A stretch of DNA of 20,413 bases from Candidatus Woesearchaeota archaeon (GTDB lineage: Archaea; Nanobdellota; Nanobdellia; Pacearchaeales; GW2011-AR1): positions 229,936 through 250,348 of the forward strand of contig CAZUTV010000001.1 in the NCBI GenBank assembly GCA_964623495.1. Direction: 5' to 3'. Shown here piece by piece: positions 1-20,413 of this stretch. The stretch's first letter is position 1, and each line of letters opens with the position of its first letter. The position numbers and the translations under genes are program-made. The notes below the pieces were generated by a model. It worked only from the letters and a program-made list of their open reading frames with translations, was not told the origin of the DNA and searched no databases.

Positions 1-2
1 TA

Positions 3-731
3 AGCAAAATAGCAGAATATTTTGAGGAACTATGGATCAGAACCTCAGATATAAGAAGCGACGAATTTCACGACCTAAAAGGAGCTCCGGAAGAAATTGA
101 AGCAAACCCTATGCTTGGCTTCCATGGAATCAGATACGGACTAAAAAACTCGCAAATATTATTGGCAGAACTAAAAGCGTTGAAAAGAGTGGCAATTAGG
201 GGAAAGAAAATAGGAATTTTGCTCCCACAAATAATCTCTGTTGACGAAGTAAAGCAAGTCAAGCAAATGCTAAAAGAGATAAACTTTCTACAGGCAAAAG
301 TAGGGGTTATGGTTGAAACCCCTGCCGCAGTTCAGATAATCAAAGATTTATGTGATGAGGGGATAGATTTCGTCTCTTTCGGAACAAATGACCTTACTCA
401 GTATATTTTAGCAATAGATAGGGGAAATGAAAAAGTCCAATATCTTTACAATGAAATGAACCCTGCAGTCTTATATCAATTAGAGTTTGTAATCCGCGTT
501 TGTAAGCGAAACAATGTTGAAACAAGCATATGTGGACAGGCAGGAAGTAAAAAAGAAATGGTTAAATTCTTAGTTGAAAGAGGAATTGACAGCATAAGCG
601 TTAACGCAGACAAGGCAAAAGAAATCTCTGATTTTGTTGCCGAAATAGAAAAAAACCTTGTTACTGGCACAGACAAAGAACCAAGAAAATATAGGCCAGA
701 AAAGAGGGAAATGGAGAAGATATTTGATTAA
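3..731 (+). CDS. ppsA: PEP-utilizing enzyme C-terminal TIM-barrel domain (phosphoenolpyruvate synthase / pyruvate,water dikinase family), 5'-truncated by the window edge
   Basis: Frame 3 is open from the window edge (SKIAEYFEELWIRTSD...), upstream of the Met at 111 used by the ORF track. Motifs NPMLGFHG, VGVMVETPAA, FVSFGTNDLTQY and CGQAGS match the PEP-utilizers C domain. Stop TAA at 729-731. Confidence 0.8.
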   Translation, partial: SKIAEYFEELWIRTSDIRSDEFHDLKGAPEEIEANPMLGFHGIRYGLKNSQILLAELKALKRVAIRGKKIGILLPQIISVDEVKQVKQMLKEINFLQAKVGVMVETPAAVQIIKDLCDEGIDFVSFGTNDLTQYILAIDRGNEKVQYLYNEMNPAVLYQLEFVIRVCKRNNVETSICGQAGSKKEMVKFLVERGIDSISVNADKAKEISDFVAEIEKNLVTGTDKEPRKYRPEKREMEKIFD

Positions 732-732
732 A

Positions 733-740
733 TTTATAAA
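733..740 (+). promoter_or_regulatory. TATA-like box TTTATAAA, ends 22 nt before ATG 762 (leaderless-type spacing)
   Basis: Same element and same spacing recur at 2079-2086/2108, 4738-4745/4767, 10628-10635/10657 and 15924-15931/15953. Confidence 0.5.
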
Positions 741-761
741 CATCTTAATCCTCATTAAAAC

Positions 762-1415
762 ATGGCAAAAAAAGGGGCGAAAAAAAAGTCTAAAAGAAGA
801 CACGTAACACACCGGATCAAAGTAGAATCGGTTCCTTCTCAGCAAATTATTCAAGTTCCAATGCAGAAAGAGTCAAACACCAGCCAGGTTCTTCTAGAAA
901 ACTTTGTTTCATTGCAGAGAGTCTTAACAAATCTTTCTTTAAAAGTAGATTCTTTAACCACCCAAATTTCTAAACTTCTCGAATTGTTTGAACTTTCAGC
1001 TAAGGCCCTTGCTGAAAAAGATTTTGAAATAGAAAAAGAAAATAAGAATATGCTCGATAGATTAGACAAACTTTTAGACCAAAACAAGGTTCTTGCAAGA
1101 GGTATTTCGTTAATGCATGAGAGAATTCCTGCCCAGGAGCAATACTTCCCACCAATTCAACCTCTTCAGCCAATGCCGCAAATGCCCCCAGCACAACCCC
1201 CACAAACTCAAGGTCCGCCGCAAAGCTCTTCGCCATACATAAGAGAAATCCAAGAAACTACTAGAAAGCCAATCATGCAGCAGCAAATGTTCCAGCCTTC
1301 ACAGCCACCAATCAAAAAACCCCAAAACCCCCCACAGCAGGAAAATCAAGAAATGCCTGAACCGCCATTTCCTGAAGAGTATCAAGAGTTTGAATCTCCT
1401 TTTGAAGAGCAATAA
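762..1415 (+). CDS. hypothetical protein: Lys/Arg-rich N-terminus, central coiled-coil-like heptad region, Pro/Gln-rich acidic C-terminus
   Basis: 217-aa ORF. TATA-like TTTATAAA ends 22 nt before the ATG. Sequence runs MAKKGAKKKSKRRH..., then LLENFVSLQRVLTNLSLKVDSLTTQISKLLELFE..., then PPIQPLQPMPQMPPAQPPQTQGPPQ. No family recognised. Confidence 0.6.
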   Translation: MAKKGAKKKSKRRHVTHRIKVESVPSQQIIQVPMQKESNTSQVLLENFVSLQRVLTNLSLKVDSLTTQISKLLELFELSAKALAEKDFEIEKENKNMLDRLDKLLDQNKVLARGISLMHERIPAQEQYFPPIQPLQPMPQMPPAQPPQTQGPPQSSSPYIREIQETTRKPIMQQQMFQPSQPPIKKPQNPPQQENQEMPEPPFPEEYQEFESPFEEQ

Positions 1416-1423
1416 TAAGTGAA

Positions 1424-2074
1424 ATGTTACAAGAAGACAATTTTAAAGTATTAAGCAAAGCATCCGATCAATTCAAAGCTTTATTTCTTCTAAGAATAGT
1501 TAAGGAAATGATAAGAAATTCTGAAACAGAGGACCTAGACAAACTTGGAAGCATTATAAAAAAGAAAAGAAATGAAAAAAGAAAAAGCTCTGATGGTTAT
1601 TTTAAAGAAAAATATCCAGAACATATTCCAAGTATAATGTACCGCCATCAAGAAGCTCGTCAAGCAATCAGGCCACCCCCAACCCCAACATTCCAAGAAT
1701 TTTCCATGCCAGAGACAAATCCCTATATGCCTGCCCCACAACAAAGAAATATTCAGCTAAATCTTGGAAGACTCAATAATCTAATTAGAGATCCAAACGT
1801 CACAAGCATAGAATGCCCGGGTCCAGAAGAAAACATAACTATCAGGGGCCCAAGAGGAACCAGGGTAATAAACCTCTTCCTAAGCAAAGACGAAGTACAC
1901 CAAATATTGCAGATTTTTTCACAGGTGTCAAAAATTCCGATAGAAGAGGGGGTTGTAAGAATAATGGTGGGACGACTTAGTCTATCTGCGGTAGTTTCAG
2001 ACGTTTTAGGGTCAAGATTCATAATAAAAAAAGCCATGCAGCAGCCACAAAGCCAGTTCATGAGAAGATATTGA
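1424..2074 (+). CDS. stand-alone N-terminal domain of a type II/IV secretion (GspE/FlaI/VirB11-like) ATPase; no Walker A/ATPase domain
   Basis: C-terminal 100 aa (LNNLIRDPNVTSIECPGPEENITIRGPRGTRVINLFLSKDEVHQILQIFSQVSKIPIEEGVVRIMVGRLSLSAVVSDVLGSRFIIKK) follow the T2SSE N-terminal pattern L..L..DP.VT.I..NGP..h.h......S.-E....I......I.E.....G.R..A.......G....IRK. The ORF stops where the Walker A motif normally begins. It starts 8 nt after the stop of the upstream ORF. Confidence 0.6.
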   Translation: MLQEDNFKVLSKASDQFKALFLLRIVKEMIRNSETEDLDKLGSIIKKKRNEKRKSSDGYFKEKYPEHIPSIMYRHQEARQAIRPPPTPTFQEFSMPETNPYMPAPQQRNIQLNLGRLNNLIRDPNVTSIECPGPEENITIRGPRGTRVINLFLSKDEVHQILQIFSQVSKIPIEEGVVRIMVGRLSLSAVVSDVLGSRFIIKKAMQQPQSQFMRRY

Positions 2075-2078
2075 TAAT

Positions 2079-2086
2079 CTTATAAA
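2079..2086 (+). promoter_or_regulatory. TATA-like box CTTATAAA, ends 22 nt before ATG 2108
   Basis: Conserved element and spacing, see 733-740. Confidence 0.5.
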
Positions 2087-2107
2087 CTGCCGATTGTTTC
2101 TTAAATC

Positions 2108-2389
2108 ATGCAAAAAACAATCACGAAAACCAAGCTAGACAAGTATTTCAAGCTAACAACGACTGCCCTCACAATAGCTAAAAAGTCTATAATAAAAAAC
2201 AAGGAAAAAGAAGCTAAAGAAATTATAGAGATGGTTTCTAATTATCTTTCAGATGCAAAGCACTTTCAAAACAAGGAGAATTTTGTAGACGCCTTTGCAG
2301 CATTAAATTATGCACATGGCTGGCTTGATGCAGGGGTAAGATTGGATGTTTTTGATGTTGATAATAACAAACTGTTTACTGTGAAATAG
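2108..2389 (+). CDS. small helical protein, DUF357-like (archaeal)
   Basis: 93-aa ORF. CTTATAAA ends 22 nt before the ATG. The C-terminal motif AFAALNYAHGWLDAGVRL resembles the conserved DUF357 signature as I remember it. Confidence 0.5.
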   Translation: MQKTITKTKLDKYFKLTTTALTIAKKSIIKNKEKEAKEIIEMVSNYLSDAKHFQNKENFVDAFAALNYAHGWLDAGVRLDVFDVDNNKLFTVK

Positions 2390-2391
2390 AA

Positions 2392-2820
2392 CTATCCCTT
2401 AATTCTGCGATACATCAACACGGGTCTTATAACATGACTTAAAAGGCCATAGAATATCTTGTCTTCAGAAGCTGTTCCGTTAAATTCACACTTAAAATGA
2501 TACCCTTCTTCATCTCTGTAAAATCTCCTCTTTCGTAAAAAATACTGGCTTTTGTTCATATCATCCCTAATTTTTTCATATCCTGGTTGATTAAAAGTAT
2601 CTAGTTTATGGAGGCTCTCAAAATGGGCAGAAAAAACTTCGTCATCTACTTGCGGAAAAATTAAGACTTCAAGTTTTCGACCACTTACATCAAAGATAAA
2701 ATCAACCCCAAGAAGAGATATCGAAGGACGGCCTTCATCTGTAATTGCGGCCCTGCTTCCAACATTCAAACTTCTGAAATGGGCGGCAACATCCTTAACT
2801 AAATCCTCGCCTAAAATCAT
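2392..2820 (-). CDS. hypothetical protein
   Basis: 142-aa ORF convergent with the DUF357 gene (stops 2 nt apart). Non-repetitive, globular-looking sequence. A/T-rich TATA-like element upstream on the minus strand. No family recognised. Confidence 0.55.
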   Translation of the reverse strand: MILGEDLVKDVAAHFRSLNVGSRAAITDEGRPSISLLGVDFIFDVSGRKLEVLIFPQVDDEVFSAHFESLHKLDTFNQPGYEKIRDDMNKSQYFLRKRRFYRDEEGYHFKCEFNGTASEDKIFYGLLSHVIRPVLMYRRIKG

Positions 2821-2895
2821 AAAAAAGAATGAAACACTAACTTAAAAACCATTGTTATACTATAACATATATCTCTAAAAATTTAAAAAAGCCCA

Positions 2896-3597
2896 ATGCT
2901 TGATTATAAAATGAAAAAGGTGATGGTGTTAAGTTTGGGGGGCAGTTTAATAATCCCTAACGAAGCAGACATAAAATTCCTTAAAAAATTCAAAGAGGTT
3001 TTAGAAAAACACTCCAAAAATTACAGGTTTGTGGTTGTTTGTGGTGGAGGAAGCACAGCTAGAAAATACATTAATGGTTTAAAGGCTGCTGGCAAATCCA
3101 GTATGTTTCAAGCAATGGCAGGCATATCTTCCACAAGGATGAATGCAAGATTCATGACTTATTTATTTGGGAAAGATGCAAATGAAGGAATCCCTCACGA
3201 CATGAAACACGTTAGCACACTACTAGCCAAAAATGATTTTGTCTTTTGCGGGGCATTAAGATATGCGGAAAATGAAACCTCGGACGGAACAGCTGCAAAA
3301 CTAGCAGCTTTCTTTAAATCCCCATTCATAAATCTGACGAATGTTTCTGGCTTGCATGACAAAAATCCAAAGAAGTTCAAAGATACAAGGTTCATTCCAG
3401 AAATTTCGTGGAAATCTTTTCATGCAATGGCAAACAAAACAAAGTTTGAGCCAGGCCAGCACTTTGTTCTTGATCAAAGTGCCTCGAAGATAATAATGGA
3501 AAAACAAATAACAACTTATATTTTAGGCCAAGACATGAAACAACTCGATAATCTTCTAAAAGGAGTAAAGTTTAAAGGCACAGTTATCTTTGGTTAA
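2896..3597 (+). CDS. pyrH: UMP kinase, archaeal type (amino-acid kinase fold)
   Basis: VLSLGGSLIIP...DIKFLKKF...VVVCGGGSTARKYI...TSDGTAAKLAAFFKSPFINLTNVSGLHDKNPKK matches archaeal UMP kinase architecture. The start is ambiguous (ATG 2896 or ATG 2911); both have TATA-like elements about 22 nt upstream. Confidence 0.7.
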   Translation: MLDYKMKKVMVLSLGGSLIIPNEADIKFLKKFKEVLEKHSKNYRFVVVCGGGSTARKYINGLKAAGKSSMFQAMAGISSTRMNARFMTYLFGKDANEGIPHDMKHVSTLLAKNDFVFCGALRYAENETSDGTAAKLAAFFKSPFINLTNVSGLHDKNPKKFKDTRFIPEISWKSFHAMANKTKFEPGQHFVLDQSASKIIMEKQITTYILGQDMKQLDNLLKGVKFKGTVIFG

Positions 3598-3599
3598 AA

Positions 3600-3806
3600 A
3601 TGGAAAAGAGGACCCTAAAGCAAATAATCTCTGCACTCCTGATGGTTGGAGGTGTTGGTCTGTTAGTGTATTCCTCAAAAATGGGCAGTTCAACGGGTTT
3701 TGCTGTAAAAGAAGTTGCAACAAGCCCGGCATCAATATTCGCTCTTTCTACAGGGATAATCCTTTTTATTATAGGCTATCTTTTATTCAGGAATACAAGA
3801 TACTAA
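3600..3806 (+). CDS. small membrane protein (two predicted TM helices)
   Basis: 68-aa ORF starting 2 nt after the pyrH stop. Hydrophobic segments IISALLMVGGVGLLVY and IFALSTGIILFIIGYLLF. Preferred over the overlapping 3590..3811 frame, which is Cys/Arg-rich and non-protein-like. Confidence 0.45.
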   Translation: MEKRTLKQIISALLMVGGVGLLVYSSKMGSSTGFAVKEVATSPASIFALSTGIILFIIGYLLFRNTRY

Positions 3807-3844
3807 GCTAAAGATTTAAATACTAATTCTATAAGCCATGTATT

Positions 3845-4732
3845 ATGGCAAAATCCCTAATACTTTACATGAAAGATGAAGATGCGGTTAATGCAGATTT
3901 TCAAAGAAATGGAAAGCTTCCAACCCTAGAAAGAGTTATTGAAGCAACCCAAGGAAATGTTGTTCTTTCTGTTGTTCCTGGAAGACTGCCTGGAGTCAAT
4001 CATAATAGACCAATACAAGTAAAACTCTTGCCAGAAGCCGTTGATTATGTTAGAATGTTGGTAGAACACTACAGATTAAATCTCGGGCAGCTGGGAGTTT
4101 ATCACTGCTGCGATAAAGGTTATCAACCAGGAAAAGACAGGCACTCTCATGAAGAATTCTTAAGGCACGGAACCAATGGCGAGGCCTTTGAGTCAGAATT
4201 AAGAGACAAAAAAAGTGCCATACAAACCGCATTTGGAACAAACCCCATGGCCTTTACCTCTCCTCAAAACTGGATGTTTGACGAAAAAGGAAGGCTCAAC
4301 ATCCAAGCATTAGAATACATTTCAAGACAGTTTGATATATTAGTATTACCTCATCCAGGTAGAGTTCTAGGAATCCCATTTTACAAGCTAAAAGAATCAG
4401 GAAGAATAACAACAGGGATGCGCCCCTCAACAAATTCTTCCATCATAGAATTTCAGCACTTGTGTATACTTCCTACAGCAGACTTAACAAAAGGGGATAG
4501 AAAAACAATAGAACAGCATGCAGGACTATATGTCCATTACGATGACCTTCTCAGACAAGGGGAAAAACACGTAAGGACAATTGAAGCAATAGGAAGTCAG
4601 ATTGTCAGCCCAAGCCAACTCCATTATCCTAGAGATTCAGGCACAGTCTATGACAAAATGTACCTATCAAAGCTTAGCGAAGACGTAAGCAGAACGGCTC
4701 TTTTAAGAGGCTTTAAAGAGTTAATCAGATAG
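3845..4732 (+). CDS. hypothetical protein (weak resemblance to polysaccharide-deacetylase/DUF2334-like His-rich motif; not established)
   Basis: 295-aa ORF with a TATA-like ATTTAAATA about 22 nt upstream. Lys-poor and visibly more G+C-rich than its neighbours. Contains the GVYHCCDKGYQPGKDRHSHEEF motif. Confidence 0.6.
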   Translation: MAKSLILYMKDEDAVNADFQRNGKLPTLERVIEATQGNVVLSVVPGRLPGVNHNRPIQVKLLPEAVDYVRMLVEHYRLNLGQLGVYHCCDKGYQPGKDRHSHEEFLRHGTNGEAFESELRDKKSAIQTAFGTNPMAFTSPQNWMFDEKGRLNIQALEYISRQFDILVLPHPGRVLGIPFYKLKESGRITTGMRPSTNSSIIEFQHLCILPTADLTKGDRKTIEQHAGLYVHYDDLLRQGEKHVRTIEAIGSQIVSPSQLHYPRDSGTVYDKMYLSKLSEDVSRTALLRGFKELIR

Positions 4733-4737
4733 CATCC

Positions 4738-4745
4738 TTTATAAA
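4738..4745 (+). promoter_or_regulatory. TATA-like box TTTATAAA, ends 22 nt before ATG 4767
   Basis: Conserved element and spacing. Confidence 0.5.
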
Positions 4746-4766
4746 ATCTAGATTATTTCTTATTTT

Positions 4767-5201
4767 ATGAATATAATAACAGCCTCAACATTTGAAAAAA
4801 CCAGAAATCTAATAAAATCAGCAAAACATCCAATAATCCTCTCCAGCAATGATGATGAACTTAATCGTAAAATTCTTGAAAAGGAAAAAATAGATCTTCT
4901 TATCATAAATGTGAAAAACAGAAAAGACTATCAAAAGCAAAGAAATTCTGGCTTAGATAATGTAATGGTGAAAGAAGCTGCAAAAAAAGGGATTATTATC
5001 GGAATTAACTTAGAGGAATACCTAAATTCAAATGCAAAAGACAAGATTGAAATTCTAGCAAGAATAAGGCAAAATGTGAGCTTATGCAAGAAACACAAGG
5101 TAAAAATGACATTTATCCCGCAATCAAGAGACCTCCATGGTCTTAAGGCATTAGGAAGTGTTTTGGGAATGCCGACAAATATGCTAACTTTCTTTAACTA
5201 A
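4767..5201 (+). CDS. rnp3: ribonuclease P protein component 3 (Rpp30/Pop2 family), N-terminally short form
   Basis: NRKDYQKQRNSGLDNVMVKEAAKKGIIIGINLEEYLNSNAKDKIEILARIRQNVSLCKKHKVKMTFIPQSRDLHGLKALGSVLGM aligns by eye with the C-terminal two-thirds of Pyrococcus Rpp30 (NRKD..GIDHVLAK....V.LGFSL..LL.SN........L..KYKV....SSA.....R.PRDLISLG.V.GM). TTTATAAA ends 22 nt before the ATG. Confidence 0.6.
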   Translation: MNIITASTFEKTRNLIKSAKHPIILSSNDDELNRKILEKEKIDLLIINVKNRKDYQKQRNSGLDNVMVKEAAKKGIIIGINLEEYLNSNAKDKIEILARIRQNVSLCKKHKVKMTFIPQSRDLHGLKALGSVLGMPTNMLTFFN

Positions 5202-5233
5202 AACTTTTTAACCTCATACAGCCTCTTAAAAAC

Positions 5234-6748
5234 ATGTTAGACGTAAATAATATAATTGAATCGCTAAGTCCCAATGAAAGAAAAATTCTGCCTTATTTAG
5301 AAGAAGATTCTATTGATTTGATATACAAAAGAACAGGCCTTGATGAAATCTCGATAACTAGGGCTTTAACTTTCCTTGAAAACAAAGGAATCGTTAAAAT
5401 TAAACAATCAAAGAAAAAAATTATTGAGGTAGGAGTTAATGGGGCTTTATACAGAAAAAAAGGGCTCCCTGAGAGAAGACTTTTAGATATTTTAAATGAG
5501 AAAAAAGACCTAGATTTAACCCAAGCTCAAAAACTAACCTCTCTATCTGATGATGAATTCAAGGCGTCTATTGGTGCTTTAAAGAAAAAGGCAATGATAG
5601 AGATAAAAGAGAACAAGATAGTTTTAACATCAACAAAACAGGAAATAGCAAAAAAATTTCTTGAAGAGTCTTTCCTAGAGAGCCTTCCACTTGAACTAGA
5701 ATCTTTAAAACCAGAGCAACTGCATGCCTTTAAATCTCTTGAAAGCAGAAAAAATATTCTTGAGCTGCTGGAAGAGAAAGAGGTGGTTATTGAACTAACT
5801 GACCTTGGTAAGAAGATAGCAAAAGTAAAAATTCTTGAAGAGGATAAAATAGAGCAATTAACACCCGAAATGATAAAAAATGAATTCTGGAAAGGCAAAA
5901 AATTCAGAAGATATGATATTACTTCTCCGGTTCCTGCAATATACGGAGGAAAAAGACATTTTGTCAATCAGGCAAGCAGCTATGCAAGAAAGGTTTGGAC
6001 AGAACTCGGATTCAAAGAGATGGCAGGAAATTTGGCTGTAAGCAGTTTCTGGAATTTTGATGCTTTATTCACTGCCCAAGACCACCCTGTAAGAGAGATG
6101 CAGGATACTTTCTTCATAAATAAAAAAACAGATCTTCCTGAAAAAACCCTAGTAAAGGCAGTTAAAGGGGCCCATGAAAAAGGGGTTAAGGGCGGCGAAG
6201 GTTGGAACTATATTTGGAATGAAGAAGAGGCAAAAAAACTAGTTCTACGAACCCACACTACTTGTTTATCAGCACAAACTCTAGCTAAACTAGATAAAAA
6301 AAATCTACCTCAAAAATTCTTTGCCATAGGAAAAGTTTTTAGGAATGAAACAGTTGACTGGAGTCACGGCTTTGAATTCAACCAAACAGAGGGAATAGTC
6401 ATTGATAAAAATGCTAATTTCAGGCATTTGCTTGGATATTTAAAAGAATTTTTCAGAAAAATGGGTTTTGAAAAAATCAGGCTGCGCCCATCTTATTTTC
6501 CATACACCGAACCAAGCGTAGAAATAGATGTCTGGCATCCTGAAAAAGAAATATGGTTGGAACTTGGAGGAGCAGGAATTTTCAGGCCAGAGGTAACAAT
6601 TCCTCTTTTAGGAGAAGACATCCCAGTACTTGCATGGGGACCTGGATTTGACAGAATACTTATGGATTACTATGAAATCAAAGACCTAAGAGAGCTATAC
6701 AAAAATGATCTCAATAAACTAAGAAAGATAAAATTTTGGGTGAAATAA
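5234..6748 (+). CDS. pheS: phenylalanine--tRNA ligase alpha subunit, archaeal/eukaryal type
   Basis: Class II motifs HPVREMQDTFF, LRTHTT, FRNE..D..H..EFNQTEG, YFPYTEPS, GAGIFRPEV and AWGPGFDRI. Long N-terminal winged-helix-like extension typical of archaeal PheS. Confidence 0.95.
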   Translation: MLDVNNIIESLSPNERKILPYLEEDSIDLIYKRTGLDEISITRALTFLENKGIVKIKQSKKKIIEVGVNGALYRKKGLPERRLLDILNEKKDLDLTQAQKLTSLSDDEFKASIGALKKKAMIEIKENKIVLTSTKQEIAKKFLEESFLESLPLELESLKPEQLHAFKSLESRKNILELLEEKEVVIELTDLGKKIAKVKILEEDKIEQLTPEMIKNEFWKGKKFRRYDITSPVPAIYGGKRHFVNQASSYARKVWTELGFKEMAGNLAVSSFWNFDALFTAQDHPVREMQDTFFINKKTDLPEKTLVKAVKGAHEKGVKGGEGWNYIWNEEEAKKLVLRTHTTCLSAQTLAKLDKKNLPQKFFAIGKVFRNETVDWSHGFEFNQTEGIVIDKNANFRHLLGYLKEFFRKMGFEKIRLRPSYFPYTEPSVEIDVWHPEKEIWLELGGAGIFRPEVTIPLLGEDIPVLAWGPGFDRILMDYYEIKDLRELYKNDLNKLRKIKFWVK

Positions 6749-6749
6749 A

Positions 6750-8450
6750 ATGGCAGTAATGACAATAAACAAAAAAACATTTGAAAAAGAAATAGGGAGG
6801 TTGGACAAAAACATGCAGGAAAAGATTGCAATGTTCGGAACCCCTATAGACAAAATTTCAGAAGAAGAGATAGATATAGAGATTTTCCCTAACCGCCCAG
6901 ACCTATTATCCTTTCACGGATATAAGAGATCTTTCCTGGATTTTCTTGGCAAAAAATCAAAAAAAACGGAATATAAAGTCAATAAACCAGAAAAAAACTT
7001 CCAGGTGATTATAGACTCTTCTGTAAAAGACATAAGGCCATACACGGCATGTGCAATAGTCAAAGACCTCAGCCTTGACAATGAAAAAATCAAGGAGTTA
7101 ATAGACATACAAGAAAAACTCCACTCAACTTTAGGTAGAAACAGAAAAAAACTAGCAATTGGAATTTATCCCTTAGAAAAAATAGCTCTTCCGATAACAT
7201 TTAAGGCCTTGGATCCAGAAAAAATAAAATTCACCCCACTAGAAGCAGAAAGAGAAATGTCTGGGTTGGAAATTCTGCAAAAGCACCCCAAGGGAAAAGA
7301 ATTCTCTCATTTGCTGGCAGGAAAGGCCAAGTTCCCAATATTTGAAGATGCACTAGGGAATATCCTAAGCATGCCCCCAATAATAAACTCTATTTTAACA
7401 GGAAAAATTACAGAAAAAACAAAAGATGTCTTCATAGAATGCTCGGGCTTTGACTTAGAATCGTTAAAGAGGTGCTTGAACATAATCGTTGTTTGTTTAG
7501 CAGACATGCAAGGAAAAATTTACCAAATGGATTTGAAGTATTCAAAAAAAGAGATTACTCCTGACCTTTCTCCGAAAAAAACTAGATTAAATATAGATTA
7601 TGCAAACAAAATTCTTGGCTTAGACTTAAAGGAATCTCAAATAAAGTCTCTTCTAGAAAAAATGGGCCACGAATATAAAAATAAAATGGTTGAATCTCCT
7701 GGATGGAGAACAGACATTCTTCATGAAATAGATTTAGTAGAAGATCTAGCAATTGCTTATGGTTATGATAAATTTGTTCCGGAAATTCCTTCAATATCCA
7801 CAATAGGCGAGATAAACAGAGAAGAGAATATAAAAGAAAAAATTGCAGATGTCTTAACTGGCTCGGGAATTCAAGAAGTTTCAAACTATCATCTAACAAC
7901 CAAAAAAGATCAGTTTATGAATCAAGGTACCCAGGAAAAGCAAGCCAAAAATTTCATAGAATTAGAAAAATCAAAGACAGAGTTCGGTATTTTAAGGCAG
8001 GACTTATCCCATTATTTATTAAAAAACCTATCAGAAAATGTGGATGCAGAGTACCCTCAAGCAATTTTTGAGTTGGGGAAGGTCTTTGAAGACAATAAAG
8101 AGATTATTGAAAAAGAAAAACTGGCAATTGCAATAACCCCTGGAAATTTCACAGAGCTTAGGCAGATCCTGGAATATCTATTTAAAATGTTAGGATTAAA
8201 AATTAAAATTAGCGAGCCAGAAAACTCTCCATTGCATTTCATTGAAGGCAGAGTTGGCGAGATTGTTTTAGCTAATGATATCTCTGAGAATGGGGGGGGT
8301 GGTCGGGGAGATGGTGGTGGGAATATTAAAGAAACTTCTTTAGGTTTTATAGGCGAGATTCACCCAAAAATACTAAGCAACTGGAAGCTAAAAATGCCTG
8401 CAACTATTCTTGAAATATCCCTAGAAGAAATTTTTAAAAGGCTTGATTAA
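6750..8450 (+). CDS. pheT: phenylalanine--tRNA ligase beta subunit, archaeal type
   Basis: Starts 1 nt after the pheS stop. Contains IEIFPNRPDLLS, B3/4 and B5 region motifs, and a C-terminal GEIHPKIL..W.L..P motif. Length is typical of archaeal PheT. Carries a Gly-rich insertion at 8292-8321. Confidence 0.95.
   Translation: MAVMTINKKTFEKEIGRLDKNMQEKIAMFGTPIDKISEEEIDIEIFPNRPDLLSFHGYKRSFLDFLGKKSKKTEYKVNKPEKNFQVIIDSSVKDIRPYTACAIVKDLSLDNEKIKELIDIQEKLHSTLGRNRKKLAIGIYPLEKIALPITFKALDPEKIKFTPLEAEREMSGLEILQKHPKGKEFSHLLAGKAKFPIFEDALGNILSMPPIINSILTGKITEKTKDVFIECSGFDLESLKRCLNIIVVCLADMQGKIYQMDLKYSKKEITPDLSPKKTRLNIDYANKILGLDLKESQIKSLLEKMGHEYKNKMVESPGWRTDILHEIDLVEDLAIAYGYDKFVPEIPSISTIGEINREENIKEKIADVLTGSGIQEVSNYHLTTKKDQFMNQGTQEKQAKNFIELEKSKTEFGILRQDLSHYLLKNLSENVDAEYPQAIFELGKVFEDNKEIIEKEKLAIAITPGNFTELRQILEYLFKMLGLKIKISEPENSPLHFIEGRVGEIVLANDISENGGGGRGDGGGNIKETSLGFIGEIHPKILSNWKLKMPATILEISLEEIFKRLD
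8431..8440 (+). promoter_or_regulatory. TATA-like TTTTTAAAAG inside the 3' end of pheT, about 25 nt before the tRNA-Thr 5' end
   Basis: The position implies a tRNA transcript with little or no leader. Co-transcription with pheT is an alternative. Confidence 0.35.
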
Positions 8451-8463
8451 TTCTTTGAACCAT

Positions 8464-8537
8464 GCCTGAGTAGCTCAGTTGGTAAGAGTACGACATTGGT
8501 AATGTCGGGGTCCTGGGTTCAACTCCCAGCTCAGGCT
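8464..8537 (+). tRNA. tRNA-Thr (anticodon GGT)
   Basis: Hand-folded cloverleaf: acceptor GCCTGAG/CTCAGGC, D arm GCTC-AGTTGGTAA-GAGT, anticodon arm CGACA-TTGGTAA-TGTCG, T arm CTGGG-TTCAACT-CCCAG, discriminator T. CCA is not encoded. Confidence 0.9.
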
Positions 8538-8568
8538 TATAAATATTCAAAAATAGTTATTCCCAGAA

Positions 8569-8883
8569 TTATCTTCTAATTGCTCTCATGAATAGGAAAA
8601 CAAGGAGCACTATCAGTAAAGCTGCAGAGACAAAGCCGAGCAAAATCGAGAGTATCAAAAATAAATTGTTAGTAATGCTCCCTGTTGTTGAAATGCTGTA
8701 AAAGATTACAGATAATACAAAAAGTATGATAAAGGTGATGAGGTTCTTTGTTACAAGATCAACCCTTCTCTGATCACCAGATTCTTGCCTATAATTGAAG
8801 CTTGGTGCAGGTCTTCTAGCATTAGTTGTTCTAGAAAATCTTCTTGCCACCTTTCTTTTTTTTATCGCTCTTTTTTTAGCCAT
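8569..8883 (-). CDS. small membrane protein with a basic N-terminal tail and two TM helices
   Basis: 104-aa ORF. Sequence MAKKRAIKKRKVARRFSRTTNARR..., then hydrophobic LITFIILFVLSVIFYSI and LFLILSILLGFVSAALLIVLLVFLF. Confidence 0.5.
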   Translation of the reverse strand: MAKKRAIKKRKVARRFSRTTNARRPAPSFNYRQESGDQRRVDLVTKNLITFIILFVLSVIFYSISTTGSITNNLFLILSILLGFVSAALLIVLLVFLFMRAIRR

Positions 8884-8978
8884 GTTAAATATTAACTTTC
8901 GTCTTCCATATTATCCTAATGATCACCGAGGTTTCATCACCCATTATTAACTAAATACCCTAGCATTTATAAATATTA

Positions 8979-9173
8979 CTAAGTCCCCCAGTCCTGGGAG
9001 ACTACACTTCCGGTAATTCCCTGCAAATTAACATAAACTTTATCCACCCACTTCAAAAACAAATCTCCAAATTTCCCAAGATTCTCAGATTTATGCATTG
9101 CAAGATTATTATTGCTTATAATTAAAAGAGAAAAAAGTATAAAAAGCATCATTAAAAAAATCAGAAATCTCAT
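8979..9173 (-). CDS. membrane-anchored mini-protein, DWG-tail family (paralog of 9170..9481)
   Basis: 64-aa ORF with an N-terminal TM helix. Its start overlaps the upstream stop (ATGA, 4 nt). The C-terminal segment GDLFLKWVDKVYVNLQGITGSVVSQDWGT aligns without gaps to the tail of the upstream ORF. Confidence 0.5.
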   Translation of the reverse strand: MRFLIFLMMLFILFSLLIISNNNLAMHKSENLGKFGDLFLKWVDKVYVNLQGITGSVVSQDWGT

Positions 9174-9481
9174 CCTCCAGAAGTGCTATTGTTGTCTCCG
9201 CCCCAATCCATTTTAACAGCATAGCTAGTGACTGCCTTGAAATTAGAGAATGCAGATCCAAGCCAGGACATGTATATCTTGCCTGCATTCAAAACCCCGC
9301 TAGCAGTCTTTAAGTCTACCTCATGTCCCCTAATAGATAAAGTAAAGGTAAATGCAACAAAAATCAAGAGTATTATTAAAAAATGTGAAAAGAACTTGTG
9401 CCTTGCTCTTCTAAAACCCAACATCATCCAGATTAATAAAAGAAAAATTCCCACGATTAGGATTATCCCCGAAATAGCCAT
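9170..9481 (-). CDS. membrane protein (two TM helices), DWG-tail family
   Basis: 103-aa ORF with two hydrophobic helices and the tail GKIYMSWLGSAFSNFKAVTSYAVKMDWGG. On the minus strand, TTTTTATA ends 22 nt before the ATG. Confidence 0.55.
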   Translation of the reverse strand: MAISGIILIVGIFLLLIWMMLGFRRARHKFFSHFLIILLIFVAFTFTLSIRGHEVDLKTASGVLNAGKIYMSWLGSAFSNFKAVTSYAVKMDWGGDNNSTSGG

Positions 9482-9501
9482 CTTTTATAAAGCATAAAAA
9501 A

Positions 9502-9510
9502 CTATAAAAA
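9502..9510. promoter_or_regulatory. shared A/T box (CTATAAAAA / TTTTTATAG) between divergent tRNA-Gln and the 9481 minus-strand gene
   Basis: On the minus strand it ends 22 nt before ATG 9481. On the plus strand it lies about 33 nt before the tRNA-Gln 5' end. Confidence 0.4.
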
Positions 9511-9542
9511 CATTTCGGAACTAGGAAGAATTATTAAAGAAT

Positions 9543-9615
9543 AGCCCCGTAGTACAGTGGTCAAGTATACAGGACTCTGGATCCTGTGACCTCGGTTCGA
9601 ATCCGAGCGGGGCTA
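9543..9615 (+). tRNA. tRNA-Gln (anticodon CTG)
   Basis: Hand-folded: acceptor AGCCCCG/CGGGGCT (A1:U72, typical of archaeal tRNA-Gln), D arm GTAC-AGTGGTCAA-GTAT, anticodon arm CAGGA-CTCTGGA-TCCTG, T arm CTCGG-TTCGAAT-CCGAG, discriminator A. Confidence 0.9.
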
Positions 9616-9631
9616 TACAAAACAGGTGAAA

Positions 9632-10216
9632 ATGCCAGAAGAACACAGGAAACATCTTCCGAGAATTTTAAAAGAGTTTCACTATCCAAAAACGTTTTTG
9701 CTAATTTTCTGCATAATCCTTGCCTATTTTATCTTTAAAAATCCTTCAGTAAACTCTTGGATAAACAATCTTGACTCTCTAAGCTATTTTGGAAGTTTTA
9801 TAGCAGGAATACTTTTAGCTTTTGGTTTTTCAGCTCCAATTGCAGTTGGGTTTTTTATAACCCTTAAAACAGGAAACCTAATTCTTACTGCAATAATTGG
9901 AGGACTGGGCGCATTGTTGGCAGATTTAATAATTTTCAACATTGTAAAAATAACCTTTAACGATGAGCTTCGAAGAATCAGAAAAACAAGAATAATGAAA
10001 GAAATAGAAAAAATCTTAGAGAAAGACCTAGGGAAAAAACTAGAACACTATCTCCTCTACGCTTTTGCAGGAATACTAATAGCAACACCTCTCCCAGATG
10101 AAGTCGGAGTATCCATGCTCGCTGGTTTAACCCACATAAAACAAAAAATACTTGCCATAATTTCATTTATCCTTCATACAATAGGAATATTTATCATACT
10201 TTTATTAAGCACTTAA
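9632..10216 (+). CDS. integral membrane protein, unknown family
   Basis: At least 4 hydrophobic helices. ATG 9632 is preceded by the SD-like AGGTGA (9624-9629). The ORF track uses the in-frame GTG at 9626. The gene lies immediately downstream of tRNA-Gln, so co-transcription is possible. Confidence 0.6.
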   Translation: MPEEHRKHLPRILKEFHYPKTFLLIFCIILAYFIFKNPSVNSWINNLDSLSYFGSFIAGILLAFGFSAPIAVGFFITLKTGNLILTAIIGGLGALLADLIIFNIVKITFNDELRRIRKTRIMKEIEKILEKDLGKKLEHYLLYAFAGILIATPLPDEVGVSMLAGLTHIKQKILAIISFILHTIGIFIILLLST

Positions 10217-10392
10217 AAATCATCTCTTAGCACAATAGCTCCATCGCTTCTTATAGGAACCTGAAAAATAGCTCCGCACTTCCCACATTGGGCTGTAACT
10301 ACTGCAGTCATTGCAGTCAAAATCTTGCATCCCTTCCCAACTAACTTAGAAGCCATTTTTATATCTATATCATTCCCACACTTACATTTCAT
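10213..10392 (-). CDS. zinc-ribbon mini-protein (59 aa), not in the ORF track
   Basis: Hand translation of the minus strand gives MKCKCGNDIDIKMASKLVGKGCKILTAMTAVVTAQCGKCGAIFQVPIRSDGAIVLRDDF*. Two CxC/CxxC pairs (C3,C5 and C36,C39). Its stop overlaps the convergent stop of 9632..10216. Confidence 0.5.
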   Translation of the reverse strand: MKCKCGNDIDIKMASKLVGKGCKILTAMTAVVTAQCGKCGAIFQVPIRSDGAIVLRDDF

Positions 10393-10405
10393 CTTTAAAA
10401 TAGAA

Positions 10406-10567
10406 TTAAAGTTTTATTCCTAATTCTTCAGCACTTTTTGTTTTTTTATCATGCTGGTCCATTCTACCTTTATCAAGACAATTAAAACAAACATGAATTG
10501 TTCCATCAAGATCTTTAACTCTTCCTGTTCCTTTACACTTTTCACAGATTGTATCTGGATTTTCCAT
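10406..10567 (-). CDS. zinc-ribbon mini-protein (53 aa) with a CxxCxGxG knuckle, not in the ORF track
   Basis: Hand translation gives MENPDTICEKCKGTGRVKDLDGTIHVCFNCLDKGRMDQHDKKTKSAEELGIKL*. On the minus strand, CTTAAATA ends exactly 22 nt before the ATG, the same spacing as other leaderless genes here. More protein-like than the overlapping 10420..10611 track ORF. Confidence 0.55.
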   Translation of the reverse strand: MENPDTICEKCKGTGRVKDLDGTIHVCFNCLDKGRMDQHDKKTKSAEELGIKL

Positions 10568-10588
10568 ACAAGGTGCAATAAATTAAGG

Positions 10589-10596
10589 TATTTAAG
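10589..10596 (-). promoter_or_regulatory. TATA-like CTTAAATA (minus strand), ends 22 nt before ATG 10567
   Basis: Conserved spacing. Supports the 53-aa zinc-ribbon gene call. Confidence 0.45.
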
Positions 10597-10627
10597 CATT
10601 ATGTAAATCAAAGGAAAGATAGTAAAT

Positions 10628-10635
10628 CTTATATA
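10628..10635 (+). promoter_or_regulatory. TATA-like CTTATATA, ends 22 nt before ATG 10657
   Basis: Conserved element and spacing. Confidence 0.5.
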
Positions 10636-10656
10636 CTAAATCAACCTTTAAAAAAC

Positions 10657-10902
10657 ATGGAAAAGGAAATAGGAGAAGTTTCCAGTTATTTCGGCCATGT
10701 CGAAGTTGCTGCAATAAAGCTTAAAGACAAGTTAAAGACCGGAGATACTATCCAAATAAAGGGCCACACAACAGACTTTGAGTTAGAAATAGACGAAATC
10801 CAGATAGACAGAAAACCAGTTAATGAAGCAAAGAAAGGGGATCATATCGGAATAAAGGTTCCTGAAAAAGTAAGGCCAGGAGACAAGGTCTTCTTAGTTT
10901 AA
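10657..10902 (+). CDS. small beta-barrel protein resembling translation-factor domain II (EF-Tu domain 2-like)
   Basis: 81-aa ORF. ...GDTIQIKGHTTDFELEIDEIQIDRKPVNEAKKGDHIGIKVPEKVRPGDKVFLV matches the G-D-x-I..G......V.S.....V.eA..Gd.vGi.l....v..GD.v pattern. CTTATATA ends 22 nt before the ATG. Confidence 0.6.
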   Translation: MEKEIGEVSSYFGHVEVAAIKLKDKLKTGDTIQIKGHTTDFELEIDEIQIDRKPVNEAKKGDHIGIKVPEKVRPGDKVFLV

Positions 10903-10909
10903 AGCAAAG

Positions 10910-10917
10910 CTTATAAA
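10910..10917 (+). promoter_or_regulatory. TATA-like CTTATAAA, about 104 nt upstream of the tRNA-Glu 5' end
   Basis: Best match to the local promoter consensus upstream of tRNA-Glu. It would give an ~80-nt leader. Weaker A/T boxes at 10933-10940 and 10971-10977 are alternatives. Confidence 0.35.
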
Positions 10918-11020
10918 ACAATTTTTCTTGATTTTTATTAGAAGATAAAAGCCTTGGGTCGATAAAACCGATAACAACACTTTTCGTGGGTGGGATGATC
11001 GGGGTCGGCTGGAGGGATGA

Positions 11021-11268
11021 GCCCCTGTCGTATAGAGGCCAAGTATACCACCCTCTCAAATGGCAACGTCAGTTGACGTTTGAGTTAAAGACATCCGGAT
11101 TCAAATGGAGAATCTTTGACTCAATTTCGAAAGAAAACATTCATTTTGTCGAGGTTTAGTCGTTGAGACAATAACCTCTGCCTTCTTTAAGGCAAGACAA
11201 AAACCCACTCAAAATTCTTTGAGTGTTGGAGAACGGTGGTGACCCGAGTTCGAATCTCGGCGGGGGCG
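11021..11268 (+). tRNA. tRNA-Glu (anticodon CTC) interrupted by a 175-nt intron at canonical position 37/38 (exons 11021..11058 and 11234..11268)
   Basis: Hand-folded: acceptor GCCCCTG/CGGGGGC (one G:U pair), D arm GTAT-AGAGGCCAA-GTAT, anticodon stem CCACC (11048-52)/GGTGG (11235-39), spliced loop CTCTCAC, variable TGAC, T arm CCGAG-TTCGAAT-CTCGG, discriminator G. The spliced length is 73 nt. The splice-site helix is CTCT (11053-56) with GGAG (11228-31), flanked by 3-nt bulges. Confidence 0.75.
11059..11233 (+). other. tRNA-Glu intron, 175 nt, ORF-less, multiple hairpins
   Basis: Hairpins found by eye: 11065-70/11075-80 (6 bp); 11082-91/11113-22 (10 bp with one G:U); 11151-56/11173-78 (6 bp); 11179-84/11189-94 (6 bp, loop CTTT); 11206-13/11218-25 (8 bp, loop ATTC). 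The longest ATG-started reading frame is 7 codons. Confidence 0.7.
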
Positions 11269-11907
11269 TTTCCATTCAAACCTCAGATCTTCTCTTTTAT
11301 TGTAAAGAATATTAAAAAGAATGAAGAAAATAACCCCACCAACATTCAAAGATAAATCAAGGATTGTATCAGTATTTCTATCAATTATTAACCCGGCCCC
11401 AAAAAAATGGTCTCCTTGTACCTGATAAACCCCTTGCATAAAAGCTCCGAAAAAATTATCAAAGGCATATTCAACTATCTCCCATCCTACGCTTAAGGAA
11501 ATTGTAGCAAAAGCAGAAAAGAGAATCAAAACGTATTTATCTTTAATCCTCGGCTTAGATAAAAAATAGACAAAAACACAAATAGGAATTGGATTAAAAA
11601 AATGAAGTATCTTATCATAATATTGGGAAGTGCAATAAACCCCACTGCAGCCTCTAGAAACATAATACCACTCAAAGAACAATTCCCCAAAAACATTTAG
11701 CACTGCAATTAACCCCAATAAAAAATGCGCATATTTTGGAATATGGTCAAATTTAAAATAAAAGAATAATAAAACAAATAAAGAACCAAACCAGATGATT
11801 GACCGATACGGGCTGAAAAATAAGTCAAAAACCCCTACAAAAAACAAAAAGAGCCAAATTAGATATGTGAATATCTTAAAAAGATTGTCTGCGTTCTTGC
11901 TAACCAT
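11209..11907 (-). CDS. polytopic membrane protein, unknown family; its 3' end runs antisense into the tRNA-Glu 3' exon
   Basis: 232-aa ORF with about 6 hydrophobic helices. On the minus strand, ATTTAAAA ends 22 nt before the ATG. The last ~20 codons (..RPRRDSNSGHHRSPTLKEF) are the antisense translation of tRNA sequence. Confidence 0.6.
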   Translation of the reverse strand: MVSKNADNLFKIFTYLIWLFLFFVGVFDLFFSPYRSIIWFGSLFVLLFFYFKFDHIPKYAHFLLGLIAVLNVFGELFFEWYYVSRGCSGVYCTSQYYDKILHFFNPIPICVFVYFLSKPRIKDKYVLILFSAFATISLSVGWEIVEYAFDNFFGAFMQGVYQVQGDHFFGAGLIIDRNTDTILDLSLNVGGVIFFILFNILYNKREDLRFEWKRPRRDSNSGHHRSPTLKEF

Positions 11908-11928
11908 AAAGATATATAACAGAAACTA

Positions 11929-11936
11929 TTTTAAAT
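11929..11936 (-). promoter_or_regulatory. TATA-like ATTTAAAA (minus strand), ends 22 nt before ATG 11907
   Basis: Conserved spacing. Confidence 0.45.
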
Positions 11937-11942
11937 TTTTCT

Positions 11943-13235
11943 CTACTGGAACCGATATCCCTTCGGAACAACAGTTATTCCTCCAGAAGAAATTGTAAAC
12001 CCTCTTGCCCTATCTTCATCTTGATTAAAACCTATTTTTACGCCTGCTGGAACAATAACATTTCTGTCAACAATTGTCCTTCTAATCTCTGCTCCTGGTT
12101 TAATACAAGAATATCCTAAAAGAACAGATTCTATAACACTGGCCCCTTCAAGCCTTGTATTATATCCAAGGATAGAATCACTAACATTGCCTCCGCTAAT
12201 AATACATCCATTAGAAACCAATGAACCCCAAATACCAGACATCCCGACAGTTTTTGCTGGCTGAGGAGATTCAACATGAGTAAGTAAAGGCCAATCAGGA
12301 TTATATATATTTAAAGGAGGAACAACATCTCTCATTTCCATATTAGCAATATAAAACTGGTCCAAATCTCCTATATCTCTCCAGAAACTTCTTTCATTTT
12401 CAACAGCCCCAGGAACCAATTGGCTTCTAAAATCATAAGCATAAATTCTTCTTCCTCTTCTCAACATTGCAGGAATAACATTCATCCCAAAATCATGGCC
12501 AGAATATTTCCCGGGCTGCTCAATCCCAAGATGTTTCTTTTTTGGACCAACATATAATTTTTGAGAATCTTCCTCAAGTTCTTCAAGCAAAACGCCCGGC
12601 TTAAAAACATAGTTGCCCATAGAAGCAAAACAAAACTCTTCATCTCCAGGAATAGGGCTTGGATCTTCTGGCTTTTCCTGAAAACCGATTACCTGATTTT
12701 TTGAATCAACAACCAAAACACCAAACTTCCTGGCCGCACGCTCTCTTCTCACAGGAACAGCCGAGATTGTCAAATCAGCACCATTATCAAGATGAAATTC
12801 ATTCATCTCAGAAATATCCATTAAGTAAACATGATCTCCACTAAAAACATCAACAACCTGAGGATGATATTTCCTTACTCGAGAGATATTTGATGTAACC
12901 GCGCCGGCAGTTCCCTTATAACCCATTACTAATCTTCCACCCTCTCTCTTTAATGTTGGAGCAATAACCTCTAAATTTCCATCTCCACCCAATCCAAACC
13001 TAGGCTGCCATCCTCTTCTAATATGATCATTTAAGGAATGATGCTCATACTGAGTTAAAACATATATCTCCCTTATTCCAGAATGGTGAAGATTACTCAA
13101 GACAAAATCAATAACTCTGTAGCTTCCTGCAAAAGGCACTGCGGGCTTAGTTCTATCGCTAGTTAAAGGAAGTAGTCTTTCTCCTTCCCCTCCGCTCAAT
13201 ACATAGGCCAATGACCTTACATTTCCTCGAGTCAT
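11943..13235 (-). CDS. glgC: glucose-1-phosphate adenylyltransferase
   Basis: N-terminal LSGGEGERLLPLTSDRTKPAVPFAGSYRVIDFVLSNLHHSGIREIYVLTQY, FQEKP, and a C-terminal left-handed beta-helix repeat region. Length is canonical at 430 aa. Confidence 0.9.
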   Translation of the reverse strand: MTRGNVRSLAYVLSGGEGERLLPLTSDRTKPAVPFAGSYRVIDFVLSNLHHSGIREIYVLTQYEHHSLNDHIRRGWQPRFGLGGDGNLEVIAPTLKREGGRLVMGYKGTAGAVTSNISRVRKYHPQVVDVFSGDHVYLMDISEMNEFHLDNGADLTISAVPVRRERAARKFGVLVVDSKNQVIGFQEKPEDPSPIPGDEEFCFASMGNYVFKPGVLLEELEEDSQKLYVGPKKKHLGIEQPGKYSGHDFGMNVIPAMLRRGRRIYAYDFRSQLVPGAVENERSFWRDIGDLDQFYIANMEMRDVVPPLNIYNPDWPLLTHVESPQPAKTVGMSGIWGSLVSNGCIISGGNVSDSILGYNTRLEGASVIESVLLGYSCIKPGAEIRRTIVDRNVIVPAGVKIGFNQDEDRARGFTISSGGITVVPKGYRFQ

Positions 13236-13343
13236 TTTTGTCTATTTTGGGAACCTTTCCAAAAGGTTCATAGTCATAGGTAATTACTCTAAAAAGATCA
13301 TTTAAAAACCTTACTAATAAAACAAAAACGTTTCTAAGTAATA

Positions 13344-13351
13344 TTTATAAA
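13344..13351 (+). promoter_or_regulatory. TATA-like TTTATAAA, ends 41 nt before ATG 13392 (leadered class with SD GAGGA at 13381-13385)
   Basis: Identical 41-nt spacing and 6-nt SD spacer as the rfcS promoter. Confidence 0.45.
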
Positions 13352-13391
13352 ATCAATTTTCCTAAAGATAATGTAAAAAAGAGGATTAAAG

Positions 13392-13994
13392 ATGAAATTA
13401 GAGGTTGAAACAAAAGTAAAGGTGAATAATGTTCCTGAACTAAGAAATAAAATAAAGAAGATAGCAATCCATGAAAAAACAGAATCAAGGGGTGATGATT
13501 ATTTTGCCCTTAAAGGCGAGCGTTATCCACGAAAAGCTTTCAGAATCAGATATGACGGAAAAAAATTTGTAGTCAATTTCAAGAAACATTTAAAAAATCT
13601 TTACAGTGATGGAATTGTTGTGAAAGAAGAGTATGAATTCAGACTAACAGATATAGAACACATCGGAAATTTTCTTGCTTTGCTTGAAGATCTTGGATTT
13701 AAGCCATGGGTGAAAAAGAGAAAACACACAGAAGCTTATCTTTGGAAAAAAGACAAAAGAGTAAACATAGAACTTAATCATGTAGAGCACATAGGTACTT
13801 ACATGGAAATCGAATTCTTAGCAACAAAAAGCCAGGTCCCTGAAGCAAAAAAGAAAATTCTTGAGGTTTTAAAAGAGCTTGAAATTAAAAAATCAGACAT
13901 AGACAATGTAGGATACACTAAAAGACTTTATGAAAAGGGAATCAAAGACAGGAAATATTTTATAACAAAAAAATTCAAGAAGAAAAGTGGATAA
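13392..13994 (+). CDS. CYTH-domain protein (triphosphate tunnel metalloenzyme / CyaB-ThTPase superfamily), paralog 1
   Basis: N-terminal ExExK signature (KLEVETKVKV). Basic residues on alternating strands (RKAFRIRYDGKKFVVNFKK). C-terminal IELNHVEHIGTYMEIEF, equivalent to the h.hD.V..LG.FhEIE motif. An SD-like GAGGA lies 6 nt before the ATG. Confidence 0.75.
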   Translation: MKLEVETKVKVNNVPELRNKIKKIAIHEKTESRGDDYFALKGERYPRKAFRIRYDGKKFVVNFKKHLKNLYSDGIVVKEEYEFRLTDIEHIGNFLALLEDLGFKPWVKKRKHTEAYLWKKDKRVNIELNHVEHIGTYMEIEFLATKSQVPEAKKKILEVLKELEIKKSDIDNVGYTKRLYEKGIKDRKYFITKKFKKKSG

Positions 13995-13995
13995 T

Positions 13996-15912
13996 ATGCC
14001 AAGCTACGTCACAAAAAAAGGCAAGGCATACTGGCCAAGCAAAGAAATGAAACAGATTGCTTGGGTCACAAATCCCGGAATTTACTCTCAAGCAGACAAA
14101 AACCCAATAAAGTTCTGGGAAAATTTAGCAAAGGAAGGAATTCAATGGGAAAAGCCTTGGAAGAAAACCTACGAAGAAAAACTTCCTTACTTCAAATGGT
14201 TTAAACAAGGAAAATTAAACTTCTGCGTAAATGCCTTAGATAGGCATTTAACAAATAAAAACAAAACAGCCCTGATCTGGGTTCCTGAACCTTTAAATGA
14301 AAAAACAATAAAGCTAAGCTACGGAGAATTATTCGAGAAAGTAAATAAGTGCGCAAACATGCTAAAAAAGCTAGGGGTTAAAAAAGGAGATACTGTTGCA
14401 ATATATCTGCCTTTAATTCCTGAACTCGTAATTTCAATGCTGGCATGCACAAGAATAGGCGCTATGCATACCATTGTTTTTTCAGCATTTGCCCCAAACG
14501 CATTGCAGGCAAGAATTATAGATGGAAACTCAAAAGTGTTAATCACAAGTGATGGTTATTACAGAAGAGGTAATAAAATTAATTTACTTGAAAATGCAAA
14601 AAAATCCCTAAAGGGAACAAAAGTAAACAAGATCCTTGTTGTTGAAAGGCTTGAAAAAAAACAATATAAAAAACCATACTACTCTTTTCATGAAGAGCTG
14701 GAAAAAATGAGTGATTTCTGCAAGCCAGAAATAATGAATTCTGAAGATATTTTATTTATTCTTTATACAAGCGGAACAACAGGCAAGCCAAAAGGAATAG
14801 TTCATGATACAGGAGGATATGCGGTTCAATCTTATTATACAGCTAAATGGAATTTTAATTTGCATGAAGATGACGTCATGTGGTGCACTGCAGATATTGG
14901 TTGGATTACCGGACATACTTATGCAGTCTACGGTCCTTTGCTTAATGGAGCAACAACCCTAATTTACGAAGGAACCCCAGATGTTCCGGATTATGATAGA
15001 TGGTTTAAGATAATTGAAGAAAATAAAGTAAGTGTTTTTTACACAGCTCCAACAGCACTAAGAATGCTAAAAAAATACGCAGATATTTTTACAGACAAAC
15101 ACAAATTTTCAAATTTAAAGATTCTTGGAACAGTAGGAGAGCCAATAGACGAAGAAACATGGAACTGGTATTTTAAGAAAATAGGCAAAACTCGCTGTCC
15201 AATAATAGACACCTGGTGGCAGACAGAAACAGGGGGAACATTAGTTAATGTTCTTCCAGGAATAGGTCCCTTTATTCCAACAATTGCAGGAAAAAGTTTT
15301 CCAGGAACAAGGCATGATATTGTGGATGATAAATGCAAAAAAACCAGTAAAGGAAACTTGATACAGCTTCCCCCATTCGCTCCAGGAATGCTTCATGGGG
15401 TTTTGAATAATCATAAGAAGTACGTAGATACCTACTGGACAAGATTCAAAAACAAGTATGATACAAGCGACGGGGCAATAAGAGTTAATAGCTTATTTAG
15501 AATCACAGGAAGAACCGATGATGTAATGAAAGTTGCAGGCCACAGAATCTCAACAGCTGAAATAGAAAACGCAATAGATCAGCACAAGCAAATTAATGAA
15601 TCGGCAGTAGTTCCTATTCCAGACCAAATGAGAGGAGAAGTTCCTGTTGCCTTTGTTGTTCTTAAGTCAGGCAAGCCATCAGAAGATCTAGAATCTATAA
15701 TCAAAAAACATGTTGATAACACAGTTGGCCCAATTGCAAGGCCAGCCAAAATTTACTTTGTAAGTGACTTGCCAAAAACAAGATCTGGAAAAATTATGAG
15801 GCGTATATTAAAAAACATCTTAAAAGGTGAGGAGCCAGAAGGACTTATGACTCTCATCAATCCAGACTGTGTTGAAAGTATTAAGAAAGTTGTGAATTCT
15901 AGCAAAAAATAG
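13996..15912 (+). CDS. acs: acetyl-CoA synthetase (AMP-forming)
   Basis: YTSGTTGKPKG, WWQTETGG, GEPI, the DD.MKVAGHRI hinge and a C-terminal PKTRSGKIMRR motif. ATG 13996 lies 1 nt after the CYTH stop. The ORF track uses an upstream in-frame GTG at 13987. Confidence 0.95.
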   Translation: MPSYVTKKGKAYWPSKEMKQIAWVTNPGIYSQADKNPIKFWENLAKEGIQWEKPWKKTYEEKLPYFKWFKQGKLNFCVNALDRHLTNKNKTALIWVPEPLNEKTIKLSYGELFEKVNKCANMLKKLGVKKGDTVAIYLPLIPELVISMLACTRIGAMHTIVFSAFAPNALQARIIDGNSKVLITSDGYYRRGNKINLLENAKKSLKGTKVNKILVVERLEKKQYKKPYYSFHEELEKMSDFCKPEIMNSEDILFILYTSGTTGKPKGIVHDTGGYAVQSYYTAKWNFNLHEDDVMWCTADIGWITGHTYAVYGPLLNGATTLIYEGTPDVPDYDRWFKIIEENKVSVFYTAPTALRMLKKYADIFTDKHKFSNLKILGTVGEPIDEETWNWYFKKIGKTRCPIIDTWWQTETGGTLVNVLPGIGPFIPTIAGKSFPGTRHDIVDDKCKKTSKGNLIQLPPFAPGMLHGVLNNHKKYVDTYWTRFKNKYDTSDGAIRVNSLFRITGRTDDVMKVAGHRISTAEIENAIDQHKQINESAVVPIPDQMRGEVPVAFVVLKSGKPSEDLESIIKKHVDNTVGPIARPAKIYFVSDLPKTRSGKIMRRILKNILKGEEPEGLMTLINPDCVESIKKVVNSSKK

Positions 15913-15923
15913 CTATCAAAATC

Positions 15924-15931
15924 TTTAAAAA
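15924..15931 (+). promoter_or_regulatory. TATA-like TTTAAAAA, ends 22 nt before ATG 15953 (L41e)
   Basis: Conserved spacing. Supports the L41e call. Confidence 0.45.
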
Positions 15932-15952
15932 GCAATTTTCTCTTAACAATTC

Positions 15953-16069
15953 ATGAAAAGATCTAGCCGTAGATGGAAAAAGAAAAGGCAAATGCGTTGG
16001 AAATGGCAGCGTAAAAAGCTTAGAAAAGAAAAGCATAGAAGAAAGCAAATGCGTGCTAGAGCTAAGTAA
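15953..16069 (+). CDS. rpl41e: 50S ribosomal protein L41e (38 aa), not in the ORF track
   Basis: Hand translation gives MKRSSRRWKKKRQMRWKWQRKKLRKEKHRRKQMRARAK*. The extremely basic R.WKKK..MRWKW..K..R pattern is characteristic of archaeal L41e. CTTTAAAAA ends 22 nt before the ATG. Confidence 0.75.
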   Translation: MKRSSRRWKKKRQMRWKWQRKKLRKEKHRRKQMRARAK

Positions 16070-16138
16070 TAATTCTAAATTAAGCAAGTCTTTTATAAAT
16101 AAAAGTCTAGAGCTAAATAAAGAGTAAACAATTCTAAA

Positions 16139-16456
16139 TTAATGTTCTGTCAAGCGACCTATTGTTACTGTACCTTTTAAAGTTCTGCCTCTATGAAATC
16201 CGTCTTCCATAGTCATGGCTTTTGCACGCTCTTCTCCAATAAGAAGAATCCTTTCTAAAAGAACCCTTGATCTTGAATCAATTCCTTTAACTCCTAACTT
16301 AACCAAAGTATCCTGTCCTGCATAAAATCCAGGTATGTCTTTTCTTGCTTCAGCAATTATCCTGGCAATTGCCTCATATCCTCCAAATCTAGATCCAAAA
16401 TTAGCAGCAACTCTCGAATAGGCTTCTGAAAGTGTTTGATTTGTATATTTTGTCAT
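16139..16456 (-). CDS. hypothetical small helical protein B (paralog of 16472..16813)
   Basis: 105-aa ORF starting 15 nt after the upstream stop. Arg exceeds Lys (11 R, 6 K by count), unlike most proteins here. Shares the L.E.Y...SR...DI...KG(L/I)D..R....I..IL..G pattern with the upstream ORF. Confidence 0.6.
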   Translation of the reverse strand: MTKYTNQTLSEAYSRVAANFGSRFGGYEAIARIIAEARKDIPGFYAGQDTLVKLGVKGIDSRSRVLLERILLIGEERAKAMTMEDGFHRGRTLKGTVTIGRLTEH

Positions 16457-16471
16457 TTTAAACTAGAAAAA

Positions 16472-16813
16472 TCAAGCAGCAGTTGCATAAAGACTTTCAA
16501 TTCTCTCTTCTCTACCGGGCTCTAAAACCTCTTCAAGCATCCTATCTAAACTTGCAATGGTGGTTCCCCTAACTTGCTCCTGAGATTTATCTGCTCCTTG
16601 AGTTAAAATCAATTTTATAATGCCAAGAGCTCTTCTATCAACAGGAAGATCAAGCCCTTTAAAGCTCCCATGCTTTTGTAAATAAGCAGCAATATCCTCA
16701 TCAGTAGCTTCTATCTCTTCCATATACCTCTGTGCCTCTGGCCTCGAAAAAGCCTGACTTAATGAAAAGGTATAATAATAACTCTCAGCAAGATCTACAT
16801 TACCGACAACCAT
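16472..16813 (-). CDS. hypothetical small helical protein A
   Basis: I prefer ATG 16813 (MVVGNVDLAES..., 113 aa) to the track's GTG at 16834, because on the minus strand CTTAAAAA (16835-16842) ends exactly 22 nt before it. Acidic, Lys-poor, more G+C-rich than its neighbours. Confidence 0.6.
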   Translation of the reverse strand: MVVGNVDLAESYYYTFSLSQAFSRPEAQRYMEEIEATDEDIAAYLQKHGSFKGLDLPVDRRALGIIKLILTQGADKSQEQVRGTTIASLDRMLEEVLEPGREERIESLYATAA

Positions 16814-16834
16814 TAACAGATAATTCTGACACAC

Positions 16835-16842
16835 TTTTTAAG
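16835..16842 (-). promoter_or_regulatory. TATA-like CTTAAAAA (minus strand), ends 22 nt before ATG 16813
   Basis: Conserved spacing. Basis for preferring ATG 16813 over GTG 16834. Confidence 0.45.
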
Positions 16843-16880
16843 CATTTATATATAAAAACATTCATAATGCCACAACAATC

Positions 16881-16888
16881 TTTATAAG
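16881..16888 (+). promoter_or_regulatory. TATA-like TTTATAAG, ends 41 nt before ATG 16929 (leadered class with SD GGAGG at 16918-16922)
   Basis: Same 41-nt spacing and 6-nt SD spacer as at 13344-13351/13392. Confidence 0.45.
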
Positions 16889-16928
16889 CCATTTATCATA
16901 TCATAGATTTAGGCAAAGGAGGAAATAC

Positions 16929-17888
16929 ATGGTTAGCGAAATCTGGACAGAGAAGTACAGACCCAGTAAATTTTCAGAGCTTGTAGGTCAAGAGGACATA
17001 GTCAAAAGAATCGAGTCTTTGACAAATTCATTAAATATACCTCATTTATTGTTCGCAGGACCAGCAGGAACAGGCAAATCAACTCTTGCACTAATTATTG
17101 TAAGAGCTCTCTACGGAGATAATTGGAAGGAAAACTACCTTGAACTTAATGCAAGTGATGAAAGGGGTATAAATGTAGTTAGAGAAAAAGTAAAGACTTT
17201 TGCAAGAACAAAATCTCTTGGAAATGTCCCTTTTAAGGTAATCTTTTTAGATGAAGCAGATGCCTTAACTCCAGAAGCTCAGCAAGCCCTAAGACGTACA
17301 ATGGAAAACTACTCTACCACTTGTAGGTTCATACTTTCCTGCAACTACTCCAGCAAAATTATTGATCCAATCCAATCCAGATGTGCAATCTTCCGTTTCA
17401 AACTTCTAGAAAAGAGGGACATAGACAAAGTAATAGAAAAAATAACAGTAGGGGAAAACCTTACAATACAACAAGCTGCAAAAGAGATTATCTATGAAGG
17501 AAGCGAGGGAGACTGCAGAAAATCAATTAACATCCTTCAGTCTACGGCCTCAATATCGCCAAATATAACGACAGATTTAGTATCAACAATAATCTCAAAT
17601 GCAAAGCCAAAAGACATTAGGGTTGTCTTAGATTATGCTTTATCTGGAGATTTCCAGAAATCAAGAGAAAAACTACTAGACGTCATGTTAAAAGAAAGTA
17701 TTTCTGGCCAAGACGTAATAAAAGCAATTCAAAAAGAAGTCTGGAATCTTCCAATAGAACCAGAAATAAAAGTAAAACTAACAGAAAAAACTGGAGAAGT
17801 AGAATTCAGAATAGTTGAGGGAAGTGACCCATTTATACAACTACAGTCCCTATTAGCAAGTTTTGTGCTTGCTGGTTTGGCCAAGTAA
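16929..17888 (+). CDS. rfcS: replication factor C small subunit
   Basis: WTEKYRP..F.E.VGQE, Walker A GPAGTGKST, DEAD (Walker B), SRC motif (QSRCAIFRF), 319 aa. GGAGG lies 6 nt before the ATG. Confidence 0.95.
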   Translation: MVSEIWTEKYRPSKFSELVGQEDIVKRIESLTNSLNIPHLLFAGPAGTGKSTLALIIVRALYGDNWKENYLELNASDERGINVVREKVKTFARTKSLGNVPFKVIFLDEADALTPEAQQALRRTMENYSTTCRFILSCNYSSKIIDPIQSRCAIFRFKLLEKRDIDKVIEKITVGENLTIQQAAKEIIYEGSEGDCRKSINILQSTASISPNITTDLVSTIISNAKPKDIRVVLDYALSGDFQKSREKLLDVMLKESISGQDVIKAIQKEVWNLPIEPEIKVKLTEKTGEVEFRIVEGSDPFIQLQSLLASFVLAGLAK

Positions 17889-17897
17889 ATTACCAAA

Positions 17898-18092
17898 ATG
17901 AGCTTGGATGGTTTTGAAGAAAGCAAGATAAAAACACATTTATACAACGAATTTTATGAGGCCAATAAAGACTTATTTAGAAAAAATCGCCAAGAGTTCA
18001 TGCGCCAGCAAAGAGTTTATGTTGAAAAAGGATTCATGGATATTAAATATAATTTAAAAAAAGATGGAGAGCAACATAGAAGTAGAGATTAG
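17898..18092 (+). CDS. hypothetical 64-aa protein between rfcS and CYTH paralog 2
   Basis: ORF starts 9 nt after the rfcS stop and overlaps the next ORF by 29 nt. Charged, helical-looking. No family recognised; it could be non-coding. Confidence 0.35.
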   Translation: MSLDGFEESKIKTHLYNEFYEANKDLFRKNRQEFMRQQRVYVEKGFMDIKYNLKKDGEQHRSRD

Positions 18093-18624
18093 GAGTTTCA
18101 TAACAGAAGACCAGTATAAGACCCTAGTAAAATTCTTTGAGGAAAACTCAATAAAAGTAAAAGATGATTTTCAAGAAACACACTACTTTAACTGCAAAGA
18201 AGACTTAAGAATTCAGAAAAATAGTTCTGGTGCAAAAGTTTGGATGAAAAAAGGAAAAATCCACGACGATTGGAGGGAAGAAATAGAGATAAAAATCCCA
18301 AGAGACGATTTTGAAAAGATGAAATCAATATTCAATGGGTTGGGCATGGAAACAGAGATAAAATGGCTCAGAGATAGAAAACAATTTGACTGGAACGGAA
18401 TTAAAGTTTGTTTAGATTTCACGCAAGGCTATGGGCATATAATAGAACTTGAAAAAATAACTTCTCCTGAAGAAAAAGAAAGGGTACTAACAGAACTGCA
18501 AGAAAAATTACAGGAGTTAGACATAAAACTAAGCCCAAAAGAAGAATTCGATAAAAAATTTAGCCATTATAAAGAAAACTGGAGAGAATTAACAGAAGAT
18601 GATAAAAGATCAAAATTGGGTTGA
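18064..18624 (+). CDS. CYTH-domain protein, paralog 2
   Basis: N-terminal IEVEIRSF (ExExK/R), LRIQK, KVWMKKGK, WREEIEIKI, and a C-terminal KVCLDFTQGYGHIIELE motif. Overlaps the rfcL start by 26 nt. Confidence 0.7.
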   Translation: MESNIEVEIRSFITEDQYKTLVKFFEENSIKVKDDFQETHYFNCKEDLRIQKNSSGAKVWMKKGKIHDDWREEIEIKIPRDDFEKMKSIFNGLGMETEIKWLRDRKQFDWNGIKVCLDFTQGYGHIIELEKITSPEEKERVLTELQEKLQELDIKLSPKEEFDKKFSHYKENWRELTEDDKRSKLG

Positions 18625-19831
18625 AAAATACAGGCCAAATTACTTCGCTGAAATCAAAAGTCAAGAGCTTGCAGTAAGAAAAGTAAAGGATTTTATCGAG
18701 AGTTTTTTCAATAAAGGGCAGGTGGAATCAAAATATATGGCCCCTTTACTAAAGAAAGACTCACCAAAACGAGCGCTTATTCTTCACGGGCCTCCTGGAA
18801 CAGGAAAAACAGCACTTGCCCATGTTGCCGCAAAAGAAACAAGCTCAGAGATATTTGAATTAAATGCCTCTGATTTAAGGGACAAGGAAAAACTAAAAGA
18901 AATATTAAAACCAGCAATAGAACAAAGATCATTAATGAGTGAAAATAAAATAATCCTTATAGATGAAGTTGATGGAATTTCAAAAAATGATTTTGGCGGA
19001 TTAAAGGAACTTCTTGTTCTCATTGAATCCTCTGCAGTTCCTATAATTATGACAGCAAACGATATCTGGGATAGAAAATTTGCAGAATTACGGCAGAAAT
19101 GTGAAGTCATTAAACTAAAAGAAATAGACTACAAAACAATAAAAGAAATCTTAATAACCATACTAAAAAAAGAAAAGCTATTCATCAATGAAGAGATACT
19201 AACTAAAATAGCAATAAAAGCCAAAGGAGATGTAAGAGCAGCAATAAATGACCTTCAAGCAATATCAAAGCTAAAAGACCCTTCTTCAATATTGTTCGAC
19301 GAAAGAAACAAGGAAGTTGATATTTTTAATGCACTAAGACTTATTTTCAAAGGAAAGCCGACAAAAGAAGTTATCGAAGTATTTGAATCAATAAACATGT
19401 CTCTTGATGAAATAATGCTGTGGATTGAAGAAAATATTCCTGCAGAATACCAGGGAGAAGAGCTGGCCAAAGCAATACACTCATTAAGCAACGCTGATTT
19501 ATTCAAAGGAAGAATATACAAACAGCAGTACTGGAGATTTCTAGTTTACGAGAATATCTTCCTAAGCTACGGCATTTCTGCTTCAAAAAAAGACATTAAA
19601 ACAGGATTCACATCTTATAAGAAGCCAGAAAGAATCCTCAAAATCTGGCTTCACAACCAAAAAATAGAAAAAAAGAAATCTATCGCCCAAAAATATGCTC
19701 GTCTGGTTCATGTTGGTGAAAAACGTGCTTTGCGGGAATTTCCTTTGTTAAAAGAAATAATCAAAAGCAATCCAAAAATCCAAAAAGAGCTAAAACTCAA
19801 TGAAGACGAAATTACATATTTGGAGAAGTAA
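18599..19831 (+). CDS. rfcL: replication factor C large subunit (short, 410 aa)
   Basis: WVEKYRP..F.EI..QE, Walker A LHGPPGTGKT, Walker B ILIDEVDG, GD(V/I)R(A)AINDLQ sensor region. Confidence 0.85.
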   Translation: MIKDQNWVEKYRPNYFAEIKSQELAVRKVKDFIESFFNKGQVESKYMAPLLKKDSPKRALILHGPPGTGKTALAHVAAKETSSEIFELNASDLRDKEKLKEILKPAIEQRSLMSENKIILIDEVDGISKNDFGGLKELLVLIESSAVPIIMTANDIWDRKFAELRQKCEVIKLKEIDYKTIKEILITILKKEKLFINEEILTKIAIKAKGDVRAAINDLQAISKLKDPSSILFDERNKEVDIFNALRLIFKGKPTKEVIEVFESINMSLDEIMLWIEENIPAEYQGEELAKAIHSLSNADLFKGRIYKQQYWRFLVYENIFLSYGISASKKDIKTGFTSYKKPERILKIWLHNQKIEKKKSIAQKYARLVHVGEKRALREFPLLKEIIKSNPKIQKELKLNEDEITYLEK

Positions 19832-20347
19832 ATGGGGCATTTAAATGTTGAAATAAAAGCAAGATGTCAAAACCAAAATTCTATTCGAGAAATTCTAAAA
19901 TCAAAACAGGCAGATTTTAAAGGAATTGACCACCAAATTGACACCTATTTTAAAGTTAGTAAAGGAAGATTAAAATTAAGAGAAGGAAATATTGAAAATT
20001 CACTAATATTTTATGAAAGAGAAAATAAAGAAGGACCAAAACAATCTAATGTTATTTTATTCAAAACAGCTAAAGATTCGTCTCTAAAAGAAATTCTAAC
20101 AAAACTATTTGAAATACTAATAATTGTTGATAAAAAAAGGGAAATTTACTTCATTAGCAATGTAAAATTTCATATAGATGAAGTAAAAGGATTAGGAGAT
20201 TTTATAGAGATTGAAGCTATTGATGAACATGGGAATATTGGAAAAGAAAAATTACAAGAGCAATGTCAAGAGTATATTAGATTATTCCAAATAAATAATG
20301 AAGATTTAATCTCTCAATCTTATAGTGACTTGTTGTTAAAGAACTGA
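19832..20347 (+). CDS. CYTH-domain protein, class IV adenylyl cyclase (CyaB)-like, paralog 3
   Basis: Its ATG immediately follows the rfcL TAA. Contains NVEIKAR (ExExK), QIDTYF, GRLKLRE, KKREIY and FHIDEVKGLGDFIEIEA, close to the canonical CyaB/CYTH motif set. Confidence 0.8.
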   Translation: MGHLNVEIKARCQNQNSIREILKSKQADFKGIDHQIDTYFKVSKGRLKLREGNIENSLIFYERENKEGPKQSNVILFKTAKDSSLKEILTKLFEILIIVDKKREIYFISNVKFHIDEVKGLGDFIEIEAIDEHGNIGKEKLQEQCQEYIRLFQINNEDLISQSYSDLLLKN

Positions 20348-20413
20348 TTAATCCTGATCTTATATTCTAAAGAACAATTAACACTGAGCAGCTGTATTTG
20401 AATTTGCTGCAGC

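Follow-up and report, generated by a model that had tools for sequence, protein, structure and literature searches.

A long intron with a predicted three-way-junction domain in the tRNA-Glu(CUC) gene of Woesearchaeota and related archaea

Introduction

Archaeal tRNA introns are generally regarded as short spacers. Published examples range from 11 to 129 nt with medians mostly between 12 and 25 nt (PMC4090602). One exception is accepted, the box C/D unit of tRNA-Trp, which a 2014 review describes as the 'unique example' of a functional unit in a tRNA intron (PMC4090602). This box C/D RNA resides in the tRNA-Trp(CCA) intron of Euryarchaeota, a bulge-helix-bulge (BHB) intron at position 37/38 that is far longer than ordinary ones, its extra length being a conserved structured RNA confined to one tRNA in a large clade. 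The tRNA-Glu(CUC) intron described here is alike in all these respects. It differs in its host (Glu-CUC), its lineage (DPANN) and its fold (a three-way junction), and no C, D, C' or D' boxes, K-turn or guide complementarity were found in it. With ordinary archaeal BHB introns it shares the 37/38 position, a central helix of 4 bp, two 3-nt bulges and exons that form a normal cloverleaf. However, it is 175 nt long (57-181 nt in its family), its outer helix is nearly missing and its interior is conserved and covarying.

The tRNA-Glu of Nanoarchaeum equitans, a member of a related lineage, is interrupted as well. Work by Randau et al. in 2005 reportedly placed the break after position 37. In this organism a single 3' half serves two 5' Glu halves, and the halves are joined via a relaxed BHB (PMC4033280). 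The halves of the present gene, in contrast, lie in a single gene and are joined through an intron, while those of N. equitans pair by a G+C-rich leader and trailer and not by a three-way junction.

The tRNA ligase closes excised tRNA introns into circles, which can be stable, as stated in a passage of PMC4536317. The present intron may share this fate with the tricRNAs of metazoans and with archaeal circular introns; tricRNAs are eukaryotic. We know of no junction fold shared by tricRNAs. The group I introns of bacterial tRNA genes are likewise inserts of at least 100 nt in the anticodon loop, but the present intron is too short and has no group I core, carries a BHB and belongs to an archaeal host.

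Results and discussion

The split gene and its predicted spliced tRNA

The analysed window is a stretch of 20,413 nt from a Candidatus Woesearchaeota archaeon (contig CAZUTV010000001.1, positions 229,936-250,348, forward strand), and all coordinates below refer to it. The original prediction of a tRNA-Glu(CUC) gene split at the canonical 37/38 site by a 175-nt intron was borne out by ARAGORN. With introns allowed (-i0,400), the program called tRNA-Glu(ctc) at [11021,11268] with an intron of 175 nt. After removal of the intron by hand, the 73-nt product was again called as tRNA-Glu(ctc) with a normal cloverleaf. The parts of the gene are:

11021-11058, forward strand: 5' exon of tRNA-Glu(CUC), positions 1-37, with the anticodon CTC at 11055-11057 (ARAGORN; exon kept in ~100 contigs)
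11059-11233, forward strand: BHB (protein-spliced) intron of 175 nt at the canonical 37/38 site (ARAGORN, fold and family comparison)
11234-11268, forward strand: 3' exon of tRNA-Glu(CUC), positions 38-73 (ARAGORN)

The spliced cloverleaf has an acceptor stem of 7 bp including one U-G pair, a D stem GUAU/GUAU with two G-U pairs, a perfect 5-bp anticodon stem (CCACC/GGUGG) and the T loop UUCGAAU. CCA is absent from the gene, and TTTCC follows directly after G11268.

Acceptance by tRNA scanners, on which the prediction had been made to depend, was obtained once introns were allowed, but neither ARAGORN without -i nor the Rfam tRNA model reported the gene in the window. This is due to the length of the insert; the Rfam tRNA model does detect relatives with introns of 77-115 nt. 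The silence of the default scanners is also what one would expect of a tRNA pseudogene broken by an insertion, a reading whose probability we regard as negligible. Both halves, the BHB and the position of the insert are kept in ~100 contigs, and the acceptor stem changes in a compensatory manner among relatives (GCCCCUG/CGGGGGC, GCCCCGA/UCGGGGC, GCUCCAA/UUGGAGC, GCCUCCA/UGGAGGC). In addition, tRNA-Thr(GGU) and tRNA-Gln(CUG) are the same neighbours of tRNA-Glu(CUC) throughout the clade. By all these comparisons, the gene is evidently a genuine tRNA-Glu(CUC) and not a pseudogene.

The BHB motif

The BHB that had been drawn by hand was read from the sequence at the same positions, with its helix and both bulges:

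11053-11059, forward strand: 5' side of the BHB, helix strand CUCU (11053-11056) and bulge C-A-A (11057-11059); predicted cut 11058|11059
11228-11234, forward strand: 3' side of the BHB, helix strand GGAG (11228-11231) and bulge A-A-C (11232-11234); predicted cut 11233|11234

The central helix consists of the pairs C11053-G11231, U11054-A11230, C11055-G11229 and U11056-G11228, and the intron shows the two 3-nt bulges and 4-bp central helix that characterise an archaeal BHB intron. Compared with the strict hBHBh' form, the anticodon stem with its five perfect pairs serves as helix h and the outer helix h' is reduced to a single pair (A11060-U11227), which makes it a relaxed motif. This weakness had been noted at the outset, and it is a trait of the whole family, as h' has 0-3 bp in 59 of the 66 distinct family introns. 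The central helix has 4/4 bp in all 66, and its 3' strand, RGRG, is invariably GGAG, AGAG or AGGG (66/66). The 5' bulge is CAA in 59 of the 66 and the 3' bulge AAC in 51.

A family of long introns

Two scans anchored on the exons retrieved the tRNA-Glu(CUC) gene from ~100 contigs, most of which bear the label Woesearchaeota, Pacearchaeota or Nanoarchaeota, with an intron at 37/38 in nearly all of them. In the genome scan, ARAGORN called 36 of 39 tRNA-Glu(CUC) genes with an intron. The metagenome scan gave a complete intron in 39 of 40 matches, while the 40th runs off the contig end inside the intron. The distinct introns (n=66) measure 57-181 nt with a median of 102 nt.

The length of 175 nt had been called unusual. 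This holds against the published archaeal range given above, but not within the clade, where relatives have introns of 178 and 181 nt. Great intron length is a trait of the whole Woese/Pacearchaeota family and not of the gene in the window. Two further scans of viral contigs used patterns that were too loose and returned unrelated DNA; of the loci obtained, L104 was rejected as a chance match to coding sequence and L107 as unrelated.

A conserved three-way-junction core

The intron had been described as rich in hairpins. Folded alone, it reaches -55.8 kcal/mol with z = -4.68, and none of 200 shuffled sequences was as stable; the fold of the whole pre-tRNA has z = -6.76. At its centre lies a compact core:

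11144-11202, forward strand: three-way-junction core, 59 nt (MFE fold, model R2 and covariation; same architecture in type A relatives)
11144-11150 / 11196-11202, forward strand: closing helix P0 of the core
11151-11156 / 11173-11178, forward strand: helix P1 of the core
11159-11161 / 11167-11169, forward strand: helix P1b of the core, with the pentaloop GUUGA (11162-11166)
11179-11184 / 11189-11194, forward strand: helix P2 of the core, with the loop CUUU (11185-11188)
11195, forward strand: junction A of the core

A three-way junction of 48-65 nt is present in all family introns except the two shortest (57 and 63 nt). It is built from a closing helix, a hairpin with a G-N-N-G-A loop and a second small hairpin, and the MFE folds of most individual introns gave the same junction independently. 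The cores fall into two types that MAFFT was unable to align with each other and that were modelled apart. In the alignment of type A, 94.1% of the positions concerned are paired compared to 36-49% with slid partners, and in that of type B, the type of the window, 85.2% compared to 33-49%. Compensatory changes, which had been proposed as the check on the intron hairpins, were found in 7 of 17 core pairs of type A and in 16 of 18 of type B. On plain MAFFT alignments, RNAalifold returned P1, P1b and P2 for type A as well as P1 and P1b for type B. The predicted central fold is therefore supported by covariation.

Loop L1 reads G-N-N-G-A in 58 of 58 cases and is closed by a C-G pair of P1b in 42 and a U-A pair in 16; P1 begins with GA/UC in 53 of 58. 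The strands of the junction have 0-3 nt and the internal loops of the conserved unit 2-4 nt. A pairing between L1 and L2 was considered and dropped, as the closing pair of P1b did not covary with the L2 sequence on inspection. In type B, the domain showed no complementarity to the exons.

Model R2 matched the window once, with filters off (58.5 bits, E = 5e-14). All strong matches of R1 and R2 in ~1.4 Mb (~0.9 Mb of related and ~0.55 Mb of unrelated control loci) were inside tRNA-Glu(CUC) introns; 60 loci from the viral-contig scans served as the negative control for R1. Across types, R1 scored 36-43 bits on L054, L070 and L089 and 15-17 bits on L022, L033 and L061, and R2 scored 21-23 bits on L006 and L031. 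These cross-matches link types A and B.

Type A has a particular feature of its own. Its core carries GAGGUGAUC, which we take to be the exact complement of the 16S rRNA 3' tail. It is followed after 8 nt by a loop with AUG, GUG or UUG in most members, and it sits in a helix with a split copy of the 16S 3' tail. Type B cores, that of the window among them, lack this Shine-Dalgarno-like block, and no conservation of a mini-ORF was seen. A reading of the type A core as Shine-Dalgarno sequence plus start codon was rejected on these two grounds and because the genes of the window are mostly leaderless.

Variable surroundings of the core

The remaining hairpins of the window's intron are:

11065-11080, forward strand: accessory hairpin H1, 6 bp (MFE fold; lineage-specific, counterpart not found in relatives)
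11081-11123, forward strand: accessory hairpin H2, stem of 11 bp (the 10-bp hairpin noted before) and inner stem of 4 bp, with UUCAAAU in the apical loop (MFE fold)
11125-11136, forward strand: small hairpin H3, 4 bp (MFE fold alone; no sign of conservation)
11206-11225, forward strand: accessory 3' hairpin H4, 8 bp, CACUCAAA/UUUGAGUG (MFE fold; lineage-specific sequence)

The introns of the close relatives L090, L093 and L102 have ~40 of 46 nt of H2 in common with the window, and one pair of the stem is altered on both strands (AAAGA/UCUUU vs AGAGA/UCUCU). It was not found elsewhere among the loci. Hairpins of unrelated sequence occupy the position of H4 in L004, L018, L021, L028, L032, L046, L052, L073 and others. 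Conservation of the hairpins thus applies clade-wide to the central pair with its closing helix, but not to the 5', the 10-bp and the 8-bp 3' hairpins. By this comparison, the accessory hairpins appear as lineage-specific add-ons around a constant core.

The core lies at widely varying distances from the splice sites (5' side, 0-85 nt; 3' side, 4-89 nt). Introns with the domain always have at least 68 nt. The family members L060 (57 nt) and L050 (63 nt) lack the junction and retain the BHB, and the domain is therefore not strictly required for splicing.

Identical exons can enclose different introns. One exon pair is found with a type B intron of 121 nt and a type A intron of 178 nt, and a second with type A introns of 68-136 nt and also a type B intron of 98 nt. 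H2 accompanies a type B core in the window, but a type A core in L090 and L093. Both observations suggest turnover or exchange of intron parts. They would suit an intron without function that is kept since its loss is hard or since mobile elements integrate less readily into a split tRNA gene, the latter being a published idea (Randau and Soll 2008, as cited in a passage of PMC4033280). The core would then be a stable fold that spares the cloverleaf, or the relic of a once-mobile intron. We consider this unlikely, as neutral filler would not hold the pentaloop, the GA/UC base of the helix and the three-helix architecture while the pairs change freely, and loss of the core left a short, A/U-rich intron in L060.

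As predicted, the intron contains no useful ORF. The statement that no reading frame exceeds 7 codons is correct for frames started by ATG, but stop-free stretches extend up to 38 codons. The latter are immaterial to the argument against a homing endonuclease.

Comparison with known RNA classes

The insert could be a functional intron of a known kind, namely a box C/D or H/ACA guide RNA or a self-splicing group I intron. Its site beside the anticodon and its length suit either, and GAUGA, found in the conserved loop, is similar to a portion of the C box. The searches make this very improbable. Rfam 15, scanned at gathering thresholds and at E <= 10, gave on the window's intron and one type A intron matches at chance level only (E >= 1.7, far under thresholds), so that no family reached its threshold or even E < 1; on 18 related loci it found tRNA alone. 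There was no snoRNA-type match on the intron. Only 2 of 74 family introns contain both the C box RUGAUGA and the D box CUGA, as many as chance would give, and neither box is present in the window's intron, in keeping with the absence of C/D boxes claimed before. To our knowledge, a GA-N-GA loop of 5 nt cannot form a K-turn or K-loop, which also speaks against a box C/D RNA. For H/ACA, no ACA-flanked guide pocket was seen by inspection and Rfam gave no match; the conserved unit is a three-way junction. No Rfam Intron_gpI match was obtained even at E <= 10 (10900-11400), and with 57-181 nt the introns are below the size of a group I core and have a BHB instead. A hammerhead was excluded by motif search and inspection of the consensus because the conserved nucleotides lie in the terminal loops and not in the junction.

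Possible roles of the domain

The window's intron may represent, after that of tRNA-Trp, a second archaeal tRNA intron with a structured RNA of its own. The reading we prefer, to which we give about an even chance, is that of a working intron-containing tRNA-Glu(CUC) gene and a clade-wide BHB intron family with a folded domain that serves its host pre-tRNA. The domain would be a compact folded unit working on or with its own pre-tRNA. We read the GNNGA pentaloop as a GNRA-like loop; together with the basal G-C and A-U pairs of P1 and the adenosine of the junction it might provide a compact fold or a surface recognised by protein. The domain may close off the inside of this long intron, which is A/U-rich and has almost no outer BHB helix, and may also bring in a factor for the maturation or modification of tRNA-Glu(CUC), comparable to the box C/D unit of tRNA-Trp introns. 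A geometry-dependent role is hard to reconcile with the variable distance between domain and splice sites. Conservation of the loop exceeds what a simple clamp would need. We favour a domain that would work on its host pre-tRNA or, alternatively, a circular RNA released by excision.

It is also possible, if rather doubtful, that the junction domain is a free-standing ncRNA for which tRNA splicing is only the route of production, circular, resistant to exonucleases and acting in trans away from tRNA-Glu. It would be an archaeal counterpart of the metazoan tricRNAs. Purifying selection on sequence and structure of the domain, its dispensability for the BHB (L050, L060) and its free spacing would agree with this, as would the start-codon loop 8 nt after GAGGUGAUC in type A and the length of at least 68 nt of introns with the domain compared to ordinary archaeal medians of 12-25 nt (PMC4090602). 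However, the domain was never found outside the tRNA-Glu(CUC) intron, which suggests that it is linked to its host or, at the least, offers no hint of a gene of its own; moreover, neither type B nor the window has the Shine-Dalgarno-like block and no mini-ORF is conserved. More tentatively still, the junction could be a new class of functional RNA made by tRNA splicing in Woese/Pacearchaeota, a stable circle that acts in trans on the translation apparatus or a protein partner, and the family possibly an intermediate toward the split tRNA-Glu of Nanoarchaeum. Intron-containing tRNA-Glu genes would be a plausible stepping stone to the split ones.

If true, a second, unrelated covarying domain in one tRNA of a whole DPANN clade would make intron-nested RNAs a recurring solution. 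The hosts cannot be grown, yet at 50-60 nt the domain is small enough for its structure to be probed, for proteins to be pulled down with it and for circular RNA to be sought in metatranscriptomes. That default scanners miss the gene may explain some of the 'missing' DPANN tRNAs (reported in PMC5829648).

Upstream region and processing

Two features precede the gene:

10906-10919, forward strand: putative archaeal promoter, BRE/TATA-like AAAGCTTATAAAAC, ~100 nt 5' of the tRNA start (comparison of upstream regions)
10940-11020 (start approximate), forward strand: unusually long, lineage-specific 5' leader with a G+C-rich tail at 10985-11020 (upstream comparison)

The AAGCTTATAAAA box also occurs in L053, L013, L055 and L071, there 35-45 nt upstream of the tRNA, and in most of the other relatives (A)AAnTTTATAAA is located at roughly -25 to -35. 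From this we infer that 10906-10919 is the promoter. A structured leader was rejected, as the region 10930-11060 folds no better than shuffled sequences (z = -0.28).

Going by what is known of archaeal tRNA processing, the window's tRNA-Glu(CUC) would be transcribed from the promoter ~100 nt upstream and its leader removed by RNase P. The splicing endonuclease would cut in both 3-nt bulges, at 11058|11059 and 11233|11234, and an RtcB-type ligase would join the exons to the 73-nt tRNA and, by analogy, circularise the intron. CCA would be added after splicing.

When the window's 20 larger ORFs were scanned with Pfam, no gene for a splicing endonuclease or RtcB ligase was found. A contig search with the neighbouring 81-aa protein gave only L001, an identical contig; the neighbouring GlgC-like protein was not on record. 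The genes of the window are mostly leaderless. The protein subunit p30 of RNase P is encoded within the 20-kb window.

The split tRNA-Glu(CUC) gene

The two half-tRNAs of the original prediction were found on inspection of the sequence between 10800 and 11500. With introns allowed, ARAGORN reported a tRNA-Glu(ctc) gene with a 175-nt intron, and the hand-spliced 73-mer was recognised as tRNA-Glu(ctc) with a regular cloverleaf. Default ARAGORN and the Rfam tRNA model did not report the gene and gave only tRNA-Thr(GGU) and tRNA-Gln(CUG) in the window.

Features of the window around the tRNA-Glu(CUC) gene
4767-5201: RNase P p30 subunit gene
8464-8537: tRNA-Thr(GGU), by default ARAGORN and the Rfam tRNA model
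9542-9616: tRNA-Gln(CUG), by default ARAGORN and the Rfam tRNA model
11021-11268: tRNA-Glu(CUC), 175-nt intron
C11053-G11231, U11054-A11230, C11055-G11229, U11056-G11228: central helix of the bulge-helix-bulge motif (BHB)
11057-11059 and 11232-11234: bulges of the BHB

The BHB elements were read from the sequence exactly where they had been predicted. The outer helix consists of one A-U pair only. The MFE fold chooses another possible register, offset by one base; only the canonical register suits every member of the family described below, since some have U for the first bulge A. The intron is strongly structured, as had been proposed, with z = -4.68 for the intron alone and z = -6.76 for the whole precursor. 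That it contains no reading frame longer than seven codons is correct for ATG-started ORFs (maximum 7) but not for stop-free stretches, which reach 38 codons.

A promoter-like box (AAAGCTTATAAAAC) is located about 100 nt upstream of the gene (region 10906-11020), compared to 25-45 nt in relatives. The extra 5' leader terminates in a G+C-rich stretch (10985-11020) with near-copies of the 3' acceptor strand; no significant structure was found in this leader. On the minus strand, a membrane-protein-like ORF of 232 aa (11209-11907; weak DUF2238 match, E = 3e-4) covers the 3' exon and extends 25 nt into the intron. It is uncalled in the JGI annotation of an identical contig, and its final ~20 codons probably arise by reading through the tRNA gene.

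Occurrence of the intron in related archaea

The window codes for archaeal-type proteins (PheRS alpha and beta, two RFC subunits, RNase P p30, acetyl-CoA synthetase and a sugar-nucleotidyl transferase) at 32-40% G+C, and the JGI metagenome contig Ga0394875_0006047 carries the identical stretch. The nearest tRNA exons were those of two MAGs labelled Pacearchaeota (loci L053 and L054). A species-representative genome collection was scanned for a 26-nt stretch of the 3' exon and gave 62 loci. About 40 contained tRNA-Glu(CUC); the others were tRNA-Gly or tRNA-Pro genes that share this arm. ARAGORN placed an intron adjoining the anticodon in 36/39 tRNA-Glu(CUC) genes, the MAGs being labelled Woesearchaeota, Pacearchaeota, Nanoarchaeota or 'archaeon'; in the three genes lacking an intron the 5' half is clearly different. 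Scanning metagenomes for a 25-nt stretch of the 5' exon yielded 40 further contigs; in 39 of them the intron is complete (68-181 nt), and one (L083) ends inside its intron.

Pooled, the scans gave 66 distinct introns, which range from 57 to 181 nt with a median of 102.5. The 4-bp central helix was unbroken in all 66; AAC formed the 3' bulge in 51 and CAA the 5' bulge in 59, and the outer helix measured 0-3 bp in 59. Relaxed BHB and great length are thus traits of the family. The published range for archaeal tRNA introns is 11-129 nt (medians mostly 12-25 nt, tRNA-Trp excepted; PMC4090602, 2014 review). The 175 nt placed near the upper end in the original prediction are not the maximum of the clade, where introns reach 181 nt.

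The acceptor stem varies by paired substitutions across the family, and tRNA-Gln(CUG) and tRNA-Thr(GGU) are recurrent neighbours (in 28 and 16 of the first 62 fetched loci, respectively). Judged by these sequence comparisons, tRNA-Glu(CUC) is a maintained gene and not a pseudogene.

A conserved three-way junction

Every intron was folded individually, which gave the same three-way junction in most cases, and a simple grammar parser was applied to the 66 distinct introns. It found the junction in 61, three of these parses being at a wrong site. The core is 48-65 nt long (11144-11202 in the window) and consists of a closing helix P0, a helix P1, after which comes a small, A-rich internal loop, P1b with 3-6 bp and a pentaloop, the short hairpin P2 and usually one junction A. 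It was missing only from the two shortest introns, namely L060 (57 nt), which is A/U-rich and unstructured, and L050 (63 nt), which retains a remnant.

Two core types were distinguished. Type A reads GAGGU-GAUC...UCUC-GAUGA-GAGA...GRUC-UA-GCAU-CUCA-AUGC-A-ACCUC, and type B, to which the window belongs, NNNN-GARGUU-UA-GUC-GWUGA-GAY-AAU-AACYUC-A-GYCCU-CUU-AGGRC-A-NNNN; L054, L070, L089 and L081 are intermediate. The pentaloop is always G-N-N-G-A (GAUGA 43, GUUGA 7, GAGGA 5, GGUGA 2, GAAGA 1). P1 begins with GA/UC in 53 of 58 cores, and the P1b closing pair alternates between C-G (42) and U-A (16).

Covariation, named in the original prediction as the check on the intron hairpins, was found in both core types. 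In a plain MAFFT alignment of 24 type A sequences (A2), 94.1% of cells were paired, compared to 36-49% with partners slid by 1-3 columns; 7/17 pairs showed both-sided changes, and the covariation score was reached by 0/500 shuffles. RNAalifold predicted P1, P1b and P2 for type A with no structure supplied. For type B, 15 sequences were realigned to the type B model R2 (A5), giving 85.2% paired cells (33-49% slid) and 16/18 compensatory pairs, values that lean toward R2 because the alignment was fitted to it. On the unfitted MAFFT alignment A3, RNAalifold predicted P1 and P1b, with 7/9 pairs compensatory. That such an intron simply persists without function is considered improbable.

Strong matches (50-81 bits) to R2 and to R1, the corresponding type A model, were confined to tRNA-Glu(CUC) introns in a search of the related loci (~0.9 Mb) plus the window. 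Intermediates scored 36-43 bits, and weak cross-matches to the other type fell at the same place (R1 15-17 bits, R2 21-23 bits). R1 had no match in 60 unrelated loci (~0.55 Mb). With filters off, R2 picked out one place in the window, 11147-11198 (58.5 bits, E = 5e-14), ahead of a second-best score of 9.9 bits.

The most conserved block of type A is GAGGUGAUC (e.g. L038 4664-4731, L093 1903-1968), which is perfectly complementary to the 16S rRNA 3' tail GAUCACCUC. In the fold it pairs with GAUC...ACCUC, which resembles the 16S tail split by P2, and the pentaloop 8 nt further 3' contains AUG, GUG or UUG in most type A members. The block is absent from type B cores including the window, and no mini-ORF conservation was found.

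Accessory hairpins

Accessory hairpins of the window intron
11065-11080: H1, no sequence counterpart in relatives
11081-11123: H2, the predicted 10-bp stem, common to L090, L093 and L102
11125-11136: H3, no sequence counterpart in relatives
11206-11225: H4, 8-bp stem, no sequence counterpart in relatives

H2 is shared near base for base with three metagenome/MAG introns (L090, L093, L102), all with a type A core, and occurs nowhere else in the loci; one stem pair is altered on both sides between these and the window. Many relatives have some hairpin between core and 3' splice site. This distribution gives a layout of BHB, optional hairpins, junction core, optional hairpins and BHB. Identical exon pairs carry differing core types and intron lengths. 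This and the occurrence of H2 are a hint that parts of the introns are exchanged or turn over rapidly. The apical loop of H2 (11094-11109) includes UUCAAAU, a tRNA T-loop heptamer, the gene's own T-loop being UUCGAAU; the apex may form a T-loop-type tertiary module or be left over from a T-arm.

Processing and possible role

The analysis shows the gene, the BHB and a conserved domain with covariation. Following established archaeal tRNA processing, the splicing endonuclease would cut in both bulges, RtcB would join the exons and circularise the intron, and RNase P would remove the leader. CCA would be added afterwards, as the gene does not encode it.

No Rfam family matched the intron, and a scan of 10900-11400 at E <= 10 gave chance-level matches only. 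C and D boxes were absent by motif search, as predicted, and a K-loop needs more nucleotides than the GA-N-GA pentaloop offers; a box C/D guide was rejected. The junction strands are shorter than a hammerhead-type core or ligand pocket needs, and a group I intron would need a longer insert; the group I model found no match. Known guide or self-splicing classes and a pseudogene are, even taken together, very hard to credit.

It seems an even call that the junction domain serves its host pre-tRNA. It could close and organise the intron and perhaps recruit a factor to the pre-tRNA. This reading is based on the strict tie to one tRNA, the near-absent outer helix and the precedent of box C/D RNA in tRNA-Trp introns, the closest known system, which follows the same logic but with a different RNA, tRNA and lineage. 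A pure splicing role is opposed by three points: the BHB is kept in members without the domain, the spacing between domain and splice sites is free, and loop conservation exceeds the needs of a clamp. These make a trans-acting excised RNA a serious rival, albeit a distinctly less probable one, and the restriction to one tRNA favours the host-directed role instead.

The tRNA-Glu of Nanoarchaeum equitans is split after position 37. It is encoded as separate halves, with two 5' halves sharing one 3' half (PMC4033280). The long intron found at this site in sister lineages, with its loose closure, is plausibly a precursor state of the split genes. A full-text literature search gave no account of the tRNA-Glu(CUC) intron family, which is no proof given its incomplete coverage.

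Further observations in the window and its relatives

A TATA-like box (TTTATAAA or CTTATAAA) lies ~25 nt 5' of many start codons in the window, e.g. ORFs 762, 2108, 4767 and 10657. No Shine-Dalgarno motif is visible 5' of these ORFs, a clear GGAGG being found only before the RFC small-subunit gene at 16929; this suggests mostly leaderless mRNAs. CYTH-domain ORFs are located in adjacent regions (18064-18624 and 19832-20347), and a 200-aa ORF (13392-13994) had no match in Pfam.

Some relatives contain an intron of 53-63 nt in tRNA-Gln(CUG) (L038 5167-5297, L052 5486-5621, L054 2297-2422, L060 6258-6386), while the window copy has none. These introns resemble one another (GUUCG-UGAGG, hairpin, CAAUA, then CGAAC) and may form a second tRNA-specific family; one such tRNA-Gln was miscalled tRNA-Pyl by ARAGORN. 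A second insert of ~35 nt was observed in the D-loop of tRNA-Glu(CUC) in L040 (~194-389), L046 (~4197-4425) and L049 (~2252-2447), which ARAGORN mislabels as tRNA-Pro or tRNA-Ser and which also keep the 37/38 intron with its junction domain.

What the first reader, a model, noticed from the sequence alone, without database searches (positions are those of the whole stretch)
16929..20347. RFC clamp-loader operon interleaved with two CYTH (triphosphate tunnel metalloenzyme) genes
The gene order is rfcS, a 64-aa ORF, CYTH, rfcL, CYTH, all on one strand. The junctions indicate translational coupling. The 64-aa ORF overlaps CYTH-2 by 29 nt. CYTH-2 overlaps rfcL by 26 nt. The ATG of CYTH-3 directly follows the rfcL stop codon. 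Both CYTH proteins keep the N-terminal ExExK signature (IEVEIR, NVEIKAR) and the C-terminal G..(I/F)IE(I/L)E motif, so they look catalytically competent. They are strongly diverged from each other, so this is not a recent duplication. CYTH enzymes act on triphosphorylated substrates such as PPPi, thiamine-PPP, ATP to cAMP, and RNA 5' triphosphates. I know of no described functional link to the ATP-dependent clamp loader. The tight embedding suggests a shared function or regulation, which is inference.
Basis: partly seen in the sequence, partly recalled or inferred. Interest (0 to 1): 0.65.

Follow-up and report, generated by a model that had tools for sequence, protein, structure and literature searches.

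The report
Clamp-loader operon carrying swappable nucleotide-hydrolase genes
In this small DPANN archaeon the two clamp-loader genes form one tight operon with two diverged CYTH triphosphatase genes, but relatives put other nucleotide-cleaning enzymes, or nothing, in the same two positions, so the link is probably co-expression with replication and not a specific RFC-CYTH partnership.

Summary
rfcS, a 64-aa ORF, CYTH2, rfcL and CYTH3 lie on one strand with 29-nt and 26-nt overlaps and a 0-nt junction.

Profiles confirm RfcS, RfcL and both CYTH domains. CYTH2 models as a triphosphate-tunnel fold closest to the archaeal enzymes 1YEM and SaTTM.

CYTH2 sits between rfcS and rfcL in 26 of 80 species-level genomes that carry a CYTH2 ortholog, always overlapping or abutting rfcL. 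Among 67 closely related RFC operons only 5 hold CYTH2. The rest are empty or hold small ORFs, a deoxyribosyltransferase-like domain (DUF7768), NUDIX, or an unknown 112-aa family. MazG and Maf also occur in the slot, in operons found through CYTH2.

CYTH2 is fused to NUDIX or to the deoxyribosyltransferase-like domain in 10 of the 26 operons.

CYTH3 directly follows rfcL only in a few relatives. A minor strain in the window's own sample replaces it with 862 unknown bases.

Neither CYTH protein has the adenylate-cyclase motifs. CYTH2 reads ExExR and CYTH3 reads NxExK.

Best reading: these are replication-co-expressed triphosphatases of nucleotide-pool hygiene sitting in two variable passenger positions of the RFC operon. 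A specific RFC-CYTH functional link is not supported. I found no prior description. Interest is moderate.

The parts
16881..16887 (+). TATA-box-like element TTTATAA about 47 nt upstream of the rfcS ATG; putative archaeal promoter of the operon (inferred)
   Evidence: The same TTATAA-type element lies 25-30 nt upstream of several other genes in the window. No transcript data are available.
16917..16922 (+). Shine-Dalgarno-like AGGAGG 6 nt upstream of the rfcS start
   Evidence: Read from the sequence.
16929..17888 (+). rfcS, replication factor C small subunit (319 aa). Walker A is GPAGTGKS and an SRC motif is present.
   Evidence: NCBIfam NF001679 scores 445.9 bits against a cutoff of 303. Pfam Rep_fac_C and AAA match.
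17898..18092 (+). orf64, a small ORF in the first passenger position. It overlaps CYTH2 by 29 nt. It is weakly conserved and of unknown function.
   Evidence: No family hit. Weak positional homologs lie between rfcS and rfcL in L084 (34 bits) and L163-L166 (14-16 bits). There they are in frame with rfcL or are broken by a stop codon. It is absent from the closest CYTH2-bearing relative, L162.
18064..18624 (+). CYTH2, a triphosphate tunnel metalloenzyme-type protein (186 aa). It reads ExExR (E6, E8, R10), R49-x-Q51 and E128-x-E130, and carries a C-terminal two-helix extension.
   Evidence: Pfam PF01928 E=2e-11. The AlphaFold model has pLDDT 92.5. Foldseek top hits are 1YEM, SaTTM 7NS* and PH1819. 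Family alignment is A1.
18599..19831 (+). rfcL, replication factor C large subunit (410 aa). Its start lies 26 nt inside CYTH2.
   Evidence: NCBIfam NF003229 scores 337.6 bits against a cutoff of 280. A GGAGAG motif lies 12-17 nt upstream of the ATG.
19832..20347 (+). CYTH3, a second and strongly diverged CYTH/TTM-type protein (171 aa). It reads NxExK (N5, E7, K9), K48-x-R50 and E126-x-E128, and occupies the passenger position after rfcL.
   Evidence: Pfam PF01928 E=1.7e-15. PDB hits are 2DC4 (1.7e-9), 1YEM and YpAC-IV. Family alignment is A4.
19830..20358 (.). Segment that a minor co-occurring strain replaces with 862 different bases. It corresponds to CYTH3 plus or minus a few bases.
   Evidence: In read laying on run X1, a 936-nt contig at depth 9.3 joins 19829 to 20359. 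The CYTH3 path has depth 24.6.
13392..13994 (+). CYTH1, a third CYTH paralog 3 kb upstream. Its stop overlaps the GTG start of acetyl-CoA synthetase. It is not part of the RFC operon but is relevant context.
   Evidence: NCBIfam TIGR00318 scores 66.3 bits against a cutoff of 57.95. PDB hits are 2EEN (3e-7), 1YEM and 2DC4. The CYTH1-ACS pairing is also seen in L156 and L093.

Best explanation
Layout. rfcS-orf64-CYTH2-rfcL-CYTH3 is one polycistronic, translationally coupled operon of a Woese-/Pacearchaeota-type DPANN archaeon. Its constant part is the clamp loader (RfcS and RfcL). Two positions act as passenger positions whose content differs between relatives, and even between strains: the gap between rfcS and rfcL, and the site directly after rfcL.

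Passengers. Across the clade the recognisable passengers are mostly enzymes that hydrolyse nucleotides or their phosphate chains. They are CYTH2, CYTH3, MutT-like NUDIX, a nucleoside-2-deoxyribosyltransferase-like domain (DUF7768), MazG and Maf. CYTH2 is often fused to NUDIX or to the DUF7768 domain.

Proposed function. CYTH2 and CYTH3 are most likely divalent-metal-dependent triphosphohydrolases of the triphosphate-tunnel type. They would cleave the terminal phosphate of inorganic triphosphate or of (d)NTP-like substrates. They would work in nucleotide-pool hygiene or salvage, and riding in the RFC operon ties their expression to replication. These organisms largely take nucleotides from outside.

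What they are not. They are not adenylate cyclases. Nothing indicates that they are clamp-loader subunits.

Shown versus inferred. Shown: gene order, overlaps, family membership, fold, conservation pattern, fusions, and the strain-level replacement. Inferred: co-transcription, enzyme activity, substrate and physiological role.
For: Operon and coupling:
- Same strand, overlaps of 29 and 26 nt and a 0-nt junction.
- No T5 run or terminator-like site falls between the genes.
- SD-like motifs precede rfcS, rfcL and CYTH3.
- The CYTH2-to-rfcL junction is -26 to +1 nt in all 23 loci examined.
- In 62 of 78 loci the rfcS 3' end carries a purine-rich SD-like motif. In 38 of 78 loci the next ORF starts 0-2 nt after the rfcS stop, whatever that ORF is.

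Conservation:
- 26 of 80 GTDB species genomes that have a CYTH2 ortholog place it between rfcS and rfcL.
- CYTH2 and RfcL pairwise distances correlate (Mantel r=0.59, 0 of 2000 permutations reach it).

Nucleotide-hydrolase context (families identified):
- NUDIX PF00293 is fused to CYTH2 in L002, L005, L006 and L025, and is a separate ORF in L003.
- The DUF7768 domain is fused to CYTH2 in L008, L013, L017, L023, L063 and L081, and stands alone in 8 metagenome operons. The Foldseek match to a phage N-deoxyribosyltransferase has E=1.8e-5.
- MazG PF03819 occurs in L008 and L023.
- Maf occurs in L004 (TIGR00172, 128 bits against a cutoff of 117).
- Fusion or adjacency of such a hydrolase to CYTH2 is seen in 12 of 26 RFC-linked loci but in only 4 of 54 other loci.
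- In RFC-centred loci these families give 29 hits in 27.9 kb of slot against 3 hits in 330 kb of flanks.
- CYTH3 orthologs elsewhere also pair with NUDIX (L167, L168). L162 has a NUDIX gene where the window has CYTH3.

Enzyme type:
- The TTM fold is closest to archaeal cluster-3 proteins, including SaTTM. SaTTM is a PPPi/NTP gamma-phosphatase and not a cyclase (PMC8233210).
- ExE is kept and the HF motif is absent, which fits the TTM criteria of that paper.

Lifestyle:
- Woesearchaeota have minimal capacity to make nucleotides (PMC8421398).
Against: - The association is patchy. Only 5 of 67 related RFC operons hold CYTH2 and 1 of 67 has CYTH3 after rfcL. Twelve are empty, and 22 hold only 111-400 nt with no family assigned, where small unknown ORFs were seen.
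- Some passengers are not nucleotide hydrolases or are unknown: a PCC domain, a nucleotidyltransferase, c14, c30 and zinc-ribbon-like small ORFs.
- Gene order is fluid in this clade generally. There are 28 distinct upstream neighbours among 46 loci and 36 distinct downstream neighbours among 66 loci, so variability of the slot is not special in itself.
- The slot-versus-flank enrichment uses query families that were first picked from slots, which is an ascertainment bias.
- Canonical residues are changed: K to R at position 10 and R to Q at position 51 in CYTH2, and E to N at position 5 in CYTH3. Activity and substrate may therefore differ from known TTMs.
- No transcript data exist and no biochemistry exists for either subfamily.
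Confidence: 0.5

Rival explanations
1. Neutral hitchhiking. In these compact and rearrangement-prone genomes, the rfcS-rfcL junction and the rfcL 3' end are simply permissive insertion points. Small genes that land there are expressed and tolerated, and the CYTH genes have no functional relation to replication.
For: - Slot content is very variable and often empty.
- Unrelated or unknown passengers occur there.
- The flanks of the operon are equally variable.
- 54 of 80 CYTH2 orthologs lie elsewhere.
- CYTH3 orthologs trail other large operons, namely RNA polymerase and SMC.
- A strain-level replacement of CYTH3 exists.
Against: - The recognisable passengers are predominantly one functional class, nucleotide and phosphoanhydride hydrolases, and they are repeatedly fused to one another.
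- These families are about 100-fold denser in the slot than in 330 kb of flanks (with the ascertainment caveat).
- CYTH2 has stayed in the slot across a mean RfcL divergence of about 38%, and its distances track RfcL distances.
- The junctions are always tightly coupled.
Confidence: 0.28
2. Direct partnership. CYTH2 and/or CYTH3 bind or regulate the clamp loader. Examples would be removing an inhibitory triphosphate compound at the replisome, or acting on the 5'-triphosphate of RNA primers.
For: Stoichiometric-looking translational coupling inside the operon. CYTH relatives include RNA 5'-triphosphatases, which is established knowledge of the Cet1 family.
Against: - Most closely related RFC operons lack any CYTH gene.
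- CYTH2 is interchangeable with NUDIX or DUF7768 in sister operons.
- CYTH2 orthologs mostly lie away from RFC.
- CYTH3 can be replaced within one population.
- RfcS and RfcL show no compensating differences that I could see between operons with and without CYTH, but this was not tested formally.
Confidence: 0.07
3. Conflict cassette. The variable positions hold defence or counter-defence genes, such as nucleotide depletion or destruction of virus-modified nucleotides, in the way defence islands do.
For: - NUDIX, MazG, N-deoxyribosyltransferase-like and CYTH proteins are common in phage genomes (BFVD and PHROG hits).
- Content turns over at strain level.
- The NUDIX passenger hits the candidate defence family PDC-S07.
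Against: - No PADLOC or PHROG family matches CYTH2, CYTH3, orf64, DUF7768, MazG, Maf or c14 at the thresholds used.
- No mobile-element genes and no flanking repeats were found.
- The cassettes sit inside an essential housekeeping operon.
Confidence: 0.08
4. Signalling. The CYTH proteins are class IV adenylate cyclases that make cAMP, as many database names suggest.
For: Sources name homologs 'predicted adenylyl cyclase CyaB' or 'class IV adenylate cyclase'. TIGR00318 scores 54.0 and 54.5 bits.
Against: - Both scores are below the curated cutoff of 57.95.
- The HFxxxxExExK motif is absent. The second Glu of ExE is kept rather than replaced by Ala. The gate-keeper basic residue is kept (R49 in CYTH2, K48 in CYTH3). 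These are the criteria of PMC8233210.
- The closest characterised archaeal relative, SaTTM, makes no cyclic nucleotide.
Confidence: 0.03

Closest known systems
SaTTM (Saci_0718) and the archaeal 'cluster 3' CYTH proteins (P. furiosus 1YEM; P. horikoshii PH1819/2EEN and PH1012/2DC4)
   Same: They share the Pfam family, the single-domain size and the eight-stranded tunnel fold (Foldseek E=7.5e-10 to 2e-8, TM 0.67-0.77). They also share the ExE metal site and the first Arg of the xRxR motif. SaTTM is a Mg-dependent PPPi and NTP gamma-phosphatase (PMC8233210), and this is the activity I infer for CYTH2 and CYTH3.
   Different: Identity is only 20-28%. CYTH2 has ExExR where the family has ExExK, and an invariant Gln where SaTTM has its second Arg (R58). 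It also has a conserved C-terminal helical extension (KEEFxxKYxxYKxNW). CYTH3 has an invariant Asn in place of the first Glu. Neither subfamily has been assayed. Their operon context (RFC) and their fusions (NUDIX, DUF7768) are not reported for cluster 3.
CyaB-type class IV adenylate cyclase (Y. pestis 2FJT/3N0Y)
   Same: CYTH superfamily; weak sequence matches (E about 1e-7 for CYTH3); database names.
   Different: The HF motif and the ExA signature are lacking, and the basic gate-keeper residue is kept. The proteins therefore fail the defining features of AC-IV.
Canonical archaeal RFC operon (rfcS next to rfcL)
   Same: RfcS and RfcL are ordinary equivalogs. In 12 of 67 related operons the two genes are separated by 110 nt or less. 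From my own knowledge, this adjacency is also typical of many cultivated archaea.
   Different: Here, and in many relatives, one to four extra genes are spliced between the two subunit genes with start/stop coupling, and sometimes one more follows rfcL. I found no description of this.
'House-cleaning' nucleotide hydrolases (MutT/NUDIX, MazG, Maf, DNPH1/N-deoxyribosyltransferase-like)
   Same: These are the families that share the slot with CYTH2 or are fused to it. By association they define the likely functional class.
   Different: CYTH enzymes are not a recognised member of this functional group. The association seen here is genomic only.
Plant TTM1/TTM2 (uridine-kinase-like P-loop domain fused to CYTH)
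   Same: A precedent for a CYTH domain fused to a nucleotide-metabolism domain. The two-domain architecture, with a phosphoribulokinase-family domain (PF00485), is described in PMC8233210.
   Different: The partner domains differ (NUDIX or DUF7768 here). The plant proteins lack ExExK/ExE and act on pyrophosphate.

Membership tests
CYTH / triphosphate tunnel metalloenzyme superfamily (PF01928) | Profile match above the curated threshold | tested here: met
   CYTH2 scores 44.5 bits and CYTH3 57.7 bits against a cutoff of 23.2.
CYTH / triphosphate tunnel metalloenzyme superfamily (PF01928) | N-terminal ExExK motif | tested here: inconclusive
   CYTH2 reads E6-x-E8-x-R10, a conservative K to R change that is invariant in 27 sequences. 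CYTH3 reads N5-x-E7-x-K9, with the first Glu replaced by Asn, invariant in 29 sequences. Strictly, neither protein is ExExK.
CYTH / triphosphate tunnel metalloenzyme superfamily (PF01928) | Eight-stranded beta-barrel tunnel fold | tested here: met
   The CYTH2 model has pLDDT 92.5 and nine predicted strands plus helices. The top 29 Foldseek hits are all CYTH/TTM structures.
CYTH / triphosphate tunnel metalloenzyme superfamily (PF01928) | C-terminal ExE metal-binding motif on strand beta-8 | tested here: met
   E128/E130 in CYTH2 align to SaTTM E135/E137. CYTH3 keeps E126/E128.
CYTH / triphosphate tunnel metalloenzyme superfamily (PF01928) | Metal-dependent hydrolysis of a triphosphate substrate | not testable with these tools
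   This needs an enzyme assay.
Class IV adenylate cyclase (CyaB, AC-IV) | HFxxxxExExK extension, Ala in place of the second Glu of ExE, and a small residue in place of the central Arg (criteria of PMC8233210) | tested here: not met
   There is no HF four residues before the motif. ExE is kept. R49 (CYTH2) and K48 (CYTH3) are kept. TIGR00318 scores 54.0 and 54.5 bits, below the cutoff of 57.95.
Thiamine triphosphatase | Aromatic W/Y in the W/YxRxR motif | tested here: not met
   The equivalent position is D47 in CYTH2 (DLRIQ) and R46 in CYTH3 (RLKLR).
Archaeal replication factor C | RfcS and RfcL equivalog profiles above cutoff, with Walker A present | tested here: met
   NF001679 scores 445.9 against 303 and NF003229 scores 337.6 against 280. 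GPAGTGKS and GPPGTGKT are seen in the translations.
Single operon (co-transcription) | One transcript spanning all five ORFs | not testable with these tools
   No RNA runs hold the locus. The indirect support is the overlaps, the lack of terminator-like sites between the genes and the conserved coupling.
Integron-like or mobile gene cassette | Recombination sites or repeats flanking the cassettes; an integrase or transposase nearby | tested here: not met
   There are no convincing flanking repeats. The only candidate is a 15-mer at both the rfcS and rfcL ends that can be explained by the coding sequence. No recombinase was recognised among the annotated neighbours.
Known anti-phage defence systems (PADLOC) | Match to a defence-system protein model | tested here: not met
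   CYTH2, orf64, DUF7768, MazG, Maf, c14 and CYTH1 give no hit. CYTH3 gives only a spurious Cas5b match at E=0.0069. NUDIX hits the candidate family PDC-S07.

The most novel reading that the evidence does not exclude
The rfcS-rfcL operon of Woese-/Pacearchaeota is a pre-wired docking site. The SD-like motif built into the rfcS 3' end, followed by TAA-A-ATG, would serve to express whatever gene follows. Exchangeable nucleotide-sanitation cassettes are swapped into this site by recombination, even between co-existing strains. This would tune the replisome's dNTP supply to a scavenged, host- or virus-derived nucleotide pool. Within this system CYTH2 (ExExR, Gln51) would be a new (d)NTP-directed triphosphohydrolase class that works in series with its fused NUDIX or deoxyribosyltransferase-like partners.
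Probability: 0.2. Interest if true: 0.75.

Novelty: new variant of a known kind. Interest (0 to 1): 0.5.

Why it matters
CYTH proteins are ancient and widespread, yet their physiological role is largely unknown (PMC8233210). This locus gives two large DPANN-centred CYTH subfamilies a concrete and testable context.

They travel with NUDIX, MazG, Maf and deoxyribosyltransferase-like enzymes, and are fused to some of them, inside the operon of the replication clamp loader. That points to nucleotide-pool hygiene or salvage tied to replication in organisms that import their nucleotides.

The locus also shows an essential two-subunit operon that tolerates frequent cassette exchange between its two genes, down to strain level. 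This is of interest for how reduced genomes organise accessory functions.

It corrects the database label 'adenylate cyclase' for these proteins.

Tried and rejected
1. Adenylate-cyclase reading. Rejected on the motif criteria and on NCBIfam scores below the cutoff.
2. Defence-island reading. PADLOC and PHROG scans gave nothing for the CYTH proteins.
3. Mobile-cassette signature. The repeat search found no flanking repeats.
4. Identifying the DUF7768-type N-terminal domain.
   - By sequence against PDB: no hit.
   - By Foldseek against PDB using the fusion model: the CYTH half dominated the list.
   - The BFVD search did resolve it as N-deoxyribosyltransferase-like.
5. The c14 family. No Pfam, NCBIfam, PDB or PHROG hit.
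6. orf64. No family hit. It was judged a weakly conserved positional small ORF and not a NUDIX remnant.
7. RNA evidence for co-transcription. No RNA runs exist.
8. Reading the 862-nt alternative to CYTH3.
9. Iyer & Aravind 2002 (PMC138802). The paper is not held.
10. Bacterial versus archaeal origin of the non-RFC CYTH2 loci that are labelled as CPR bacteria. The neighbouring genes were not decisive.

Full report
OBSERVATION.
- rfcS 16929-17888
- a 64-aa ORF 17898-18092
- CYTH2 18064-18624
- rfcL 18599-19831
- CYTH3 19832-20347

The overlaps are 29 nt and 26 nt, and the CYTH3 ATG follows the rfcL stop directly. RfcS and RfcL pass the NCBIfam equivalog cutoffs (445.9 against 303 and 337.6 against 280). 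Both CYTH ORFs pass the Pfam PF01928 cutoff. The two CYTH proteins are only about 20% identical, with profile-profile E=0.0013, so they are old paralogs. The rest of the window encodes ordinary archaeal housekeeping genes: PheRS alpha and beta, RNase P p30, acetyl-CoA synthetase and two tRNAs. G+C is about 35%. The homologs come from Woese-/Pacearchaeota-type DPANN archaea.

WHAT THE CYTH PROTEINS ARE. Both belong to large, well conserved families. At least 855 proteins match CYTH2, and at least 7989 match CYTH3 (the search scored only the 8000 best candidates).

CYTH2:
- The model is confident (pLDDT 92.5). Its best structural matches are the archaeal CYTH proteins 1YEM, SaTTM (7NS*), PH1819 and PH1012.
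- SaTTM is a Mg-dependent triphosphatase that prefers PPPi, also removes the gamma-phosphate of ATP and GTP, and makes no cyclic nucleotide (PMC8233210).
- That paper gives sequence criteria. True class IV cyclases have HFxxxxExExK, Ala instead of the second Glu of the beta-8 ExE, and a small residue instead of the central Arg.
- CYTH2 has no HF. It reads E6-x-E8-x-R10, keeps R49, has an invariant Q51 where SaTTM has R58, and keeps E128-x-E130.

CYTH3:
- It has no HF four residues upstream. It reads N5-x-E7-x-K9, with Asn invariant in 29 sequences, and keeps K48-x-R50 and E126-x-E128.

Both are therefore tunnel-type phosphohydrolase candidates and not cyclases. Each departs from the canonical ExExK in a family-wide way.

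IS THE LINKAGE CONSERVED? (CYTH2-CENTRED VIEW.) A scan of one genome per GTDB species with a CYTH2 alignment gave 80 loci.
- In 26 loci CYTH2 lies between rfcS and rfcL on the same strand. In 54 loci no RFC gene lies within 6 kb and the neighbours are diverse.
- Twenty of those 54 have record titles naming CPR or other bacteria. I could not resolve whether that is misbinning. Among the archaeal-titled loci the fraction is 26 of 60.
- Where CYTH2 directly precedes rfcL, the junction is between -26 and +1 nt in all 23 cases.
- CYTH2 and RfcL pairwise distances correlate (Mantel r=0.59, 0 of 2000 permutations reach it; RfcS against RfcL gives r=0.93). This indicates long residence in the slot with some exchange.

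RFC-CENTRED VIEW. A metagenome scan with an RfcL alignment returned 80 loci at 62-74% identity. Sixty-seven of them show both subunit genes. The gap between rfcS and rfcL ranges from 7 to 1460 nt. Its content is:
- 12 operons have 110 nt or less.
- 22 have 111-400 nt with no family assigned; small unknown ORFs were seen there.
- 12 carry a DUF7768-type domain.
- 7 carry an unknown 112-aa family (c14).
- 5 carry NUDIX.
- 5 carry CYTH2.
- Only 1 has CYTH3 directly after rfcL.

On an RfcL tree the CYTH2-bearing operons are scattered, and sister operons often differ in content. The window's own small clade shows four states:
- orf64+CYTH2 in the slot and CYTH3 after rfcL (the window)
- CYTH2 only, with a minus-strand NUDIX after rfcL (L162)
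- DUF7768 only (L083)
- an orf64-like element only, with CYTH3 after rfcL (L163-L166) or with a NUDIX-like ORF after rfcL (L084)

THE PASSENGERS.
- In CYTH2-bearing operons the slot also holds NUDIX, either fused N-terminally to CYTH2 (L002 with two NUDIX domains, L005, L006, L025) or as a separate ORF (L003).
- It holds a roughly 135-aa domain fused to CYTH2 (L008, L013, L017, L023, L063, L081).
- It holds MazG (L008, L023), Maf (L004), c14 and small ORFs.
- The 135-aa domain scores as DUF7768 in some homologs. In a model of a fusion protein (pLDDT 87.5) it matches phage and giant-virus N-deoxyribosyltransferases in BFVD (E=1.8e-5, TM 0.67). It has an invariant Glu in a GGxTxxE motif.
- The NUDIX passengers are most similar to MutT-type (d)NTP pyrophosphohydrolases but score below the cutoffs.
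- Hydrolase fusion or adjacency to CYTH2 occurs in 12 of 26 RFC-linked loci but in only 4 of 54 others.
- In the RFC-centred set these families give 29 hits in 27.9 kb of slot and 3 hits in 330 kb of flanks. The caveat is that the queries were first drawn from slots.
- Other passengers exist: a PCC domain, a nucleotidyltransferase and zinc-ribbon-like ORFs.

CYTH3 AND THE POSITION AFTER rfcL.
- Close CYTH3 relatives (77% identity) follow rfcL in L163-L166, where CYTH2 is absent.
- L100 has rfcL followed by CYTH3. L106 has CYTH2-CYTH3-rfcL, and L005 has a CYTH3-like gene directly after CYTH2 before its contig ends.
- Other CYTH3 orthologs sit next to NUDIX (L167, L168), after rpoA'' (L169-L171) or after SMC (L172).
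- In L162 the position after rfcL holds a minus-strand NUDIX gene, and the next gene (GILT-like, minus strand) is orthologous to the one that follows CYTH3 in the window.
- In the public run that holds the window at 31x depth, a minor contig (depth 9.3 against 24.6) joins 19829 to 20359 and carries 862 other bases in place of CYTH3. This is a strain-level replacement of exactly this gene. I could not read the replacement sequence.

orf64. It has no family match. Weak positional homologs lie between rfcS and rfcL in L084 and L163-L166. In L164 and L165 the homolog is in frame with rfcL. In L163, L166 and L084 it is interrupted by a stop codon. L162 lacks it. It is a weakly constrained small ORF or leader. 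CYTH2 appears to have been inserted between it and rfcL.

EXPRESSION SIGNALS.
- A TTTATAA element (16881) and AGGAGG (16917-16922) precede rfcS. GGAGAG precedes rfcL and GGAGAAG precedes CYTH3.
- No terminator-like hairpins occur in the operon, and T5 runs occur only inside ORFs.
- In 62 of 78 loci the last 18 nt of rfcS carry a purine-rich SD-like motif. In 38 of 78 loci the next ORF starts 0-2 nt after the rfcS stop (typically TAAAATG), whatever it encodes.
- Co-transcription is inferred. No RNA runs are available.

EXPLANATION. The best-supported reading is that the clamp-loader operon has two passenger positions that mostly collect nucleotide and phosphoanhydride hydrolases. CYTH2 and CYTH3 are two such passengers. 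They are probably tunnel-type triphosphohydrolases acting on PPPi or (d)NTP-like substrates in nucleotide-pool hygiene or salvage, and the operon ties their expression to replication. This fits organisms with minimal nucleotide biosynthesis (PMC8421398).

The main rival is neutral hitchhiking, because gene order around the operon is as fluid as inside it and many operons carry no passenger. A direct RFC-CYTH partnership is unlikely given the patchiness and interchangeability. A defence role has no support from PADLOC or PHROGs. The cyclase reading fails its defining features.

COMPARISON AND NOVELTY. The proteins are new, unassayed subfamilies of a known superfamily, closest to archaeal cluster-3 TTMs. 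I found no prior description of the operon architecture (accessory nucleotide hydrolases spliced between rfcS and rfcL, NUDIX-CYTH and DUF7768-CYTH fusions, strain-level exchange). I rate it a new variant of a known kind and of moderate interest.

CAVEATS.
- The sampling is biased. One set of loci was selected by CYTH2 and the other by RfcL similarity.
- ORF calling was mechanical.
- The tree is a quick neighbour-joining tree.
- The taxonomy of the non-RFC loci is uncertain.
- CYTH3 was not modelled.
- Activity, substrate and co-transcription are all inferred.

Noticed in passing
window 13392-13994 (+): A third CYTH paralog (CYTH1) whose stop overlaps the GTG start of acetyl-CoA synthetase (13987). 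Pfam misses it, but TIGR00318 scores 66.3 bits (above the cutoff) and PDB 2EEN matches at 3e-7. The CYTH1-ACS pairing recurs in L156 and L093. Three CYTH genes therefore lie within 7 kb.
   Followed up: partly
window 19830-20358; public run X1: A minor contig (936 nt, depth 9.3 against 24.6) replaces CYTH3 with 862 unknown bases between positions 19829 and 20359. This is a strain-level cassette replacement. The replacement sequence could not be read.
   Followed up: partly
rfcS 3' ends in L001-L172 (window 17871-17900): In 62 of 78 loci the last 18 nt of rfcS contain a purine-rich SD-like motif (for example GGAAAGGAG). In 38 of 78 loci the following ORF starts 0-2 nt after the stop (TAAAATG), regardless of which gene follows.
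   Followed up: partly
L002 4491-4826, L004 7129-7467, L013 2439-2780, L023 6521-6859, L107, L110, L124, L128 (alignment A6): c14 is a recurrent 112-aa passenger of the rfcS-rfcL slot (MGIQVEFNPDLALR...FLKKGQRNYW...EATHF). It has no Pfam, NCBIfam, PDB or PHROG match, and its function is unknown.
   Followed up: partly
L164 4493-4702, L163 2760-2966, L084 about 975-1200: orf64-like sequence upstream of rfcL. It is in frame with rfcL in L164 and L165, giving a 479-aa product. Near-identical strains (L163, L166) and L084 have it broken by an in-frame stop. It is either a decaying leader ORF or a variable N-terminal extension of RfcL.
   Followed up: partly
L029-L031, L035, L037, L044-L046, L050, L051, L054, L058, L068, L074, L075, L079: Twenty CYTH2 orthologs at 53-59% identity lie on contigs whose record titles name CPR or other bacteria. 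L075 has a Mur ligase nearby. Either the contigs are misbinned or the CYTH2 family is shared between DPANN archaea and CPR bacteria.
   Followed up: partly
window 17876-17890 and 19819-19833: A near-identical 15-mer (TTTGGnnAAGTAAAT) lies at the ends of both rfcS and rfcL, which are the two passenger boundaries. The shared Lys-stop coding probably explains it.
   Followed up: no
window 8569-8883 (-) and 9170-9481 (-): Short ORFs between two tRNA genes. The first has a partial E1-E2 ATPase match (E=9.2e-5, below the cutoff) and looks like a fragment of a P-type ATPase gene.
   Followed up: no
L169-L171 4001-4516; L172 4001-4540: CYTH3 orthologs sit as the last gene after rpoB-rpoA'-rpoA'' and after SMC. 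In these genomes CYTH3 tends to trail large operons for nucleic-acid enzymes.
   Followed up: no
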